Positions 1-60,563 of a stretch of DNA of 60,563 nucleotides are shown here, one piece after another. Position 1 is the first letter of the stretch, and the number at the start of each line of letters is the position of its first letter. Below the pieces are notes generated by a model, which was not told the DNA's origin, searched no databases, and saw only the letters and a list, made by a program, of their open reading frames with translations. A program made the position numbers and the translations under genes. The DNA comes from an uncultured Candidatus Saccharibacteria bacterium. GTDB taxonomy: Bacteria > Patescibacteriota > Saccharimonadia > Saccharimonadales > UBA10212. The DNA lies in the NCBI GenBank assembly GCA_964624785.1, contig CAZUXR010000003.1, positions 1 to 60,563 on the forward strand, read 5' to 3'.

Positions 1-2
1 CC

Positions 3-230
3 GAAATACTCGTTGTAGTTAACGGGACATTAAGTATCGTAAATGCAAATCAATTTAGGGCTGGCAAAAGTGATGCACAAACCGCTGTTCATTCCGGAGA
101 TGTAATTAAAATAGCTCCAGAAACAGTACAAATGAAGGCGCTCGGCATCTTCGATCCTGTTAAGTGCCTGGCGCTTGCCATATACAACATGCCGCCTAGG
201 CACCCTGGTCTAATCATAAGCCAGAGATAA
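3..230 (+). CDS. Partial (5'-truncated) cupin-like protein
   Basis: Frame open from the window edge to TAA at 228-230; EILVVVNGTL...GDVIKIAP resembles cupin motifs 1 and 2. Confidence 0.45.
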   Translation, partial: EILVVVNGTLSIVNANQFRAGKSDAQTAVHSGDVIKIAPETVQMKALGIFDPVKCLALAIYNMPPRHPGLIISQR

Positions 231-276
231 ACAAACTTCCACATCTTCAGTAAAAAATGATAACCTAAAGTTAATT

Positions 277-759
277 ATGGCGAGTTCTAAAAGCAGTAGT
301 CTTAGTGGTATTTCTGTAGCCCTTGGTATTTTGGGTACGGGTTTGGTGACCGGGTTTTTGTACAAAAATCTGTTGCCGTTTAACGTGTATTTTTCTACAG
401 TACTTATTCTGATTGGAATAGTAGGATTTTTTATAGAGGTAGAAAAGGAATTTCAACTTAGCGGCAAAAACCTTGGGCTAGACAATAGTGGCGTTGGTTT
501 GTTGTTTCTTGCTGTAAGTTTTTGGCTCTTGCAGCTGGCGGCGGATGTTCAAAACAAATCCGGCAGATATGCACTCGGCGCACTGCTTGTTGTTTTGCTA
601 ATACTTGGCCTATCAGCAACTTCGGATGGATTATATAAAATCCTAAGATATATTTTTGCCAGCGGAATCAATGTGAGCGCCATATTTAAAACTCTAGGCC
701 TACTAATCCCGCTAGTCAGCTCCATCCTAGCCCTCCTAAAACAAGCCAACCTAATCTAA
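277..759 (+). CDS. Hypothetical integral membrane protein
   Basis: 160 aa with about 5 hydrophobic segments. Confidence 0.7.
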   Translation: MASSKSSSLSGISVALGILGTGLVTGFLYKNLLPFNVYFSTVLILIGIVGFFIEVEKEFQLSGKNLGLDNSGVGLLFLAVSFWLLQLAADVQNKSGRYALGALLVVLLILGLSATSDGLYKILRYIFASGINVSAIFKTLGLLIPLVSSILALLKQANLI

Positions 760-833
760 CTAAATTAAACTCCCGAGATTTGCTTTACCTTTTTAGAGAG
801 CTCATAATAGGAGGGGTAAATAGGGGATTAATT

Positions 834-1262
834 ATGAACAAACAAGCCATTGTAGGCGCAGCGATCGTAATTTTATTGGTGGCGGGCGGGGCGGTGGCTC
901 TGACCCATAAAGCAGACAACAATAAGCGGGCCACACAATCAACAAGTTCTCCACAGTCTAATCCTAGCACCAACCCGACCCCGGCAAGTTCTAGCCAAAC
1001 ATCGTCAACCGGCAGCATCGACATTAAAAATATGATGTTTATGCCTCCTCAAATATCCATCCAAAAAGGTGGAACAGTTACCTGGACAAATAACGACAGC
1101 GTTGCGCACACAGTAACTGATGATCTAAAAAATGTAGGCGGTCCCGACAGCCCTAGCATTGCCCCGGGCGCTAAGTACAGCTTTACGTTTGATAAGACTG
1201 GCTCGTTCCAGTATCACTGCACTTTCCACTCATCCATGCGCGGCACCATCGTAGTTAAATAA
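834..1262 (+). CDS. Cupredoxin (plastocyanin/amicyanin-like), membrane-anchored
   Basis: N-terminal TM, Ser/Thr/Pro linker, TVTWTNND..HTV and YHCTFHSSM type-1 Cu ligands; start set at ATG 834. Confidence 0.85.
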   Translation: MNKQAIVGAAIVILLVAGGAVALTHKADNNKRATQSTSSPQSNPSTNPTPASSSQTSSTGSIDIKNMMFMPPQISIQKGGTVTWTNNDSVAHTVTDDLKNVGGPDSPSIAPGAKYSFTFDKTGSFQYHCTFHSSMRGTIVVK

Positions 1263-1393
1263 CCATCGGCATTTTTTGCTACTTTTGATAGCTTAAAAAG
1301 CAAACAAAATAATTTTGTACTAGCAGCAACCCCCTTTAAAAGTACAGATAAAAGGGGTACCATGTAGGCAGGAACATAAGCAGGAGGCAGATT

Positions 1394-2560
1394 ATGATTG
1401 AGATTCTTAAAAACATGTTCCGGCGTAAAACTAGAACCGTACTGACAATTTTTGGCATAACTATCGGTATTTTTGCCTTTACCGTTATGGGGTCTATGGC
1501 GGAACGAATTAACCTGCTGGTAAGCGGCGGCACGCAGTACTTTTCCGACAAAGTTACGGTATCTGATAAAAACACTTCGCTAGTTTCTTTGCCGACTCCA
1601 ATGAGTATTGATAAAGCCAAAGAAATCGCCAAAGTAAAAGGTGTGACGGCAGTTTCTGGAACAATTTACGCCGCAATATCCGACACTGGCGATGCAGTAA
1701 GTTTTGGCCCGCCACCGTCAATATCCGCAACAGAATTTAATTCCCAAAAATACGAAACGTTTAAAATTACCTTTAGTTCAGGCCGGGATTTGCGCCAAGG
1801 CGACACAGGCAAAGTAACGGTTGGCGCAGACCTAGTCAAAAAACTCAACGCTAGTGTTGGGGGTAAGGTACACATAAGAGGCAAAGATTACGAAGTGGTT
1901 GGGATTATGAATAAGACGTTGACTGCTCCGGACTCAGCTGTTGGCATGACCATACCAGATGCTCAAAAAATCCTATACAACTCCCTGCCAGAAATCATAA
2001 AAACTCAGGTCGACCCAAACAAAATCGTGAACGGCTTTACTGTTTATATCGCTCCTGGCGTAGACCCCAACAAACTAGCAGATACAATTAATAGCCAAGT
2101 GTCGGGCGTCAAAGCTAGCGGGCCAAAGGCTTTTGAAGACCAAATCGCTAGCGCCACGGGCGTGTTTAACGCAATACTTTTTGGGATAGCATTTATATCA
2201 TTGCTGGTTGGCGGACTGTCGATTATTAATACCATGACTATGTCTATATCTGAACGAATTCGCGAGATCGGTATCAAAAAAGCCGTGGGCGCCAAAACTC
2301 GCAACATCATGCAAGAATACTTGATAGAAGCCGGACTTATCGGATTGTTCGGCGGGTTGGTTGGTTGGGGACTGGGCGCCCTAACGGTGGCGCTTGTTAA
2401 TAAGGCGATGGAAGGCGGAGGCAACACTATATTCTTACTCACTCCACGTATTTCTATTTTTGCAGTATCTTTTTCTGTAATATTGGGCGTAATAGCCGGC
2501 ATCTACCCAGCTTATTACGCGGTTAAAGTAAGTATTGTAAAAGCATTGAGGGAGGGTTAG
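1394..2560 (+). CDS. ABC transporter permease, MacB/FtsX family
   Basis: RRKTRTVLT N-terminus, ERIREIGIKKAVGA motif, GIYPAY C-terminus; SD GGAGG. Confidence 0.9.
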   Translation: MIEILKNMFRRKTRTVLTIFGITIGIFAFTVMGSMAERINLLVSGGTQYFSDKVTVSDKNTSLVSLPTPMSIDKAKEIAKVKGVTAVSGTIYAAISDTGDAVSFGPPPSISATEFNSQKYETFKITFSSGRDLRQGDTGKVTVGADLVKKLNASVGGKVHIRGKDYEVVGIMNKTLTAPDSAVGMTIPDAQKILYNSLPEIIKTQVDPNKIVNGFTVYIAPGVDPNKLADTINSQVSGVKASGPKAFEDQIASATGVFNAILFGIAFISLLVGGLSIINTMTMSISERIREIGIKKAVGAKTRNIMQEYLIEAGLIGLFGGLVGWGLGALTVALVNKAMEGGGNTIFLLTPRISIFAVSFSVILGVIAGIYPAYYAVKVSIVKALREG

Positions 2561-2563
2561 AAA

Positions 2564-3469
2564 ATGTCAGAATCCAATAATATCCTTCGCCTAAACAACC
2601 TTACTAAAGCTTTTGTGCTGGGGAATCGTAAGAATGCTAAAAAAGCTCAGAAGGCTCTAGGCAAGTTGCAAAAAAAGTACGAACGCAATATTGCACGCCG
2701 TAATGAAGCAGAAGCCCAAGCAGAGGGCGAACTACTGGGTAGTGCCCAAGATCTATTTGCTGCCGAGAAGTTCGAACAGTGCTACGAAGCGATTACCGGC
2801 AAAAAACTAAAGCCTCGCCGCCGCGACCGCGGTGTAATTGTGCACGCTTTAAATGGAGTAGACTTAGAAATTAACCGCGGAGATTTGGTGGCAGTTATGG
2901 GCCCGTCGGGCAGCGGCAAGTCAACGCTGCTAAACATGCTGGGGCTTTTAGACGAGCCAACCGCTGGACAGATATTTATTGATAATCGCAACGTTACGGC
3001 CATTAAACGCCGAGAATTACCAAAAATACGTTCGCACGAACTGGGCTTCGTGTTCCAGTCATTCAACCTTGTTACCACCCTGACTGCGCTAGAAAACGTC
3101 ATGTTGCCGCTGCGCTATGCGGGTATAAAGCTGCGCCGTCGCAAATCTATGGCCAAGAGTGCACTAGAGCAAGTTGGCTTGGGCGATAGGCTAAATCATA
3201 AACCCAGCGAACTATCTGGTGGCCAGCAACAGCGCGTAGCGATTGCCCGCTCCATCGTAAATAGTCCGTCGATTATTTTTGGCGACGAGCTAACAGGCGA
3301 GCTGGACTCAAAAATGACAAATGAAGTTATGGACCTAATAACCAAACTAAACAAAGACGGCCAAACGTTTGTGATCGTAACGCATAACCCAGAAGTTGCC
3401 GCCCGCTGCCGCCGAATAATCTACATGAAAGACGGCAAAATAGAAAAACAAACCCAAAACTTCAATTAA
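2564..3469 (+). CDS. ABC transporter ATP-binding protein, LolD/MacB-like, with N-terminal insertion
   Basis: GPSGSGKST, LSGGQQQRVAIAR, DELTG, VTH motifs. Confidence 0.9.
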   Translation: MSESNNILRLNNLTKAFVLGNRKNAKKAQKALGKLQKKYERNIARRNEAEAQAEGELLGSAQDLFAAEKFEQCYEAITGKKLKPRRRDRGVIVHALNGVDLEINRGDLVAVMGPSGSGKSTLLNMLGLLDEPTAGQIFIDNRNVTAIKRRELPKIRSHELGFVFQSFNLVTTLTALENVMLPLRYAGIKLRRRKSMAKSALEQVGLGDRLNHKPSELSGGQQQRVAIARSIVNSPSIIFGDELTGELDSKMTNEVMDLITKLNKDGQTFVIVTHNPEVAARCRRIIYMKDGKIEKQTQNFN

Positions 3470-3475
3470 CTAAAG

Positions 3476-3766
3476 CTATCTAGACAACGGATCATTTAAC
3501 CCGACCATTGGAGGGTAAGAGGGCAGTTCTGCTATTGCTCGCTCTGCTTCTTCGTCTACGGTCAAGAACCTTATATCGCGGGCTTTGCCGTCCGGCCAGT
3601 GTTCCAGAAAAAGATTCATATTAGCTATAGCTTTTGCGGCTTTCTTTATAGAATCTGGGTCGGCACTAACTCGCTCCTCCTGAAGTATTGCATGCTGGGC
3701 CAATATCGCCGCTTCTAGAGTTTCTTTACTCTCAGGAATACATATATCTGGGGCCTCTTTACTCAC
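3476..3766 (-). CDS. Hypothetical protein
   Basis: 96-aa ORF, GTG start with GGGAG upstream; fills the intergenic gap. Confidence 0.55.
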   Translation of the reverse strand: MSKEAPDICIPESKETLEAAILAQHAILQEERVSADPDSIKKAAKAIANMNLFLEHWPDGKARDIRFLTVDEEAERAIAELPSYPPMVGLNDPLSR

Positions 3767-3858
3767 AACTACTCTCCCTTTTTAAGAATTTAACCTTACT
3801 CTAACACATTTTCTGATAGATAATTTATTTTAACAAGCATAGCTGCTAGTATTCACAT

Positions 3859-4242
3859 ATGCCGTCTTTTCTTACGAACGAGATTAAAAACGTGCCAGAT
3901 TCGAATACGGAACTATTGGTGCCGGGACGTGCTCAGTACTTTGCTATGAGGTCTCTGGAGGACAATAGGGTAGATAATATAGTAGTAGTAGGTTGCACGG
4001 TGAGCGATGCGCTAACCTGTATATTTAATTTTGCTGCGCCCCTAGATATAGAAGGTGAGACGGATGATGAAAGAGAGGATCGACTTTCGGACAGTTGCGA
4101 TCAAGACAGTCTGGTCGCTACGCTGGAGCATGGCCAAAAGTTTACCATGAAGTTTACAAATGAACTGGCAAAAAAAGTCCTGGGTAGAATTACAGTTAGA
4201 CATTTTTCGTGTATGTCGCAAGATACAAATCATCCTGCCTGA
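3859..4242 (+). CDS. Hypothetical protein
   Basis: 127-aa ORF; TGCTAGTAT -10-like element just upstream of the ATG. Confidence 0.55.
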   Translation: MPSFLTNEIKNVPDSNTELLVPGRAQYFAMRSLEDNRVDNIVVVGCTVSDALTCIFNFAAPLDIEGETDDEREDRLSDSCDQDSLVATLEHGQKFTMKFTNELAKKVLGRITVRHFSCMSQDTNHPA

Positions 4243-4295
4243 GTATAAAAAATATCGTTGACAAGCTAGTATTTTAAGTTTATCGTTCAGCATAG

Positions 4296-4931
4296 ATGGA
4301 CGCAGAGAAAAGTGGAGAACCGCTGTCTGATAAAGACCCAGATATCTTTGATTTGCTAGAAGATGTAGAACAATCAAGGGCTAGTTTTTTTGAGGCAGCT
4401 CAACGCTACAAAGAATCCCCTAGCAATTCTCATCAAAGGGAACTTTTTGAATATAATGAAGACGCGACAAACTCAGTATTGGAAGTAGTGGATTTTGTGT
4501 TGGGTGATGATTCGCGTGATATTAATTCTAAGGCGCAGACATTAGAATTGTTGATGCAAGTTGAAAATTATCGCAGAGTACAGTATTTGCAAACATCAAC
4601 AGGCGACAAAGATGCCTTTAGACATTCTACGAGTAATACTTTGAGCGCAGAGAAAATTGCTAAAAAGATTGAAATTGAAGAGCAAGAGCATGAGGGAGAT
4701 AATGAAGATGATGAGTTTGAATCAGCCGCGGATTACTTAGAAAGTGCTTTGATGATAGATACCAGACGCGATCTGGAAAAACTAATCGAATTGACAAAGG
4801 CTAGCTTTAAGGGCAGGGCATACAATGCGGCAGAAGGCGCCAAAGAGCATGTATCCGACGTAGCCAAAGTAGCTATAGGAGTATTAATAGCACAAATGCT
4901 AATCCGTAAATTTAAGCCAAAATCAGACTGA
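4296..4931 (+). CDS. Hypothetical acidic helical protein with C-terminal hydrophobic tail
   Basis: 211-aa ORF. Confidence 0.65.
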   Translation: MDAEKSGEPLSDKDPDIFDLLEDVEQSRASFFEAAQRYKESPSNSHQRELFEYNEDATNSVLEVVDFVLGDDSRDINSKAQTLELLMQVENYRRVQYLQTSTGDKDAFRHSTSNTLSAEKIAKKIEIEEQEHEGDNEDDEFESAADYLESALMIDTRRDLEKLIELTKASFKGRAYNAAEGAKEHVSDVAKVAIGVLIAQMLIRKFKPKSD

Positions 4932-5005
4932 TTGACGCGAACTACGGTTTGTATTAACTACTGCCCCTTGCGTTTCTTGCATATGTAGCTTATTGTTCGT
5001 TTAAT

Positions 5006-5467
5006 ATGAGCGAGATCCCAGTTGCGAGGAACGAGGAAGCCTTTAGCTTTGAAGCTAGACTAGCAGAGATAGACAGAATAACTAGTCTCTTACTGATGCG
5101 GGCCGCAGGAGAAGGCGTGTCCCCTATAGATAATGCGACTGGTGAAGTTCAGGCTTGGGCATCTGCAATCAGTGAAAACCTCGGCAAGGTAATTAGAATT
5201 TTTGATAGTATCTGCATGGAGGGAGAAGGCGTAAGGCTTGTGATTGGGAGCGGCTTTTTAAAGAGTTATCGCGGCAAAGATAGCAAATTCATAATTCCGT
5301 TCAATGCCCAAAAAGATAGTCTTGTGTGGCGAACCCAACCTGGGGGTGGTGCTTTGGTCTCTGAACCAAATCACGATGCGCTGGGTGGTGTGAAAGTTTT
5401 GAATGGTTTGGAACAAATTTTGCAAAGTTCGGATCTAACTTTAGTAAATTTTTCTGACGTTATCTAA
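5006..5467 (+). CDS. Hypothetical protein
   Basis: 153-aa ORF. Confidence 0.6.
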   Translation: MSEIPVARNEEAFSFEARLAEIDRITSLLLMRAAGEGVSPIDNATGEVQAWASAISENLGKVIRIFDSICMEGEGVRLVIGSGFLKSYRGKDSKFIIPFNAQKDSLVWRTQPGGGALVSEPNHDALGGVKVLNGLEQILQSSDLTLVNFSDVI

Positions 5468-5475
5468 CGTGTAGC

Positions 5476-6825
5476 CTAGTTTTTAATTTGGTTCTTGATA
5501 CCAGCAGCCGATATTAACCCGCCCGTTACTAGTAAACTTGCCATTACAATTACTCCGCGGTGAAACCCCTCTAGTTTAAGTGTTGGGCCAGTAACTACAC
5601 CGATTGTAGCGATTGCTACTAAACCTGCAATTCGGGCTACGGCGTTATTTACAGCCGATCCAATACCAGCTTGCCTGTTATCGATTGATCCGAGTATAGC
5701 CGTAGTAAGAGGCGCGACGGTTATGGCCAAACCTAGTCCAAAAATTAAAATCCCAGGCAATAGCTGAGTCCAGTAATCCACAGATTGATCTACCAGCAGC
5801 ATTGTCAAGAATCCTAAGCCTGCAATTACTGGTCCGACCGTCATAAAAGCCCTTGGTCCGTATTGTCCGGCTAATGCTCCAAATTTTGATGAAAGAATAA
5901 ACATAATTGCAGTTACGGGTAGCAGGGCTAAACCTGCCTGAACGGCTGAATATCCGCCAACTTGTTGGATAAATATAGTGATTAAAAAACTGGCTACAGA
6001 CAAACCACCGTAAATTGCAACTGTTGCAATATTGCCAACAGAGAAATTTCTTACTTTGAATAAAGACAGCGGCAACATGGGTTGCGCGGTTGTACGCTCG
6101 TACCAAATAAATAAAATGCCAGCCACTAAACCAACAAGTAAGGGCAAGTAAATCAATGGACTGGACCAACCATAGTGGAAGTGCTCGATTAGTGCGTAAA
6201 CAGGGCCGCCCAGGCCAACGGCGCATAGAATTGAACCAATAAGGTCGACTTTTGCACGTTTACTAACTTTTTCTTTATGCTCCAAATGACTCATTAGCCA
6301 TAACACGATCAGTATGGGAATTACGTTAATCGCAAAGATTAATCGCCAAGAACCGTTGTCTACCAAAAACCCTCCAGTTAGTGGCCCGACTATAAATGCG
6401 ATGCCAGTCCAGGCAGTCCAAGATCCAATCGCTTTACCCTGTGCTACACCGGAAAATGCAGAAATGATTAAAGCTAACGAGCTTGGCACTAACAGAGCTC
6501 CGGCCACCCCTTGCAGAGCCCGTCCAACGATTAGTAATAAACTAGTTGTGGCAATAGCACAAAGTATAGAGGCAACTCCAAAGCCGATTAACCCGGTTGC
6601 TAGGATTCTTTTACGGCCGAATATATCAGACAAAGATCCGGCTATTAGCATCAAAGATCCAAGAGTAATTAGGTAAGCGTCTACAACCCATTGCTGGATG
6701 GCTAAGCCGCCACCGAGTTCGCGAGTGATTGCCGGCAGCGCAACGTTCACAATAGATCCATCCAAAAACGCAACAAAAGAAGCCAACATACTAATCCAAA
6801 GCACCAATTTTTGTTGTTTGTTCAT
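5476..6825 (-). CDS. MFS transporter, DHA2 (EmrB/QacA) family
   Basis: LDGSIVNVALPAI, GSLSDIFGRKR (motif A), GRALQG, GPLTGG; 13-14 TM segments. Confidence 0.92.
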   Translation of the reverse strand: MNKQQKLVLWISMLASFVAFLDGSIVNVALPAITRELGGGLAIQQWVVDAYLITLGSLMLIAGSLSDIFGRKRILATGLIGFGVASILCAIATTSLLLIVGRALQGVAGALLVPSSLALIISAFSGVAQGKAIGSWTAWTGIAFIVGPLTGGFLVDNGSWRLIFAINVIPILIVLWLMSHLEHKEKVSKRAKVDLIGSILCAVGLGGPVYALIEHFHYGWSSPLIYLPLLVGLVAGILFIWYERTTAQPMLPLSLFKVRNFSVGNIATVAIYGGLSVASFLITIFIQQVGGYSAVQAGLALLPVTAIMFILSSKFGALAGQYGPRAFMTVGPVIAGLGFLTMLLVDQSVDYWTQLLPGILIFGLGLAITVAPLTTAILGSIDNRQAGIGSAVNNAVARIAGLVAIATIGVVTGPTLKLEGFHRGVIVMASLLVTGGLISAAGIKNQIKN

Positions 6826-6916
6826 ACTAACTATTAAGTGTATAGGGGATTTCCAAATATTCTATTTGCTAAAATAAACAACTCATGGTAAAGTATATGA
6901 CTTAGTAAGCAAATTT

Positions 6917-7477
6917 ATGGCTACCCAAGAAAGTTTAACCCATTCTATAGTAGACAGCTCGGTAGGTTTTGATCCTGAAGCTCCAGCAATGGATCCCGAA
7001 TTGGATCTTGAGTTTAGTATGCCCACGCTCAATAACAGGGGTTTTGAGAGCCGGCTAGCGCAGTTTGTTTTAGAAGAGGGTGAGTCTGGATGCCTTCAAG
7101 GCAACATAATGCCAACCATCAGGGCAGCTATGGGAACCGGACGTAAAAAAATAGGGGAAGCGATAGGTAAATTGGAGAAAGAAGGACTTCTTGAAGTAAC
7201 CAGGCGGGGCACAGGTTCGCCCATCACAGCTTTAAGATTAGACCTAGATAGGTTTGAGCGTGCAATTGCATTGGGCCGTTTAGTTCCGGTTGATGACCCT
7301 TACACGCTTCTGCCAGGAGAACATGGGGCATGGGATGCCAGTAGTTCCGAGCGGGACCACCAGGGGGTGCCTGTTTTGAGGATGTCGCCAGAGTCACTGG
7401 AAAGATTAGGAAAATTGTTGAACGGTAAGTATAGCGGAGAATTTATATATGTGGGAGATGGTACGCATTCAGCCTAG
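6917..7477 (+). CDS. Hypothetical protein with winged-helix-like segment
   Basis: IRAAMGTGRKKIGEAIGKLEKEGLLEVTR resembles the wHTH recognition helix and wing. Confidence 0.55.
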   Translation: MATQESLTHSIVDSSVGFDPEAPAMDPELDLEFSMPTLNNRGFESRLAQFVLEEGESGCLQGNIMPTIRAAMGTGRKKIGEAIGKLEKEGLLEVTRRGTGSPITALRLDLDRFERAIALGRLVPVDDPYTLLPGEHGAWDASSSERDHQGVPVLRMSPESLERLGKLLNGKYSGEFIYVGDGTHSA

Positions 7478-7608
7478 TGACTTAGCTATAATCGGCCGGT
7501 CTATGTTTTTGCCTCCCTCTATAGCTAATATGCAACCGTAAGCGGGCATAAGTTATTAGGAGTAACTGCTAAAGAAGCGCATACTAAGGAGACAAGCGGA
7601 GAACAACT

Positions 7609-7671
7609 ATGTCCAGAGACAAAGGTCGAAAAGAGATCAAAAAGCCCAAGCAGCCCAAAGTTAAGGCTTAA
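7609..7671 (+). CDS. Putative 20-aa basic micro-protein MSRDKGRKEIKKPKQPKVKA
   Basis: GGAG at 7598-7601 before the ATG; ORF ends 11 nt before the next gene. Confidence 0.5.
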   Translation: MSRDKGRKEIKKPKQPKVKA

Positions 7672-7682
7672 GCACAATCAAC

Positions 7683-7940
7683 ATGGCTACTTTAAAAAAG
7701 AAAGCTAATTATTTTGATTCTGTAGAGGGCGAAGAGATTAAGCAAACCCTACTGCTTATGACCAAAAATCGTATTTATAATACAAAACCATCCTACAGTG
7801 CGAATATTGCTCGCTACCCAAACAACCTAATACCGTTTGTCGATAAGCATATGAATTACTTAAACGTGCACCCTAACCTTGATCCTGATCACTACCTGGC
7901 TAATTTGCGCATGGTGAGTTTGCTCAAGTCAGATAAATAG
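7683..7940 (+). CDS. Hypothetical protein
   Basis: 85-aa ORF. Confidence 0.65.
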   Translation: MATLKKKANYFDSVEGEEIKQTLLLMTKNRIYNTKPSYSANIARYPNNLIPFVDKHMNYLNVHPNLDPDHYLANLRMVSLLKSDK

Positions 7941-8048
7941 CTTTTAACAGATCTAGCTATTAAGCTACGTAATAAATTTGCAAAGAATCAAAATTGACAA
8001 ACCGCTTAGCCTATTGACTAGGTCTAAAATTAGGCGTATTAAACAGGA

Positions 8049-8582
8049 ATGATAGACCATGAACGGCCAGGCGAAACTAGGCGCGATACGGTTAACCGTG
8101 ATGACTATGAACGCGGCAAACCCGGCTGCGTATTAGCAGGTGATATTGAACCATATAGCGACGAAGACCCTAGTGCTGGTGTATACACCGAGCGCCGCGT
8201 AGTAAATCCGCAGGATCCAGAAAATTACGCTGTAGATAAACTAGTTCGGGTGTTTGGGAGTGTAGATCGAGGCACGTATTATGAGCTACATCTAGCCGAG
8301 TTATCAGACGACATGCATGGTGCTCCCCCTAGTTTTGGTGTATATAAAGTAACTCCCGAGGGAATAATACTAGCAGAAGACGGTTCTCCGGATTTTGAAA
8401 AAGGTTATTTTTTGAGCGGTGAATCACTTGAAGATTATGAGCTTGGGGAGCTAGTTAAACAGCTACTGGTCCCCGTGAGCGTGCGCAGGCCAGAACACGA
8501 TCAAACACCAAAACGCTTGGAAATAGCTCTGCCACTACCCAAGGATTACACTGATAATCCTCCCCGATACCAGTATCCATAA
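8049..8582 (+). CDS. Hypothetical acidic protein
   Basis: 177-aa ORF. Confidence 0.6.
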   Translation: MIDHERPGETRRDTVNRDDYERGKPGCVLAGDIEPYSDEDPSAGVYTERRVVNPQDPENYAVDKLVRVFGSVDRGTYYELHLAELSDDMHGAPPSFGVYKVTPEGIILAEDGSPDFEKGYFLSGESLEDYELGELVKQLLVPVSVRRPEHDQTPKRLEIALPLPKDYTDNPPRYQYP

Positions 8583-8745
8583 TTTGAACTTGAGAGCCTT
8601 GTTAAAAAACACACAATTTAAACGTTAGAATCTGTACGGATTCTAAAAAAGCCTTTCACTAAACTCTATTAAGTCTTACTGCGTTGTAAATTATTAACTA
8701 ACTATTTATCAACAAAAAACGCATTAAGGATTTAAGAAGGAGAGT

Positions 8746-9207
8746 TTGCCTATGCGAAAATTATCTTGGGTGCTTGTTTTTGGAATATTAAGTGTGTTCA
8801 CGCTGTTTACGGTCGGGAATGCTACGGGCTGGGCTCAGAACAAAGCCTACGCAGAAACCATACATAACAATCATATGGAATCTCGCGGTGGGCACAAGTT
8901 GGTTGTTGTGGATGTAGATAATGAAGACAAGGGGGTGACAGAGCGATTATCGCACTTTTCTTCAAACGAACAAGCCATTTGCCAGCTTAGTGCTACACAG
9001 GCAGCGGAGCTAGACGCATTTTTTGAAGTTAATCAATCGGAAGTGAATATAAATGGCGAAGATGTAACGATTGCAACCGTGTCGGGTCGTCACCTGACAT
9101 CGCATCAGCTAAAGGAATTCTTGCGTGCATCTGATGCGTCGCTGGAATGCCACCTGGTTGGCCAAGCGCACGTATTCTTCCTGCCGGTCATTCCACAAGT
9201 TAGCTAG
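8746..9207 (+). CDS. Hypothetical secreted protein
   Basis: Signal-peptide-like N-terminus; SD AAGGAG upstream. Confidence 0.7.
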   Translation: MPMRKLSWVLVFGILSVFTLFTVGNATGWAQNKAYAETIHNNHMESRGGHKLVVVDVDNEDKGVTERLSHFSSNEQAICQLSATQAAELDAFFEVNQSEVNINGEDVTIATVSGRHLTSHQLKEFLRASDASLECHLVGQAHVFFLPVIPQVS

Positions 9208-9251
9208 CTCATAGTCCTAAATCAACGTAAAAAAATAAGCTAAGGAGGTAA

Positions 9252-9410
9252 ATGACAACGAACCCACCCCAAATCTCCCCCACATCCATAAACCAACCTT
9301 TTTTGGCTGCAAACCATTTAGATCTCGTCAACGTAACTATGGTTATGCTTCCTCGCTCTTCATGGTTTTCGCTCAAAAAATATCTAGTTTCTGAACGGAC
9401 GGAGGTTTGA
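9252..9410 (+). CDS. Putative 52-aa small protein upstream of the GT2 gene
   Basis: SD-like TAAGGAGGT at 9241-9249; stop lies 1 nt before the GTG of the next gene. Confidence 0.45.
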   Translation: MTTNPPQISPTSINQPFLAANHLDLVNVTMVMLPRSSWFSLKKYLVSERTEV

Positions 9411-9411
9411 G

Positions 9412-10698
9412 GTGGGTTCAAAACGAGTAGCGGTAGAACGCGCCCTGTACTTTATGTTATTTGGGCTTATGGGGCTATCGCTGCTCCTGTTCGTCTTCCA
9501 GAATAACTATAAGCATTTGTGGGAATTATACGGGCGTGTGTATTTTATATTGCTCCTAATTTACACGTGGTTTATATTCATCCTGCTTTTTATCGGAGAT
9601 ATGAAAAAGCCGAAGACTTACGCTTTGCCTGCGCAGACGAACAGCGCTGGTAAACGGATAGCCGTGGTTATGCCGTGTTTTAACGAATCGGCAGAACTGC
9701 TGTATAGATCGGTAAAATCAATATTTTTTGCGGAAGGCACTAAAGAGATTTTGATCGTCGACGATGGTTCTACGGATTTAAAGTCAAAAGAACTCTTGCG
9801 GCAGCTAGCGGCAAATACCAGCATTAAAATTCATTTTTTTGATAGCAATAAAGGCAAGCGCCACGCCCTACACTACGCCGTTAAGCGCCTTACAGAACAC
9901 GCGGATTATGTGGTGACAGTAGACAGCGACACAGTGTTAGATAAATACGCGCTGGTTCGGTTAATTGAACCTTTTGAGGATCCAAAAGTTGGCGCCACAA
10001 GTGGCGATGTGCGGCTGTTGAACGAAAAAAAGAATGTTCTAACAAGGATGGTTGGTGCTTACTATTGGATCGGCCTTCATATTTATAAACGTGCCCAGTC
10101 AGCGATCGGGATTGTAGTATGTTGTAGCGGGTGCTTGTCGGCTTACCGCGCGGATTTGATGAAAGGGCTTATTGATGAATTCGTTAATCAGAAGTTTTTT
10201 GGAGAGCAATGTACGCACTCAGAAGATCGCCATTTAACCAATCTGGTGTTAAAAAGGGGATTCCATGTAAAATTTGTGCCCGAAGCCATTAGCTATACAG
10301 AGACGCCGTCAACGGTAAAAGGATTTTTAAAGCAGCAACAACGCTGGAAGAGGGGGTACATAAGAGAGTCAATCTATACGCTTACGTACGCTTGGCGCGT
10401 GCGTCCTATATTGTTCTTCGAAATTTTGTTATGGGAATTGACTATCCCGTTTTTGTCATTTGGGCTTATGATAGCGCTGTTCGTGTCAATTGTTACCGAT
10501 CCTATGTTCTTTTTAACAACTGTTTTGCCGGCTTGGATAATGTTTATGATTGTGCGCTATATCCACATATTCTTTTACGCAAAACGTAAGATACCCGGGC
10601 TGCTGGTTTACATGGTTTTTTATGATTTGTTTTTGTATTGGCAAAGTATTTACGCGTTGTTTACGGTAAGGAATAAAAGCTGGATTACACGCGGATAA
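9412..10698 (+). CDS. Processive GT2 glycosyltransferase, hyaluronan synthase/NodC-like
   Basis: DDGS, DSDT, CCSGCLSAYR, SEDRHLTN, QQQRW motifs; N- and C-terminal TMs. Confidence 0.85.
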   Translation: MGSKRVAVERALYFMLFGLMGLSLLLFVFQNNYKHLWELYGRVYFILLLIYTWFIFILLFIGDMKKPKTYALPAQTNSAGKRIAVVMPCFNESAELLYRSVKSIFFAEGTKEILIVDDGSTDLKSKELLRQLAANTSIKIHFFDSNKGKRHALHYAVKRLTEHADYVVTVDSDTVLDKYALVRLIEPFEDPKVGATSGDVRLLNEKKNVLTRMVGAYYWIGLHIYKRAQSAIGIVVCCSGCLSAYRADLMKGLIDEFVNQKFFGEQCTHSEDRHLTNLVLKRGFHVKFVPEAISYTETPSTVKGFLKQQQRWKRGYIRESIYTLTYAWRVRPILFFEILLWELTIPFLSFGLMIALFVSIVTDPMFFLTTVLPAWIMFMIVRYIHIFFYAKRKIPGLLVYMVFYDLFLYWQSIYALFTVRNKSWITRG

Positions 10699-10716
10699 GC
10701 CTAATCTGCCTTGGCA

Positions 10717-10758
10717 AACTAAAAACTCCCTAGTGCTAACACAGGGGAGTTTTTAGTT
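10717..10758. terminator. Bidirectional intrinsic terminator
   Basis: AACTAAAAACTCCC...GGGAGTTTTTAGTT between convergent genes. Confidence 0.8.
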
Positions 10759-10777
10759 AAAAGATCGTAGCTAATAT

Positions 10778-11032
10778 TTAGCGTGATTCTTTTGGACGAG
10801 CTTCTGCAACAGAAATGCTGCGTCCGCCGATTTCGCTGCCGTTTAGGGCTTTCTCTGCGGCGCGGCCTTCGTCTTCGTTTTCCATTTCAACGAAGCCAAA
10901 GCCCTTGCTGCGGCCAGTTTCGCGGTCACGAACTACTGTAGCAGAAGCAACAGCACCGTGAGCGGCAAAAATGTCGCGAAGTTCATCGTCAGTGGTGGCG
11001 AATGGTAGGCCACCTACAAATACTTTGTACAT
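10778..11032 (-). CDS. RRM (RNP-1) RNA-binding protein
   Basis: VFVGGL (RNP2) and KGFGFVEM (RNP1). Confidence 0.93.
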   Translation of the reverse strand: MYKVFVGGLPFATTDDELRDIFAAHGAVASATVVRDRETGRSKGFGFVEMENEDEGRAAEKALNGSEIGGRSISVAEARPKESR

Positions 11033-11303
11033 TTAAAAAATATCCTTTTACTTTTTTTACTTAGGAACGACCCCTTGTCGCATCTTACTTTTGGAACCGA
11101 ACTTGGACGATGCTTTTAGGGCAAGCGTGGTCGTTCTTTTTCCGCACTAAGAATCGAAAAGATCCTAACAGAGGCAATTTAAGCATGAACGCAAGCTAAA
11201 TACAAGCATATTTATCATATTAGTACACATTCATACATAATCTTTCATATGTTCGTTTTATGTATATTTTGAAGTGAGTAATATAAAATTAAGCATAAAC
11301 TTG

Positions 11304-11331
11304 TTGACTTATATGGAAAACTATATATAAT
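11304..11331 (+). promoter_or_regulatory. Sigma70-type promoter
   Basis: TTGACT-16nt-TATAAT. Confidence 0.65.
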
Positions 11332-11407
11332 AGGTCCTAGGTTCACAAAAATATAAAAAACAACTCACCAAAAACAAGTGGGTTAACAAAATAAAAGGAT
11401 GGGCAAA

Positions 11408-11488
11408 ATGGCCGATGGAATGTCGTTTGAGTTAATGCCAACGCAAGACAAAAAAGTTTTAGCGTTCGACTTTATCCTAAGCGAGTAA
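11408..11488 (+). CDS. Putative 26-aa micro-protein MADGMSFELMPTQDKKVLAFDFILSE (or sRNA)
   Basis: AAAGGA upstream; lies between a promoter and a terminator. Confidence 0.4.
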   Translation: MADGMSFELMPTQDKKVLAFDFILSE

Positions 11489-11511
11489 ATGGTCAAAATA
11501 CTGTTTTTGAT

Positions 11512-11537
11512 GCTGGCTTGAATTAAGCCAGCTTTTT
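11512..11537 (+). terminator. Intrinsic terminator
   Basis: GCTGGCTT-GAATT-AAGCCAGC followed by TTTTT. Confidence 0.75.
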
Positions 11538-11585
11538 CGCGTGTATACTTACCCCAGATATGCTACAATTACATCTGTTATTTGT

Positions 11586-11662
11586 GGCAGGGTAGCTCAG
11601 ATGGTTAGAGCGCAGGACTCATAAGCCTGAGGTCGCGAGTTCAATCCTCGCCCCTGCTACCA
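11586..11662 (+). tRNA. tRNA with CAU anticodon, non-initiator (elongator Met, possibly Ile2)
   Basis: Cloverleaf, loop CT-CAT-AA, GTTCAA T-loop, encoded CCA; lacks the C1:A72 mismatch and three G:C pairs of initiator tRNA. Confidence 0.92.
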
Positions 11663-11674
11663 GATTAAAAAAAG

Positions 11675-12520
11675 TTATTTATCGGCATCAGTAATTGGTA
11701 GGCCTTCTATCTCCCTCGCGATTAATCTTTCCGGAACGGTCTGTAATTTAGCGATTCTAGATAGTGGATCTATGAAGAATTTGTGCAGTCGTTCGGATTT
11801 GCTACCAGGATTATTGATTTTAATTTTAGCACCTAAAGCTAACGCCCCTATAATACCTGTCTCATCACTATTTAACTTACGATATGATTCATTCCTGAAT
11901 TCACGGCGAGCAGCCATCGATGCATAGTTTTGCGAACTTTGCTTTATCCTATAAATACGTCGATTCGACCTGTCAATTCTACCAAGAACCGCATTTGCAT
12001 TCCCAATGATCATATCTGGATAGCGTTGTTTTCGAGCTGAAAGTTCATTCAATAGTCGCTGCGCAAGAACAGACTCTTCATATGTGCCAATACTACTTAG
12101 TAGAGGGCCAAAATCACTGGTATTAAGTGCATGCTGTAGCAACTCTTCGTAAACTGCACGACGGGCCTTAAGGTATGACTCTATGTAGTCGGGCTGTTTT
12201 TGTCTGCCGTCAAAGTTATGGGAACTCAATAAAAATTCTATTTTAGTTTGTGTGACAGAACCATTAATGTAGACTCTCGGTGTAATCACTTTTCGAATTA
12301 GTGGCTCCCGACCCCGACTCGCATGCCACGCCTGGACATTATCGTGTATGCCATGAGCGAGCCCCTCGTATGCGGTACCCATAATTTCTGCGAGGTCGTA
12401 TAAATCTGATTCTTCTTGGACTGGGGGGGTAAATTCAAACTCTGCGTGTAGATTGCGTATAGATTGTTTATTTGTCAGCATATCCAAAAAACTTGCAAAT
12501 TCATTTTCTTCTATAGCCAT
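11675..12520 (-). CDS. Hypothetical protein
   Basis: 281-aa ORF converging on the tRNA 3' end. Confidence 0.65.
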   Translation of the reverse strand: MAIEENEFASFLDMLTNKQSIRNLHAEFEFTPPVQEESDLYDLAEIMGTAYEGLAHGIHDNVQAWHASRGREPLIRKVITPRVYINGSVTQTKIEFLLSSHNFDGRQKQPDYIESYLKARRAVYEELLQHALNTSDFGPLLSSIGTYEESVLAQRLLNELSARKQRYPDMIIGNANAVLGRIDRSNRRIYRIKQSSQNYASMAARREFRNESYRKLNSDETGIIGALALGAKIKINNPGSKSERLHKFFIDPLSRIAKLQTVPERLIAREIEGLPITDADK

Positions 12521-12597
12521 TTGGGTACAATTATCTGCCAGATTTAAAACAATGCAAGCACAAGCAGGTTAAAAGTAGACTGCTTAAAGATCAGATG

Positions 12598-13245
12598 TTA
12601 GAGGTCTTTATATATTAGGCGCCAGGCTTTGGTTGTTAGGTAAGTTAGGATGGTGAGTGCGTAAATAAGAGTCGTAGTGATCAGTGCTGAGCCAAATAAA
12701 GTTAACGTACCGCCCACAATCGTAAAGTTAGTAACTGTGGTATAGCATGCACTTGCAAGAGCCATAACAAACCCAACGCCACCTATAAATGAGGCTATCA
12801 ACACCACAAGACTCAGAGTAAAAAAAACTTTGCGCATCAATACCGATTCCCAATATTTTGATCGATTATATCCGGGCGGGTGAACGTATTGGTCGGCCAC
12901 AAAGTCATTCATTAGGCTAATAAAAATATTTTTGCCAAACCATATGAACCCGTAAATTACGCAACCTACAAGTGCCCAGAACATGACCTGTAATATAATA
13001 CTGTGGGTAATAAAATGATAGGCTCCGTGCAATGCTGGTATATGAGCAGCGACAAAATTTTCTGCTCCGCCTTGATTACCAAAAAGACTTGTCGATAAAT
13101 AGTGCCAGATTCTACCAATATTCAAGATTGTTAGCAGCAAGCAACTTGCCAAAAAATAGACCAAAACCTGTATTGGTGTTGGTATGAAGTGCCATTTGGA
13201 GTTTTCTCCGTCATAGCTGCTATGAGACTCAATTTGATTATTCAT
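12598..13245 (-). CDS. Hypothetical membrane protein
   Basis: 215 aa with about 4 TM segments. Confidence 0.7.
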   Translation of the reverse strand: MNNQIESHSSYDGENSKWHFIPTPIQVLVYFLASCLLLTILNIGRIWHYLSTSLFGNQGGAENFVAAHIPALHGAYHFITHSIILQVMFWALVGCVIYGFIWFGKNIFISLMNDFVADQYVHPPGYNRSKYWESVLMRKVFFTLSLVVLIASFIGGVGFVMALASACYTTVTNFTIVGGTLTLFGSALITTTLIYALTILTYLTTKAWRLIYKDL

Positions 13246-13319
13246 TTTGCTGACTTTATTCTATCAGATTAATTGGGGGAAATTTGAAACGGGTTATTAA
13301 TAAACTATATTATAACCAG

Positions 13320-14195
13320 ATGAATGTTAATGTAGTGGACGGTAAATATATAGTAGCGGTTTCTGGCGGCGTGGATTCTATGGTTTTGCTGGATATATTG
13401 AGCAGCCGGCCAAACCTAACACTCATAGCAGCTCATTTTAATCACGGTATCAGGGAAGATTCTGACGAGGATGAGAAGTTGGTGGTGGCAACGGCTGTCA
13501 GCAAAGGACTACAGGTGGAAGTGGGCACTGCCAGGCTTGGACGAGGGGCAAGTGAAGGTCAGGCCCGCGAGGCCCGTTATAAATTTTTGTGCAATTTGCA
13601 AAAAAAACATAGAGCCCTGGCAATCATTACCGCACATCACCAAGACGATTTGATAGAAACGGCGCTAATCAACATTTTGCGTGGCACAAAACACAAGGGA
13701 CTGGTTTCGATTATGCGCAACCCTAGTATTATTCGTCCACTACTTCCATTTACTAAAAAAGAAATCTTAAATTATGCTCAAACCCATAAGATTATATGGC
13801 GCGAGGATTCCACTAATAACGATACAGCGTATCTTCGCAACTACATTAGGAAGCAAATTACCCCAAAATTATCAAACTCGCAAAGAAACAAGCTGCTGCG
13901 AGAGGTAAACTCCTTGTCGGATAATTTGGACGAGCAAGACAAGATCGTAGAAGATATTTCTAGAAAAATTAATCTGGCAGGCAAGATTAACAGGCAAGAA
14001 TTTATATTACTACCAGATAATGTCAGCAAAACCTTGATGGCGTTTTGGTTGCGCGCGCACGGAGCGGGGGATTTTGACAAAAAGACAGTGGAACGCTTAA
14101 CGATTGCCATAAAAACCGCTAAGCCCGGCACAAAACACGACATTACTAAGGGACTCAGCTTGGTTGTTGGGCAACAACACGCAACACTGGGGTGA
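13320..14195 (+). CDS. tilS: tRNA(Ile)-lysidine synthetase
   Basis: AVSGGVDS PP-loop, HFNHGIR, AHHQDD, EDSTN, RNYIR; adjacent to ftsH; start set at ATG 13320. Confidence 0.93.
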   Translation: MNVNVVDGKYIVAVSGGVDSMVLLDILSSRPNLTLIAAHFNHGIREDSDEDEKLVVATAVSKGLQVEVGTARLGRGASEGQAREARYKFLCNLQKKHRALAIITAHHQDDLIETALINILRGTKHKGLVSIMRNPSIIRPLLPFTKKEILNYAQTHKIIWREDSTNNDTAYLRNYIRKQITPKLSNSQRNKLLREVNSLSDNLDEQDKIVEDISRKINLAGKINRQEFILLPDNVSKTLMAFWLRAHGAGDFDKKTVERLTIAIKTAKPGTKHDITKGLSLVVGQQHATLG

Positions 14196-14218
14196 ATATC
14201 TGATATAATCATAGCTAT

Positions 14219-16102
14219 ATGAATGGAAAGCAGTTTCGGATCGGCGGTGGTGGCGGAAAGAACAACAGTAACAAAGGCAAAAAAAGCCATTTCAAAAACG
14301 CCGGGTTTGTAGCGCTGCTAATTTTATTTGGTCTTATCGCATTTTCGGCCTCTACTCAGCAAGCTCCGCTAAAACAGATACCTTTTTCGCAGGTTGTGAA
14401 CGACGCCAACAATGGGCAAATCAAACAAATAACTGTTAAGGGCGAAGAATTAGACATTACGCGCGTCGGGCAAGACAAGCCATCGCAAAAATCCTTTAAA
14501 GAAACTGGTTCTAGCATTTACGAACAGGGCTTAAAGCAGGGACAGGTGGAGCTTGTTAATAAACCAACTTCGAGCAACGGTAATGTGTGGGTGACGGTGT
14601 TGGCGAATGTACTGCCAGTAGTTATTATCGCCGGAATTTTGATATTTATGTTCAGAAGCGCCCAAGGCCAAGGCAATCAGGCGATGAGTTTTGGCAAAAG
14701 CCGGGCGCGGCTTTATGGTAATGAAAAAGACAAGATTACGTTTAAAGACGTGGCTGGTAACGACGAAGCCAAACAGGATCTAGAAGAAGTCGTAGAATTT
14801 TTGAAGTTTCCTAAAAAGTTCGAGGGCGTGGGCGCAAAAATTCCCAAAGGTGTGCTGCTTGTGGGTCCTCCGGGTACTGGTAAAACTTTGCTAGCACGAG
14901 CCGTGGCCGGTCAGGCCAACGCGCCATTCTTTAGTATTAGCGGTTCGGAATTTGTAGAAATGTTTGTGGGCGTGGGTGCTAGTCGTGTTCGCGACCTGTT
15001 TAGTAAAGCTAAAAAGAACGCGCCGTGCATTATATTCATAGACGAGATCGACGCCGTCGGTCGCCGCCGCGGCAGCGGTATGGGTGGCGGGCACGACGAG
15101 CGCGAACAAACCCTGAACCAAATTTTGGTAGAAATGGACGGATTTGAACAAGGCGTAAACGTTATCGTCTTAGCTGCAACCAACCGATCGGACGTTTTGG
15201 ATCCGGCCTTGCTGCGCCCGGGGCGTTTTGACCGCCGGGTCAATATCGACTTACCAGATCGCCAAGCCCGCTCGGCAATTTTAAAGGTTCATTTTGAGCA
15301 GAAGCCAATTAGCAAAGACGTAGATCTGGAATCATTAGCTGCAAAAACCGCTGGTAGCAGCGGAGCCGACCTTGCCAACATTGCTAACGAGGCTGCGATA
15401 GTAGCCGCTCGTCATAACCGCAAAGTTATCGACAATGAAGACGTGGTAGCAGCGTTTGAAAAAGTCGCTATCGGCCCGGAACGCAAGAGCAAAGTTATGA
15501 GCGAAAAAGAAAAAGAACTAACCGCTTACCATGAAGCCGGTCATGCAATCGTAGGCCATGTTTTGCCCGACAGCGACATGGTGCACAAAGTTACGATTAT
15601 ATCCCGCGGGCACACCGGTGGCGTTACCTGGTTTATTCCGCCAGAAGACAAAAACTACCATAGCATTATCGAATACAAGGACGTGCTGGCTAGAATGCTT
15701 GGCGGCCGCGTGGCAGAAGAAGTTATTTATGGATCTGAGCGCGTAACGACTGGCGCCGGGTCGGACTTGCAAAAAGCATCCGAACTTGCCCGCGACATGA
15801 TTGTAAATCAGGGAATGGGCAAAAAACTTCGCGACCAGGTTTTCCACGTAGACGAGGGCATAATGATGGACAAGCTGATGCACGAGCGCCAGTATTCTGA
15901 AGACACCGCAAAAATTATTGATGACGAAATCGAAGCGCTCGTAACAGAAGCCGCCAAGCGCGCTCGAATAGTAATTAAAGCCAACTTGCCTAAGCTAGAG
16001 GCCCTAAAAAAGGCGCTAATAGAAAAAGAAACAGTAGAAGCCCCAGAAGCCCTAAAGATCTTAGAAGGCTCACACATGCCCAAAGAAGCCTCTTTGTACT
16101 AA
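14219..16102 (+). CDS. ftsH: ATP-dependent zinc metalloprotease FtsH
   Basis: Two TMs, [23 protein letters not shown]. Confidence 0.97.
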
Positions 16103-16105
16103 GAA

Positions 16106-17119
16106 CTAAAGTCTTCGGAGTTTGCGTCGAGCTGTTTCGAAACTGTATGTTAGTGGGTAAACTACAGGGTTAATAATGAGATCGTGTGCTGGCACATAAG
16201 CAACATCTTGTCCGCCGAAACCACGTTTAAAAACCGACACACCGTAGAATCGATGTTTTGTTTGCCCGTGATCGGTAATGCCCCAAAAGTTATACCGAGT
16301 GCAGCCGCGTTTTTTAGCCTCGGCAATTGCTTGCCACTGTATAGCATAAGCACCCGGGAATTTACGCGCTAGGTCCGTGCTGGCTCCGTAGTGATAAGCC
16401 GCCTCTTTGCCGTAAAAAATTATAAAAGCCATGGCGAGTAGTTGACCTTCATATGTGCTGCGGTATAAAAGTACTTTTCCGTCTTTGGCGAAAGCTTTAA
16501 ATTGTTCATTTAAAAACTTCTTGCTAAATGGCACAAATCCTTGTCGTTGCGCTGTAGCTAGCTGCAATTTATAGAACTCATCAATATCTTTAGTGTCGTT
16601 GCTGGATGAAACTTCTATGCCGAGCTTTGTCGAGCGGTTTATTTCGTATCGGGTGCCCTTTCGCATGGCGTGTTTTAATTCCTCTTCGGATAAGCTTAGA
16701 TTAAGCTGGCTGGTTAGGTCTGCCGTAGCGTGCATCGGGCTTTTGTGAAATCCAAGTTTACGAATGTTGGCACGATTCGACAGCATATCTAATAGTTGTG
16801 GCCGTAGACGCACAAAGATACATTTGTTATCGGCAGCAGCTTTTTTGACTGTATCTCGCCATTCGGTAACAATTTTTTGATCATTCCAGTCTAAAATAGG
16901 TCCACCTACGATAACCATATGGCGTCCGCGCCGTGCCGGTTCGATTACCCCCTGAGTAACGCCTACCAACTTGGAATTTTTATAAAACCCGTATCGCAGG
17001 ACTTTGTGCCCTAGGCTTTCGTGGAACTCACCCCAATTCCAGGAATGTAAAAAGTTGGCTTCCGGGTGGGTGGACATAAAATCCTCCCATTGTCGTTTAT
17101 CTTCTATGATTTTTGCCAT
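16106..17119 (-). CDS. FemABX-family aminoacyl-tRNA-dependent peptidyltransferase
   Basis: NFLHSWNWG, GGPILDW, TRYEINRS, AYHYGAS, YNFWGI, GVSVFKRGFGG; compact FemX-like size without coiled coil. Confidence 0.9.
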   Translation of the reverse strand: MAKIIEDKRQWEDFMSTHPEANFLHSWNWGEFHESLGHKVLRYGFYKNSKLVGVTQGVIEPARRGRHMVIVGGPILDWNDQKIVTEWRDTVKKAAADNKCIFVRLRPQLLDMLSNRANIRKLGFHKSPMHATADLTSQLNLSLSEEELKHAMRKGTRYEINRSTKLGIEVSSSNDTKDIDEFYKLQLATAQRQGFVPFSKKFLNEQFKAFAKDGKVLLYRSTYEGQLLAMAFIIFYGKEAAYHYGASTDLARKFPGAYAIQWQAIAEAKKRGCTRYNFWGITDHGQTKHRFYGVSVFKRGFGGQDVAYVPAHDLIINPVVYPLTYSFETARRKLRRL

Positions 17120-18285
17120 TGTTTGATCCTATCGCAAATTATTAGGGCAACATCTGGAGTTATGTGGCGGTGGGTTGGCAAGTTGATGAGTTTGCTCGCT
17201 ATCAACTCCGCCCTTGGGCATTGGCCGGTTTTATAGCTAGTCTTACCTAAATATTTCTTTGGACCTATTGGGGCATCATACCAAGTATCGCTGATGAAGA
17301 TTTTGTTTTTCCGTAAGTAGTTTAGCAGGGAAGAGCGATCAGGCACGAGTATAGGAAAACGCAAATACGACGATTTGCTTTTGGAGAGCGGTGTTATTAA
17401 TATGTCATCCGGCAGATTGTTGTGATAAATTTCCGCAATTTTTTGTCGATGTGATAATTCTTGGTTGCGGTATGGCCAGAGGTTTTTAACGATCAATTTA
17501 GCGGTGTGATTACTCATGGAGCATATGCTGTTTATTTCGCTAGCCATTGGCGTGGAAAGTAGCTTGAATCTTTTTAGAATGTAGTGCAAGGCTCGTCCTA
17601 GCCCAAAATCATAAGTATTACGAATTAGCATTGTCCAAAATGGGTAGAATCTATTTTTGGTGCGCGGCCAAGTCCCAGCTTTTGGCAGAGATATAAAACT
17701 ATCGGTCGCGTTGTTTGGGCGGCGATCAATCAATGCTCCGCCAGCTACGGCGTCGAGAGGCTTATCTTGACTAAATGACATCATCGTAAGCTCTCCAACT
17801 GTTCCCGCTTCTTCGCCGCTTGGATAAATCGCTCCAGAGCTATGCGCTAGATCTTCTATAATTATGATTTTTTCTTGCGAGCAATAATCCTTCAAGTATG
17901 CGATATTGGCAGGATATCCTAGGGTATTTTGTACTATAATGGCCTTCATATCCTTATTACGCCTAAGTTCGTCAATATCGAAATTGAGTTGTCTGGCAGC
18001 CAGATCTATCATGATTGGCTTTAGCCCTGCGCTTATAACAGCCTGGTAGACCACGTAGCAAGTCAGGCCGTTGATACCGACCGAGCTACCTGCTGGCAGA
18101 TGAATGCTCCTTAAAGCTAATTCTAAAGCATTGCGTCCTTTATATGTAAGAATTGCCTGGCCTTTGTAGTAACCGCCAAGTTCTTTAGCGAGCTCTTCGT
18201 AGTCTTTTTTGGAGCCGCCACCGATCAAATTCTTGAGGATAAAACCAGTTGAATAATTTGATCCTAGGGAATTAAAAACACTCAC
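17104..18285 (-). CDS. DegT/DnrJ/EryC1/StrS PLP-dependent aminotransferase family
   Basis: IEDLAHSSG, SFSQDK (PLP lysine), GGAL, LINLPTH. Confidence 0.85.
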   Translation of the reverse strand: MSVFNSLGSNYSTGFILKNLIGGGSKKDYEELAKELGGYYKGQAILTYKGRNALELALRSIHLPAGSSVGINGLTCYVVYQAVISAGLKPIMIDLAARQLNFDIDELRRNKDMKAIIVQNTLGYPANIAYLKDYCSQEKIIIIEDLAHSSGAIYPSGEEAGTVGELTMMSFSQDKPLDAVAGGALIDRRPNNATDSFISLPKAGTWPRTKNRFYPFWTMLIRNTYDFGLGRALHYILKRFKLLSTPMASEINSICSMSNHTAKLIVKNLWPYRNQELSHRQKIAEIYHNNLPDDILITPLSKSKSSYLRFPILVPDRSSLLNYLRKNKIFISDTWYDAPIGPKKYLGKTSYKTGQCPRAELIASKLINLPTHRHITPDVALIICDRIKQWQKS

Positions 18286-18980
18286 TTGCTGGCCTTAAGC
18301 GCGGAACTAATTATATCGGCAACTTGGCCGGGGTGGTTTTGGAACGGTGCATGGTGTGCACTTTCGATTACGTTGAAGCTGGAGTTTTGGATTAAACTAT
18401 GCATTTTTTGCCCATCAGCTAGCGGTGTAATTGTGTCCTCCTTACCCCAGATAATAGCCACAGGTAATTTAATGGTATTAAAATCTATGAGTTGATCGGC
18501 AGCTATCATATTGCGCATAGTTAGTTTCATGTTGTCCGATGCTTCGTAATAATCGCTAGCTTTAATAACTTTGTAGAAAAGTTTCTTAAGAGTAGGTGCG
18601 AGATTCAGAATTTTACCCGGCATCGAAAGTATTCGTAACATTTTGAGTTTAAATAGCCGCTTAAATTCCTGATGTGCAATTCCTGCGCTATCAATCAAGA
18701 TTAACTGATCGAGCCGTCCGGGGTATTTTTGTGCGTAAGACAGGGCGATTCGTCCTCCATTGGAGTGGCCGATAACGACTGGATTTTTGTAGTCTTTAAG
18801 TTGGTCATTGAGCCAGCCAATGTATCCGTTAATATCCCAGGTTTTGTCACTTGGTTCTGTTAAGCCGGGCACTCTTAACTGCACTGGCTCTATCCCCCGA
18901 ATTTTTAGCTCCCCAATCAAGGAGGTCCATTTATCCAGTGAATAGCTCCAGCCGTGAATTATGAATACCCGTTTGTTCAT
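18282..18980 (-). CDS. Alpha/beta hydrolase
   Basis: IHGW, GHSNGG nucleophile elbow, WGKEDTITP, HAP; ATGA overlap with upstream gene. Confidence 0.88.
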   Translation of the reverse strand: MNKRVFIIHGWSYSLDKWTSLIGELKIRGIEPVQLRVPGLTEPSDKTWDINGYIGWLNDQLKDYKNPVVIGHSNGGRIALSYAQKYPGRLDQLILIDSAGIAHQEFKRLFKLKMLRILSMPGKILNLAPTLKKLFYKVIKASDYYEASDNMKLTMRNMIAADQLIDFNTIKLPVAIIWGKEDTITPLADGQKMHSLIQNSSFNVIESAHHAPFQNHPGQVADIISSALKASK

Positions 18981-20248
18981 CGTGGTAACCCCCAGGCTTG
19001 ACGGCGTTTGATCCATGCTGCTTCGCGCCTTACAAGTTTTTTTGCATCGCTAGAGTCGGCAAGTAGCTGCTCGATCACTCCTTCTAGCCCCATAGCGCCT
19101 TTAAATAATATAACTTCTCCACCTTTTAAATTTTTTTGCATGTAGTCCAATACTTCTTTTGGACTCAGTAAGGATACGTTCGGAGGTTTGCTAGATTTTA
19201 GCAGAGGGTAAGTGTATTTATGGGTTCTGGAACCGAGTAGGATTATTTGCGCTACGCCAAGATCATTGATTTTTGTTGCTAATCTTTTGTGTTCGTCTTC
19301 CTCTAAGCTGCCTTGCTCCAGAATATCGCCGATCACTAGCCACTTTTTACTGGCAGCATAATTCTTAAAAAGATCAAACACGGCTATTGTTGCCCCCAAC
19401 CCAGTATTGTAAGTACTATCAATAAGGGTCGTTCCTCGCTTGCCCTTAAAGACAGAACTGCGACCAGGTGGCATGCGTAGCTTCTGGTAGTCAAAGTCGA
19501 AAGACATACCAAGATAGTCGAGTAGACTATTGACCATTTGAAGACTTATACCAAGTTCTTTTGGGTGCAGCCCAGCAAGACTGATTTTTTGTTGATTTAC
19601 CGTAAACAAAGTTCGACCACTTTCGAGCGAGTAAAATGAAACAGCCTTGCTGGATATTCGATCTACTCTTACGTCCTGGGCTACTCTGTTAAGTTGGCTT
19701 GCAATCTCTTCCTGGCCAGCATTCGCTATAACGAGTTTTTGGGCCGCTTCGGCAAAGTATCCAAACTCAGTCGCAATCGCCTCTTTATGATTAACAAAAT
19801 TTTTATTTTTTACGATAGAGTCAAAGTTCATGCTATGCGTATGGTAACTGTTAATCCATATGGTCACTTCTGGTTCGAGTAGCCGCGCCAAGAACTTGCC
19901 TTCGTTAGGACGATCGCAGTCAGCTTCTACGATGTAGAGTTTTTGAACAGGTGCTTTGCGTAGGGTTCTGATTGGGGCGAGCAGAAAACGGCTAGGCCAT
20001 TGAGCGCGCGAAGTTATTCCAGACATTCCTAGGATATGCATCGGGATACCGATGGCACTGTTAGCAAAATGGCTATAGTTGGCTTGCCCTCCAAGCTGGG
20101 CTTCCACTAGATGTAGTAGCGTGGTTTTCCCACTCGAACCGGTAATAACGATTATTCTTGGTTTCCACCTTTCGAGTACCAACTTGGCCCAGAATGCAAA
20201 GTAGCTGGCCACTACAAAGTACAGGCTTTTCTTTAATTTGCGGAGCAT
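18977..20248 (-). CDS. MurF-like Mur ligase
   Basis: ITGSSGKTT P-loop, PGRS, IDSTYN, IGDILEQG, ILFKG. Confidence 0.85.
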   Translation of the reverse strand: MLRKLKKSLYFVVASYFAFWAKLVLERWKPRIIVITGSSGKTTLLHLVEAQLGGQANYSHFANSAIGIPMHILGMSGITSRAQWPSRFLLAPIRTLRKAPVQKLYIVEADCDRPNEGKFLARLLEPEVTIWINSYHTHSMNFDSIVKNKNFVNHKEAIATEFGYFAEAAQKLVIANAGQEEIASQLNRVAQDVRVDRISSKAVSFYSLESGRTLFTVNQQKISLAGLHPKELGISLQMVNSLLDYLGMSFDFDYQKLRMPPGRSSVFKGKRGTTLIDSTYNTGLGATIAVFDLFKNYAASKKWLVIGDILEQGSLEEDEHKRLATKINDLGVAQIILLGSRTHKYTYPLLKSSKPPNVSLLSPKEVLDYMQKNLKGGEVILFKGAMGLEGVIEQLLADSSDAKKLVRREAAWIKRRQAWGLPR

Positions 20249-20276
20249 GTCTTCTATTTTAACTCACCGAGGGTAT

Positions 20277-20303
20277 AAAAACAGCCACTAAAGAAGTGGC
20301 TGT
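20277..20303 (-). terminator. Intrinsic terminator downstream of the minihelix RNA
   Basis: Minus strand ACAGCCAC-TTCTTTA-GTGGCTGT-TTTT. Confidence 0.75.
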
Positions 20304-20314
20304 CAGTGTTTTTC

Positions 20315-20352
20315 TGGTGGAGCAATTGCAGGTTTAAGCCTGCGCATGCCCC
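20315..20352 (-). ncRNA. Putative tRNA-Ala-like acceptor minihelix RNA (38 nt)
   Basis: GGGGCAUGCGCAGGCUUAAACCUGCAAUUGCUCCACCA: 6-bp acceptor stem with G3:U70, 5-bp distal stem, discriminator A and CCA; flanked by promoter and terminator. Confidence 0.7.
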
Positions 20353-20363
20353 ATAACGTTCCT

Positions 20364-20372
20364 ATCCTACCA
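20364..20372 (-). promoter_or_regulatory. Extended -10 promoter for the minihelix RNA
   Basis: TGG-TAGGAT, 11 nt upstream of G1. Confidence 0.55.
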
Positions 20373-20696
20373 AAAAGTTCAAAAATTAGAAACCGTACGC
20401 AGAAAGTGGTAGCCGACCCGGCAGACTTGGATTTTACTAAGCTTCAAAAGAGATTCGGCGGGGGAATCAAAGACAATCAAAATCGAGGGACGAGCGGGGC
20501 GAGTCAGCCTTCGGCTGGTAAGCAATGAGACTTGGGTGGTGTTTAGATTTCTTTTTGCATTTTATGTTACAATTTGCTTGAGGCTAGGTAAAAAATAAAC
20601 AGGAAAATATAACCATGAAATGGCGCTTAATCTTGGTCTTATAGCTAGCAAACCCATTGGAAAAAATACTGCGCAAAATCACTACAAGGTAGTCAA

Positions 20697-21443
20697 ATGA
20701 GTCTCGAGGTATCATCAACCACTCCAGCTAACCAAGAACCGGTTAAACTTTATGAAACCATACATTATCCGTATGTAGACATAGTTATTAATAACGACTC
20801 AGATTATGCATCGTATGGGACACAGTTGGCCGAGCTTTTTCAAGACGGTGTTCCGCTTGATTGGGTTAACCATCAACCACGAGGTATCAATTCACTACTC
20901 AAAGGTGAGGTGGATGGTCGGACGTTCATTATGAAAGAAAAGCGCTATGGCGGTAAGAAGCGGGTTGAGAGTATTCTGTTATCAAAACAGTTTGGTAAAT
21001 ACGCAAATCCCGAAGACGCTCGAGCTGCCTATGCCATGACAAGCGTACTGAATGAGATTACATTATCACCGCGGGTTAAGCGGGCGTTAGCTGAGCCACA
21101 AGCACAAGACATGGCTCAAGATGCTGGTTACAGCTCAATCAGTCTTATCGAACCAGTCATAGCCATTAGTCAACACAGTGGGCAAAAAGCATTAGTGTAT
21201 CCATTCATTGCAGACGCTAAACCACTGAGTGAAATCGTTAAAGAACTTCCTCGCGGGGATGAGAGAGAGGGTTTTATAGATCGTAATTTCAGACTTATCC
21301 GTCAGCTTGAAAGTTATTTACGAGAACATGGCATTGCAGCTAATGACCTCAATCGACGTAATCTGATGCGTGATACCAATAATAATCTGTATGTAATGGA
21401 TATTGAAGGTTACGTGCCCGTTTTAAATGGTGCCGACCAATGA
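20697..21443 (+). CDS. Protein-kinase-like fold protein
   Basis: FIMKEK (lysine strand), NDLNRRNLM catalytic-loop-like, YVMDIE DFG-like. Confidence 0.6.
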   Translation: MSLEVSSTTPANQEPVKLYETIHYPYVDIVINNDSDYASYGTQLAELFQDGVPLDWVNHQPRGINSLLKGEVDGRTFIMKEKRYGGKKRVESILLSKQFGKYANPEDARAAYAMTSVLNEITLSPRVKRALAEPQAQDMAQDAGYSSISLIEPVIAISQHSGQKALVYPFIADAKPLSEIVKELPRGDEREGFIDRNFRLIRQLESYLREHGIAANDLNRRNLMRDTNNNLYVMDIEGYVPVLNGADQ

Positions 21444-21979
21444 ACCGATATTCGATCGAATGCTCTCAACCCTATTCAGATAACCCTCTCAATCACAATG
21501 CTACTAAAGCAGCATTGGAAGGCCTGCTAAAACGCATCCAAAGGGAAGGTGCGACTGCTTCGTTAGTGGCCTTAGTTGATGACACAACTCACGAGAATCC
21601 CGACTATGACTTTGATAACTACGCCCGTTGGCTGCACACAAATGGCTTTGAGCCCGATAGTGTTGCTCATGAATCAGCTATTCGTCCCGCCAGCGATCAA
21701 CTACTTAACGCTATAGACTTTACAAAACTCAACTCAGAAACAGCTTCTGCGCTACAATCGGAGAATAAATATACCAGCCAGTTATTTATTGCGGCTTGGT
21801 GTCTACTGCGTCTTGGCTATATAGAAGACAACAGCTTTGATAAAAGCTTGCAAGCCGAAAAACTAGTTAATGTGCTGCCTCTTTCATTTAAAGAAGGCGA
21901 AGAGCAGTCACTTGATATTATTCGTGCAACTCCGTTTGCTGAAGCAGTCGATAAAATCGAGTATATTTTCGTCCCGTAG
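21440..21979 (+). CDS. Hypothetical protein translationally coupled to the kinase-like gene
   Basis: ATGA overlap; YSIE, LVDD, AAWCLLRLG, NVLP motifs. Confidence 0.7.
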   Translation: MNRYSIECSQPYSDNPLNHNATKAALEGLLKRIQREGATASLVALVDDTTHENPDYDFDNYARWLHTNGFEPDSVAHESAIRPASDQLLNAIDFTKLNSETASALQSENKYTSQLFIAAWCLLRLGYIEDNSFDKSLQAEKLVNVLPLSFKEGEEQSLDIIRATPFAEAVDKIEYIFVP

Positions 21980-22022
21980 CGGAATGATCTAATAGTGGCT
22001 ACGACAGTGCTAAACTATTGGT

Positions 22023-23057
22023 ATGGCTATTGAGAGAATTGTTAATACTTCGGCGGATGCTGATGATACTAATGACCAGGAGCTGGAAGTTACGCTGCGG
22101 CCGCATGATTTTGCTAACTACATTGGCCAAGAGCGGATTAAGAAAAATTTGAAACTCGGGATAGGTGCTGCTAAAAAGCGTGGTGAGCCGATTGATCACA
22201 TATTACTCTACGGCCCGCCAGGGCTCGGCAAGACCACGCTGGCTGGTGTAATCGCCAACGAAATGGGCGCGCAAATCCGTATAACTAGCGGTCCGGCGAT
22301 TGAGCGAGCAGGGGATTTGGCCAGCTTGCTTACTAACTTGCAGGATGGCGACATTTTATTTATAGACGAGATTCACCGCTTGCACCGAGTAGTCGAAGAG
22401 GTTTTGTATTCGGCTATGGAAGACTTTAAGCTGGATATTATGCTAGGCAAAGGGCCGAGCGCTCGCAGCTTGCGGCTGGATCTGCCTAAGTTTACGATCA
22501 TTGGCGCCACTACCCGCACCGGTGCTTTGGCCGCTCCGCTGCGCGATCGATTTGGTATGATCCACCGCTTGGAATTTTATTCACCCGAAGAAATTAGCAA
22601 AATTATTAAACGCGCCGCCGGGATTTTGAACGTGCCAATTAACGAACCGGCAGCCAATGTTTTGTCTGGTCGCGCACGTCTAACACCGCGAATTGCTAAC
22701 CGGTTGTTGCGACGAGTTCGGGATTACGCGGATATGAACGGCGACGGGATTATTGATGAACCGCTTACCCACAAAGCGCTGGATTTACTAGAAGTTGACG
22801 AGCTTGGTCTGGATCCGGCGGATCGCCATTTGCTTGCAACGATCATTGATCACCACAATGGCGGGCCGGTGGGCGTAGAGACAGTCGCTGCCCTGATTGC
22901 CGAAGAGCGCCTAACTATCGAAGACACAATCGAACCTTACTTGATGCAGATTGGTTTGCTGGAACGAACTCCTCGCGGCCGCAAAGTTACTCCGCGCGGC
23001 TTTAAGCATTTGGGCAAAACTAAAACCGCGAGCAAAAATCAGCCCTCGTTGTTATAA
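22023..23057 (+). CDS. ruvB: Holliday junction branch migration helicase RuvB
   Basis: [41 protein letters not shown]. Confidence 0.97.
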
Positions 23058-23066
23058 TTAGCATAA

Positions 23067-23666
23067 ATGCAGCCTGATACATCTACGCCAACTCCACAAA
23101 CCCCACCGCCGATTCCTCTCACCAGGACGCATTTGCCCGGTGGTGAAACTCTGGACCCCGATGAGCACGTCGTAAAAATCGTTAAACGTCACATAATTGG
23201 CATAGTTTTTATTTATATCGAAGCGCTCGCCGGGATTACCGCGCTACTCGCCTTAGTGTTCGTTTTAGCGCCGGATGCATTTAAAGATTTATCGGGTAAT
23301 AGTTTTAACTTGTTTGTAGGAATTGTGTTTTTTGCAGTTGCGCTATTGGCACTGGTGCTTTTTGTAGCGACTTATGTTTACCGCCAGAGTGAACTGCTTG
23401 TAACAGATAAAAACCTGGTGCAGGTTTTGCAGCGGAGCTTATTTAACCGCAAAGTTTCGCGGCTTTCTATGTCCAACGTAGAAGATGTAACAGCCGATCA
23501 GCGGGGAATTCTTGCCACCATTTTTAATTACGGTACATTAATGATTCAAACGGCTGGCGAGATGGATAACTTTGTATTTATATATTGCCCCAACCCAAAC
23601 AAGTATGCAGAAATTGTCCTAGACGCGCGCCAAGCATACGCTCGCAGCATTCAAGAAGAAAAATAA
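23067..23666 (+). CDS. Membrane protein with bacterial PH domain
   Basis: Two TMs, then VTDK...VEDVT...FNYGTLMIQTAGE. Confidence 0.75.
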   Translation: MQPDTSTPTPQTPPPIPLTRTHLPGGETLDPDEHVVKIVKRHIIGIVFIYIEALAGITALLALVFVLAPDAFKDLSGNSFNLFVGIVFFAVALLALVLFVATYVYRQSELLVTDKNLVQVLQRSLFNRKVSRLSMSNVEDVTADQRGILATIFNYGTLMIQTAGEMDNFVFIYCPNPNKYAEIVLDARQAYARSIQEEK

Positions 23667-23684
23667 CTACGGCCGATAAAAGTT

Positions 23685-24056
23685 CTATTCGGCGAATGGG
23701 TTAGTGCGGCCCGGTTGCAGTTGCGGAGTCGTAGAGGTTTTACTGTCGGACAATTGCTTAATGCGCTCTATGGTTTTAGGGTCAATGCGTACCTGTTTGA
23801 TTTTGCCTAGATTTTCTTGAATTTTTTCCTCACTCGGCGCAGGATTAGCATAACTAAGCATCCGTAAGGTAGCAAATGCCAAACAGAATGCCAGCAGTAA
23901 AATAACAATCATTGTCTGGAATCTACCGACAAATAAAGCAATTTTTTTCAAACTTTTTTTCAGCTCACCAACCGACAGCTGCTGTTTTTTAGGTTGTTCG
24001 CTGTCTGTTTGAGCAGCTGCTTTTTGCGGATCTTTACTGTGTTTAAATAATTCCAT
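23685..24056 (-). CDS. Pilus-operon membrane protein (PilP position)
   Basis: Single TM, C-terminal GRTNPF; last gene of the pilMNO run. Confidence 0.65.
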   Translation of the reverse strand: MELFKHSKDPQKAAAQTDSEQPKKQQLSVGELKKSLKKIALFVGRFQTMIVILLLAFCLAFATLRMLSYANPAPSEEKIQENLGKIKQVRIDPKTIERIKQLSDSKTSTTPQLQPGRTNPFAE

Positions 24057-24060
24057 ACTT

Positions 24061-24657
24061 CTAATTACCAGTCTTTAAATAAATATCAATCGATAAATCT
24101 ACGCGGTCTAACAAGGTTGGAGTAGTACTGTTGGGCGTAATGGCAACCGATGTAACTTGCATGCGCCGCTGTGTGTTTTCGATTTGTCGCAAAAAGGCCA
24201 GCAAGTTGTCGTAATGAGCATTTGTAGAATGCAGAACCACAGCGATCACGGATACGCCTTTGAGGCTTGAGGGAGAAGTTAAGGTCTGTCCGGTTTTGCT
24301 AACACCTTGAGCAAAGCTAATTTGCTGAATTGGCAAGCCAGTGCTGCGACTAAAGTTGTCCAAGTCGGCCAATGCCTGGGATTGTTCCTTGTCTGATGGC
24401 AGCACACGGTCGGCAATTGCTTGGAAATCCTTATTAGAATTTACCGTTCCCTCTAAAACCTTGTAATTATTAAGTGCTTGTTGGTTGGTTTGGGAAGTAG
24501 CTTTTAGGTCCGATATTTCCAGAGATTTTTTCTGTGCAGTACCGCTCGCCAACACGAATACACCGATAATTAAGCCGCCAAGTAGAATGTTTAGTCCAGC
24601 AAGAGCGAAGAATAATTTTTTGGCACCAGGGCTATTTTTAAATAGGTTGATACTCAT
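24061..24657 (-). CDS. pilO: Type IV pilus assembly protein, PilO-like
   Basis: TM and coiled coil, VLPSD, YDNLLAFLRQIENTQR. Confidence 0.75.
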   Translation of the reverse strand: MSINLFKNSPGAKKLFFALAGLNILLGGLIIGVFVLASGTAQKKSLEISDLKATSQTNQQALNNYKVLEGTVNSNKDFQAIADRVLPSDKEQSQALADLDNFSRSTGLPIQQISFAQGVSKTGQTLTSPSSLKGVSVIAVVLHSTNAHYDNLLAFLRQIENTQRRMQVTSVAITPNSTTPTLLDRVDLSIDIYLKTGN

Positions 24658-25325
24658 TTTGCAGTCCCGGTCTTGCCTAATTGATTTGGATTAACCTGCT
24701 TTAAGTAAGCGTTTATTGTCACCTGGTAAGGGTAATGGCTAGAGATAGCGCTAGATCCGTTAACGCCGACCGCCGTTTGGGTGACGTCAACTATATCTGC
24801 ATCCGTAAACAAATCCTTGTTGGCTCTTATGTTTTCTAGTAGTGTGGTTGCCTTAGATCTATCGGCCAGACCGGCAAGAATAAGAAAGGGCTTTTTGGCC
24901 GTTATGCCAGCCGCCCCGCCCACTGGTGCTGCACCTTGGGTCTTAGTGCTGCCAGCTAGGATGTCGCTAGCACTAAAGTCCAGTTGTTTTAAAATAGCGC
25001 CATTTGGTAGGCATTTAGCAATTTCTGGCAATAGGGTAGAAAAAGTAATTTGACGGTTAAGTAAGGTATTGATCGTTGCCACAGTATCCGATAATTGCTG
25101 CCCCTGAACTTCTATTGGCTTATAAGTCGCTAGCTGGGCATTTTGTTTATCGATTTCTTGCTGCAGGTTATTTTTATCACCAAGCATGCTGGCGATGCTA
25201 ATCATTGCAATCAGCACTATAGCGACCACAGTAGAAGCGGACATAATAGTGTAGCGGACCAATTGCAAATTTTTGCGGGCGTATCGGTTATTATTCTTAA
25301 TGTCATCAGGAATTAAATTAATCAT
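24654..25325 (-). CDS. pilN: Type IV pilus assembly protein, PilN-like
   Basis: MINLIP PilM-binding motif, TM, coiled coil. Confidence 0.8.
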   Translation of the reverse strand: MINLIPDDIKNNNRYARKNLQLVRYTIMSASTVVAIVLIAMISIASMLGDKNNLQQEIDKQNAQLATYKPIEVQGQQLSDTVATINTLLNRQITFSTLLPEIAKCLPNGAILKQLDFSASDILAGSTKTQGAAPVGGAAGITAKKPFLILAGLADRSKATTLLENIRANKDLFTDADIVDVTQTAVGVNGSSAISSHYPYQVTINAYLKQVNPNQLGKTGTAK

Positions 25326-26398
25326 TTGACAGCCTCTTCAGGATCGATGAGCGCGAGTCCTGCCGCAGTAGCATACATAGCAGAAACTCGTTTATCCACA
25401 GTTTGTATGTTATCAAGGCCGGTGTGCTCCCAGATATTAGCCAGTCTAGTCGGTACTCGAAGCTCGCTGGTAAGATAGGTACTAATTCCTGGCAAGTTGG
25501 CTCCGCCGCCCAGGATAATCACTTGCTCTACCTTAACATTCTGATCTTTATCGCGCTCTTCGAAGTAGTTGGTGATCTTTTTAATTTCGGATATAAAGAA
25601 GTCTAGGTCTTTACTTAAGGCTTTTAGGATTTGAGCTTGTTTTTCGCCGGCATCCAGCCCGTGATCGGTCTTTAGGCTTCGTGCCTCATTGTAGCTGGCG
25701 CCCATTTCATTCATTAGACTTTGAGTAATGGTGTCCCCGCCAAACTTTATAGTTCCTGTAATACGCACGGCGGACTGATTATAGACAAAAAGATCAGTAG
25801 TAATAGACCCGCAGTCAATTACAAGCGTTGGCAGACTTGAATCTTCTGCCTGGTGAACTATGCGGGCCACACTCAAGATACTTGGCTCCATGCAAACCAG
25901 CTCCAAACCAAGCATACCAAAAAGTTTTAAATATGAATCTACAACTTTTTTAGGTGCTGCTGCAAGCAGTAGGTCTTGGCTATCACTAGATTTTTCCAAT
26001 AGTTGGTAGTCCAGGTACAGCTCGTTTATCGGCACGGGGATGTATTGTTCGGCCTCTAGTTTGACTGCTTCTAGAATGTCCTTCTCTTCCATGATCGGCA
26101 GGCTAATAATGCGGCTAAATGAACGCAAAACCGGCAAAGAAGCCGCAATGCGATTTGTTATAACACTGCCTTTTAAACTGCTTTCTATGAGCTTGTGGGC
26201 AACAGATGATAGCGTGTCGAAGTCAATAATTTCACCATCTTTAATAGCCTCTGGATTAAAGTCTATCGAGCCATACCCAACCAAGGCAGTTTTTTTGCCA
26301 GAATTGTCTAGCTGCACAATCTTAATAGACCCATGCCCTATATCAAAACCAAACAAAGGCCTGCTCTTGTAGAATAAAGGTAGTCTTGAATCTTTCAT
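25322..26398 (-). CDS. pilM: Type IV pilus assembly protein PilM
   Basis: GFDIGHGSIK, EAEQYIP, IDCG, LGGGANLPG actin-like motifs. Confidence 0.92.
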   Translation of the reverse strand: MKDSRLPLFYKSRPLFGFDIGHGSIKIVQLDNSGKKTALVGYGSIDFNPEAIKDGEIIDFDTLSSVAHKLIESSLKGSVITNRIAASLPVLRSFSRIISLPIMEEKDILEAVKLEAEQYIPVPINELYLDYQLLEKSSDSQDLLLAAAPKKVVDSYLKLFGMLGLELVCMEPSILSVARIVHQAEDSSLPTLVIDCGSITTDLFVYNQSAVRITGTIKFGGDTITQSLMNEMGASYNEARSLKTDHGLDAGEKQAQILKALSKDLDFFISEIKKITNYFEERDKDQNVKVEQVIILGGGANLPGISTYLTSELRVPTRLANIWEHTGLDNIQTVDKRVSAMYATAAGLALIDPEEAVK

Positions 26399-26466
26399 TT
26401 ATTTAATCGGGGTACCACATTATGCTGACTTTAAGTTTAGCATAAGAGGTGCTAACAGAGTTAGAG

Positions 26467-27897
26467 TTATATGCGTCTATATCGCACAGATTTCCAGCTA
26501 AGATCCACTGGGATTTGGCTGGTAGGGAAGGTGGGGTCTACTCCAAGGTCGAACGGTGTGCCTGGATTTGAGTCAATATAAATGTTTTTAGCAGACAGTC
26601 CACCGAGCGCGTTTGCCGAACCGAATTTAGTTTTACTAACACATACGCCGTTAACGGCTAGAAAGTAAGCCGCCGGCGCGCTTGTTGTTCCGCTGTTGCC
26701 CAAAAGTACAGATCCGCCGTAAGGGCAGGCGCCAGATATGCCGGCAGGATCGGCTCCATAAACTACGAATACAATTGGCCCACTTCCGCTGGCCGTATTA
26801 ATACTATCGAAATCTATAGTTCCCTCTACGAATACCCACTTGATGGTAGCATCTGGATTATAGAAGGTTGGCGTGCAGCCTGTAGTGCCGCAAAGGTTGG
26901 CCCGCACGTGAACGTTATCCCTAATGTTGTACTGCCCGTTGCCCAAGATTAAGTTACCATTTGTCCCGCACGTTCCACTGCCATCAACACCGGACGAGCT
27001 ATTAGGATAGTGAGTTTTTTTGGTATTGCCGGTACTAGGAATATCGCGCGGGAAGCTACCGCTAGTCCAGTCCGTGCATCCGCTAGGCGAATTCTGATAA
27101 CTACCATCCATATACTGGCTCCATGGAATGTAGGTGGATTGTATTTTGCTAAGATTTGTTTGATTTGCTAGAACATTAAAGTTGCTGTTGCTGGTATTGC
27201 CAGGAGGATTAATACAGTTGTTGAAACCCATCGTAATATTGGTTTTTGTCTGGCCGGGATTGGTGAAGCTAGATGGTTTGATCAAATTGCCAGTTCCACC
27301 TATAGAGCAATTGCCGGCCCCAGTATTTTTATCAACCACAGTAATATTCTCTGCCGTTAGGTTTGTGGTATTTTTGTTCATTTGGATATAACCGTTTATA
27401 TAGATATCTTTGGTGGTCACGTTTTTTACGCCGCTTTCTATGTATAAAATATTACGACCAACCAAGGACGAAGATGTGGTTGTGCTGGAGCGCTGAGTAA
27501 AAATCTCTATTTTGCGGGTATATTTAGGGCTGGACGCATTTGCTGGAACATAAACTTTCCCCGTGGATGTTATATATTTTTGTTTACTATCGCTCCCGGC
27601 AGTTACCACAACTCCGTAAGTTGCCCTATAGGCTGCGCCATTGCTAACGACTTGTACGTCAGGACTGGTTCCGGTGTAGCTTGTGTTGCCGCTATTTAGA
27701 ATTGCTAGCGTAGCGTCTGCGCCAGATTCACTAGCGTACTGGGCTTGCAGGAGCAGCACTCTTGATCGTGCGCGGGACAAGTTAACGGTCGAAAAATTAA
27801 TAATTGCAAAAGCCAGGATCATCAAAAACATGGACACCATTAAAATAGATACCACTATCATTCCTTGTTGAGCAGACTTACGCTTATGTATTTTCAT
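26467..27897 (-). CDS. PilX-like minor pilin with large C-terminal domain
   Basis: QQG cleavage site plus hydrophobic helix without Glu5; QAQYASESG; Gly/Asn/Thr/Cys-rich C-terminus. Confidence 0.75.
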   Translation of the reverse strand: MKIHKRKSAQQGMIVVSILMVSMFLMILAFAIINFSTVNLSRARSRVLLLQAQYASESGADATLAILNSGNTSYTGTSPDVQVVSNGAAYRATYGVVVTAGSDSKQKYITSTGKVYVPANASSPKYTRKIEIFTQRSSTTTSSSLVGRNILYIESGVKNVTTKDIYINGYIQMNKNTTNLTAENITVVDKNTGAGNCSIGGTGNLIKPSSFTNPGQTKTNITMGFNNCINPPGNTSNSNFNVLANQTNLSKIQSTYIPWSQYMDGSYQNSPSGCTDWTSGSFPRDIPSTGNTKKTHYPNSSSGVDGSGTCGTNGNLILGNGQYNIRDNVHVRANLCGTTGCTPTFYNPDATIKWVFVEGTIDFDSINTASGSGPIVFVVYGADPAGISGACPYGGSVLLGNSGTTSAPAAYFLAVNGVCVSKTKFGSANALGGLSAKNIYIDSNPGTPFDLGVDPTFPTSQIPVDLSWKSVRYRRI

Positions 27898-28664
27898 GTA
27901 TTCCTCAGAGCTACTCTTATAATTGTACTGCTTTGGGTAGTGTTGGCGCTTTGCGTAAATGCCTTAGAGGCAATATTAATCGTATATTCTATGACTTCTA
28001 CAGCCGGAAAATCCGGGCCATTTACATATGTGCCAAGCGTCGCGTTATAAACAGGGGTATAGTCCAGCAAGTTGCCAGAACGGGAAAAATATCTAACAGA
28101 AATTGACGATACGTCTTTAATGAGTAGTTTGTCAGCCGGGCAGGAGGCCGAGGAGCTCGCCGGAGGGCAAGAGGTCGGTAGCGCATTACTGGCTGCGTTT
28201 GCATTGGCGAGCGTTCGAACTCTTAGTTCTCCGCTAGGATTAAAATAGATAATATATTCATCCTCATAAGGCGCATTACCGTTAAATATAAACGCTCGGT
28301 TTTTGTCCTGGCTGAAGCGTTTGAAATATAAGATAGGTTGATCTGAGCCACTTTTGGTAATCGTTCCGGGAATCGGATGAATTGTGAGCCAGTAGTTGCT
28401 ACCGGCCACGGGGTCGACAACGTTTGTGCGTGAATCGGCAATACTGTTTTGTGTGATTAATCCAGAAGTGGTACCGATTGTATCACGTACATAATCGCTG
28501 GCATCGAGCCTGCTAGTAAACGCATCCAGATCGGTCTGGGACTTTTCGGCAAATTGCCAGTAGTTCCAAAAAAAACTAAAGAGCAACCCAGATATAAGCC
28601 CTGTAGCGATAATAACTACCAGAAGTTCTATAATCGTAAATCCGTTTTGCCGGACCTTGTTCAT
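27894..28664 (-). CDS. Minor pilin (prepilin N-terminal motif)
   Basis: NG/FTIIELLVV. Confidence 0.85.
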   Translation of the reverse strand: MNKVRQNGFTIIELLVVIIATGLISGLLFSFFWNYWQFAEKSQTDLDAFTSRLDASDYVRDTIGTTSGLITQNSIADSRTNVVDPVAGSNYWLTIHPIPGTITKSGSDQPILYFKRFSQDKNRAFIFNGNAPYEDEYIIYFNPSGELRVRTLANANAASNALPTSCPPASSSASCPADKLLIKDVSSISVRYFSRSGNLLDYTPVYNATLGTYVNGPDFPAVEVIEYTINIASKAFTQSANTTQSSTIIRVALRNT

Positions 28665-29110
28665 AATTGCCCAATACCGTTACGCGTAATAAGCAGTCTT
28701 ATCTTCATTGGAACGGTGGAGCTGTTTTGCTGGATATTGGTAGAAAGATCAACTACCTTGGAGTCTGGTACGGCTTGAAGCGCGTCAGATCCGGGCAGGT
28801 TGGTGGTATCCGTTACCGTAAGTGTTGGTGAGTATTTTATGGTGTTGGCGTATCCGCCCTCACTAGAAAACACGTTGTTCGGGAAGCAGTTGGTGGCTCC
28901 AGATAGGATATCGTACTGCAGGGCGCGGTCTAGCTCCGGACAGGCGCTCAAAACCCCGTATACTTCGTTGTATTGCCGGGCGTAGCCGTACTGGGTTCGG
29001 ATAAGGTTGAATAATTGAGATACGGAAATAATAAGCAGCGGCAACACAATCGTAGCCACAACGATTTCCGCTATCGTAAAGCCTTTCTGATCTTTATTGC
29101 GTATAACCAT
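28661..29110 (-). CDS. Minor pilin (prepilin N-terminal motif)
   Basis: KG/FTIAEIVV. Confidence 0.85.
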   Translation of the reverse strand: MVIRNKDQKGFTIAEIVVATIVLPLLIISVSQLFNLIRTQYGYARQYNEVYGVLSACPELDRALQYDILSGATNCFPNNVFSSEGGYANTIKYSPTLTVTDTTNLPGSDALQAVPDSKVVDLSTNIQQNSSTVPMKIRLLITRNGIGQL

Positions 29111-29150
29111 ACTGCTTATGATAACAATCTATTTACTCCTTAGGCAAACA

Positions 29151-29178
29151 AATAGCCCCCATTCTGGCGGGGGCTATT
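29151..29178 (-). terminator. Terminator after pilin copy A
   Basis: AATAGCCCCC...GGGGGCTATT hairpin. Confidence 0.75.
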
Positions 29179-29199
29179 CTGTAACTAATTAACAATGCT

Positions 29200-29652
29200 T
29201 TAGTTACTAGTAACGCTGTAAGGGTTAGCTATTGTTTCCATAGCACCCGCACCGCTGTTTGGTGTGTAGATGATGTAGCCCACGCAATTATCGGTGGTAT
29301 TATCACAGTCCTGTGTGCTGGTTGTAGCCACTGACGTACCAGTTTTGAAAGCCTTGTAAGTATAGTTCGGAGAAGTACACGTACCACTTCCACCAGGAGC
29401 CTTACAAGCATCCGCTGGCAAGTTAGTAATTTGAGTCAAAGCTGTTGGGTAGTACCCATTCAGAGCGTAATACTCTGCAACTTTGCTTTGAAGTGCTCGG
29501 ATGTCGCTCTTACGCTCTGCATCACGTGCTCTTGCCTGAACATTAGTAAACTGGACGATAACAAGTGCCGCCAAGATACCAATAACTACGATTACGATCA
29601 AAAGTTCTACGATTGTAAAACCCTGATTTTTCTTTTTTATATTGAACTTCAT
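29200..29652 (-). CDS. Major type IV pilin, copy A
   Basis: QG/FTIVELLIVIVVIGILAAL, ARDAERKSD; SD AAGGAGG before ATG 29652. Confidence 0.92.
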   Translation of the reverse strand: MKFNIKKKNQGFTIVELLIVIVVIGILAALVIVQFTNVQARARDAERKSDIRALQSKVAEYYALNGYYPTALTQITNLPADACKAPGGSGTCTSPNYTYKAFKTGTSVATTSTQDCDNTTDNCVGYIIYTPNSGAGAMETIANPYSVTSN

Positions 29653-29715
29653 GCCCACCCTCCTTTAAGGTATATTTTTTATGAAGTCTAAGCCTGTTTT
29701 TGCTTATCGCTTATG

Positions 29716-29743
29716 ATTATATGGGGTTGAGCGCCAATGTCAA
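29716..29743 (-). promoter_or_regulatory. Consensus sigma70 promoter of pilin copy A
   Basis: TTGACA-16nt-TATAAT. Confidence 0.8.
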
Positions 29744-29770
29744 TCATTTTATGCGGGAGTCTGCGATCAA

Positions 29771-29808
29771 TAAAAAACACCCCTGCTCCTGGCAAGGGTG
29801 TTTTTTTA
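29771..29808 (-). terminator. Terminator after pilin copy B
   Basis: AAAAAACACCC...GGGTGTTTTTT hairpin. Confidence 0.8.
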
Positions 29809-29825
29809 TGTTAAACGAGGATTTA

Positions 29826-30275
29826 CTAGTTACTAGTAACGCTATAAGGGTTAGCTATTGTTTCCATAGCACCCGCACCGCTGTTTGGTGTGTAGATGAT
29901 GTAGCCCACGCAATTATCGGTGGTATTATCACAGTCCTGTGTGCTGGTTGTAGCCACTGACGTACCAGTTTTGAAAGCCTTGTAAGTATAGTTCGGAGAA
30001 GTACACGTACCACTTCCACCAGGAGCCTTACAAGCATCCGCTGGCAAGTTAGTAATTTGAGTCAAAGCTGTTGGGTAGTACCCATTCAGAGCGTAATACT
30101 CTGCAACTTTGCTTTGAAGTGCTCGGATGTCGCTCTTACGCTCTGCATCACGTGCTCTTGCCTGAACATTAGTAAACTGGACGATAACAAGTGCCGCCAA
30201 GATACCAATAACTACGATTACGATCAAAAGTTCTACGATTGTAAAACCCTGATTTTTCTTTAATTTAACTCGCAT
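29826..30275 (-). CDS. Major type IV pilin, copy B
   Basis: Same mature sequence as copy A, different leader MRVKLKKNQG. Confidence 0.92.
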   Translation of the reverse strand: MRVKLKKNQGFTIVELLIVIVVIGILAALVIVQFTNVQARARDAERKSDIRALQSKVAEYYALNGYYPTALTQITNLPADACKAPGGSGTCTSPNYTYKAFKTGTSVATTSTQDCDNTTDNCVGYIIYTPNSGAGAMETIANPYSVTSN

Positions 30276-30328
30276 TTTAATCCCACCCTTCGTTCTTAAA
30301 TGATTTTAGTTAGCTTTTAATGCTTATG

Positions 30329-30356
30329 ATTATATGGGGTTAGCGATCAATGTCAA
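30329..30356 (-). promoter_or_regulatory. Consensus sigma70 promoter of pilin copy B
   Basis: TTGACA-16nt-TATAAT. Confidence 0.8.
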
Positions 30357-30360
30357 TAAT

Positions 30361-31584
30361 TTATTTGATGTTTTGAGTTAGGGAGGTCAATGGTCCGAAT
30401 ACACTGGCTGCTACCAGGCCTACCATCGCGCCGAGCACCACTATCATCAAAGGCTCGATTATAGAGGTTAAACCGCTCACGAACGCATCGACCTCCTCTT
30501 CGTAAAAGTCGGCAACTTTGATTAAAATTTTGTCTATCTGGCCAGTTTCTTCGCCCACTGCTAGCATTTGGCTAACGATTGGCGGGAACACTTTGCTGTC
30601 TGCCAGTGCGGCCGACAATTGAGTTCCATTTTTGACTTTTTTGCCGGCTTCGCGCAACTCGCGTTCAATAACTTTGTTGCCAATTGCTCCGGCGGTTGTT
30701 TCTATAGATGTTAGCACCGTTACCCCAGCTGCCATAAGCGATGAAAATATTCTAGAAAACCGCGCGATTGCAACTTTGGTAATCAGGATTTTTATAATTG
30801 GGAGTTTAAGAAGTAAAAAATGAAAGTTATAGTGGCCTTGTTCGGTGCGAATGTAGCGCCTTAGCAGGAATGATCCGCCAAACAACACGATAGGAAAAGC
30901 TATAACAAATAACGGACTTCGCAGGAATGTACCTATAGAAAGCATGACTTTTGTTAACGTTGGCAATGGCGCGCCCATGCCCTCGATAATTTTACCTAGC
31001 TTTGGAACCACAAAAGTCATCAAACCGTAAAAAGCTATTACCATAATTACGCTAATAACCATCGGATAAGTCATGGCGCTTTTTACTTTAGAACGTATTG
31101 CCGCGTCTTTTTCGGTTTGTAGTGCCAGGCGCATTAGCACTTCGTCCAAAATACCGCCTTCCTCACCAGCCTTAACCATATTTATATAAATGCTAGAGAA
31201 TATTCGAGGGTGTTCGGATAATGCCTCGCCTAGCGACACGCCGCTTTCTACCCGTTTGGTGATTTCGCCTAATTTCTCTTTAAAAAATTTATTTTCAGTT
31301 TGAGTTTGCAAGGTAAAGAGCGAGCGCACAATTGGCACGCCAGCATTAATCATGGTAGATAATTGCCGGGTAAAAATGACCATGTCACGCGATTTTACCT
31401 TGCCGCCCAGGTTTATCTTGCCCAGGCTCCCCAAGCCGCCCTCGCCTGCATTATTTTTTATCACGAGTGGTTTTAGACCTTGATTACCTAAAGTTTTAGC
31501 GGCAGTGGCTTTATCGTTTGCAGATACGGTACCTTTGACGATTTCGCCTTGCTGATTGCGGGCGGTGTAGCTAAAAGTCGCCAT
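30361..31584 (-). CDS. pilC: Type IV pilus platform protein PilC (GspF family)
   Basis: FTRQLSTMINAG, AGEEGG, AMTYP, VGEETG, IIEP. Confidence 0.93.
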   Translation of the reverse strand: MATFSYTARNQQGEIVKGTVSANDKATAAKTLGNQGLKPLVIKNNAGEGGLGSLGKINLGGKVKSRDMVIFTRQLSTMINAGVPIVRSLFTLQTQTENKFFKEKLGEITKRVESGVSLGEALSEHPRIFSSIYINMVKAGEEGGILDEVLMRLALQTEKDAAIRSKVKSAMTYPMVISVIMVIAFYGLMTFVVPKLGKIIEGMGAPLPTLTKVMLSIGTFLRSPLFVIAFPIVLFGGSFLLRRYIRTEQGHYNFHFLLLKLPIIKILITKVAIARFSRIFSSLMAAGVTVLTSIETTAGAIGNKVIERELREAGKKVKNGTQLSAALADSKVFPPIVSQMLAVGEETGQIDKILIKVADFYEEEVDAFVSGLTSIIEPLMIVVLGAMVGLVAASVFGPLTSLTQNIK

Positions 31585-33383
31585 TATTCTTTAGTTACTC
31601 GTAATATTTCTTCTACGGCGGTTAGTCCAAGCAGGGCTTTTATAAACCCATCCATCTGCATAGTTATCATGCCTTCGGCAATAGCCTGTTCTTGTATTTT
31701 TTCGCTGGTTGCGCCGGCTACGATCATGTTTTGCAGCTCTTCGCTACTGCCTAGCGCTTCGTAAATACCTACTCGCCCCTTGAATCCGTTGTGATTGCAT
31801 GCGTCGCAGCCGCCTTTTTTTGGTCGCCACATGTGCATAATGGCGTTTTCGCTGGTAGACAATTCTCCGTCACCGCCGCCGTCTTTGGCGATCCCGCTAT
31901 CACGAGCTTGTTTTTCTAACTCGTGATAATGCAGCATGGTCTTCGGGTTATCAAGGTTAAATATTTTGCTAAGACCTTTAATTTGAGTATCGTCTGGTTC
32001 GAATCGTTCCCGGCAAACCGTGCAAAGGCGCCTAACTAAACGCTGACCGATTACTACTCGCACTGTGCTTGCGATCAAAAATGGTTCCATTCCCATGTCA
32101 AGAAGGCGCGGAAGGCAAGTGGCGGCGTTATTGGTGTGTAATGTGCTTAGCACCAGGTGTCCTGTTAGTGCGGCTTGTACAGCTAGCCCAGCAGTTTCAG
32201 AATCGCGGATCTCTCCCACCATAATAATGTTCGGATCTTGGCGCAGCAGGGCGCGCAGTCCACCGGCAAAAGTCATGCCGGCCTTAGGGTTAATTTGGGT
32301 CTGATTAACGCCCGGCACATGGTACTCTACTGGATCTTCCACAGTAGAGATATTTACATCCGGACTATTTAAAATCGACAGCACACTGAACAGACTGGTG
32401 GATTTACCGGATCCCGTCGGACCTGTAACCAAGATCATCCCGTGCGGCTGACGCATTGCGTTATTGATGGTATCGAGCGAAATTCCCCAGTATCCAAGTT
32501 GTTCCAAGCTCAAGGCTTTAGCAGCGTCGTTTAAAATTCTCATAACGATTTTTTCGCCTTCCATGATCGGCAAAGTTGAAACACGCAGGCTAAAGGCGTG
32601 TTCGCCAACAGCAATCTTCAGGCGTCCATCCTGGGGAACGCGTCGTTCGTCGATCTTTAAATTTGCTAGGATTTTTATACGGCTAGCCAGCGCCGCCATG
32701 ACTTTTTTGGGCAAGCGATTAACTTCTTTTAAAATGCCATCTACGCGGTAGCGAACGGATATGTATTGTTCGCGCGGTTCAATGTGAATGTCGCTGGCGC
32801 CGGCGCGGATAGCGTATTCGATAATTAGATTTACGGTTTGGGCGATCGGCGAATCTTCAGCAATGTCTTCTTCGGCGATTTGTTCTTCTTCCGATGATTG
32901 ATCGTCATCGGAAATAACTTTGGTCAGTTCGCTGCTAATACTTTCGCGGTACTGATCTATGCCGGTACTAATATTTGCATTCGATGCAATATAGGTGCGA
33001 ATGTTGGTACCGAACATTTTCTGCAGGGTGTCCACGGCCTGGATGTCTTCCGGATCTTCCATGGCGACAAGGTATGTCGGCGCATCGGTTTCGCCTTCTA
33101 TGCTAAACAAAATCATCCGGTACTGTTTGGCGATGTGCTCTGGAATGCGCTTTAGCACATCTGGCGGTACGTCTTTGGCATTAAATTCAACGTAGGGCAC
33201 CCCAATTTGCAAAGAATACATCTTAACCAGCTCTTGTTCGCTGGCAATGCCTTCGGCGACAATCAAATCTCTAATCGATTTTTTCTCGCTCGCAGCAGTA
33301 GCTTCCAGATCGTCTAGCTGTTGCTGGCTAATTTTTTTGTTAGCAAGTAGCAGCCGCCCAATTTTTTTGTCAAATGCATACAT
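31584..33383 (-). CDS. pilB: Type IV pilus assembly ATPase PilB (GspE family)
   Basis: ASDIHIEP, GPTGSGKST, EDPVEY, LRQDPNIIMVGEIRD, TGHLVLSTLH, Cys pairs. Confidence 0.95.
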   Translation of the reverse strand: MYAFDKKIGRLLLANKKISQQQLDDLEATAASEKKSIRDLIVAEGIASEQELVKMYSLQIGVPYVEFNAKDVPPDVLKRIPEHIAKQYRMILFSIEGETDAPTYLVAMEDPEDIQAVDTLQKMFGTNIRTYIASNANISTGIDQYRESISSELTKVISDDDQSSEEEQIAEEDIAEDSPIAQTVNLIIEYAIRAGASDIHIEPREQYISVRYRVDGILKEVNRLPKKVMAALASRIKILANLKIDERRVPQDGRLKIAVGEHAFSLRVSTLPIMEGEKIVMRILNDAAKALSLEQLGYWGISLDTINNAMRQPHGMILVTGPTGSGKSTSLFSVLSILNSPDVNISTVEDPVEYHVPGVNQTQINPKAGMTFAGGLRALLRQDPNIIMVGEIRDSETAGLAVQAALTGHLVLSTLHTNNAATCLPRLLDMGMEPFLIASTVRVVIGQRLVRRLCTVCRERFEPDDTQIKGLSKIFNLDNPKTMLHYHELEKQARDSGIAKDGGGDGELSTSENAIMHMWRPKKGGCDACNHNGFKGRVGIYEALGSSEELQNMIVAGATSEKIQEQAIAEGMITMQMDGFIKALLGLTAVEEILRVTKE

Positions 33384-33487
33384 GATTCATCTTGAATTAT
33401 ACAGTATAAACGCTAGCATTTTTATCCATTTTGGCGGGTTGGTATACTTATGCGTAGAGTTAATTTTATTAAAAAGAGGGAGTTTGA

Positions 33488-34525
33488 ATGGCCAAGAAGA
33501 AAAAAGACGATAATCCAAAAACAATTACAGATAGTGCGGCGAGCGGCAAGGGGCAGGCTTTGCAGCTGGCGGTTGATGCTATAGAAAAACAATTCGGCAA
33601 AGGCTCAATAATGCGCTTAGGCGAAGCTCATAGAATCGATGTAGAAACTATTCCAACCGGCAGCATTAGTTTAGACCTGGCGTTGGGAGGCGGTATCCCA
33701 AAAGGGCGAATTATAGAAATATACGGCCCGGAAAGCTCTGGCAAAACCACTGTTTGTTTACATGCCGTGGCAGAAGTTCAAAAATCCGGTGGTACAGCGG
33801 CTTATGTCGATGCCGAGCACGCGCTTGACCCGGCATACGCTAAGCGTTTGGGCGTAGACCTGGACACTCTTTTGATCAGTCAGCCCGACAGCGGCGAACA
33901 GGCGCTTGAAGTTGTAGAAACTTTGGTGCGATCTAACGCAGTAGATATTATTGTAGTCGACTCCGTAGCCGCACTAGTTCCACAGGCCGAGATCGAAGGC
34001 GATATGGGCGACGCCCACATGGGCCTGCAGGCCCGCCTAATGAGTCAGGCTCTGCGCAAACTAACGGGGGTAATTAATCGCACCAAATGTACGGTTGTGT
34101 TTGTAAACCAGCTACGCATGAAGATCGGTGTTATGTTTGGCAACCCAGAAACAACCACCGGCGGCAATGCACTTAAATTTTACTCCAGCGTACGTATGGA
34201 CATCCGCCGCATCAGTCAAATCAAAGCTGGCGAAGCGATCATCGGCAATCACTGCCGGGTAAAAGTCGTCAAAAACAAAGTTGCTCCGCCGTTCCGCGAA
34301 GCCGAATTTGACATTATGTACAACCAGGGAATTAGCCGCGAAGGTGACGTTATAGACCTATCCGTAACGCACGGAATTGTAGACAAAAGCGGCGCCTGGT
34401 ACGAATACAAAGGCCAAAAAATCGCTCAAGGCCGCGAAGCAGCCAAAGCATACCTAAAAGAAAATCCTAAAGTTCTAGAAGAAATTGCTAGCGCCACCAT
34501 GGAAGCCGCCCAAAAAGTCGAGTAG
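33488..34525 (+). CDS. recA: Recombinase A
   Basis: [41 protein letters not shown]. Confidence 0.99.
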
Positions 34526-34537
34526 AATAATAACCAT

Positions 34538-34984
34538 ATGACTGGCTTAAACCATGGTATTACCGGGGCTTTAATTGCACTGACGATTAAACAGCCTGCG
34601 CTGGCTGTTCCGGCAAGTTTTTTAAGCCACTTTGTCTGCGACGCCATTCCACATTGGAATTATCTGCCTGGTAAGGAATTCACGCGTAAGTTCAACATAA
34701 TATTAATTCTGGATTTCATATTATCAGTGAGTTTAATGGCTATTCTTGGATTGCTTTTTCCTGTAGAGAAGTGGCTGATCTGGTCTTGCATGATAGCGGC
34801 GGCCATCCCGGATATTATGTGGTTTTACTACAAATTCTATGTAAAAAAAGTTAGGCATAAAAAAATAAGTCTTGATCCTATAACCTCTTTCCAGAGCAAA
34901 ATAGAAAATTCGTCCTCAAACGGTTACTGGGCTGAGGCTGCTTGGTTTATTGTGGTGTTTGCAATTATCTTAAGTCTAAAATGA
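34538..34984 (+). CDS. Membrane protein, putative metal-binding hydrolase-like (paralog 1)
   Basis: NHGITG...SHFVCDAIPH...PD motif set; TM-rich. Confidence 0.7.
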   Translation: MTGLNHGITGALIALTIKQPALAVPASFLSHFVCDAIPHWNYLPGKEFTRKFNIILILDFILSVSLMAILGLLFPVEKWLIWSCMIAAAIPDIMWFYYKFYVKKVRHKKISLDPITSFQSKIENSSSNGYWAEAAWFIVVFAIILSLK

Positions 34985-35112
34985 AGAAACCTCGCTATGA
35001 TTTTATATCCTGGGCCCACCACAGAATGCAGTGGTCGCAAACCAGTCACGGAGCAATTCTAGAGATTGCCTGGTTCATCTTTATTGGTATTTTAATTTTG
35101 CAGTTAAAATAA
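34981..35112 (+). other. Orphan 43-aa ORF homologous to the C-terminus of the flanking paralogs
   Basis: MKKPRYDFISWAHHRMQWSQTSHGAILEIAWF... aligns with RWHSRIQWCEHPWGFYVEIIWF; ATGA overlap. Confidence 0.6.
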
Positions 35113-35116
35113 ACGG

Positions 35117-35572
35117 ATGACTGCGAGTAACCATGCAATAACCGGGGCACTAATCGCGGCTGCTATAAGCAAGCCCGTAATATTTCTGCCACTTGCTTTC
35201 TTGTCTCATTTTGTATTGGATATGCTCCCTCATTTCGGATACGAAAGGGCCGGTTACGCCGAAATATTCAAGCATAAAAAGACAGCTCGCTTGCAGATAT
35301 GCCTGGACATTATTGGTTTGCTAATCTTAGTATGGTTGATTCGTAGTGAAAATTGGTTAGTATTTGTAGCCGCGGTTCTAGCAGTATCGCCGGATTTTGT
35401 ATGGCCATACAGGTACTTTATTCTAGAGAAAAGGGGATTAACGAGACCGGGCGAAGGAAATGCAATAAATAGGTGGCATAGTCGCATCCAATGGTGTGAG
35501 CACCCTTGGGGATTTTATGTAGAAATAATCTGGTTTGCGAGCATGGCGATTTTAATAAAAACATACCTATGA
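35117..35572 (+). CDS. Membrane protein, putative metal-binding hydrolase-like (paralog 2)
   Basis: NHAITG...SHFVLDMLPH...PD...HSRIQW. Confidence 0.75.
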   Translation: MTASNHAITGALIAAAISKPVIFLPLAFLSHFVLDMLPHFGYERAGYAEIFKHKKTARLQICLDIIGLLILVWLIRSENWLVFVAAVLAVSPDFVWPYRYFILEKRGLTRPGEGNAINRWHSRIQWCEHPWGFYVEIIWFASMAILIKTYL

Positions 35573-36168
35573 AAATTACTAGCATTAAACAGCAGGTTCG
35601 GAATTTGGAGCGGGTGAGTATTTTTGTTGATGGCAAATACAGCTTTTCGCTTTCTTTGAGTGAGCTTGTCGAGCAAAAACTCAAAAATAACGCAGAGCTG
35701 GACGAGGGGGAAGTTAAAAGGCTTAAAAAACTATCAACCGACGGCAAGCTAAAAGCTCGGGCGCTAGAGTGGCTGCTTAACCGACCGCATTCTACAAGAG
35801 AATTCAAAGACTATATGTACCGCAAAAAAGCCGAGCCGCAACTGATAGAAAATCTGATAAAAGAATTTAGCAAACGTGGGTATTTAGACGATGCAAAATT
35901 TGCGGCTTGGTTTGTAGAATTGCAGGTGCGACGGAGCAAGAGCAACCGAGCAGTAGCTGCCGAACTTTATAAAAAAGGCGTGGACAGGGAAGTAGCTAGC
36001 GAGGCTCTAGGTGGCGGGGAAGAGAGCGAACAAGAGAGGTTAAAAACTCTAATTGCGAAAAAGTCGCAGCTTAGCCGTTACCAAAAAGATCCAATCAAAC
36101 TAAAACAATATTTAATGCGCCAAGGATTCAGCTACGATCTAATAAAACAAATGTTAGACTCCCCCTAA
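35569..36168 (+). CDS. recX: Regulatory protein RecX
   Basis: MKITSIKQQ...RPHS...GYLDDAKFA...EL..KGV...YLMRQGF; downstream of recA. Confidence 0.88.
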   Translation: MKITSIKQQVRNLERVSIFVDGKYSFSLSLSELVEQKLKNNAELDEGEVKRLKKLSTDGKLKARALEWLLNRPHSTREFKDYMYRKKAEPQLIENLIKEFSKRGYLDDAKFAAWFVELQVRRSKSNRAVAAELYKKGVDREVASEALGGGEESEQERLKTLIAKKSQLSRYQKDPIKLKQYLMRQGFSYDLIKQMLDSP

Positions 36169-36205
36169 TTAGGATACTTAACATGTTAAATATCGTTCGG
36201 TAATA

Positions 36206-36736
36206 TTATGGAGTAGCTGGAGCGCGGCCAAAAGCTGCGGACATTTCTTTGCCGACACTTACTTCTGTATCGCTTACTAAAATATGGCTGTCTGTAACTT
36301 CTAAAATCTGGCTGCGATCAATAATCACAGTATCTTCGTTAGCAAGAATTTTGACTAAAGACTTAGCGACATAAAGTTTTTGCACAAACATCCCGTCGTT
36401 ATATACATAGTCGCTAACTTTGCCGATTTTGGAGCGTTTGGTCCGGACGACTTTATCGATAAGCTGGAAGCCGGTGTCGAGTACCTCGCGGTGGCGCACA
36501 AGGTCGTCACTGGTAGCAAGTGCAGACTCGTCGTTGACAGCCAGCCCTGTTGGCATAATTTCGCGGACATCTTCTGATAATAAAACCAGCCTTTGCTTGC
36601 TTGGCACAACACACCACCAACCCATAATTTTTAGGTTATGTGGATTAATAATCGGTTCCAGCGCAGTAGCTATGGGCCCACCAACCCGCAGGCTCATTAC
36701 AGGCAAGTTATACAAACTTTTGCTCATCTTAAGCAT
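36206..36736 (-). CDS. PRC-barrel-like protein
   Basis: LPVMSLRVG..I, IINPHNLKI, KIGKVSDY duplicated barrel pattern. Confidence 0.7.
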   Translation of the reverse strand: MLKMSKSLYNLPVMSLRVGGPIATALEPIINPHNLKIMGWWCVVPSKQRLVLLSEDVREIMPTGLAVNDESALATSDDLVRHREVLDTGFQLIDKVVRTKRSKIGKVSDYVYNDGMFVQKLYVAKSLVKILANEDTVIIDRSQILEVTDSHILVSDTEVSVGKEMSAAFGRAPATP

Positions 36737-36930
36737 AACTTTATTGTATAGGACTTTCGCATTTTCACATAAACATGAAAGGTCCGTCCTCCCACGGGTT
36801 AAATTTTATAAATCTGTAAGGAGTAAGGCTTTGAAATTCGTGATAGGACGGACCTAGAGCGGAAAATAATGGTTGTTGTTTGGGCAACAAAGTATTGTCA
36901 GCGAATTCTCGGCTGGATATATTGGAAATT

Positions 36931-38424
36931 ATGAAAAAATATTTTATAACAATACTACTTGTGCTTATTTATTCCGTCGGGTTCGTTCCGGAAATGGCGA
37001 GCGCCATTACTGCACCACCACCGATTGCTACGCCTGCGGGCCTATCCATCGTAGAAATTAAAATTACTGGCAACGAGTTTTTGATGCTACAAAATAACAC
37101 CGGCGTCACCATTACAGACCTAAGCAAATACTGGCTTTATGATTTTAACAATATGAATCCGCTGGCATCTGGGGTTAGCAGCTCTACTCAACAACTACCT
37201 GGCGGGAGTTTGGGTAATGGTCAGATTTTATTGTTAAGCGCCAATGGCGGCCAGACTTGCGGCGCGGCAGTCACGGGAAAATTATCGGTGAGTTTGACGG
37301 ATTCGGGTGGATTTTTAGAAATCGTGCAAACAAGTTTAAGTGGCGGAGTTTTGATTCAAACGGCTGGCGATGCGGTATCGTGGAGCTCCGGCGTAAACCC
37401 AACTGCGGGCATGATAACCAATGTGCCAAGCAGTACGGCCGATCCAAACGGTGCGTTTTACCGCTATCAAAATTCGGTGCCGACCCCACCATATTTGTGG
37501 CAGCAAGCTACCTTGGATTCCACTAATCAGTGCCAAATGAACGTAGTGATTGCCGGCAAGGCTGTAGCTGGTCCGTCAAATCCGGGCAACCAACTTTTGC
37601 CTGGCGACATGCCGCCAGTTACTTTTATAACCGACACTGCGCCGGACCCCAACGCGGCGTTAACGGGCACACCAGGATTGCCGCCATCGGACATCGGTCT
37701 AAAATCACCGCAAATTAACGAACTTTTGCCAAACCCGGCCGAACCGCAAACCGACAGCGAAAACGAATACATAGAACTCTATAACTCCAACGACACGGTT
37801 TTTGACCTTAGCGGGTTTAAGCTTCAAACCGGTACGACCACCAAACATAGCTACACCTTCCCTGCCGGAACAACCCTGCCAGCTAAAGGATTTGTGGCTT
37901 TTATGTCTGAGGATACCGGCTTGAGCCTATCCAATAGTGGGGGCCAGGCCGGGCTGCTTGATCCGACGGGCAATTCGATTAGTCAAAGCGATGCTTACGG
38001 AACCGCCAAAGACGGCCAAGCTTGGGCGCTAGGCAATGGCAGTTGGTACTGGACGGATACGCCAACTCCGAATGCTGCTAATGTTATTAAATCTCCGCTT
38101 AGCATTACCTCTTTAAGTGTCGGTTCTACCGCGGCTAAAACCGCAGTGGTTAAAAAAGCTGCCACAACCAAAAAGGCCGCCGCACCAAAAGTTAAGGACG
38201 CAAAAACCATTAAAACGTCAGCCAAACCAAAGGCCGCAAGCTCTGATTTTAATCATCCTGCCGCGGCAGCCTCCCCAATTCACCTACAAATACTTGCGGG
38301 TATTGGTGCGCTAGCTTTACTATATGCATTGCATGAGTACAGGAACGACTTACGTAATACGATCTATAGGATCCGCAGATACCGAACGAATCGGCGAACT
38401 GTTGGGGAGCCTGCTCAAGACTAA
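36931..38424 (+). CDS. Surface protein with lamin-tail (LTD) domain(s) and C-terminal TM
   Basis: Signal peptide; INELLPNP...EYIELYN...DLSGFKL...LSNSGG...PTPNAAN; a second degenerate LTD N-terminally. Confidence 0.8.
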   Translation: MKKYFITILLVLIYSVGFVPEMASAITAPPPIATPAGLSIVEIKITGNEFLMLQNNTGVTITDLSKYWLYDFNNMNPLASGVSSSTQQLPGGSLGNGQILLLSANGGQTCGAAVTGKLSVSLTDSGGFLEIVQTSLSGGVLIQTAGDAVSWSSGVNPTAGMITNVPSSTADPNGAFYRYQNSVPTPPYLWQQATLDSTNQCQMNVVIAGKAVAGPSNPGNQLLPGDMPPVTFITDTAPDPNAALTGTPGLPPSDIGLKSPQINELLPNPAEPQTDSENEYIELYNSNDTVFDLSGFKLQTGTTTKHSYTFPAGTTLPAKGFVAFMSEDTGLSLSNSGGQAGLLDPTGNSISQSDAYGTAKDGQAWALGNGSWYWTDTPTPNAANVIKSPLSITSLSVGSTAAKTAVVKKAATTKKAAAPKVKDAKTIKTSAKPKAASSDFNHPAAAASPIHLQILAGIGALALLYALHEYRNDLRNTIYRIRRYRTNRRTVGEPAQD

Positions 38425-38830
38425 CACCGCTATTGATTTGCGATCGGATTTGGGTGGCGGCAAGACTACGTTCGTGCGGGGCTTGGCCCAAGGAATTGGC
38501 AGTCGCGACCGCGTTTCTAGCCCAACTTTTACTTTGAGTAATATTTACAAATCCGACAATCTGCAAATTCATCACTTTGATTTTTACAGATTGGAAGATC
38601 CGGGAATTTTGTCTGAGCAGCTAGCGGAATCTTTGGATAATCCAAAAGTGATTACGGTTGTAGAATGGAGCGACATTGTTGATCATGTTTTGCCAGATGA
38701 CCGGATTAGCGTGGAATTTAAACCCGCTGCCGATAATCCGGACGAGCGAATTGTGACATTCACCTTTCCTGAATCAAAAATGCAGTTGATCGAAAAGCTG
38801 CGCAACGATCTAGCAGAAAGTCACTCATGA
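38333..38830 (+). CDS. tsaE: t6A biosynthesis ATPase TsaE
   Basis: DLGGGKTT, SSPTF, HFDFYRL, VEW. Confidence 0.92.
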   Translation: MSTGTTYVIRSIGSADTERIGELLGSLLKTNTAIDLRSDLGGGKTTFVRGLAQGIGSRDRVSSPTFTLSNIYKSDNLQIHHFDFYRLEDPGILSEQLAESLDNPKVITVVEWSDIVDHVLPDDRISVEFKPAADNPDERIVTFTFPESKMQLIEKLRNDLAESHS

Positions 38831-39216
38831 TAATTTTAACTTTGCGCACCGACAAGCCACTGGCCGAACTGGGTCTTATGAACGATTCAAAAAAAATGGC
38901 GGGTTTGGAGTGGCAGGCGCACCGCGAGCTGGCCGAGACAATCCACTTAAAGCTGGACGAACTTTGCGGTGCAGCTGGCAAATCATTAGAAGACATCGAG
39001 GGGATAGTGTGTTTTAAGGGTCCGGGCAGTTTTACCGGACTACGCATAGGGCTGACGGTCGCCAATGCTCTGAGCTATAGCTACAATATTCCAATTGTTT
39101 CTAAAACTGACAATAGCTGGATAGAAGAAGGAATAGAATCCTTGCTGTCTGGCGATAACGAAAAGATTGTCATCCCCGAATATGGTGCTCCGGCTAAGAC
39201 GACTACTCCTCGCTAG
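38827..39216 (+). CDS. tsaB: t6A biosynthesis protein TsaB (short form)
   Basis: GPGSFTGLRIG, C-terminal PEY. Confidence 0.88.
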   Translation: MIILTLRTDKPLAELGLMNDSKKMAGLEWQAHRELAETIHLKLDELCGAAGKSLEDIEGIVCFKGPGSFTGLRIGLTVANALSYSYNIPIVSKTDNSWIEEGIESLLSGDNEKIVIPEYGAPAKTTTPR

Positions 39217-39223
39217 CTCCGCA

Positions 39224-39252
39224 TTGACCAATTTGGGCTGCCAACGTATAGT
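39224..39252 (+). promoter_or_regulatory. Sigma70 promoter of rny
   Basis: TTGACC-17nt-TATAGT. Confidence 0.65.
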
Positions 39253-39406
39253 ATAAGATAGGATTTTTAGGTTTTTCTGGAGTCCCATTCGACCAATAAA
39301 TATTTGATAAGCATTTTGACCGTTTATGCTCTAGGACTAAGGAAGTGATAGTGATCGTTCTTGAGCCAAGACGGCCGCAAGATGCCCTAATGAAAGGGGT
39401 AAAGTT

Positions 39407-40921
39407 ATGATTATAGTAGCAATTGTGCTGGCTATTGTAGGCGCATTGGCTGGCGGTGCCGGTGGAGTTTATTACACAAAAAGCAAAAGCGGTAAAGCCG
39501 AAGAAGAAGTTAAAAAACAGCTAGCCAAAGCCAAAAAAGAAGCCGAAGCTCTAGTTAAAAAAGCCGAAGAAGAGGCCGCAAAACGAATCGATGAATCCAG
39601 GCGCGACGAACGCAAAAGCCGTGAAGAAATTAAAGACATGGAACGCCGATTACTGGAGCGCCAGGAATCTTTAGACAAAAAATTAGACGAACTGGACAAG
39701 CGCAACGAAAAGCTGCGCAAAGGCGAAGACGAGGTAGAAGCGCTTAAAAACGAAATTCGCACGATTCGCACCAAGCAGCAAGAAAAGCTAGAAAAAATTG
39801 CTAAATTAACTAAAGCCGATGCTGCCGACAAACTAATGCAGATGACCGAGCGCGACATTAGAAACGACCTACTTGGTCTGATCAACAAGTTGCAAAACGA
39901 AGCCAAAGAAAACGCCGAAGAAAAAGCCGCAGTTATTCTAACTACTGCCATGGAGCGCATGGCTAGCGAAGTTACGGCCGAGCGCACAATCACAGCCGTT
40001 AAGTTGGAAGACGAAGAAATGAAGGGTCGGATCATCGGTAAGGAAGGTCGCAATATCCAGGCTTTGCAGCGGGCTACTGGCGTAGACATTATGGTGGATG
40101 ACACTCCAGGAATGATTATTCTTTCCAGCTTTGACCCGGTTCGCCGCGAAGTTGCTCGCCAGGCAATGGAGATGCTACTTAAAGATGGTCGTGTTCACCC
40201 GGGCCGAATCGAAGAAGTGGTAGAAAAAGCCCAGAAGCAAGTGCAAAAAGACGTAGTTCGGGCCGGCGAAGACGCTGCGCGCGAAGTTGGCGTGATTGGA
40301 ATTCCAAAAGAAATCTTGCAGCTGCTTGGTGAGCTAAAATACCGCACAAGTTACGGCCAGAATGTGTTGAAGCACAGCACCGAAATGGCTCAGATGGCCG
40401 GTGTGTTGGCAGACGAACTTGGCGCGGATATAAAAATCGCCAAATACGCCGCTCTAACGCACGACATGGGCAAAGCTCTAACCCATAAAATAGAAGGCAA
40501 ACACCATCACATTAGCGGCGAAATGCTGCGCAAATATGGCGCCCCAGAAGCAGTTGCCCTAGCGGCCGAACAACACCACGACGACATGGAAGCCACAACT
40601 TTAGAAGCCCTGATTATCCGCGTGGTTGACGCCGTAAGCGCAGCCCGACCTGGTGCTCGCAACATTAGCGTAGAAAACTTCTCGGAGCGCATGCGCGACC
40701 TAGAAAACACCGCGCTTGGTTTTGACGGAATAGAAAAAGCCTACGCTATTAGCGCTGGCCGCGAAGTCCGCGTGTTCGTACAGCCTAAATCTATCGACGA
40801 CCTGCAGGCTATCAAACTAGCCCGCGACATTGCCAACAAGATCGAATCCACCATGCAATATCCGGGCACGATCAAGATTAATGTTATTCGCGAGACTAGA
40901 GCTATAGAGTTTGCTAAGTAA
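39407..40921 (+). CDS. rny: Ribonuclease Y
   Basis: TM, coiled coil, KH (KGRIIGKEGRNI), HD (HDMGK), SAARPGAR. Confidence 0.97.
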   Translation: MIIVAIVLAIVGALAGGAGGVYYTKSKSGKAEEEVKKQLAKAKKEAEALVKKAEEEAAKRIDESRRDERKSREEIKDMERRLLERQESLDKKLDELDKRNEKLRKGEDEVEALKNEIRTIRTKQQEKLEKIAKLTKADAADKLMQMTERDIRNDLLGLINKLQNEAKENAEEKAAVILTTAMERMASEVTAERTITAVKLEDEEMKGRIIGKEGRNIQALQRATGVDIMVDDTPGMIILSSFDPVRREVARQAMEMLLKDGRVHPGRIEEVVEKAQKQVQKDVVRAGEDAAREVGVIGIPKEILQLLGELKYRTSYGQNVLKHSTEMAQMAGVLADELGADIKIAKYAALTHDMGKALTHKIEGKHHHISGEMLRKYGAPEAVALAAEQHHDDMEATTLEALIIRVVDAVSAARPGARNISVENFSERMRDLENTALGFDGIEKAYAISAGREVRVFVQPKSIDDLQAIKLARDIANKIESTMQYPGTIKINVIRETRAIEFAK

Positions 40922-40936
40922 ATAAAATAGGTTTGT

Positions 40937-41770
40937 TTAGCCTTCGTTTTTGGCGTGATAGTACAGGGTGGTTGTAAAAACGCCGCCGAGTACTTTGATG
41001 ATTATGAACGAGCTTAGCCAAAGGACTGCACTCACAAACCAGCCGACGTAGCTTGCCGAGCTGCTGTTAAACCAATAATGTTCGACTATTTTTGGCAGGA
41101 AACCTATCGCCCCAACAATTAAAAACGCTACATACATTCCTGATTTAATTACCAGGTTTTCGCGCCAAGCTTTGCCTAGCGTGTTCACGGCCGTTTTGAT
41201 TGATTCCATAGCGCTTGAATTGTCTGTCATTATAACTGGCGCCAGCTGAGCAGTACTCATAGAAAGTGCGCTGCCGGTTAGTTCCATAGAATCTCTAACT
41301 TGCCCGCTTAATTTTTGGTGTTGGGCAAGAACGGTCAGGGGAATATAAATAATGGTCAGAGCGCCAAAGTGGATTATTCTACGCCAGTACTTAGCGACCG
41401 ATGCTAGACTATGCAGGAATGGCGCAGGGTGGTCTTCTATGCCGGCTATAACAGCAGCACTTGCGGCGCATGTAAAAAATGCCAGCACGATATTCAGATA
41501 AATATAGCCGGAGATTGCCGCACCAAAGCCTAGTAAAAGATTTGCCGTGTGGTGATCGGCGGCAAAGACGGCGTCGTTGGATAGCCTGTCCGCGATATTA
41601 AGCAAAATTCCATTCACCGCAGCAAAGCTCACCGATATCACCCATGCAGCGGCAAGAGGGTAGAGGAGTATGGACGGGTTTTTCCTAATAACGTCACCAG
41701 CCTGTTTTGTAACACGCCAAGCTCGATGCAAAATGGGCGGCAGAGATTTAATAGTTTGAATAATCGGCAT
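40937..41770 (-). CDS. Hypothetical membrane protein
   Basis: About 6 TM segments; start uncertain (41770 or 41800). Confidence 0.7.
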   Translation of the reverse strand: MPIIQTIKSLPPILHRAWRVTKQAGDVIRKNPSILLYPLAAAWVISVSFAAVNGILLNIADRLSNDAVFAADHHTANLLLGFGAAISGYIYLNIVLAFFTCAASAAVIAGIEDHPAPFLHSLASVAKYWRRIIHFGALTIIYIPLTVLAQHQKLSGQVRDSMELTGSALSMSTAQLAPVIMTDNSSAMESIKTAVNTLGKAWRENLVIKSGMYVAFLIVGAIGFLPKIVEHYWFNSSSASYVGWFVSAVLWLSSFIIIKVLGGVFTTTLYYHAKNEG

Positions 41771-41859
41771 AAATAATTGATTACATTGTACCAATACCAA
41801 TCAATTCCCCCCAAAGAACAGCCGAATCCAAACTACATATTACACAATATTATCCACTC

Positions 41860-41932
41860 CCAGGAGGTCTGACCTCCTTGTCCTCCTTGTCTGACCTCCT
41901 TGTGGACCTCTTTGTCCAGGTCCAGGAGGTCT
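41860..41932. repeat. REP-like palindromic/tandem repeat cluster
   Basis: AGGAGGTCTGACCTCCT palindrome, three CCTCCTTGT units plus one variant, CCAGGAGGTCT at both ends. Confidence 0.7.
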
Positions 41933-41954
41933 AATCCTAGACCCGTTACTTATA

Positions 41955-42611
41955 TTAGATTTCGCCATTCCATTCTTTATAAAACTCGTCCAAGAATTCT
42001 TCCATATACTTATGTCGTCGTTCTGCCATTTTCTTACCTGTTTCTGTTTGCATAAGGTCTTTTAAGAGCAGTAACTTTTCGTAGAAGTGGTTAACTGTAT
42101 GTGATTTATTGTTTTTATACTCCTCAAATGTAGAGTGCATAACAGGCTTTTGGTCTGGTTCGTAAATAGGACGATTTTTACTTCCGCCGTAGGCAAATGT
42201 CCTTGCCACTCCTATAGCACCAATAGCGTCCAGCTTATCAGCATCAAATACAATTTTTGCTTCAAGAGTTTTCAAGCCTAGATCAACCTGTGCGCCCTTA
42301 AATGACGTATCTCTGATAATATCTTCAATGTGCGTTATGATTTCGTTATCAACTTCAAGGCTTTCAAGCCATTCTCTGGCAGCCTTCGGTCCTGCTTCCA
42401 AGTCGCCATCTGCAAACTTCCAGTCAGCTATGTCGTGCAATAAAGCGCCAAGCTCAACGGTTAATTTGCCTGTGCCTGACTCGTTATTTGAAATGGTCTT
42501 CGCAATTTGCCACACCCGATAAACGTGCCACCAATCGTGTCCCGTACCTTCACCCAGCATTTTCTGTTTAATAAAATCGGCTGTTTTGGAAATTAGGTCT
42601 TCGTTATTCAC
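41955..42611 (-). CDS. HD-domain phosphohydrolase (YedJ-like)
   Basis: GHDWWHVYRV, LLHDIAD, DADKLDAIGAIG, HFYEKLL. Confidence 0.9.
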   Translation of the reverse strand: MNNEDLISKTADFIKQKMLGEGTGHDWWHVYRVWQIAKTISNNESGTGKLTVELGALLHDIADWKFADGDLEAGPKAAREWLESLEVDNEIITHIEDIIRDTSFKGAQVDLGLKTLEAKIVFDADKLDAIGAIGVARTFAYGGSKNRPIYEPDQKPVMHSTFEEYKNNKSHTVNHFYEKLLLLKDLMQTETGKKMAERRHKYMEEFLDEFYKEWNGEI

Positions 42612-42817
42612 AGGTTAATCATAGCAGAACCTAAGGTCCATGGTACACGAGGACTGTCCTATAATATTCTAACAGATGGATTTTGTGATTTTGGTCGTGT
42701 GGAAGGGGCGGCGCACACCTTGCAGCTGTGCTCAAAATGGATTTTTGCGCGCTGCCTTGATGACCGAACCTTCACCACAAGCATATAAAAAGCCCACCAA
42801 ATGGTGAGCATTTTATA

Positions 42818-42894
42818 TGGTCGGGGTGAAAGGACTCGAACCTTCGACCTCTCGGTCCCAAACCGAGCGCGCTAGCCAACTGCGCCACACCCCG
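42818..42894 (-). tRNA. tRNA-Pro(UGG)
   Basis: CGGGGTG...; loop TT-TGG-GA; GTTCGA; CCA. Confidence 0.96.
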
Positions 42895-42949
42895 ACAACT
42901 ATCACAAACTATGTTCTTATTGTAACAAAATACGCTAGAATATACAGAG

Positions 42950-43588
42950 ATGAACATATTAATCTGCTTAGCTGGGGTTTTTGTCATTTTGGTTACCCAT
43001 GAATTTTTGCGCCGCAAAAAACTGCTCAAGCCGGAATTTCGTCGTAAATTCGTCCATGCTAGCGTAGGTACATTTATAGCTTTTTGGCCTTGGCTGCTTA
43101 GCTGGAATACAATTCAAATTCTTGGCGCGGCCATGTTGCTGGGAGTTTTGGTTAATAGAAAATACAAATTAATACATTTTAACGATCCCAGAAAGGGCGA
43201 TTACGGCGATATTCTTTTTGCCGCGGTGATTATAGTTTGCGCAATGCTTACTGATGTGCGGATATTCTTTGCTATCGCCATGCTGCAAATGTCCATTGCC
43301 GATACGTTGGCCGCGCTGGTGGGCAAAAGCGTTCGCCGCACATGGCAGTATTTTGTATTTGGTCAGCCAAAGACGGTGATTGGTTCTATGACTTTTTGGA
43401 CTACGTCTTTAATAATTTTTGGAATCGGCGGATTGCTAGCGCACGGAACAATCCCGTTCGAGCATTACCCCATATTACTTTTGGCGGCCCCGCCCGCGCT
43501 TACTTTTTTAGAAGCAGTGTCTGTTAAAGGAACAGACAAATTTACTGTGCCGCTAGCCACAATAATCGCTCTTAATTTAGTAAGTTAG
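42950..43588 (+). CDS. CTP-dependent polyprenol/phytol/dolichol kinase-like membrane protein
   Basis: RKFVH, ADTLAALVG, KTVIGS, E..S.KGTD. Confidence 0.8.
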   Translation: MNILICLAGVFVILVTHEFLRRKKLLKPEFRRKFVHASVGTFIAFWPWLLSWNTIQILGAAMLLGVLVNRKYKLIHFNDPRKGDYGDILFAAVIIVCAMLTDVRIFFAIAMLQMSIADTLAALVGKSVRRTWQYFVFGQPKTVIGSMTFWTTSLIIFGIGGLLAHGTIPFEHYPILLLAAPPALTFLEAVSVKGTDKFTVPLATIIALNLVS

Positions 43589-44090
43589 GCTTCGCCGATT
43601 AGGACTCCGGCGGCAAAAACTAACGCGCCGCCAACTACAACCTGTAACATGGAAAGCCAAAACCTCATTTGGAAATACCGATAGCGAATATAGGCAATGG
43701 TCACCAGTTCTGTTGCCACAATTAGATAAGCAACAATTAACGCAGTATGAAGATCAGCCATTAAAAAGGGCAAAGTGTGGAATATGCCGCCTAGGAAGGT
43801 CATCAAGCCAATAATTACTCCGCGCCTAAACGGGTGACCGCGGCCCGTTAGTTTGCCATCGTCACTCAACGCCTCGGCAAAAGCCATACTAATACCTGCG
43901 CCAACTGCTGCGGAAACGCCAACCACAAAAGCAATGTGTGGTTTTCTGGTAGCAAAAGCTGCCGCAAAAATCGGCGCAAGCGTGCTAACAGACCCATCCA
44001 TTAATCCGGCTAATCCCGGCTGGACAGTTTGTAGCACGAATACATTGTCTTCTTGTTTTTTACTACTCATAGGGGGTTCGTGTAAATTCA
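43585..44090 (-). CDS. VIT1/CCC1-like membrane protein (erythrin-VIT C-terminal type)
   Basis: [33 protein letters not shown]; true start must lie downstream of tRNA-His (44090 or 44071). Confidence 0.85.
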
Positions 44091-44168
44091 TGGGGTGGCT
44101 GATGGGAATTGAACCCACGACCTCCGGAACCACAACCCGGCGCTCTAACCAACTGAGCTACAGCCACC
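44091..44168 (-). tRNA. tRNA-His(GUG)
   Basis: G-1, loop TT-GTG-GT, C73, CCA. Confidence 0.96.
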
Positions 44169-44246
44169 ATAAATCCTATGCAATATTACCATAATTACCT
44201 CTGTTGTAGCAATAAAAGCAGCCGATTTAGTGGTATCATAAGCCTA

Positions 44247-45293
44247 ATGGACCATCTTGATTTAGCAGTAGTTTTTATATTGTCTGCCGTTGCGACTTGG
44301 ATTGCTGGCGTTTGGCTGACTCGTGCAGTAGATGCTATTGATACGCGATATCATTTAGGCAGTGCGTTTGGCGGCCTGCTACTTTTGGGCGTTGCTACCA
44401 GTTTGCCAGAGATCGCAATTGTAGTATCGGCAGCAGCAGACCATCACTACAGTATTATTATCGGAACCTTGCTTGGCGGGATAGCCTTGCAAACAATGCT
44501 TCTTAGTTTGTTAGATGCGCGGATGCAAATTAAATCGCCGCTTACGTATTCGGCGGCATCTTTGATTTTAGTGTTGGAAGCTACGGTAGTAATTTTGGTG
44601 TCTGCCGCCGCAATTGTTGCTATACATACCCCCGCCGTTTTGCCGGGAACATACATTAGCTTGGGCTCGATTTTTATATTTGGTCTATGGCTTTTGGGCT
44701 TATGGCTGGCATACCGCGGTCAACGTAGCCTGCCGTGGAAGAGCAAAGCTATGGGTGCAACACCGGGCCGAGGCCATATAGAACGGCATCAGGTTATTAA
44801 CCATCCTTCTTTGCGCCAAGCCTCGACATTAAAAATATTCTCGATTTTTGGTTTGTGCGCGGTTGCGATTCTGATCGCTGGTGTAAAAATTCAATCAACA
44901 GGCAATGAACTCGCCGGAGTCCTGGGCATTGGTGCTGGTTTGTTCGCGGCAACGTTCATAGCTTTTGCGGCAGCCTTGCCAGACTTTAGTACCGGAATAG
45001 CGTCTATTAAGATCGCTGATTACCGACTGGCCATGAGCGACATTTTTGGAGGTAACTCATTTTTGCCCGCACTATTTTTGGTAGGTGATTTAATTGCGGG
45101 GCAGGCTGTTTTGCAGCACGCAACAGCTACCGATACCTGGTTTGCGGCCCTTGGAATCTTGCTCACAGGGATTTATGTAATCGGCCTTATTGTGCGCCCC
45201 AAACGACTGTATTTTAATATGGGCGTAGATTCTTTAGCGGTTATAGTGATTTATGCGGCTGGGATAGCCGCACTTGCTATTACTGGTGGCTAA
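44247..45293 (+). CDS. Sodium/calcium exchanger (CaCA) family membrane protein
   Basis: ATSLPEI and AALPDF alpha-repeats, GGN; about 10 TMs. Confidence 0.85.
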   Translation: MDHLDLAVVFILSAVATWIAGVWLTRAVDAIDTRYHLGSAFGGLLLLGVATSLPEIAIVVSAAADHHYSIIIGTLLGGIALQTMLLSLLDARMQIKSPLTYSAASLILVLEATVVILVSAAAIVAIHTPAVLPGTYISLGSIFIFGLWLLGLWLAYRGQRSLPWKSKAMGATPGRGHIERHQVINHPSLRQASTLKIFSIFGLCAVAILIAGVKIQSTGNELAGVLGIGAGLFAATFIAFAAALPDFSTGIASIKIADYRLAMSDIFGGNSFLPALFLVGDLIAGQAVLQHATATDTWFAALGILLTGIYVIGLIVRPKRLYFNMGVDSLAVIVIYAAGIAALAITGG

Positions 45294-47668
45294 CTCGTAA
45301 AGTCTGCCACCGTTATTTTAATTGTAGCGCCAGCTGCGGCGCTGCCTTCTAGAATGCGTTTAGCCACAATGTTTTCTACGTACTGTTCGACCGCGCGGCG
45401 CATTGGGCGAGCACCCAACCGCGGATCGTTTCCGTTGGCAACCAGCCACTTTTTAGCCTCTTCGTCTACTTCTACTTTTACCTTTTTTTGGTCCAGAGTT
45501 TTGTTTACATCGGCAATCATTAAATCTACAACTTGCAGCAGCTCGTCTTCGTTCAAGGGCCTGAATACCAGGATTTCGTCAAAGCGATTTAAAAGTTCTG
45601 GCTTAAAATAGCCAGCCTGCATAATGCCTTCGATAAATTCCGGCTGGAATTCTGCTTGGTCGCGCCCGGCAGAAATGTATTCGCGGATTTTATCGGCACC
45701 TGCGTTGCTGGTCGCAATAATAATAGCGTCTTTAAAACTAGCAGCTTGCCCGTCGGTATCGGATATGGTGCCCTCGTCGAGCAGCTGCAAGAACACGTTA
45801 ATAATGTCTGGGTCGGCCTTTTCGATCTCGTCCAGCAAAACGACAGAAAAAGGTGTGCGGCGAATGTGTTCTAGGAATGTCATGCCCGAAGCACTGGGCG
45901 ACTTAGCGGCAAGCAATCTATTGATGTCGCCCGGGTTGATGTATTCGTTCATGTCTACCCGCACAATGCTATTTACGTCGCCAAAATAAGTAGATGCCAA
46001 AGCTTTTGCTAGTTGAGTTTTACCAACGCCGGTTGGACCAAGGAACAAAAACGCGCCAATCGGACGGTCTGGGCTGTGGGTGCCGGCTCGTGCTCGGCGC
46101 AGCGCATCGGCTACCGCTTTGACAGCGTATTTTTGGTTTATCATTTGTTTGTGTAGTTCGTCTTCTAGGTTCAGTAGCTGGGAAGATTCGGCCTGAGTGG
46201 CGGTTTGAATTTTAACGCCTTTGGCGGATTCAATAGTTTGCTGTAAGGTTTGGGCGGTTACCGGATTATTTTTGCCAGCTTTTACAGCTGCTTGCTCCAT
46301 GAGCTTCACGGCCTTGCCCGGGAAGGCTTCGCCCGTAATGTAGTGTTCGGCTAGGCGATAAGCTTCTTTAATCGCCGGATAAGTTATAACCACTTGATGT
46401 TTTGCCTCGATAAGTAGTGATTCGTCCTCTAGTATTTGGATTGTTTCTGACTGGTCTGTGGGCTGCAAAAGCTGGTAATTTATTAGTCCGGCAAGCGCGG
46501 CGTTTTCTTGCTGTAATCGTTGCCATTCGTGGGGCGACATCGCGAATATAAATCGTACACCGGTGCTTTGAATTAGGTTTTGCAGCAAATTGCTTAGATC
46601 CACCGCGCCAGTGCCCTCTTGCAAAAATACTTGGGCTTCGTCTAGGAATATAATTATGTTGCGGGCGTGGTGAGCTTCGTTGGCGATTCTAAAAATTAGT
46701 TCTTCCATTTGTCCTGGGTGGTGAGCGCTAGAAAGCAGCGTGGCGGCGTTTAGGCTAAAAATTTGGTGGTATTTAAGTTCGGTAGAAACGCCGCTAAGCA
46801 GCTGCTCTGCTAGTGCATAGACGGCTGTAGTTTTGCCGGTGCCAACTTCGCCAACAAGTGCAATGTTTGTTCGGTCGGCCTGGGACAGGACTTGCAACAT
46901 CTGGTCGACGACGACTTTGTGGCTAGGGATTGGTCGATTAACCATCCCGCTAATTTCGATTTGGCGTGATATATTGTGCCCAATTTGGTTGAGCAGGGGA
47001 GTAAAACCAACCGCCCAATCGCGGGCGATTCCACCAGTTTTACGATGAGTTTTGTACTGTTTAATAACTTGTTCTATGTGACTAACCCATGCAATCCCAG
47101 CTTCTATTTCGCTCATCTCTAATTTTTGGGCAGTTAAAGTATCTTGTGCATTCGGGGTATTCTTAAACAAGGACACAAACAAGCAGGCGGCGTTAAGTTC
47201 GTCAAAACCATTTACTTTCTGATATTCAATTGCTTGTTGCCAGACGGTACCTATGTCTATGTTCGTCTGATCCAGGTTGTCCGCGAGGGGCGGAATTCCG
47301 TAGCGCGCCAGGAAAAAGTACGTTTGCGAATGGTCTTTGATAGCGGTCCATAAATCCGCAGCCGTAGGATCTACAGAATGCAGTTTGGCTAAAACTTTCC
47401 AATCCAAAATATCGGATAAATCCTGACCTACCGTCGGCTTTAGGTTTTTGAGTTCGTTATTGTACCAAAGCAAGCTCATACCGATCCAGATGGCAGGAAT
47501 GAAAAGTAAGTAAGCCAGATTTACGCCATATACCAGATCGAATACACCCAAAGCGATCAAAAATAGCATTACTCCCCAGGCGCCCATATGCAGACTTCGT
47601 GAACTTAGATGGTGGGCGTAACGGGCTTTATGGGCGCGGTCGCTATGGATGTCTACGCCCTTATTCAT
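45290..47668 (-). CDS. ClpA/B-like double AAA+ ATPase with N-terminal TM segments
   Basis: GEVGTGKT/FLDE, FPGKA, GPTGVGKT/LLDEIEKA, PELLNRFD, GARPMRR; start set at ATG 47668. Confidence 0.9.
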   Translation of the reverse strand: MNKGVDIHSDRAHKARYAHHLSSRSLHMGAWGVMLFLIALGVFDLVYGVNLAYLLFIPAIWIGMSLLWYNNELKNLKPTVGQDLSDILDWKVLAKLHSVDPTAADLWTAIKDHSQTYFFLARYGIPPLADNLDQTNIDIGTVWQQAIEYQKVNGFDELNAACLFVSLFKNTPNAQDTLTAQKLEMSEIEAGIAWVSHIEQVIKQYKTHRKTGGIARDWAVGFTPLLNQIGHNISRQIEISGMVNRPIPSHKVVVDQMLQVLSQADRTNIALVGEVGTGKTTAVYALAEQLLSGVSTELKYHQIFSLNAATLLSSAHHPGQMEELIFRIANEAHHARNIIIFLDEAQVFLQEGTGAVDLSNLLQNLIQSTGVRFIFAMSPHEWQRLQQENAALAGLINYQLLQPTDQSETIQILEDESLLIEAKHQVVITYPAIKEAYRLAEHYITGEAFPGKAVKLMEQAAVKAGKNNPVTAQTLQQTIESAKGVKIQTATQAESSQLLNLEDELHKQMINQKYAVKAVADALRRARAGTHSPDRPIGAFLFLGPTGVGKTQLAKALASTYFGDVNSIVRVDMNEYINPGDINRLLAAKSPSASGMTFLEHIRRTPFSVVLLDEIEKADPDIINVFLQLLDEGTISDTDGQAASFKDAIIIATSNAGADKIREYISAGRDQAEFQPEFIEGIMQAGYFKPELLNRFDEILVFRPLNEDELLQVVDLMIADVNKTLDQKKVKVEVDEEAKKWLVANGNDPRLGARPMRRAVEQYVENIVAKRILEGSAAAGATIKITVADFTS

Positions 47669-48042
47669 AAAAATAAAACTCCAAGCGCTTTCGCTATTAG
47701 TGCTATGCTTGCCAGCGGAGCTAAAGGCCATGCCACTGCGATTGCAGTATTGACCATGCCGAATACGATAATAGAGACAGCCGCCGCAATAAGGGTAAAA
47801 ATTCGCACAAAAAATCCAACGGTTCTAGACATTAAGTTATCACCCAGAGCTCTAAATTTTTCTTCTATACCATCATTGGCACTTTTTTCCGTTACGATTT
47901 GCTTCCAGGGCGCGAAGAGCGTGCGCAGCAAAGTGCCACCACTAAAAGTTTGGGCAAGGGTGCTAACTCGTTTGCCTACCAACTGCCATTGTTCCATCCA
48001 GCCGGCACCGTACCACCATTTAAGCAAGTCCACAAAATACAT
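47665..48042 (-). CDS. Small membrane protein coupled to the Clp-like ATPase
   Basis: WWYG, TLFAPWK, SRTVG; 4-nt overlap with the ATPase start. Confidence 0.75.
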   Translation of the reverse strand: MYFVDLLKWWYGAGWMEQWQLVGKRVSTLAQTFSGGTLLRTLFAPWKQIVTEKSANDGIEEKFRALGDNLMSRTVGFFVRIFTLIAAAVSIIVFGMVNTAIAVAWPLAPLASIALIAKALGVLFL

Positions 48043-48043
48043 T

Positions 48044-48210
48044 ACAACCTACGCACCACGCCTTCCCAGATCGAAATAAATCTGACCTTGTAACCCGTTC
48101 TTGGCACCCAGCACATTTTTCTCCTGCGATCCTCGCCAGCGGTACCACTTGTACAGCTGGCTCCGGTTCTCGGCGAGAAAATGCACTGGGCACTCAAGTG
48201 CGGAGGTTGT
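48044..48210. mobile_element. MITE-like palindromic element
   Basis: Terminal IRs ACAACCTACGCAC / GTGCGGAGGTTGT (12 of 13 match) plus a nested internal hairpin. Confidence 0.5.
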
Positions 48211-48255
48211 GTTCATACCCTGAATTATACCAAAAACACTTATGGTTATTGGTTT

Positions 48256-48963
48256 TTAGTTTTGGTGGTTTTTTCTTTTTAAAGCTAGCGGCGCGATTCC
48301 AAAAGAAAGAACCAGCGCGTAAATTACAGCAAATCCGCACATAATGCTGGGCAAGGCTTGTATGGTACTGGGGTCGGCAGCGTTAACTAGCCCTGTTGGT
48401 AGTAAAAAACTTAAATAACCAAATGCTTGGTAAATGAGTGCTTGGCGAATTTTTATGCTGGCGCTAATGCTCAAATGCAGACTCAAGAAAATCCCAAGTA
48501 TCAGCCAAAAGTAGTAATAGGCCAAAAACATTCCGCCAAGCCGCGGCGCAAGGTGGAATATATCGTAATTACCGGCGCAGATGTAACTATTGAAGGCCGA
48601 AGCGTGCAGCCCAAAAGTCAGCACAAAGCCAAATCCTGTTAAATATGCCAGCCATACCAGTATATTTGGGACTTTTTTAGAGAGCACTTGAATTGTGTGA
48701 ATGCCAAGCGGTGGCAACATAGTAATTGCAATAAACCCAAGTCGTGAAAAACCGCCAATATGTGCCGGCGATCCTTGGCATACCTGGTATTCGGCTAGCT
48801 GGAATACCGCCAATAAGGTGATCTCAGCCGCTACCAAACGCGCCAGAGTGTTCATTTTGTAGCGAGCAATTGTATATACAACCAAAACAACTTCGATAAT
48901 AAAAGTAACAATCATCGCCGCAGGCGAAAAACAAAACAGTTTATTTTGGTATTTTTTAAACAA
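48256..48963 (-). CDS. Hypothetical 7-TM membrane protein
   Basis: CFSP, FQLAEY..C, PPLG.H, PSIMCGFA; about 7 TMs. Confidence 0.75.
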   Translation of the reverse strand: MFKKYQNKLFCFSPAAMIVTFIIEVVLVVYTIARYKMNTLARLVAAEITLLAVFQLAEYQVCQGSPAHIGGFSRLGFIAITMLPPLGIHTIQVLSKKVPNILVWLAYLTGFGFVLTFGLHASAFNSYICAGNYDIFHLAPRLGGMFLAYYYFWLILGIFLSLHLSISASIKIRQALIYQAFGYLSFLLPTGLVNAADPSTIQALPSIMCGFAVIYALVLSFGIAPLALKRKNHQN

Positions 48964-49095
48964 GTTAAACCCGCCTATCTATTAAACACAAGTATAGCAG
49001 AAAGCTGAGTAGATAAGCACAATCCTGACTAGGGAGCGAGTAGTCTATATAGACAAAAGGGGACAGTCCTCTAACAGATGGGGAAAATGTGATTT

Positions 49096-49172
49096 TGGTG
49101 CCCCGGGTAGGAATCGAACCTACGACCTGTGGGATAGAAGCCCATTGCTCTAATCCGCTGAGCTACCGGGGC
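49096..49172 (-). tRNA. tRNA-Arg(UCU)
   Basis: GCCCCGG...; loop CT-TCT-AT; GTTCGA; CCA. Confidence 0.95.
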
Positions 49173-49321
49173 ACGCTTTTGCGAACGCGCAAAAGCAATT
49201 ATCAATTTTCAATTCACAATTTTCAATGATGGAACTTGTTATTTTTCAAAAGCCACGGCCTTTTGTCCAAAAATGATAAATGTAAACCGATAAATGCGAA
49301 TTGCTTTGCCTATGCAAAGCG

Positions 49322-49396
49322 TGGTGCGGGATACCAGAGTCGAACTGGTCTCTCGAGTTTGGAAAACTCACATATTAACCGATATACGAATCCCGC
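49322..49396 (-). tRNA. tRNA-Gly(UCC)
   Basis: GCGGGAT...; loop TT-TCC-AA; GTTCGA; CCA. Confidence 0.93.
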
Positions 49397-49465
49397 GCGA
49401 CAATCTTACGCAACAGAGGTGATTATAGCACTATTTATAAATTACGAACAATTTTCTGCATGCAT

Positions 49466-51754
49466 TTAAAGCTGCGGACGGATTTCATTTAGCGCCTGGT
49501 TAACAGTTTCTACTGCAACGCCGCTTTGTTTGATGTAGTTAAGTTCTGCGTTTAGATCGCTTGGCTGCGTGGTATACAGGGCGTCAGTTGGATCGCTAGG
49601 AGTGGTAGCGATCTCGTGATAAACAAGAATCAACCAGCCTTTTTGGGCGATTGCTGCTTGCACCCAGCCCTGGACTTGCGCCTGGCTTATGTTGCTGTCG
49701 ACTTCGTAGATTTTTAGAGTAGTTATGTCGAAGTTGTCTTTAGTATTGATGCCGCCGTTAACTGTTCGTTGGCTTTGGTAATATTGTTTGCCAACTGTGA
49801 TGGTGTTAGCGTTGTAGGCTCCGAATGGATAGGCGAAATCTGTGACAGGTGTTCCCAGGGCATTCTGCAAGGTTGCTTGGCTTTGGCTCATCTCGTTAAC
49901 CAAATTGGCCTGCGACAAGGTAGTTAGGTCCGGATGAGTCACAGAATGTGAGCCAATCTCGTTACCAGCTGCTTGCAAGTTTTTAACTTGAGCTAGGCTC
50001 ATGTAGTCGGGCTGGTAAGTTAGTTCGCCAGATATAATGTAGAATGTTCCATTTAATCCATACTGCTTAAGTAGAGGGAAGGCGTTGGTGTATTGGTTAG
50101 CCCATCCATCGTCGAAGGTTACGCTAACAATCCCACGGTTGAATGGCACAGGAGTGTACTCGCTCAAGGAGTAATCGTCGCTAACTATATAGCCTGGTTT
50201 TGCAAGTATTTGGTATATTGATACGCTTTTGGCGCCAGCCGGAGCCATAAAGGTGGTGCTGAATTTTGTCCAGTTGGTGTTGGCAAGAACGGTGCCAAGC
50301 CAGTAATACTGAACGGTGCCGTCGGCCATGGTTACGCCAGCATCTACCTCTGTGTCGACATTGGACTGGTACCAGTTTTCGTATTTATAAGTTTTACCAG
50401 CGATTGCGGGAACATCTGCGTAGTACCAGTTTGCAGCGCCGTTAGTATAGCTGGTGATCTCTGTTTTAACGCTGTGAGTGCCGGTGTGGCCAGTGTTTAG
50501 GTAGGTGAATGCAGCGGTGTTGGTGCCCCAATTGCTGGTTAGCCAGTTTTGTGGAGCGGTTCCGTTAGCCGTTTCAAAAGAAGGGTTAGGAATTAGGTTT
50601 GGCAAAGCAGGCGGAGGAGTTACAACATTTTGGACATTTACGGTCGAAGTTGCAGTAGTCATGAGTCCGCTGGCATTACGAGCGGTAGCAGTCAGTGTGT
50701 GCGTGCCATTTACCGCGCTTGTGGTGTCCCAGTTTACTGAATAAGGTGCGGCTGTATCTTCGGCTCCCAGGTTGACATTGTCTAATTTGAACTGCACCCC
50801 AGCCACGCTTGCGGCATCACTAGCAGTGGCACTTACTGCTTGGGCATTACCGCTCACGGTAGTGCCGTTAACAGGCGTGGTTATAGTAACCGTAGGTGCG
50901 GTTGGGGGTGCTACATTCTGCACATTAACCGCTGTAGTTGCGGTAGAAGTCAGTCCACTAGCGTTTCTGGCGGTAGCCGTAAGCGTGTGAGTACCATTTG
51001 TAGTTGTTTTTGTATCCCAGCTGACTGAGTACGGAGCAGTTGTATCTTCGGTGCCAAGATTAGCTCCATCTAGCTTGAATTGTACGCCGGCCACACTTGC
51101 GGCATCGTTGGCTGTTGCTGTCACCGCCTGAGTGCCGCTAATAGTTGAATTGGCCGCTGGACTAGTGATTGCAACTGTTGGCGCAGTTGGCGGGGTGGTA
51201 GTTGTAGTTGCATCTGCCAAACTAAAGTCGTCGGTTTGAAGCCAACCAACCTTATTGATAACATGGAATATAGAAAGCGACTTTACGTTTGCAGGAGTAG
51301 TAAAGTCAAACGACTTAGCTTGCCAGGTTGTAGTATTGGCAGTGGCGCCGCCTAGCCACACGTAAGACAAATTGCCAGCCGTGTCGGTATATTCAATATC
51401 TATCTCGGTAGCTACATTAGATTTATAAAACTCGCTGTAAGTATATTTTTTGCCGGGCGTAACTGCTAACGAGCTAAAATTCCACTTAGCATCACCGCTG
51501 GTACGCTTGGTCATATTTATATACAGACTTTTTGTGCCAGTGTGACCCTCAGTTGTTTTGTATGTAAAAGCTGTAGTGTTTGTGCCCCATTTGTCCTGGT
51601 TCCAGCTTAGCGGCAGGGTTCCAGACGTGTTAGCCGATTCCACAGAAGGGTTAGCTAGTATATTAGTGCCAAGAGCACTAACTAGGCCTAAAGGAGCTAA
51701 TCCAGATAAAACTACTATTGTTGATGCGGCCGCAAGGGCAAGCTTTTTAATCAT
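49466..51754 (-). CDS. Secreted polysaccharide deacetylase (NodB/CE4) with two CBM-like and two Ig-like domains
   Basis: Signal peptide; two NPS.E domains; two VAGVQFKLD..NLG.EDT.APY Ig repeats; TFDDG, HSVTH, AYPFG, LVYH; start set at ATG 51754. Confidence 0.9.
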   Translation of the reverse strand: MIKKLALAAASTIVVLSGLAPLGLVSALGTNILANPSVESANTSGTLPLSWNQDKWGTNTTAFTYKTTEGHTGTKSLYINMTKRTSGDAKWNFSSLAVTPGKKYTYSEFYKSNVATEIDIEYTDTAGNLSYVWLGGATANTTTWQAKSFDFTTPANVKSLSIFHVINKVGWLQTDDFSLADATTTTTPPTAPTVAITSPAANSTISGTQAVTATANDAASVAGVQFKLDGANLGTEDTTAPYSVSWDTKTTTNGTHTLTATARNASGLTSTATTAVNVQNVAPPTAPTVTITTPVNGTTVSGNAQAVSATASDAASVAGVQFKLDNVNLGAEDTAAPYSVNWDTTSAVNGTHTLTATARNASGLMTTATSTVNVQNVVTPPPALPNLIPNPSFETANGTAPQNWLTSNWGTNTAAFTYLNTGHTGTHSVKTEITSYTNGAANWYYADVPAIAGKTYKYENWYQSNVDTEVDAGVTMADGTVQYYWLGTVLANTNWTKFSTTFMAPAGAKSVSIYQILAKPGYIVSDDYSLSEYTPVPFNRGIVSVTFDDGWANQYTNAFPLLKQYGLNGTFYIISGELTYQPDYMSLAQVKNLQAAGNEIGSHSVTHPDLTTLSQANLVNEMSQSQATLQNALGTPVTDFAYPFGAYNANTITVGKQYYQSQRTVNGGINTKDNFDITTLKIYEVDSNISQAQVQGWVQAAIAQKGWLILVYHEIATTPSDPTDALYTTQPSDLNAELNYIKQSGVAVETVNQALNEIRPQL

Positions 51755-51916
51755 TTGTACGTCCTTCTTGGTCCACCCATTCACATGTTTCTAATGATAT
51801 TCTACAACTTATAACATACTCTTGTCAAGGATTCTGAAAATATCTACAGATCAAAGCATAAGCAAAAAATACACAACATACAACATTGCCAAACATACAA
51901 AAATATAATATAAGGC

Positions 51917-51943
51917 TTGACAGAAAAGCCAACATAGTATAAT
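51917..51943 (+). promoter_or_regulatory. Promoter of the LPXTG-peptide / deacetylase / GT2 unit
   Basis: TTGACA and TATAAT hexamers 15 nt apart (17 nt to the alternative TAATAT). Confidence 0.55.
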
Positions 51944-51988
51944 ATACTTACAGTTCAATAATGTTAAGGGTGGAAAGAGGAAATACTT

Positions 51989-52150
51989 ATGAGTGGACAA
52001 GGAAAAGTTCTAGGTGCTACAACTTCTAGCGTTGTTGCTGGTGCCGCAGTACTGCCTAACACAGGTGGTAACATGGTTATCACATTAGCTGTTTCTCTCG
52101 CTGCCGGCCTGGTAGCTTGGGGCACACTATACGCCTACGCTAACCGTTAA
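51989..52150 (+). CDS. 53-aa LPXTG-motif micro-protein
   Basis: MSGQGKVLGATTSSVVAGAAVLPNTGGNMVITLAVSLAAGLVAWGTLYAYANR; SD GAGG; LPNTG followed by a TM helix. Confidence 0.8.
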   Translation: MSGQGKVLGATTSSVVAGAAVLPNTGGNMVITLAVSLAAGLVAWGTLYAYANR

Positions 52151-52193
52151 AGTTAGCTTAAAGCACAATTACCGACATTAAGTGGGAAAGACT

Positions 52194-53093
52194 ATGAATA
52201 AGAAGAAGCTTACAAAAGCCAAACAAAAAATAGTCAAAACACTGGTGTCGGTTTTTGTTTTGGCGATAGTTTTTGCTCCGTCGCTACTGACTGTAAAGTG
52301 GGCAATAGGGGTGATTGGTGGCAATGATTCCCGCAAGACAGTCAAAGTAGAGGCGTCACAAACCCGCTTGGCAGATAAAACCGCTGAACCCATAAGACCG
52401 TTTGATCAGCCGCTGGTTAGCGTGACCTTTGACGACGGATGGGGATCAGTCTATACGCGGGCTCTGCCAGTTCTACAGCAAAACGGCATTCACACAACCC
52501 AATATGTTATAACAGATACATTTAATCAACCGTCTTATATGTCAGTTAAGCAGCTTAAATCTATGCAATCTGCTGGCCACGAAATTGCCGCTCATACTAT
52601 TACGCACCCAGACCTTACAATGCTCGATGATAAACAACTCGACCATGAGCTCAGTGGTTCGCAGCAGACAATAACTAAAGATTTTGGTCTGACCAAAGAC
52701 TTTACATCTCCGTACGGTGCCTATAATGCCCACACCCTGAGCGAAATTAGCAAGTATTACCGTTCGCAAAAAAATGCTGAAGGCGACCCAGCTGCCAATG
52801 CGCTGGGCAACATAAATATTAAAAGCAGCTTTAATGCGCTTAATCTCAAGTCATATTCGGTTCGCAAATCTACAACAGTTTATGACCTGCAGAAGTTGTT
52901 AGATGAAGCAAAAGCTCGCAACGGTTGGCTAATTTTAACTTACCACCAAGTGGATTATAGCAATGAAGAGTATAGTGTTAACCCTAAAGATTTCGCCGAC
53001 CAGATGAAGTTCATTGGATCGGATAAAACCCGCAGCGCAACAGTCGGCCAAGTATTGGATTCTATTGCTGCTAGCCAAAAAAGGAGTAATTAA
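52194..53093 (+). CDS. Membrane-anchored polysaccharide deacetylase (NodB/CE4)
   Basis: TFDDG, HTITH, SPYG, LTYH; N-terminal TM. Confidence 0.9.
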   Translation: MNKKKLTKAKQKIVKTLVSVFVLAIVFAPSLLTVKWAIGVIGGNDSRKTVKVEASQTRLADKTAEPIRPFDQPLVSVTFDDGWGSVYTRALPVLQQNGIHTTQYVITDTFNQPSYMSVKQLKSMQSAGHEIAAHTITHPDLTMLDDKQLDHELSGSQQTITKDFGLTKDFTSPYGAYNAHTLSEISKYYRSQKNAEGDPAANALGNINIKSSFNALNLKSYSVRKSTTVYDLQKLLDEAKARNGWLILTYHQVDYSNEEYSVNPKDFADQMKFIGSDKTRSATVGQVLDSIAASQKRSN

Positions 53094-53094
53094 T

Positions 53095-54366
53095 ATGAAA
53101 ACCATTAGACCCCTAAAATATGCTATAAATTACGCCAACAGGAAAACTCAGTGGCATGGCCGTCCAGTAATCGCTCCTCTAAATAGGAATACATACTTCA
53201 TTACTAAAAAAAGAGCACATGCAGCCGTGGCTAAGATTATGGTTCCCGTAAATCCGTCAAAGCATATAACTCAGGCAACTCCACGAGCCTTGGGCAATAA
53301 ATCTAAACCTTTGATCGCGCTGTTGATCGCTGCGCATAATGAGGAAATCGTTTTGGGTAGAACCATCCAATCTGCGATTGATGCCGGTATGTCATTGCAG
53401 GACATTTATGTAGTGGATGACAATTCGAGTGATGCCACAAGCGAAGTTGCTAAGGCAATTTTGCCATCCGAAAATGTTATAAAAGTTGAGCGCAGCGGTA
53501 AAGGTCTAGCGCTAACAAAAGGTTCAAAAAAGTTTGAATTAACAAAACGCTACCGTTGGATTCACATTGCCGACGCCGACGGTGCATTTGCTCCGGATTA
53601 CTTTACGATCTTCCGCCGTGAACTGCGCATAAAAAATGCTGCCGCTACTGGGTATATCCGTAGTTTACCTGGCAAGCGTGTCAGTGAATATAGAGTGTTT
53701 GAATACACTATTGGCATGGAAATTCACCGCCGACTGCAAACTATGCTCAACGTTGTTCCAGTTATACCTGGTCCGACTTCTTGCTTTCGTGCTGATGTTT
53801 TTGAAAAAGTTAACTTTGATAACAAATCGTTAACCGAGGATTTTGACGTAACTATGCAGCTTCACCGGAAGAAGCTTGGTACAGTGCAATTTATTCCAGG
53901 TGCCATTGCATACACCCAAGATCCTAAAACCATCAGGGATTACACTAAACAGATTACCCGCTGGAACCGCGGCGGCTTGCAGAGTATGATTCGCCACAAA
54001 ATAGGTCGCAAGGCTACTCCAATCGATGCGTATTTGTCCTACCAAATAATGCAAAACCTGCTTTTCTTTGTTAGTTATCTAGTGTGGGTTCCTTATTTGA
54101 CCATCACTCGCCATACTTCGGCGGCTCTTGCTATGGCTTTTGTAGTCGATGTGTTCGTGACATTTATTATCAACTTTATGGCTGCTGCTCGTTCCAAGCG
54201 CTGGGATGTTATCAGTGCTTTTCCCCAGGTGTATATGATCAGATGGATAAGCCTAGGTGTATTCTTAAAAGCATTTGTAGAAGTAGTTATCTTGCGCAAA
54301 TTTCGCAATACCGATGGATTGTGGGAAAACCGCAGCGACCGTCGCTATATAATGGAAACTGCTTAA
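53095..54366 (+). CDS. Processive GT2 glycosyltransferase (IcaA/PgaC/cellulose-synthase-like)
   Basis: AAHNEE, DDNSSD, DAD, TEDFD, QITRW; C-terminal TMs; SD AAGGAG before ATG 53095. Confidence 0.9.
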   Translation: MKTIRPLKYAINYANRKTQWHGRPVIAPLNRNTYFITKKRAHAAVAKIMVPVNPSKHITQATPRALGNKSKPLIALLIAAHNEEIVLGRTIQSAIDAGMSLQDIYVVDDNSSDATSEVAKAILPSENVIKVERSGKGLALTKGSKKFELTKRYRWIHIADADGAFAPDYFTIFRRELRIKNAAATGYIRSLPGKRVSEYRVFEYTIGMEIHRRLQTMLNVVPVIPGPTSCFRADVFEKVNFDNKSLTEDFDVTMQLHRKKLGTVQFIPGAIAYTQDPKTIRDYTKQITRWNRGGLQSMIRHKIGRKATPIDAYLSYQIMQNLLFFVSYLVWVPYLTITRHTSAALAMAFVVDVFVTFIINFMAAARSKRWDVISAFPQVYMIRWISLGVFLKAFVEVVILRKFRNTDGLWENRSDRRYIMETA

Positions 54367-55145
54367 AACAAGCTTTTTAGGTCGGTCCAGAACGAGGATC
54401 CTTGGCTGGGCAACTTGCTGCCTTGGGCATTGGTTGGTAGCATAGCGGCTTGGGTGGCGTCGTGGTTGTTGCTCACAGCTGGGATTATCTGCTGAGCCTG
54501 GATTACAAGTCGCTTAGAACTTGTTCCGACAGGGGTGCATGTTAAGAGGGTTAACATATGATTGCTACTTTGGTTAAGCACGGATAGATCGGTTGGCTGC
54601 ACGATTTTTGTATTATAAACCCTGTAGATATAACGAGTGCCCTGGTATTCCAGATAAATTCTGTCTTCTATCTTCACTTTGTCTAGCAGTGTAAAGATAA
54701 ATTTATAATTTCCTGGCGCCCACCATTGACCGCTTGAATGCCCAAAAATCACTACGTTTCCAGTCTGGCCTGGGTTGGCGGTGTTAGGGTAATGGACTAC
54801 TCCATTGTGAAGCGCTTTCTGGAAAGTACCCTCGTTAATAGTGGTTTGATCAAATATAACAGGAGCAGTGACCTTAATGCTATTAATTATAAGTTTTGGC
54901 GGAGCATTTTTATCTGTTGATGCGGCGGCAACCTGATTGTCCTGCACGGTCTTTTGGCCGTTGTGGTCATTGAGGTAATATGCAATCCTGCCCGATAGCA
55001 GTTGAGAGTTAAAAAATCCAAAAACTAAAACCGCTACCAATAGTCCACCTAGCGGCGGTATGACATGTTTTTTGAACTTTAGGCTTACGCGAGTTCCAGC
55101 TAGCTCTGGTTTTTTTGATTTATTTTTCTTTTTTGTTCTGACCAT
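54363..55145 (-). CDS. Sortase
   Basis: N-terminal TM; GHSS, TLLTC, KRL catalytic His/Cys/Arg. Confidence 0.92.
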   Translation of the reverse strand: MVRTKKKNKSKKPELAGTRVSLKFKKHVIPPLGGLLVAVLVFGFFNSQLLSGRIAYYLNDHNGQKTVQDNQVAAASTDKNAPPKLIINSIKVTAPVIFDQTTINEGTFQKALHNGVVHYPNTANPGQTGNVVIFGHSSGQWWAPGNYKFIFTLLDKVKIEDRIYLEYQGTRYIYRVYNTKIVQPTDLSVLNQSSNHMLTLLTCTPVGTSSKRLVIQAQQIIPAVSNNHDATQAAMLPTNAQGSKLPSQGSSFWTDLKSLF

Positions 55146-55183
55146 CCTGCTATTGATTATACATACTGGTAGCTAAAAAATAT

Positions 55184-56707
55184 CTAGAGTTCGTGGATTA
55201 CGCTTATTCGGGCGCCAAGGCTGTTTAGGCGGTCGGCCAAATCTTCGTAACCGCGGTTGATGGTATAAACGTTGCGCAGCATCGACGTTCCTGGGGATGC
55301 AAGCATGCCAATTAAAAGCAGTACCGCCGGCCGCAAACCGCTGGGCGCAACAATGTCGGCGGCCCGCCAATCGGTTGGACCGTCGATAAATACGCGGTGC
55401 GGGTCGGCTAACTCTAGTTTGACCCCGATCTTCTTCATTTCCGTATACATCAAGGCACGATCTTCATAAACCCAATCGTGAATTAGCGTGCGTCCGCGGG
55501 AAACGGCACAAATTGGAACAAAATACGGTAAATTATCTATGTTTAGCCCAGGGAAGGGACGTCCGTAAAGTTTTTCTTCCGGAGCAGTTAATTTGCCGTT
55601 GTGCTTGTAGATTATTAAATCTACCAAATCGGTGTGACCGTTATCTGCCTTATAGCTGGGCCCCGAGTTAAATTTAAGTCCCATCTTTTCCAGTTTGAAT
55701 AACTCCAGTTCTACAAAGTCGATCGGCACGCGTTTGATTGTTATAGAAGAGTTAGTGGTAACGGCCGCCGCGATGAAAGTCATTGCTTCTACTGGGTCTT
55801 CGCTCGGGGAATAAGTAACATTTTTCTTAATCGATTTTACGCCGCGTATTCGCAAAGTAGTCGTACCAATTCCATCGATTTTAACGCCAAGTTTTTGCAA
55901 GAAATAACACAAATCTTGAACCATGTAATTTGCGCTCGCCATTTTTATAATAGATTCGCCTTCGAATCCAGCCGCTGCCAATAGAGCGTTTTCTGTTACG
56001 GTGTCGCCAGATTCGTACAAAACAATAGGTTTTTTAGGCAGGTGTTTAGAAACTCTTATACTGTAGTGGCCGTCGTGGGCAATAACATTTGTGCCAAATT
56101 CTTCTAAGGCGTAAATGTGTGGCAGGACTGTCCTGCGGCCGAGTTCGCACCCACCAGCGTATGGCACCTTGAAGTTATCGTAATCATGCATTAACGCACC
56201 TACTAACATGATTACAGCCCGGGTTTTACGAGCGGCGGTTTCGTTTATGGCACCCAGCTTAAGCTTTTCTGGAACTTTAATTTCCAAATCGCTATCGCCA
56301 ACCCAGCGTACATGGACACCTATACTTATCAGGACTTCTATAATTCTATTTAATTCCTCTATTTTTGGAACGCGTTTTAGTCGCGTTGTGCCTTTGTTGA
56401 GCAGGCTGGCGCACAGCAGTGCTACAGCTGCATTTTTAGAAGTTTTAAGCTCGATTTCACCGCGCAAGGGGTGCCCGCCATCTACCCGCAAGTTAACTGC
56501 GCCGCTATTTACGGATATGATTTGTTTATTAAGTACATCGCTAATTCGGCCTAGGGTATCCAAACTTAGGTTTTGATTGCCGTGCTCAATGCGATTAACG
56601 GCCGATTGGCTGGTACCAAGTTTTTTGGCAAATTCGGCCTGAGTAAGGCCACGTTCTTGTCTTATTTTTTGGATTAATAAACCAATTTTTTGATTAGTGG
56701 TATGCAT
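55184..56707 (-). CDS. murA: UDP-GlcNAc enolpyruvyl transferase with N-terminal XRE HTH
   Basis: RQERGLTQAEFAKKLGTSQSAVNRIE HTH; SKNAA, GGCELGRR, TVTEN, PFPG, INRGYE. Confidence 0.9.
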   Translation of the reverse strand: MHTTNQKIGLLIQKIRQERGLTQAEFAKKLGTSQSAVNRIEHGNQNLSLDTLGRISDVLNKQIISVNSGAVNLRVDGGHPLRGEIELKTSKNAAVALLCASLLNKGTTRLKRVPKIEELNRIIEVLISIGVHVRWVGDSDLEIKVPEKLKLGAINETAARKTRAVIMLVGALMHDYDNFKVPYAGGCELGRRTVLPHIYALEEFGTNVIAHDGHYSIRVSKHLPKKPIVLYESGDTVTENALLAAAGFEGESIIKMASANYMVQDLCYFLQKLGVKIDGIGTTTLRIRGVKSIKKNVTYSPSEDPVEAMTFIAAAVTTNSSITIKRVPIDFVELELFKLEKMGLKFNSGPSYKADNGHTDLVDLIIYKHNGKLTAPEEKLYGRPFPGLNIDNLPYFVPICAVSRGRTLIHDWVYEDRALMYTEMKKIGVKLELADPHRVFIDGPTDWRAADIVAPSGLRPAVLLLIGMLASPGTSMLRNVYTINRGYEDLADRLNSLGARISVIHEL

Positions 56708-56801
56708 ATTGGCTAACAAATAATACCACAACCGATATAAATTTAATACAAAACCGATTAACCATTCATTAACCGAATTTGTCTGCCCAAGTAGCTCAAC
56801 A

Positions 56802-56847
56802 AAACCATCAAATAAAATGAGCGATAGGTTATTTTATTTGATGGTTT
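56802..56847. repeat. Perfect 17-bp inverted repeat between divergent murA and glyA
   Basis: AAACCATCAAATAAAAT-12nt-ATTTTATTTGATGGTTT. Confidence 0.8.
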
Positions 56848-56920
56848 GAAATTTCAAAATTACAACTTATGTATGAGAGTTTAGTTGGTACAATTAGATT
56901 AAATAAAGGAGGATAAACTA

Positions 56921-58186
56921 ATGCAAGACGATGTTGTAGCGGAACTTATTGAATCTGAACATAATCGGCAAACGGAAGGCCTAGAGATGATTCCGAGCGA
57001 GAATCACGCATCAGCGGATGTGCTTAAAGTGCTTGGTAGCGTTATGACCGATAAGTATTCCGAAGGTTATCCTGGTATGCGCTATTATGGTGGTTGCGAA
57101 TTTGTTGATAAAGTCGAAAATATTGCTCGCGATCGAGCTAAGGAGCTTTTTGGGGTTGACCATGCTAATGTGCAGGCCTATTCTGGTTCTCCTGCTAACA
57201 TGGCGGCTTATTATGCTTTGCTTGATCCAGGCGATACTCTAATGGGATTAGAACTATTCTTTGGCGGACATATGACTCATGGTTTAGGCGTAAACTTCTC
57301 AAGCCGATTTTACAGATCAGTTCAATATAAAACGGGTAAGGATGGATATTTAGATTATGATGCAATGCAGGAGCTTGCCAGCAAAGAAAAGCCAAAACTA
57401 TTGATTGTAGGAGCTACAGCTTACCCGCGGATTTTTGATTGGCAAAAACTTCGCGATATTGCCGATAGCGTCAATGCCTGGCTGCTCGCAGATATATCTC
57501 ATATTGCCGGTTTGGTAGTTGGTGGCGTTCATCCTTCGCCGATTGGCATTGCCGATGTGGTTACCACTACAACTCACAAAACACTTAGAGGACCTCGTGG
57601 CGCATTGATAATGTGCAATGGCAATCCTTCTACTCCCCTCAAAAAAGTTGAACGAACTCGCGAGAACTTACCTACTTTAATCGACAGAGCTATTATTCCT
57701 GGCTTGCAGGGTGGTCCGCATAATCATCAAACAGCAGCTATAGCGGTTGCCCTACAAGAAGCCGCACAACCGGAATTTAAGGAATATGCCGAGCAAGTAG
57801 TAAAAAATGCTAAAAAATTGGCGAGCGAATTGACCGAACGCGACTTTGAACTGGTAACGGGGGGAACCGATAACCATCTGCTTTTGATCGATTTAACCAA
57901 TAAAAACGTGCCAGGCAAAGAAGCAGAAGCGGCCTTAGGTAAGGCAGGTATTACAGTCAATAAAAATACTGTGCCATTTGATCCTCGTAGTCCTTTTGAC
58001 CCGAGTGGGATTCGACTTGGCACACCAGCCATTACCACTCGCGGATTAAAAGAAGCCGATATGGAACTGGTTGCCGAATGGATGCACCAGGCTATTGCCA
58101 AACGTAATGACGAAGCTGCTTTAGATAAAATTCGCGCTCAAGTCAAAGAATTCGCTCTAAAATTCCCGCTCCCTAGCGATAACTAA
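56921..58186 (+). CDS. glyA: Serine hydroxymethyltransferase
   Basis: PSEN, YSEGYPG.RYYGG, TTTTHKTLRGPRG, GGTDNH, SGIRLGT. Confidence 0.98.
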   Translation: MQDDVVAELIESEHNRQTEGLEMIPSENHASADVLKVLGSVMTDKYSEGYPGMRYYGGCEFVDKVENIARDRAKELFGVDHANVQAYSGSPANMAAYYALLDPGDTLMGLELFFGGHMTHGLGVNFSSRFYRSVQYKTGKDGYLDYDAMQELASKEKPKLLIVGATAYPRIFDWQKLRDIADSVNAWLLADISHIAGLVVGGVHPSPIGIADVVTTTTHKTLRGPRGALIMCNGNPSTPLKKVERTRENLPTLIDRAIIPGLQGGPHNHQTAAIAVALQEAAQPEFKEYAEQVVKNAKKLASELTERDFELVTGGTDNHLLLIDLTNKNVPGKEAEAALGKAGITVNKNTVPFDPRSPFDPSGIRLGTPAITTRGLKEADMELVAEWMHQAIAKRNDEAALDKIRAQVKEFALKFPLPSDN

Positions 58187-59220
58187 GGCAAAAGTTCGGG
58201 CTCTTGAACCAAGGTAATTCCAAACATGTCTTGGACTTTATCCACGATTTTTTGTTTGAATGCCAGCAGGTCGGCAGTATTGCGAGCATGTTCGTTTACC
58301 AAAACCAGCGCTTGTGCTGGCCAGGTTGTCATGCCAGTTGCTTGGTCGTGCATGCCCTTAAACCCGGCTTGTTCTACCAGCCAGCCAGCGGCAACTTTTA
58401 CCTTGCCGTCTTTGGTTGGCCAGCCTTTGATATCCGGGTAGCGTGCTTTTAGGCCTTCGAATTGAGATGGTTCTATGATCGGCAGTGTAAAAAAGGACCC
58501 GTTATTGGCAACAACGGAAGGGTCGGGAAGTTTGCTGCGGCGAATAGCAATTACTGCTTTGCGAATATTGGCTGGAGTGAATTCTGTAATGTTATGGTCT
58601 GTTAAATATTTTTGCAGAGCTTCATAAAAAGGTGGAGTGGGAGTTGTTTTGGTGAGCCTTAGTACTATTGCCAAAATCATAAACCTGCCGCGATCGTTGG
58701 TCTTAAAACGGCTGGTACGGTAGCCGAATCCGCAGGAGCTGTTAGTTATTCCGCCATACGATTCGGTTTGAGTATCGTATGCCTCTACCTCTATCAGAGT
58801 ATCGGCTAGCTCCGCGCCGTATGCACCAATGTTCTGCACCGGACCAGCGCCCGCCGTGCCCGGGATAAGCGAAAGGAATTCAATACCGCTTAAACCTTGC
58901 TCTACACTCCAAGCTACAACTTCGTCCCATACCTCACCGCCACCAATGCGTACGACCACGCTTTTGTCATCTTGGCTTAATATTTCTCGGCCGCGGATTC
59001 CGTTAACAATTACTAGTCCCTGGTAGCCTTCGTCGCGCCAGACAATATTGCTGCCTTGGCCGATCATCATTACGGGAGCGTTTTTTTTGGCTGCCCAAGC
59101 ATTTAATTCATACACCTGCTCATCTGTTACAGCGGTGGCCAGCCAGCGTGCTTGGCCCCCCAAGCGCATAGTGCTGTGCTCTGCCAAATTTACGTTTTCT
59201 AATATATTCACAAGCATCAT
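58183..59220 (-). CDS. murB: UDP-N-acetylmuramate dehydrogenase
   Basis: GQGSN, IPGTAGAGPVQNIGAYG, FGYRTSRFK, GSFF, AGWLVE, ALVLVN, EP. Confidence 0.95.
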   Translation of the reverse strand: MMLVNILENVNLAEHSTMRLGGQARWLATAVTDEQVYELNAWAAKKNAPVMMIGQGSNIVWRDEGYQGLVIVNGIRGREILSQDDKSVVVRIGGGEVWDEVVAWSVEQGLSGIEFLSLIPGTAGAGPVQNIGAYGAELADTLIEVEAYDTQTESYGGITNSSCGFGYRTSRFKTNDRGRFMILAIVLRLTKTTPTPPFYEALQKYLTDHNITEFTPANIRKAVIAIRRSKLPDPSVVANNGSFFTLPIIEPSQFEGLKARYPDIKGWPTKDGKVKVAAGWLVEQAGFKGMHDQATGMTTWPAQALVLVNEHARNTADLLAFKQKIVDKVQDMFGITLVQEPELLP

Positions 59221-59287
59221 TATACTGGACTTCTATTTGCAAAAGTCGGGTCTATTTATGTATCTGCTAAAATATATGTGTATGGGA

Positions 59288-59854
59288 ATGGACAAACCTC
59301 AGCAAACAAGACCTTTCAGGCCGCTTGGCCGCAGACTAAAGGCGCTGCGGGTCGGTGCTAAAGAAACTTTGGCGGAAGTATCTGGCTCGGTAGAAATCGA
59401 TGTGCGCGAAATGGCAGCGTACGAACTTGGGCAATCGCGCCCAAGCGAAGAAATTCTGCTGCTGCTAATTAGTCATTTTAATGCTCAGGACGAAGAAGCC
59501 GTTCGGCTTTGGAGTCTGGCAGGCTACGGCGTTAACAATGTTTCTATTTTGCAGGTTCCAGATAATGCTCACCAGGTTCATTTGGCCATACCGCAAGCCG
59601 AAAATCCAATTCTGTTTACCGATATCGTGGATGTAACGGTCAACAACTACGGTGTCGTGATGAACTTTATGCAAAACAGCGGTCCCGGTAAGCAGCCAGC
59701 GTCTGTGTCCAGAATTGGCATGAGCCGCGAACACGCTAAAAGCGTAATGCAGATTTTGCAAACTACCCTGAACCAAACACAACAGCATATAACAGATGTA
59801 GCCAAAAAACTTCCTTCGCCTGACGAAGCCAATAAAACCGACAATACTGTATAA
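59288..59854 (+). CDS. XRE-HTH protein with DUF3467-like C-terminal domain
   Basis: LGRRLKALR...TLAEVSGSVEI...YELG..RP; LFTD.V.V..N.YGVVMNF.Q...SRIGMSREHAK; start uncertain (59270-59288). Confidence 0.75.
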   Translation: MDKPQQTRPFRPLGRRLKALRVGAKETLAEVSGSVEIDVREMAAYELGQSRPSEEILLLLISHFNAQDEEAVRLWSLAGYGVNNVSILQVPDNAHQVHLAIPQAENPILFTDIVDVTVNNYGVVMNFMQNSGPGKQPASVSRIGMSREHAKSVMQILQTTLNQTQQHITDVAKKLPSPDEANKTDNTV

Positions 59855-59862
59855 TAAATTTT

Positions 59863-60138
59863 ATGATGACACATACACTAGTACTCGCTCACCTTCAGCG
59901 TTCATCCGAAGATAATTCAATTAACGATGGTCGCGCTTGGTCGGTTGCAGCCCTGATTTTGATGGCTGTTATTTTTATTGGGCTGGTAGCTTTTTGGGTT
60001 CTTATGTTTCTTAATGTTTTACAGAACAAAAAACTTGGTGATACACCACAACTACTTTGGGGAATTGCGTTGTTATTTATCCCTCCATTAGCGCTTTTGT
60101 ACTATTTTGTAGCTTACAGTCGTTCTAAAACAAAATAA
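59863..60138 (+). CDS. Small membrane protein (PLDc N-terminal-like)
   Basis: FWVLMF...LLW...LLYYF pattern. Confidence 0.65.
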   Translation: MMTHTLVLAHLQRSSEDNSINDGRAWSVAALILMAVIFIGLVAFWVLMFLNVLQNKKLGDTPQLLWGIALLFIPPLALLYYFVAYSRSKTK

Positions 60139-60215
60139 CCAAACGCTAATCACGCTGGCAACTTAGCCAGTAAAGTGTTAAAATTGCCCCTGTTGTAGCT
60201 ATTTACAGCTAAAGC

Positions 60216-60292
60216 GCCCGCGTAGCTCAGCGGATTAGAGCATCTGTCTTCGGAACATAGGGTCGGCGGTTCGAATCCGTCCGCGGGTACCA
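60216..60292 (+). tRNA. tRNA-Arg(UCG)
   Basis: GCCCGCG...; loop CT-TCG-GA; GTTCGAATCC; CCA. Confidence 0.93.
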
Positions 60293-60439
60293 GGTGAGTG
60301 AATTCGCCTGGAAGGTAAGTTCATTCACCTGGTAGTTTGCGAATGCGAACTCGAACCGTCGAAAAAGGCGGTCGGACACCAAGATTTTGTCAGCAGGAGC
60401 TTGCTCCGATGCCAAAATCTGCGTGATGCATTAGCAACC

Positions 60440-60457
60440 ATCCGTCCGCGGACACCA
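60440..60457 (+). repeat. Degenerate duplicate of the tRNA-Arg(UCG) 3' end
   Basis: ATCCGTCCGCGGACACCA vs ATCCGTCCGCGGGTACCA at 60275-60292 (16 of 18). Confidence 0.75.
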
Positions 60458-60509
60458 AAATTTACAGATACCTTATAATAGCTACCCGTTACAAGTACTC
60501 AGGGGTAAT

Positions 60510-60563
60510 GGGCCTGTAGCTCAGTTGGTTAGAGCAGCGGCCTCTTAAGCCGCGTGTCGAGGG
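60510..60563 (+). tRNA. tRNA-Lys(CUU), truncated by the window edge
   Basis: GGGCCTGTAGCTCAG...; GCGGC-CT-CTT-AA-GCCGC. Confidence 0.9.

Follow-up and report, generated by a model that had tools for sequence, protein, structure and literature searches.

A conserved four-gene cassette

The window analysed here, a 60,563-nucleotide stretch of DNA from an uncultured Candidatus Saccharibacteria bacterium (GCA_964624785.1, CAZUXR010000003.1:1-60563), encodes a Mur ligase, a hydrolase, a PLP enzyme and an aminoacyl-tRNA transferase side by side, and this combination raises the question whether the four proteins decorate the cell envelope or build its core. All four genes lie on the minus strand. 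The first encodes a MurF-like ligase of 423 amino acids, here called MUR2 (18977..20248), and is followed by the genes for an EstV/Cj0796c-like alpha/beta hydrolase of 232 amino acids (18282..18980), a PLP enzyme of DegT fold that belongs to a separate subfamily and has 393 amino acids and a GTG start (17104..18285), and a FemABX-family aminoacyl-tRNA transferase of 337 amino acids (16106..17119). The ORF coordinates bear out the overlaps of 4, 4 and 16 nt reported in an initial annotation, the first two being ATGA and GTGA. The first overlap holds if translation of the hydrolase begins at 18980; the ORF at its longest opens at 19016 and gives a 40-nt overlap, and the shorter form is favoured because the alignments of relatives begin there.

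The cassette is a conserved feature of ultra-small Patescibacteria. Of 41 related loci, 33 retain the gene order of the window, from the MurF-like ligase through hydrolase and DegT-like PLP enzyme to Fem, and DegT-Fem fusions occur at three loci and in 14 of 268 fetched proteins. A metagenome scan returned nine close loci, the sole new arrangement being one without an adjacent DegT gene. Contigs from four soil DNA runs, all belonging to a single study, cover the window with no joints and no indels, although these runs are possibly the source samples and the coverage is hence not independent. A search for a plasmid match to the cassette gave none, leaving spread by plasmids unsupported; no composition shift marking its recent transfer was detected, and no description of it was found in the open-access literature.

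Near-exclusion of Ddl and the position of ddl

In 301 Saccharimonadia genomes, where Ddl was scored by TIGR01205 at E ≤ 1e-40, Ddl was found in 1 of the 37 genomes that carry MUR2, versus 161 of the 264 non-carriers. Among genomes that are at least 90% complete, the figures are 0/35 and 145/225. Counted by lineage, Ddl occurs in one of 15 carrier genera and one of 10 carrier families, with rough binomial p values of 9e-6 and 2e-3 for kin that are still not independent. Contrasts between carriers and non-carriers also exist inside a single genus or family (g11, g44, f1, f29, f34 and f37): in genus g44, neither Alr nor Ddl occurs in the three carriers, whose DegT gene lies elsewhere, whereas both enzymes are present in the two non-carriers, which lack such a DegT gene. 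The carrier that does have Ddl, G142, is 77% complete, and no DegT was found there. MUR2 is missing from 103 of the 139 Ddl-less genomes of the class, so that loss of Ddl does not require MUR2.

In a relative from the same family (G213), the gene order is murF-ddl-leuS. In the window's genome murF overlaps leuS and tblastn detected no Ddl; this genome has lost ddl from the murF-leuS locus. In a phylum sample of 121 Patescibacteria genomes, with clear Ddl defined at E ≤ 1e-50, the DegT subfamily is present in 25 genomes, 23 of them outside Saccharimonadia; in these 23, the DegT gene stands directly behind murF in 15, is followed by Fem in 22 and lies inside dcw clusters in four. Clear Ddl was found in 2 of the 25 carriers of the DegT subfamily versus 59 of the 96 other genomes, and in none of the murF-linked carriers. 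Ddl-bearing genomes show the order hydrolase-murF-ddl (L086, L265 and L266), which in L096 includes a gap of 1.7 kb.

Weak Ddl-like matches (E 3e-35 to 2e-42) come from a further seven DegT carriers. In the four matches from family f68, both the conserved N-terminal Glu and the RxD Arg are missing; another two are tandem ATP-grasp proteins, and one (G366) is a seemingly real, truncated Ddl. A divergent DegT-Fem pair without linkage to murF is found together with Ddl in G061, G145, G277, G317, G343 and probably G366, and two of its carriers (G061 and G148) also have Alr. Thus, a DegT-Fem pair is not always a Ddl substitute.

Taken as a whole, the cassette occupies the position of ddl in the genome, and we consider it likely that it replaces D-Ala-D-Ala ligase. 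The initial annotation had proposed an uncharacterised CPR envelope pathway, in one of its two branches acting on the peptidoglycan stem, with which the neighbourhood conservation and the Ddl pattern agree; its description of the pathway as a modification was abandoned, because a cassette in place of ddl looks like core synthesis. The cassette likely acts in synthesis of the peptidoglycan stem and not in amino-sugar tailoring.

The two full-length penicillin-binding proteins (PBPs) of the window's genome keep the SxxK, SxN and KTG motifs, and an L,D-transpeptidase is missing in three of four carriers tested, which argues that a D-Ala-D-X donor is still needed. No Alr was found in this genome, but Alr occurs in only 8 of 80 genomes overall and its absence is weak evidence. 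Because Alr is rare anyway and GlyA is encoded in the window's genome, D-Ala may have another source; a D-amino-acid transaminase was considered as such a source and none was found.

The component proteins

MUR2 contains the Pfam domains Mur_ligase_C/M. Its best NCBIfam match is murF (TIGR01143), at 109 bits against a cut-off of 288.6 that no gene in 50 Saccharimonadia genomes reaches. In a fold comparison, all ten top matches are MurF. The middle and C-terminal Mur ligase domains have the P-loop and the Mg/ATP residues; the P-loop, Glu108, His138 and the motifs D-S-T-Y-N and G-D-I-L-E-Q-G are kept, the N-terminal domain is lacking, as it is in the genome's ordinary MurF, and a quick tree places MUR2 on its own branch with a support of 100. 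It is the fifth Mur ligase of the genome, MurC, D, E and F being encoded elsewhere. Fold and motifs predict that MUR2 is likely a MurF-type ligase for the stem end, the motifs not fixing the substrate. An assignment to MurT, FolC or MurC/D/E was rejected since folds and tree favour MurF, and MUR2 is not the genome's only MurF, a second, intact-looking ordinary copy being located at C6:1130-2419. Ordinary MurF (E ≤ 1e-40) was found in 4 of 33 MUR2 carriers versus 16 of 17 non-carriers tested; a degenerate ordinary MurF in carriers was discarded as evidence because the non-carrier G050 has a similar copy. In a quick tree, the MurFs that accompany DegT-Fem fall on separate branches, and their C-terminal motifs are altered. 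The genome's MurE has EDDR at the site of the MurE motif DNPR.

The PLP enzyme belongs to the DegT family (PF01041, E 4e-33). Its model (pLDDT 92.7) finds its best folds among sugar aminotransferases, at 17-22% identity and a TM of about 0.7. It keeps Asp145, His148 and Lys175, of which Asp145 and Lys175 are invariant among homologues. Alignment to QdtB and perosamine synthase places Cys76 where these have an aromatic residue after a conserved Thr (T-F/T-Y), a position that presumably stacks on PLP, and Arg51 replaces the Thr of the Gly-Thr phosphate motif. Cys76 is kept in 120/120 and in 145/148 homologues of two sets and is, by alignment, a candidate second acid-base residue opposite Lys175. 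The protein further has a helical insertion (residues 205-239) and an invariant Trp335. Look-alike DegT clusters from other phyla are present in the ESM Atlas.

The Fem protein, the only one of the genome, matches FemAB (PF02388, E 3e-42, 145 bits against a cut-off of 24) and has the double-GNAT fold. It is of the FemX(Wv) type, without a coiled coil and with Phe297-Lys298 kept, and scores 71 of 500 bits on the FemX model. According to PMC2655667, FemX requires only an acceptor stem with G2-C71, and its Arg211 (and Lys36) bind the pentapeptide precursor. Arg211 aligns to Phe198 in the cassette Fem and to Pro, Ser or Tyr in relatives, and the Lys36 position is His in an alignment to S. aureus FemX only. 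None of the murF-linked Fems examined has Arg at the Arg211 position, while several stand-alone or murE-linked Fems retain it.

The hydrolase has an Abhydrolase_1 domain (Pfam) and matches best the EstV family NF058580, with 80 bits against a cut-off of 300. Its Ser73-Asp182-His210 triad, with a GxSxG nucleophile, is invariant in 34 of 34 aligned sequences. Relatives adjoin murF in Ddl operons and DegT-Fem operons alike, and the Campylobacter hydrolase Cj0796c is described in a ddl-cj0796c-murF cluster (PMC5530802). The earlier suggestion that the hydrolase edits or removes the Fem-added residue is therefore not specific, as the enzyme adjoins murF in Ddl operons that have no neighbouring Fem.

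A proposed route to the stem end and its alternatives

In the route that we favour, Ala-tRNA would supply L-Ala, which Fem would attach to an alanine acceptor, free or carrier-bound, to yield an alanyl dipeptide. Epimerisation by the PLP enzyme, possibly by a two-base mechanism with Lys175 and Cys76, would turn the residue that carries the free amine into D-Ala, and MUR2 would add the dipeptide to UDP-MurNAc-tripeptide, with a putative role of the hydrolase in proofreading or release. Three cassettes contain two DegT and two Fem copies each, which is what two rounds of addition and epimerisation would give. Precedents are the Fem-like DhpH-C, which is described as acylating a free alanine analogue (PMC12945691), and the racemisation of alanine by GlyA and MetC (PMC3935232). 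Each step of this chemistry, i.e., Fem transfer, PLP epimerisation and addition by a MurF variant, is a prediction, and we judge the chances of the whole to be evenly balanced. More tentative still is the specific proposal that a D-Ala-D-Ala end is built without Ddl or Alr by Fem and tRNA-borne alanine, in some lineages with a dedicated minihelix RNA, and that the PLP enzyme is a peptide epimerase of a new Cys/Lys type. Against the favoured chemistry, there would be no obvious need for a ligase of its own if plain free D-Ala-D-Ala were the product, and the genome keeps an ordinary MurF.

A rather unlikely reading, which nevertheless shares the replacement of Ddl, is a stem that does not end in D-Ala-D-Ala. 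Here, the PLP enzyme would be a true transaminase whose product is an amine, either D-Ala made from pyruvate or a different small one; Fem would acylate this amine with alanine and an adapted MurF would add the non-standard unit. The Ddl exclusion and the position evidence fit equally well, and two separate lineages of DegT-Fem-tied MurFs have diverged from Ddl-linked kin, with a change of the C-terminal motif from xNDxPD to EGRxP in type A. The DegT fold and the PLP lysine are those of transaminases, and in DhpH a PLP domain is fused to a Fem-like domain. However, transamination has no need of an invariant Cys, the PBP motifs look ordinary, and position 4 would be L if there were no epimerase step, because Fem delivers L-Ala, whereas D,D-transpeptidases need D-Ala at this position (PMC2655667).

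Less probable again is that Fem forms a side branch on residue 3, which the PLP enzyme converts to D-Ala, and that MUR2 is a MurF adapted to the branched precursor, ddl having been lost otherwise, e.g., upon uptake of D-Ala-D-Ala from a host. Branching at residue 3 is the usual role of Fem proteins, the EDDR in MurE leaves residue 3 open, DegT-Fem pairs occur together with Ddl in five or six genomes, and many Ddl-less genomes, such as G050, retain MurF without the cassette. Yet this explanation accounts neither for the Ddl counts of 0/35 versus 145/225 nor for the occupation, in two lineages of MurF, of the place behind murF that belongs to ddl, and the cassette Fems lack the Arg211 that is reported to bind the pentapeptide precursor in FemX (PMC2655667).

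The synthesis of an NDP-amino sugar by DegT and its N-alanylation by Fem for a surface glycan, with ligase and hydrolase as chance or accessory neighbours, was the second branch of the initial annotation and is now very improbable: DegT enzymes are usually sugar aminotransferases and glycosyltransferase-like genes flank the murF-DegT-Fem unit in family f68, but no conserved glycosyltransferase or sugar dehydratase neighbour of the Saccharimonadia cassette was found, the genes lie in dcw clusters in four genomes of other classes, Ddl is nearly excluded, and the DegT-like protein lacks sugar-aminotransferase features, staying far under the cut-off of all such models (best 76 of 420 bits).

Relation to known systems

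The proposed route to D-Ala-D-Ala shares with the canonical branch of Alr, Ddl and MurF, including the Campylobacter ddl-cj0796c-murF cluster, a MurF-fold ligase beside an alpha/beta hydrolase, the genomic slot and the predicted end point (PMC5530802), but the cassette has no ATP-grasp ligase and usually no Alr, and Fem and the PLP enzyme occupy the position of ddl. The cassette Fem resembles Weissella viridescens FemX in its double-GNAT fold, absence of a coiled coil and Phe-Lys catalytic pair, and differs in lacking Arg211 and in being predicted to build the main-chain end instead of a side branch. DhpH/DhpK of dehydrophos biosynthesis offer a parallel to the predicted reaction in a tRNA-dependent dipeptide formation by a Fem-like protein on a small free acceptor (PMC12945691); they serve secondary metabolism with phosphonate substrates and no Mur ligase. 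In the Xanthomonas MurD2/MurL route to D-Glu, a variant Mur pathway likewise adds an L-residue that is then epimerised where the usual enzyme is missing (PMC5808125); the residue is another one, MurL depends on ATP and is no PLP enzyme, and no tRNA takes part. With the DegT/DnrJ/EryC1/StrS sugar aminotransferases (QdtB, PerA, ArnB), the PLP enzyme shares the fold (TM about 0.7) and the PLP Asp and Lys; it differs in Cys for Phe/Tyr, Arg for Thr, the helical insertion, the invariant Trp335 and, in most loci, a murF/dcw instead of a nucleotide-sugar gene context.

Ddl is taught as the one source of the D-Ala-D-Ala that is used by penicillin-binding proteins and bound by vancomycin. If the proposal is right, the stem end would be made without Ddl or Alr in roughly one of every eight Saccharimonadia and in as many as one of every five Patescibacteria sampled. 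It would be the first case in which the main chain of peptidoglycan is made in a tRNA-dependent way; Fem enzymes would gain a main-chain role, and a candidate PLP peptide epimerase would be added. Replacement of Ddl would then be widespread in a large, poorly understood phylum, would alter the textbook view of Ddl and would account for the absence of ddl from many Patescibacteria genomes.

The minihelix and other upstream elements

Upstream of the operon, a 38-nt tRNA-Ala-like minihelix is encoded on the minus strand (20315..20352). It has G1-C72, G2-C71, G3:U70, A73 and an encoded CCA, which are features of alanine identity, and its fold has a z score of -3.3. It is the sole strict-pattern match in the 844-kb genome, which also encodes AlaRS; ARAGORN and Rfam gave no match at 20315-20352. 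The features G1-C72, G2-C71 and the ACCA end are those described as read by Weissella FemX (PMC2655667). Synthetic tRNA-Ala minihelices share the short hairpin acceptor stem, G3:U70, A73 and CCA, whereas the present one is genomic, with a variable length of 35-63 nt among counterparts, and its expression and charging are predictions.

Counterparts lie upstream of the ligase in L010, L041, L050 and, on the opposite strand, L045. Of the earlier suggestion that the adjacent minihelix plausibly feeds the pathway, it is borne out that the element is real and accompanies five cassettes; the remaining cassettes have none in their flanks, and it also occurs in genomes without the cassette. Genome-wide, the pattern matched in 15 of 301 genomes (two of them carriers) versus 11 with a reversed control, and a longer pattern, searched in five carriers, recovered the known G231 copy and one unconvincing match. 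A minihelix as fixed fifth part of the cassette was therefore rejected. Since only 4 of 33 related cassettes have it besides this one, it is optional and may act as a non-decoding alanine donor. A charged natural minihelix, if real, would also matter to tRNA biology in its own right.

Between minihelix and operon lies a likely terminator hairpin with T-runs on both sides (20281..20303; fold z -5.4). It was listed as terminator-like on the plus strand in a scan whose overall counts are no higher than in shuffles, and a minus-strand T-run is present. A TAAAAT box on the minus strand (20256..20261), 7 nt before the ligase ATG, is likely the -10 element of a leaderless transcript. A promoter scan did not pick up this box; judged by eye, similar boxes stand right before the ATG in most relatives.

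Organization and Conservation of the Cassette

The initial annotation had described four overlapping genes, and ORF calling combined with family profiles confirmed the reading frames, their families and the overlaps of 4, 4 and 16 nt. The cassette (16106..20248) lies on the minus strand, flanked by ftsH and two unknown ORFs preceding ruvB, and encodes a MurF-like ligase (MUR2, 18977..20248), an alpha/beta hydrolase (18282..18980), a DegT-like PLP enzyme (17104..18285) and a FemABX-family protein (Fem, 16106..17119). The 844-kb genome (G000, 96.5% complete) already contains MurC, MurD, MurE and an ordinary MurF, as assigned by motifs and similarity; MUR2 is therefore a fifth Mur ligase. It encodes only one Fem. 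The two overlapping ORFs before ruvB (20697-21443 and 21440-21979, plus strand) have no Pfam match above noise, and the first shows kinase-like motifs and a weak Kinase-PolyVal match (E 0.09). A membrane GT2 glycosyltransferase with a QQQRW motif, resembling chitin/hyaluronan synthases, is encoded at 9412-10698 (plus strand).

The cassette is real and conserved. We compared 41 loci, 40 around the best DegT matches among 301 Saccharimonadia genomes plus locus L010. As DegT is present in all 41 by construction, MUR2, hydrolase and Fem provide the actual test; the order MUR2-hydrolase-DegT-Fem on one strand is kept in 33 loci. Two Fem domains occur in 21 of these 33 cassettes (all one family, i.e., kin), a DegT-Fem fusion in three and two DegT copies in three; in L059, L065 and L069, the first DegT copy ends in a charged, low-complexity extension of ~230-270 aa that matches no Pfam family. 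A MUR2 profile search identified 37 of the 301 genomes, from 15 genera: 33 with the full cassette, three from genus g44 in which MUR2-hydrolase-Fem-Fem form the locus and DegT lies at another site in the genome, and G142, whose MUR2 is on a 2.5-kb contig. Beyond Saccharimonadia, a phylum sample of 321 genomes added four more with MUR2, two of them with the full cassette. Full-text searches of open-access PMC and bioRxiv listed no account of the cassette, of a substitute for Ddl in Patescibacteria or of a natural minihelix associated with Fem.

Probable Replacement of ddl

Our main result is that the cassette probably stands in for ddl, the gene for D-Ala-D-Ala ligase (Ddl). Ddl is found in 162/301 class genomes and in only one of 37 MUR2 carriers (G142, 77% complete); when only genomes with a completeness of 90% or more are counted, it occurs in 0/35 carriers versus 145/225 non-carriers. 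Because 18 carriers belong to one genus, Ddl was also counted by lineage, and was present in 1/15 carrier genera and 1/10 carrier families. Contrasts between carriers and non-carriers exist within g11, g44, f1, f29, f34 and f37. A relative in the family of G000 has murF-ddl-leuS, whereas murF and leuS adjoin in G000 with overlapping stop and start; tblastn of G000 with three Ddl types found nothing. Ordinary MurF is present in 4/33 carriers versus 16/17 non-carriers.

Among the 121 genomes of a second phylum sample, 25 have DegT of the same subfamily. Outside Saccharimonadia, DegT directly follows type A murF, a different murF of other Patescibacteria classes, in 15/23 carriers, and Fem follows DegT in 22/23. 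Four DegT-Fem units lie inside dcw clusters, e.g., ftsI-murA-hydrolase-murF-DegT-Fem-mraY-ftsW-murG, while three loci of Ddl-bearing genomes (L086, L265, L266) read hydrolase-murF-ddl. Thus, DegT and Fem hold the ddl slot, and the hydrolase keeps company with MurF in both routes. Campylobacter shows a similar arrangement: ddl, murF and the hydrolase gene cj0796c, which may be essential, lie side by side (PMC5530802).

The Ddl count among the 25 DegT carriers depends on the threshold (9, 4 or 2 at E 1e-30, 1e-40 and 1e-50), compared with 63, 61 or 59 among the 96 genomes without this subfamily. The DegT-Fem pair is divergent and not linked to murF in the two unambiguous cases (G317, G343) and in G366, a probable third. 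Among the weak matches, four lack conserved Ddl residues, which we take to be catalytic, and two are tandem ATP-grasp proteins. The four belong to family f68 (L260-L263), whose full-length Ddl-like ATP-grasp protein has neither the N-terminal Glu nor the Arg of the RxD motif that are otherwise conserved. In two Ddl-less genomes (L239:6632-7573, L253:4499-5464; G410, G426), a transglutaminase-like gene instead of murF is directly upstream of DegT-Fem.

Evidence against a simple replacement also exists. MUR2 is absent from 103/139 Ddl-less class genomes, so other solutions exist, of which host supply is one guess. G061, G145, G277, G317 and G343 have both Ddl and the DegT-Fem subtype that is not linked to murF. 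Neither Ddl nor MUR2 was found in family f25 (0/8) or genus g26 (0/11) of the class sample. Alanine racemase (Alr) is rare in every group (8/80 genomes) and present in 1/35 MUR2 carriers (G516, alr just downstream of the cassette); G000 has GlyA, which is known to form D-Ala as a side activity (PMC3935232).

Proposed Mechanism

The predicted MUR2 structure (pLDDT 93.3) has MurF proteins as its ten best fold matches, and the ATP-site motifs are kept. In a quick tree, MUR2 forms a single branch (support 100) that is sister to ordinary Saccharimonadia MurF, and 13/14 type A MurFs linked to DegT group on a second branch (support 96), in which the C-terminal motif is altered. In family f2 (L092, L094, L095, L200:1835-2794, L201:9647-10594), there are MurF copies that are degenerate or shortened with eroded catalytic motifs, with and without the cassette. 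The catalytic triad of the hydrolase is invariant among aligned relatives.

Fem enzymes transfer an L-residue to an amine, and the product has a free alpha-amine, which a PLP enzyme requires. Together with two precedents, in which the Fem-like DhpH-C uses a free analogue of alanine as its acceptor (PMC12945691) and MurD2/MurL add an L-residue and then epimerise it in peptidoglycan (PMC5808125), this leads us to favour, at roughly even chances, a route in which Ala-tRNA and Ala would yield an alanyl dipeptide, which would be epimerised to D-Ala-D-Ala and ligated by the dedicated MurF. Sequential rounds of addition and epimerisation would be consistent with the DegT-Fem fusions and the two-DegT/two-Fem cassettes. 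We regard the cassette as a probable new route for completing the peptidoglycan stem.

The PLP enzyme keeps Asp145 and Lys175, and Cys76 aligns with a Phe/Tyr of QdtB and perosamine synthase that presumably stacks on PLP on the face opposite the lysine. In side-reaction racemases such as MetC, a second acid-base residue occupies the position opposite the lysine; Cys76, found in 120/120 close homologues and 145/148 cluster representatives, is a lead as a candidate for this role. The enzyme might instead make a non-standard terminal unit by transamination, which we consider possible but clearly less probable than epimerisation. The stem is still expected to end in D-Ala-D-X, because both full-length PBPs of G000 keep their three motifs and an L,D-transpeptidase was not found in 3/4 carriers tested.

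Fem keeps the Phe-Lys pair and has Phe198 at the position of FemX Arg211, which binds the pentapeptide precursor (PMC2655667). The Arg211 equivalent is absent from all murF-linked Fems and kept in several stand-alone or murE-linked Fems; beside this pattern and the distribution of Ddl, addition of a side branch by Fem with coincidental loss of ddl appears improbable. The PLP enzyme also has Arg51 where QdtB and perosamine synthase align a Thr. Acylation of an amino sugar, an alternative in the initial annotation, is very improbable.

The Minihelix

The minihelix, which the initial annotation regarded as a plausible feeder of the pathway, lies next to the cassette as described. This 38-nt hairpin (20352-20315) shows complete alanine identity and is similar to the acceptor stem of G000 tRNA-Ala(GGC), encoded on another contig; between it and the operon lie a hairpin and a -10-like box. 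Four relatives (L010, L041, L050, L045) have counterparts no more than ~200 nt away from where the ligase begins; their interiors are unrelated and their folds stable (z -2.2 to -6.3), and pair 7-66 is U-A in two of them but C-G in the other two. The G000 cassette occupies a chromosomal site other than that of these relatives and still has the minihelix, which suggests that cassette and minihelix moved together. The remaining 29 related cassettes showed no minihelix in their vicinity. Some non-carriers have hairpins of this kind close to cysS or immediately behind a tRNA-Ala gene. The minihelix is therefore at most an optional donor and may be a tRNA-derived relic.

G+C-rich intergenic hairpins upstream of the minihelix (20380-20560) have no Rfam match. 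The AlaRS frame of G000 (G000:C2:35034-36971, ~648 aa) covers only positions 1-697 of an 847-position model, and the enzyme seems, by this alignment, to be without a C-terminal domain. Miniature three-armed cloverleaves of 59-63 nt with alanine identity lie upstream of the ligase at L050:2947-3005 and L045:8271-8333. Alanine-identity hairpins also occur in L103, L104, L105, L114 and L250: two genomes of a single genus have one between a DEAD helicase gene and cysS, and the others lie behind cysS, immediately behind a tRNA-Ala gene, and at a distance of 1.6 kb from a DegT-Fem unit embedded in a dcw cluster.

Follow-up and report, generated by a model that had tools for sequence, protein, structure and literature searches.

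Can a gene for an RNA of 38 nt, reduced to the acceptor end of an alanine tRNA, supply a cell with alanine for purposes other than translation? The question is raised by a short element in the window, by which we mean the whole analysed stretch of 60,563 nt of Candidatus Saccharibacteria DNA. The minus strand from 20352 to 20315 reads GGGGCATGCGCAGGCTTAAACCTGCAATTGCTCCACCA, as the original prediction had written it, and the fold claimed for it there was reproduced: a 6-bp acceptor stem, a 3x3 internal loop, a 5-bp stem with a 6-nt loop and an ACCA tail. The stem opens with G1-C72, G2-C71, G3.U70 and G4-C69, the discriminator is A73 and the CCA is encoded, and there is no D arm, anticodon arm or TPsiC loop. 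The folding energy is -18.6 kcal/mol, the fold takes up 92% of the ensemble (z -3.29), and one of 200 shuffled sequences was equally stable. As had been guessed, tRNA finders pass the element over: neither ARAGORN nor Rfam makes a call.

The signals that had been proposed around the element stood in part. The extended -10 motif does lie 11 nt before G1, but it was not called by the consensus promoter scanner; the hairpin with a short U run is present 11 nt past the CCA, but the scanner lists it as a terminator on the plus strand only. The last two bases of the leader are A(-2)T(-1). On the hairpin side, downstream of the CCA, the ATG of a MurF-like gene follows 66 nt beyond the element, which agrees with the gap to a co-directional Mur ligase that had been given.

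Table 1. Features of the minihelix locus and loci of the three-arm form
Feature	Coordinates	Strand	Basis or remark
Alanine-acceptor minihelix RNA gene, 38 nt	20315..20352	-	Fold, family-model score of 34-37 bits and homologs
Extended -10 promoter-like motif TGnTAnnnT (TG-G-TAGGAT)	20364..20372	-	Ends 11 nt before G1
Terminator-like hairpin, 9-10 bp, 5-nt loop, then short U run	20277..20303	-	Starts 11 nt past CCA
MurF-like Mur ligase, 423 aa, first gene of the cassette	18977..20248	-	Pfam Mur_ligase_C; best NCBIfam model is murF, below cut-off
Alpha/beta hydrolase, 244 aa	18282..19016	-	Cassette gene
DegT/DnrJ-family PLP enzyme, 393 aa	17104..18285	-	Cassette gene
FemABX-family aminoacyl-tRNA-dependent transferase, 337 aa	16106..17119	-	Pfam FemAB (PF02388), E 3e-42, 145 bits against a cut-off of 24
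Three-arm 'mini-cloverleaf' loci	L126:7048-7110; L134, L135, L136, L137, L117, L118, L404		

Within one genome, shape alone is not decisive, since five stretches of the 844-kb assembly pass a filter for GGG..TCC-A-CCA with at least 6 bp, and relatives are therefore needed; it is the existence of a homologous family that places the element beyond chance. Homologs in relatives, on which the original prediction had made its case depend, were found. Among 40 relatives, four of the five close homologs of the Mur ligase have a minihelix RNA gene just upstream. When 301 genomes of the same order were searched by pattern, covariance model and targeted scans (the unpublished genome G277 enters solely as one non-carrier), 51 were carriers, 43 of a one-arm form and 8 of a three-arm form, distributed over 29 of 71 families. 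One exact subfamily pattern, searched against all species in GTDB, gave 88 matches, of which four (L322, L364, L386, L394) were left out as chance matches with poor folds; the 84 clean members, nearly all from records titled Saccharibacteria, include oral Nanosynbacter, TM7 oral taxon 350, rumen lineages and two complete genomes. The window's own subfamily has 11 matches in metagenomes, none of them more than about 170 nt away from the Mur ligase of the cassette. The expectation that the family would extend across Patescibacteria held for the class Saccharimonadia, where 7 members from other orders turned up when 111 genomes were searched with the model, but not for the phylum: a model search of 150 genomes returned no convincing member outside the order, its six weak matches being tRNA ends or lying within ORFs. 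A Mur ligase search for related loci across genome contigs confirmed none.

Several matches to the pattern or model (G088, G205, G058, G041, G125, G026 and G135/G166) were left out, being inside ORFs, unpaired or ambiguous. Model matches at 17-27 bits are mostly the 3' ends of tRNA-Ala or tmRNA, and one at 22-25 bits with a promoter-like motif upstream (G116) was retained by eye. The alanine-acceptor minihelix genes apparently make up an undescribed family of the class Saccharimonadia. Our literature search, to which subscription journals and supplements were out of scope, found no description of this RNA or of any gene-encoded minihelix; no such form is named among the atypical tRNA folds in section 39 of PMC9976931, and the word 'minihelix' is absent from the review PMC7609411.

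The 126 loci, from search sets that overlap, represent 88 distinct sequences of 32-38 nt, 70 of them 36-37 nt long. Pairs 1 to 3 are G-C, G-C and G.U in all 88, pair 4 is G-C in 86 and G.U in 2, and pair 5, which occurs as five paired types, is also formed throughout. The acceptor stem, discriminator and CCA, and with them the alanine identity set (G3.U70, A73 and G2-C71), are thus present in 88 of 88, a figure partly fixed by the search patterns; the loops are mostly UUCG or GAAA. Both covarying stems and a conserved G3.U70, named beforehand as the support to look for, were found. In the model-fitted alignment, both partners vary in 10 of 14 pairs (score 0.44; controls 0.14 when shuffled and no more than 0.14 when the partners are slid), and in a plain MAFFT alignment the acceptor alone gives 0.44 against a control of 0.11. 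There, both sides of pair 5 change in 17 of 35 sequences, and the pair is never unpaired. A break in the helix is predicted after 5-10 bp in 82 of the 88 sequences, and after 6-9 bp in 77; the other six fold as unbroken helices of 12-14 bp.

Because the search patterns fix the first four pairs, the alanine identity is partly forced, and we therefore ran an unconstrained scan around tRNA-Ala(TGC) in 88 genomes for all hairpins of 5 bp or more with an NCCA end. Assorted other hairpins were seen, and every tRNA-adjacent minihelix had alanine identity. In two genomes (G033 and G128) pair 4 was altered to G4.U69 with G3.U70 kept. The conservation of G3.U70 is not solely an artefact of the search patterns. 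Two other hairpin elements came to light. A long RNA-like hairpin is conserved between genes in five genomes (L296:1501-1557, L297:1489-1545, L158, L159, L165); it has no Rfam match at E 0.01, and one strand ends in a similar CCACCA. A 40-nt palindromic hairpin near a Fem cassette (L149:11660-11703, G128) reads ACCA on both strands and does not carry alanine identity.

The same data bear on whether the element could be a functionless relic, either an att scar or a copy of the acceptor stem of a neighbouring tRNA-Ala or ssrA. The element does share 7 nt at its 5' end and 10 nt at its 3' end with the tRNA-Ala(GGC) of this genome. However, at the 68 loci adjacent to tRNA-Ala(TGC), acceptor positions 5-7 differ from that tRNA in all 68, and the tmRNA model (RF00023) has no match at the locus, which is not a piece of tmRNA. 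The unconstrained scan found no minihelix copying the acceptor of the Ile or Val tRNAs beside which it looked in the 88 genomes. One metagenome copy is identical over all 38 nt while its flanks are unrelated and the protein of the adjoining ligase has diverged to 62% identity. With the tight length, the covarying stems and the fixed promoter spacing described below, these differences lead us to reject a relic or att scar, which we regard as scarcely credible. A further suggestion, that the 5' 13 nt are a remnant of the D stem of tRNA-Ala(GGC), was dropped because relatives vary there.

The genes are found in two main settings. In the first, they stand alone, mostly 50-170 nt from the cassette's Mur ligase, with variants that lie before murF-ddl (G195, G138) or directly after alaS (G301). 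Of 38 stand-alone loci, 26 have an extended -10 motif at 8-12 nt upstream, the distance being exactly 11 nt in 20; the same type of motif precedes 8 of the 36 tRNAs of this genome. In the second, the gene lies within the spacer of an rRNA operon, adjoining tRNA-Ala(TGC) or tRNA-Ile; for example, the order at one locus (L387) is 16S, tRNA, minihelix, tRNA, 23S. The synteny with the Fem operon that had been foreseen therefore applies to the stand-alone copies near a Mur/Fem cassette, but the commonest home of the genes is the rRNA spacer. Of the 84 clean GTDB members, 76 have AT immediately in front of G1 (a hand count, at positions that the pattern left free). RNase P prefers leaders of the A(-2)U(-1) type and cuts minihelices.

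These positions could also suit a cis-acting element, such as an RNase P punctuation signal or the leader or attenuator of a downstream operon, given how often the RNA lies 50-170 nt upstream of a Mur ligase or between the tRNAs of an rRNA transcript. A cis leader is made unlikely by flips of orientation: relative to the Mur ligase the gene is reversed in G040, G132, G038 and G055 and in 2 of the 11 metagenome loci, the other 9 being co-directional. Many copies, moreover, have a terminator-like hairpin after them and are not located near Mur or rRNA genes, and a cleavage signal would not require G3.U70. We consider a role in cis highly improbable.

The three-arm form, found in 8 of the 301 genomes, is 59-68 nt long and has alanine identity. 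Its loops are only about 3-6 nt, there is no T-loop consensus and no anticodon arm, and the last of its arms is similar to the one-arm form's inner stem. All its carriers fall within a single Fem subclade, nested among carriers of the one-arm form in a Fem tree of 72 rows that came from a quick, unfinished search.

The proposed user of the RNA is the FemABX-family protein of the cassette. It matches the structures 6snr (S. aureus lipid II glycyltransferase), 1lrz (FemA) and 1ne9 (FemX) in the PDB, and resembles FemX in length, without the staphylococcal insert. Its alignment with 6snr comes in two pieces that skip residues 230-293 of that structure, presumably the coiled coil; with FemX it is continuous and includes the VFK motif, whose FK we take to be catalytic. 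Against the FemX equivalog model, it scores 71, far below the cut-off of 500. In the window, ftsH and the ruvB region flank the cassette and the mini-gene (16106-20352); the majority of relatives carry the two close to ligA and tRNA-Ala(GGC), with leuS frequently downstream. Among 24 genomes of the same family a close Mur ligase occurs in G003 only; that genome has the cassette, and the searches found no minihelix member in it. The cassette and the RNA appear to have moved together. The assembly (G000, 96.5% complete) holds two MurF-like genes, one in the cassette on contig C3 and one on C6, as well as MurE and MurA; one query for a D-Ala-D-Ala ligase found none in it. At the end of the window (60510-60563) a tRNA gene truncated by the contig end matches the start of tRNA-Lys(CTT), and a partial repeat of the 3' end of tRNA-Arg(TCG) directly precedes it.

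The link to Fem was examined by scoring a genome as Fem-positive when it encodes a FemAB homolog at E <= 1e-8, as 120 of the 301 do. Fem-positive genomes make up 48 of the 51 carriers and 72 of the 250 non-carriers, all of one order and, as kin, not independent. Because five of the three-arm genes came from inspecting the surroundings of Fem cassettes, and a sixth from a mostly Fem-positive set, the count for one-arm carriers, 40 of 43, is the fairer one. As kinship makes p-values overstate the association, we relied on contrasts within sets and within families. Among the 88 genomes in which the tRNA-Ala(TGC) locus is assembled, 27 of 39 Fem-positive genomes are carriers, against 1 of 49 Fem-negative ones; in 16 of the 17 informative families, carriers are more frequent among the Fem-positive genomes. 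A Pfam search for Fem in the 49 negatives together with G138 and G255 found none (0/51), and recovered all three positive controls. Carriers found afterwards, whose Fem status was not known beforehand, are Fem-positive in 19 of 20 cases (14/15 and 5/5), and the Fem proteins of carriers are 22-69% identical to that of the window.

Three carriers have no Fem that we could find. The assembly of one (G255) is 76% complete and its RNA lies at a contig end; that of another (G138) is 90% complete, and two congeners are Fem-positive. In the third (G182), the RNA is on a 2.1-kb contig whose spacer matches loci of other genomes at 88% over 344 nt, while against the genome's own second spacer the tRNAs alone match, which is suggestive, though only that, of a misbinned contig. 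Conversely, 72 of the 120 Fem-positive genomes show no member. The tRNA-Ala(TGC) locus was recovered in just 39 of the 120, and two known members (G301, G033) escaped the filtered searches and were recovered later; unassembled rRNA loci and filter losses account for some of these non-carriers. Nevertheless, the near-complete Fem-positive genomes G193, G091 and G284 yielded no member by model or loose pattern. The predicted Fem link therefore stands for the carriers, but Fem is not strictly dependent on the minihelix.

Near-exclusive presence in Fem-encoding genomes, shown by 48 of the 51 carriers and 19 of the 20 further ones, makes delivery of alanine to wall synthesis, and not to the ribosome, likely. 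Co-occurrence cannot separate Fem from co-inherited genes, and the same RNA evidence would suit a charged alanine carrier for some other non-ribosomal enzyme that co-occurs with Fem, such as an alanyl-lipid synthase or an envelope-modifying transferase; in many carriers the RNA is in the rRNA spacer, far from the fem genes. The association nevertheless spans Fem lineages that are 22-30% identical to each other's query, in unrelated gene contexts, and the protein neighbours of the RNA are mostly murF, ddl or the Fem cassette, so that we hold a different client enzyme to be unlikely. The reading that we prefer, and consider likely from the comparative evidence, is that the minihelix is an AlaRS-charged, ribosome-excluded, dedicated alanine donor for Fem wall synthesis.

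Intact tRNA-Ala(GGC) and tRNA-Ala(CGC) and a one-piece tmRNA (G000:C2:11927-12333, L420; 87.6 bits in Rfam against a cut-off of 47) are encoded elsewhere in the genome, so both the intact tRNA-Ala and the ssrA that the original prediction had wished to see are accounted for, and RNase P RNA (G000:C9:16413-16805) and AlaRS are present. The two copies of tRNA-Ala(GGC) have different T stems (G000:C35:2832-2908 and G000:C28:1-73), and several near-duplicate tRNA-Met genes lie on small contigs, being paralogs or a strain mixture. ARAGORN at its default settings does not detect the tmRNA, whose T-loop region is non-canonical; relatives have similar 3' ends. The AlaRS (G000:C2:35025-36959, L251) ends after the editing domain and does not have C-Ala, as in all seven genomes examined (including L095 and L306-L310), where it is about 630-680 aa. 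We had considered this truncation as a co-adaptation to the minihelix and rejected the idea, since AlaRS is without C-Ala in five of five Fem-negative genomes too; for the same reason it is permissive, not specific.

The exact retention of the AlaRS identity set, the gene directly after alaS in G301, and a position in rRNA operons that suggests high, growth-linked levels would also fit a trans-acting tRNA mimic, that is, a decoy or sensor titrating AlaRS, EF-Tu or tRNA-cutting toxins, or a buffer of the Ala-tRNA pool. Such a role leaves the near-confinement to Fem-encoding genomes and the co-movement with the Mur/Fem cassette without a reason, and the one subfamily pattern tested against viral contigs gave 0 matches there; we think it improbable.

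For the dedicated donor, the following course can be proposed. The RNA would be transcribed either from the extended -10 promoter in front of the gene or within an rRNA operon, RNase P would trim the 5' end after the A(-2)U(-1) leader, and AlaRS, in the form without the elbow-binding C-Ala domain, would alanylate the product through G3.U70 and A73. Having no anticodon, it would be of no use to the ribosome, and capture by EF-Tu would probably be weaker because the helix is usually broken, according to the predicted folds, at the equivalents of T-stem pairs 49-65 to 51-63; the modelled unbroken forms of 12-14 bp might bind EF-Tu. Fem would read G1-C72 and G2-C71 and transfer alanine onto the peptidoglycan precursor, with the minihelix as an accessory supply and not an obligate cofactor. 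Parts of this course are described in the literature, as far as the sections consulted go. G3.U70 is the main determinant for AlaRS (PMC9976931), Weissella FemX depends on G1-C72 and G2-C71 (PMC2175331, PMC2655667), and a coupled AlaRS-FemX assay works with minihelices, a 24-nt microhelix and a 7+11-nt acceptor duplex (PMC2175331). The minihelix family keeps exactly the pairs read by AlaRS and FemX, while other positions drift. C-Ala favours tRNA containing an elbow and does not bind a microhelix (PMC8887476). EF-Tu reads T-stem pairs 49-65, 50-64 and 51-63 (PMC3239215), and by sequestering ordinary aminoacyl-tRNA it inhibits Fem (PMC7826273).

The class of minihelix genes is real and conserved, and its function is strongly suggested by the comparative sequence evidence. 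Record titles place the family, invisible to ARAGORN and Rfam, in Saccharibacteria from soil, water, rumen and the human mouth. Minihelices have served as the model substrate both in work on the acceptor-stem code and in thinking about how tRNA arose. On balance, we favour the view that this is a class of acceptor-only aminoacylated minihelices, free-standing and often co-transcribed with rRNA, which is charged through the 'operational code' of the acceptor stem alone and brings alanine to Fem wall synthesis outside translation. Nature would then offer, for the first time, an equivalent of the minihelix that figures in tRNA-origin models. The RNA is a derived reduction of tRNA-Ala, and not evidence for a surviving primordial RNA; if the reading is true, the three-arm variant shows arms gained or lost. 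The donor model predicts that the uncharacterised Fem enzymes of Saccharibacteria add alanine. The family opens the question of whether a cell uses a carrier with no anticodon, and of how Fem enzymes outside staphylococci obtain aminoacyl donors against competition by EF-Tu.

Among known systems, the canonical tRNA family (RF00005) shares the acceptor stem, discriminator and CCA with the minihelix, which does not form its cloverleaf. The closest functional parallel may be drawn with the non-proteinogenic NP1-NP3 tRNA-Gly of staphylococci, which, in the parts of PMC7826273 consulted, are likewise extra tRNA-derived genes of Fem-encoding bacteria that keep their synthetase identity, and are proposed to avoid capture by EF-Tu and so to supply wall synthesis by FmhB, FemA and FemB. 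According to the same source, such tRNAs were at that time known from S. aureus and S. epidermidis alone, and they are full-length glycine cloverleafs with an anticodon, preferred by FmhB through determinants in the D and T arms; the Saccharibacteria RNAs, by contrast, are 32-38 or 59-68 nt long, with alanine identity and no anticodon arm. Not being a cloverleaf and having no anticodon, the minihelix falls outside the non-proteinogenic tRNAs. The synthetic tRNA-Ala minihelices of the AlaRS-FemX(Wv) assay come nearest in build, a tRNA top half of 35 nt beside the mode of 36-37 nt here, with G3.U70 for AlaRS and G1-C72/G2-C71 for FemX (as described in PMC2175331 and PMC2655667); they are laboratory constructs, whereas the Saccharibacteria minihelix is encoded in the genome, by a gene that is under purifying selection. 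The tRNA-like domain of tmRNA (RF00023) also combines alanine identity and a CCA end with the lack of an anticodon, but the minihelix has no mRNA-like domain, tag frame or pseudoknots, and a one-piece tmRNA exists elsewhere in the genome. Finally, the armless mitochondrial tRNAs described from nematodes and arachnids are, like the minihelix, very short, hairpin-like derivatives of tRNA; as described, these keep the anticodon arm and decode, whereas the minihelix keeps the other half.

Follow-up and report, generated by a model that had tools for sequence, protein, structure and literature searches.

What is the role of a 53-residue protein that carries a sortase motif and lacks both a signal peptide and a passenger domain? 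Such a micro-protein is encoded in the window analyzed here (60,563 nucleotides from an uncultured Candidatus Saccharibacteria bacterium; assembly GCA_964624785.1, contig CAZUXR010000003.1), next to genes for two CE4 deacetylases, a processive glycosyltransferase (GT2) and a sortase (Table 1). A first-pass annotation had proposed that the sortase may join the peptide to a deacetylated polysaccharide or the wall, or polymerize or cyclize it. We examined the gene, its family and its neighbors by computational analysis.

The ORF was recovered exactly as first quoted, with LPNTG at residues 22-26 (codons 52052-52066) followed by a hydrophobic stretch (Kyte-Doolittle mean 1.6-1.7 in 19-residue windows starting at residues 25-31), and the reported Shine-Dalgarno (SD) site is also present. 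The protein runs from an M-S-G N-terminus through a spacer of small residues with a GxVLG motif to LPNTG, a transmembrane (TM) helix and a terminal Arg. The consensus-hexamer promoter was upheld in part: TTGACA (51917-51922) and a perfect TATAAT (51938-51943) are both there, and TTGAC and TATAAT were unchanged in 6/6 aligned orthologous loci; however, their spacing is just 15 nt (the promoter scan paired TTGACA with TAATAT at 17 nt, a 10/12 consensus match), and promoter-like sites in the region were in no excess over shuffles (16 observed, shuffle mean 12.8). Among five 53-codon orthologues, pN (0.09-0.25) was lower than pS (0.23-0.74) in 10/10 pairs. Judged from its sequence, the ORF is a genuine gene under purifying selection. 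The description of it as unannotated holds for the earlier ORF track, but many homologues are called in public sources, some under the name "LPXTG-motif cell wall-anchored protein".

Table 1. Coordinates of features at the micro-protein locus (positions in the window)
Feature	Position	Strand	Basis or remark
Secreted CBM4_9 - Big_7 x2 - CBM4_9 - CE4 deacetylase, divergent, 763 aa from ATG 51757	49466..51757	-	
Promoter-like site TTGACA-18-TAGAAT, 11/12, for divergent deacetylase	51799..51828	-	Consensus match alone
Sigma-70-type promoter of micro-protein	51917..51945	+	Hexamer match, kept across orthologous loci
Shine-Dalgarno-like AGAGGA	51976..51981	+	7 nt ahead of micro-protein ATG
Leaderless micro-protein, 53 aa, ATG start	51989..52150	+	
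CE4/NodB-type deacetylase, membrane-anchored, PF01522	52194..53093	+	Pfam match; TFDDG, HxxxH, PxG, LxxH intact
Processive GT2	53095..54366	+	Pfam match; D, DxD, TED, QxxRW intact
Sortase PF04203	54363..55145	-	Pfam match; H136/C203/R212

All neighbors named earlier were confirmed by Pfam. Both CE4 domains exceeded the PF01522 cut-off (91 and 100 bits versus 23.1) and had intact motifs. The sortase, which converges on the GT2 with an overlap of 4 nt, scored 95 bits against the PF04203 cut-off of 26.6 and fell below the NCBIfam cut-offs for classes C, D, E and F; its best scores were 81.7 versus 140 (NF058671), 78.6 versus 160 (class C) and 75.7 versus 160 (class E). The model of the window GT2 (pLDDT 85) showed a GT-A domain, with three membrane helices at the C-terminus and none at the N-terminus. 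Its nearest folds were hyaluronan and chitin synthases (TMq 0.66-0.69 for hyaluronan synthase), and its best NCBIfam match was TIGR03937 (PgaC/IcaA PNAG synthase), as for 7/8 other GT2s scanned, at scores far under the cut-off (81.7 versus 422.3 for the window GT2). The CE4 neighbors suggest that its product would be a GlcNAc-containing glycan.

A profile of the micro-protein matched 152 of the 401 Saccharimonadales genomes sampled, and homologous loci retain the ORF, its LPxTG motif and its syntenic linkage to sortase and GT2, thereby passing the conservation test that the first-pass annotation had set. Sequence statistics were derived from 109 members, in which the Pro of the motif was fixed by the search pattern; LPNTG was found in 65, and 105 had Thr as the fourth motif residue. 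An SD match of at least 5/6 was present in 89, partly by construction, as starts were picked by SD score. The head from Met to the motif Thr was mostly 20-28 residues long, and no hydrophobic N-terminal core was apparent, with a 12-residue Kyte-Doolittle maximum of at least 2.0 in just five members; head length and hydropathy thus confirmed the absence of a signal peptide and of an exported passenger domain. N-tails were 76% Gly/Ala/Val/Thr/Ser and near neutral, and 2-5 Lys/Arg occurred among the last 14 residues in 103/109 (the window peptide has one Arg in its C-tail), a charge pattern that fits N-out insertion.

Although the head varied greatly in length and sequence, its first residues did not. 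Position 2 was Tyr in 71 members, Ser in 26 and Thr in 6, giving a hydroxyl residue in 103/109, and Gly in only one. Tyr occupied this position in 1/226 background SD-started ORFs and, after shuffling of N-tails, in a mean of 4.8 and a maximum of 13 cases (1000 shuffles); beyond position 5, Tyr occurred in just three N-tails. The picture was similar among 144 cluster representatives, a set that overlaps with the first (Tyr 69, Ser 47, Thr 12). By this conservation, the N-terminal hydroxyl is under selection, which denotes constraint and does not show glycosylation.

Gene linkage was assessed at 86 well-flanked loci within a radius of 3 kb; these loci are related by descent and the counts are not independent events. 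A processive GT2 was found at 86/86, a sortase at 81, CE4 at 66, and all three together at 64; CE4 was not found within this distance at 20 loci, nor a sortase at five. A dedicated sortase lay no more than 300 bp away at 70 loci. The micro-protein is linked more closely to the GT2 than to the sortase and appears to be a conserved partner of the adjoining synthase. This linkage and the conserved Tyr/Ser had both been overlooked in the first-pass annotation. The sortase triad His/Cys/Arg was intact in 114/120 sequences and the TFDD motif in 87/94 CE4 proteins. The window sortase grouped with the C20 sortase of the same genome, outside the clade of 97 members that is usually found after the micro-protein.

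The same dedicated sortase clade also serves 29 sister loci, in which the displayed substrate has a signal peptide and a passenger of Asn/Thr/Gly repeats. While the GT2 was intact in 93/93 uncut micro-protein loci of this clade, it was intact in 0/29 sister loci (motifs missing in 20, no GT2 match in eight, one cut), and the 24 dead GT2s lay together on one side of a branch that itself sits among active GT2s; it thus seems that a passenger protein took the place of the GT2 product. Most sister loci still carried the dead GT2 as an open frame, two of them as a TM-only remnant, and this retention points to a non-catalytic, scaffold-like tie.

In Actinobacteria and some CPR, look-alike peptides were detected ahead of HAS/NodC-like GT2s. 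Among these 26 peptides, 20 had L[AP]xTG, including 12 with LAxTG, often in high-GC loci of actinobacterial type; LAxTG is the class E sortase motif (PMC8225981). Tyr was present within positions 2-5 in 16/26 (background 17/304) and Ser-2 in nine more, the head was just 8-13 residues long and an R-x-x-[FW]-R-R cytoplasmic tail was kept. Five loci retained Tyr-Gly and the TM helix and had lost the sortase motif. CE4 was not found near 23/26 in the available flanks, some of them short; 4/4 Pseudomonadota-free actinobacterial plasmid loci had none within 4 kb, and two of these had UDP-glucose dehydrogenase instead. In 42 Actinomyces-like loci there was no separate peptide. Actinomyces-like GT2s had an extra N-terminal TM segment with a basic tail that scored above 317/319 control TM segments, at 15-21 versus 32-54 for true members and in one lineage. 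By its sequence, this segment looks like a peptide-like fusion. For the CPR and actinobacterial peptides themselves, hhalign gave 63% with motifs out of register, and we regard them as look-alikes that may not be homologous.

We tentatively propose, with somewhat less than even confidence, that the micro-protein may be a glycan carrier that partners the GT2 and is fixed to peptidoglycan by the sortase. Its helix is predicted to lie N-out in the membrane beside the GT2, and the N-terminal Ser/Tyr hydroxyl, or a site close to it, would bear the sugar chain. After cleaving LPNT/G, the sortase would transfer the glycan-loaded 24-residue head to a peptidoglycan amine; removal of acetyl groups from the exported chain by CE4 enzymes would be an optional tailoring step. 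A sortase link to the wall, as envisaged earlier, is plausible given the FemAB-family and Mur ligase genes of this genome, which also encodes YidC. The linkage being tightest to the GT2, the selected hydroxyl, the pairing of intact GT2 with the micro-protein and never with a passenger-bearing substrate, and the look-alikes all argue for such a carrier, and the motif-less Tyr-Gly peptides fit an uncut carrier still holding its glycan at the membrane. On the other hand, a processive GT2 acts in the cytoplasm, so that the primed N-tail and its glycan would have to cross the membrane, for which we know of no precedent. The absence of a separate peptide from the Actinomyces-like loci implies that the GT2 can function without an N-tail, and the retained dead GT2s and the five loci without a nearby sortase also count against a carrier. 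A broader proposal, held with less confidence still, is a mini-proteoglycan pathway common to Patescibacteria and Actinobacteria, in which a leaderless core protein of 50-65 residues would be loaded by the GT2 at Tyr/Ser, translocated with the help of the synthase and locked onto peptidoglycan by sortase, the dead-GT2 protein-display cassette being derived later.

The main alternative, if rather doubtful, is that the micro-protein is an accessory subunit like PgaD/IcaD, its helix completing or stabilizing a TM-poor synthase whose polymer stays unbonded, with cleavage serving to mature, regulate or anchor the head. PgaC requires PgaD, its small membrane partner (PMC8892547). Consistent with such a subunit are the three membrane helices of the GT2 model, the conserved cytoplasmic tail of the actinobacterial-type peptides, the dead or TM-only GT2s beside sortase and substrate, and the fusion-like segment of Actinomyces-like GT2s, although the last scored below true members; together with signs of co-transfer, the fusion would be indirect evidence of a complex. 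Nearest neighbors among the peptides shared GT2 type in 81/85 cases by TM plus tail and 72/85 by N-tail, a test confounded by kinship. A subunit role leaves unexplained the selection on Tyr/Ser, the adjacent dedicated sortase, and the coincidence of passenger gain with loss of GT2 catalysis. Display of the cleaved, hydrophobic Gly/Ala/Val/Thr head itself, as a wall peptide of chaplin type that would bind the co-made glycan or serve as its template non-covalently, is improbable. The N-tails are rich in Gly/Ala/Val/Thr/Ser, the sister cassette displays a repeat protein by means of the same sortase clade, and chaplins are class E sortase substrates, with CslA glycan anchoring amyloid fimbriae (PMC8225981 and PMC8892547), but the very short actinobacterial-type heads, the variability past the first residues and the motif-less and fused forms fit poorly.

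The main earlier idea, that glucosamine amines made by CE4 resolve the sortase acyl-enzyme and the head is grafted onto the polysaccharide, was weakened and now appears unlikely. The co-occurrence of all three enzymes, the intact CE4 motifs and the separate sortase clade used at most loci, whose acceptor might be unusual, are in its favor, whereas CE4 is missing from many loci of both types, and the same clade serves passenger substrates beside dead GT2s, where there is no polymer acceptor. SrtA may accept 6-amino sugars and is not known to accept glucosamine, a preference for which the literature searched gave no confirmation. Transpeptidation onto glycan does exist in T9SS (PMC7468200), but the acceptor there is Ser/Gly on sugar, and no such aminoacyl transferase was recurrent among the neighbors. 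Moreover, motif-less peptides exist, and the peptide-tethered exopolysaccharide once suggested does not follow: cleavage removes the membrane anchor, so that LPNT ligation alone would yield a peptide-decorated polymer. Polymerization or cyclization through Lys or the N-terminal amine, in the manner of pili or cyclic peptides, is most unlikely. Lys6 of the window peptide, GKG in 23/109 members and the sortase scoring best against class C/D models (below cut-off) would suit it; however, Lys was present in 38/109 N-tails and absent from 71, including the closest orthologues, Gly-2 is nearly absent as against the prevalent Tyr-2, before which Met is normally retained, and there is no pilin domain or pilin motif.

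Known systems share parts of this arrangement. LPXTG/LAXTG substrates (PF00746, TIGR01167; class A/D/E sortases; PMC8225981) have the same tripartite signal and a neighboring His/Cys/Arg sortase, but the micro-protein differs in lacking signal peptide and passenger, in its constrained Tyr/Ser and in its constant association with a processive GT2. Neither model matched the window peptide at E 0.1; among 22 aligned members, weak matches to PF00746 occurred in 7 and to TIGR01167 in 10. NF058583 (LAXTG_small_WW, 54 positions) is a curated family of small proteins, equal in size to the micro-protein, that carry a sortase motif and stand alone; it weakly matched 5/16 actinobacterial-type peptides (13-15 bits versus a 65-bit cut-off) and neither the window peptide nor any of 22 CPR members. 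PgaC-PgaD and IcaA-IcaD, with the CE4 proteins PgaB/IcaB, likewise combine a processive GT2, a small membrane partner and deacetylases, but the partner here has one TM helix and a sortase motif, which PgaD/IcaD are not known to have, and no c-di-GMP partner or IcaC was found among recurrent neighbors. [quoted passage not shown] The window GT2 fell below the TIGR03111 cut-off (42 versus 364). Streptomyces CslA glycan, chaplins and class E sortase likewise unite a GT2 surface glycan with small hydrophobic sortase-anchored proteins, but chaplins come with a signal peptide and folded domains, from genes that do not sit with cslA, and the window GT2 is closer in its fold to hyaluronan/chitin synthases. 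In protein-primed glycans (glycogenin Tyr priming, proteoglycan Ser-Gly cores, Tyr-linked S-layer glycans), the chain sits on the hydroxyl of a Tyr or Ser that often has Gly as its next residue; they offer the carrier model an analogy and have no sequence relationship to the micro-protein. In the literature searched, we found no description of peptide-mediated wall anchoring of a synthase-made sugar chain.

Little is understood of how monoderm cells retain synthase-made polysaccharides (PNAG, hyaluronan, chitin-like). Saccharibacteria live attached to Actinobacteria, and almost nothing is known of their surface chemistry. The micro-protein profile matches over a third of the sampled Saccharimonadales genomes. 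If the carrier model is true, it would provide a new covalent route of glycan anchoring and a new role for sortase; if instead the subunit model is true, the family would still define a small and widespread type of GT2-synthase partner, one often overlooked by gene callers. As a matching two-gene unit is present in cultivable Streptomyces and Pseudonocardia, the question is testable now.

The window is contig C3 of an 844-kb genome, assigned by the labels of homologues to Candidatus Saccharimonadales. The 53-aa micro-protein encoded in it showed the LPNTG motif, hydrophobic helix and Shine-Dalgarno sequence described in the first-pass annotation, and Pfam bore out its CE4, GT2, sortase and divergent CBM4_9/Big_7/CE4 neighbors. 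The promoter hexamers are perfect and lie 15 nt apart in the window, but neither varies across the 6 loci aligned. Among five 53-codon orthologues, pN was lower than pS in 10/10 pairs; conservation, this pN/pS pattern and the retained promoter rule out an artefactual ORF. The genome encodes three sortases, and inspection by eye of 17 pattern matches among 7170 ORFs left one other clear LPNTG protein, of 555 aa. No RNA run was among the matching sequencing runs listed (four DNA runs, all from one soil study), and an Atlas search with the peptide returned only hypothetical-protein clusters.

Table. Positions of features and loci (window; C, other contigs of the same genome; L, examined loci; P, peptide sequences)
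Feature	Location	Strand	Remark
LPNTG micro-protein	window 51989-52150	+	
CE4	window 52194-53093	+	
GT2	window 53095-54366	+	
Sortase	window 54363-55145	-	
CBM4_9/Big_7/CE4 protein	window 49466-51757	-	
tRNA-Arg	window 49096-49172	-	left border of cassette; usual insertion-site type
tRNA-Gly	window 49322-49396	-	left border of cassette; usual insertion-site type
MurA-type enzyme (EPSP synthase fold)	window 55184-56731	-	fused to N-terminal XRE HTH
Second processive GT2	window 9412-10698	+	top NCBIfam NodC, 201 vs 550 cut-off
FemAB-family peptidyltransferase	window 16148-17095	-	
Class-F-like sortase adjoining 202-aa secreted protein	C4:21645-23259		
555-aa LPNTG protein	C9:6298-7965		no adjacent sortase
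GH10-family protein	L042:7416-9179		10 similar
410-450-aa secreted family	L038:3530-4759		10 similar
Heads with two Cys a few residues apart	L038, L084, L107; P0027, P0039, P0157		
Long secreted proteins with GxVLG	L183, L190, L192, L193, L195, L196, L034:9752-10351		
Sister cassettes	L154:5565-6101, L175, L178-L182, L199-L210, L214, L216, L219-L228		
Motif-less peptide loci	L251, L253, L255, L256, L261		low GC
Actinomyces-like CE4-GT2 operons with N-terminal TM	L243:3548-5098 and about 20 metagenome loci (L262-L304)		

A single-sequence query matched 19 of 61 relatives, and a 22-row profile matched 152 of the 401 genomes of the order, three of which (G303, G323 and G330) are unpublished; the weak end of these matches includes C-termini of long proteins. 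The profile also matched 309 clusters at 50% identity; nearly all of the 150 listed were 48-98 aa. We examined 120 regions, 20 from the single-sequence search and 100 by profile ranking (with E values as weak as about 6e-7 and, for one region, 1e-5; the unpublished genomes and one 1.1-kb contig were left out), and the peptide was absent from two of them. HMMs built from the same loci served to label the neighbors, and Pfam and NCBIfam were used for spot checks of the labels.

Synteny was assessed at 86 loci including the window, leaving out three long-passenger loci and loci with less than 3 kb on either side. Within 3 kb of the peptide there was a GT2 at 86/86 loci, a sortase at 81 (70 at no more than 300 bp), a CE4 at 66 and all three at 64. 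The commonest order was peptide, sortase, GT2, with a large divergent CE4; the arrangement in the window, peptide, CE4, GT2 and convergent sortase, belongs to a minority of loci. Because the GT2s fall into several types with mutual identity of only about 20-40%, and the sortases into differing clades (97/120 in one, hereafter the dedicated sortase; that of the window clusters with a sortase on contig C20 of its own genome), the peptide has persisted through swaps of both partners. Other recurrent neighbors were GH10 (11 loci), GH16 (4 loci) and an unnamed secreted family (11 loci); the GH10 and secreted proteins are possible chain-release enzymes. The interval murA-glyA is a frequent insertion site, and at 39 of 88 loci the cassette lies next to a murA-glyA-murB block.

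The partner enzymes appear catalytically equipped, with His/Cys/Arg retained in 114/120 sortases, TFDD in 87/94 CE4s, and processive motifs in the GT2s. The modeled window GT2 (pLDDT 85) carries three membrane helices at its C-terminus; its top matches were hyaluronan and chitin synthases. Scores under the cut-offs excluded membership in PgaC/IcaA, TIGR03111, NodC, sortase classes C-F and NF058583; the last, the NCBIfam small-LAXTG family, is reached neither by the micro-protein nor by the look-alikes described below. Neither micro-protein, sortase nor CE4 adjoins the second GT2 of the window.

In the peptide set (109 unique sequences from 110 loci, excluding four long or truncated and five without an automatic start), residue 2 was Tyr in 71, Ser in 26 and Thr in 6, and residue 3 was Gly in 63. 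Tyr-2 occurred in 1 of 226 background sequences and shuffled heads (the part up to LPNT) reached 13 at most; the signal was not introduced by the query, because the seed alignment is mostly Ser-2. The initiator Met is normally retained before Tyr. Tyr primes a glycan in glycogenin, and Ser-Gly cores occur in proteoglycans. Heads are near neutral and rich in small residues and tails are basic, a charge pattern that would fit N-out insertion without a signal peptide; YidC exports N-tails, and its gene is present. Some heads carry two Cys residues, which could form an extracellular disulfide loop. Separately, GxVLG recurs shortly upstream of the sorting signal in many long secreted Patescibacteria proteins, possibly as an extended signal for sorting or processing.

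In a converse test, the dedicated sortase profile matched 142 of the 401 order genomes (G303, G323 and G330 included) and added 35 further loci, mostly without a nearby peptide match. Among 139 dedicated sortases, 92 follow the micro-protein, 29 follow a 170-220-aa passenger protein with a signal peptide, Asn/Thr/Gly repeats and LPxTG (the sister cassette), and 18 follow neither, five of these having a micro-protein within 3 kb. The GT2 was intact at 93/93 uncut micro-protein loci, counting three VDD variants scored intact on inspection (a further two were cut and two had no GT2 in the DNA examined), whereas an active GT2 was found at 0/29 passenger loci (20 motif-less, eight without a match, including two TM-only remnants recognized by eye, and one cut). 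DxD, TED and QxxRW were lost in 8/8 examined by alignment. A FastTree phylogeny with long-branch warnings puts the 24 dead GT2s on a single side of a branch (SH-like 90), nested in active type I enzymes (98). Inactivation was probably a single evolutionary event, and the contrast thus counts as one strong clue, not 29. In Saccharimonadales the sister cassette often adds a 580-730-aa repeat protein and retains a dead or TM-only GT2. The structure predicted for the repeat protein of the sister cassette (pLDDT 43.6 from 8 sequences; Atlas matches all <0.8) was uninformative and does not establish a beta-solenoid. Across a sample of the phylum, the dedicated sortase was detected at E 1e-25 in 22 of 401 genomes; 14 of them lie outside the order, and five of these have a leaderless 60-66-aa look-alike adjoining an intact GT2.

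At one CPR locus, the dedicated sortase and a CE4 are joined by a HAS/NodC-like GT2 and by a distinct peptide of 54 aa; a GTDB scan for the HAS-like GT2 found two loci. Relatives of this enzyme include those of Streptomyces, Pseudonocardia and Carbonactinospora. Five of its seven plasmid matches were inspected: in four, a leaderless LAxTG-TM gene of 53-66 aa lies immediately upstream of the GT2, with a divergent class E sortase at one, UDP-glucose dehydrogenase at two and CE4 at none, and the fifth (Actinomyces) has CE4-GT2 alone. By hand tally, 67 metagenome loci comprised 20 with a clear peptide, three partial, 42 Actinomyces-like without a peptide and two with none. L[AP]xTG was present in 20 of 26 look-alike peptides, Tyr at positions 2-5 in 16 (background 17/304) and Ser-2 in nine more; five kept Tyr-Gly-Lys and the TM with the sortase motif absent. 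The additional N-terminal TM and basic tail of 20 Actinomyces-like GT2s outscored 317/319 control segments while remaining below true members, and may be a fused micro-protein. The CPR and actinobacterial peptides share architecture and context; their homology is unproven.

The simplest reading, which we advance tentatively, is that the GT2 product is itself the passenger: glycan would be loaded on the peptide N-terminus, and the sortase would act at the C-terminus with peptidoglycan as acceptor. The GT2 product is cast in this role because the peptide travels with the GT2 and keeps an N-terminal hydroxyl even when motif-less, and because an active GT2 adjoins the peptide solely when a passenger is absent. 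Mur ligase genes are present, and the FemAB-family gene suggests branched peptidoglycan stems able to accept sortase products. Gene linkage is observed; the later steps are proposed. A PgaD-like role, with the micro-protein as a partner subunit of the GT2, is somewhat less favored and would account for the possible Actinomyces fusion and the retained dead GT2s; it is partly compatible with glycan loading, and both predict GT2-peptide contact.

SrtA can use 6-amino sugars as acceptors but is not known to use glucosamine. Ligation of the peptide onto deacetylated glycan amines, as originally suggested, is weakened by loci lacking CE4, by motif-less peptides and by the sister cassette, and now appears improbable. 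The poorest fits are a chaplin-like head, also improbable, and polymerization or cyclization through Lys or the N-terminus, which we consider very improbable; with Lys in 38/109 heads and Gly-2 in 1/109, Lys/Gly-mediated polymerization is rejected as a family mechanism.

Published accounts, cited from excerpts, cover the sortase classes, including the class E motif LAXTG (PMC8225981), a sortase family in more than half of CPR genomes (PMC6744442), the T9SS linking sugar (PMC7468200), PgaD, CslA and lipid primers (PMC8892547) and the XrtG locus (PMC12854382). Excerpts of PMC9126251, PMC13278184 and PMC8672522 contain nothing on a peptide-GT2-sortase cassette, and our literature search found no published description of it; supplements, e.g., the CPR family tables of PMC6744442, might include the genes. 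The peptide family is real and widespread and represents a variant of sortase sorting, with a fair chance that it embodies a new glycan-anchoring chemistry.
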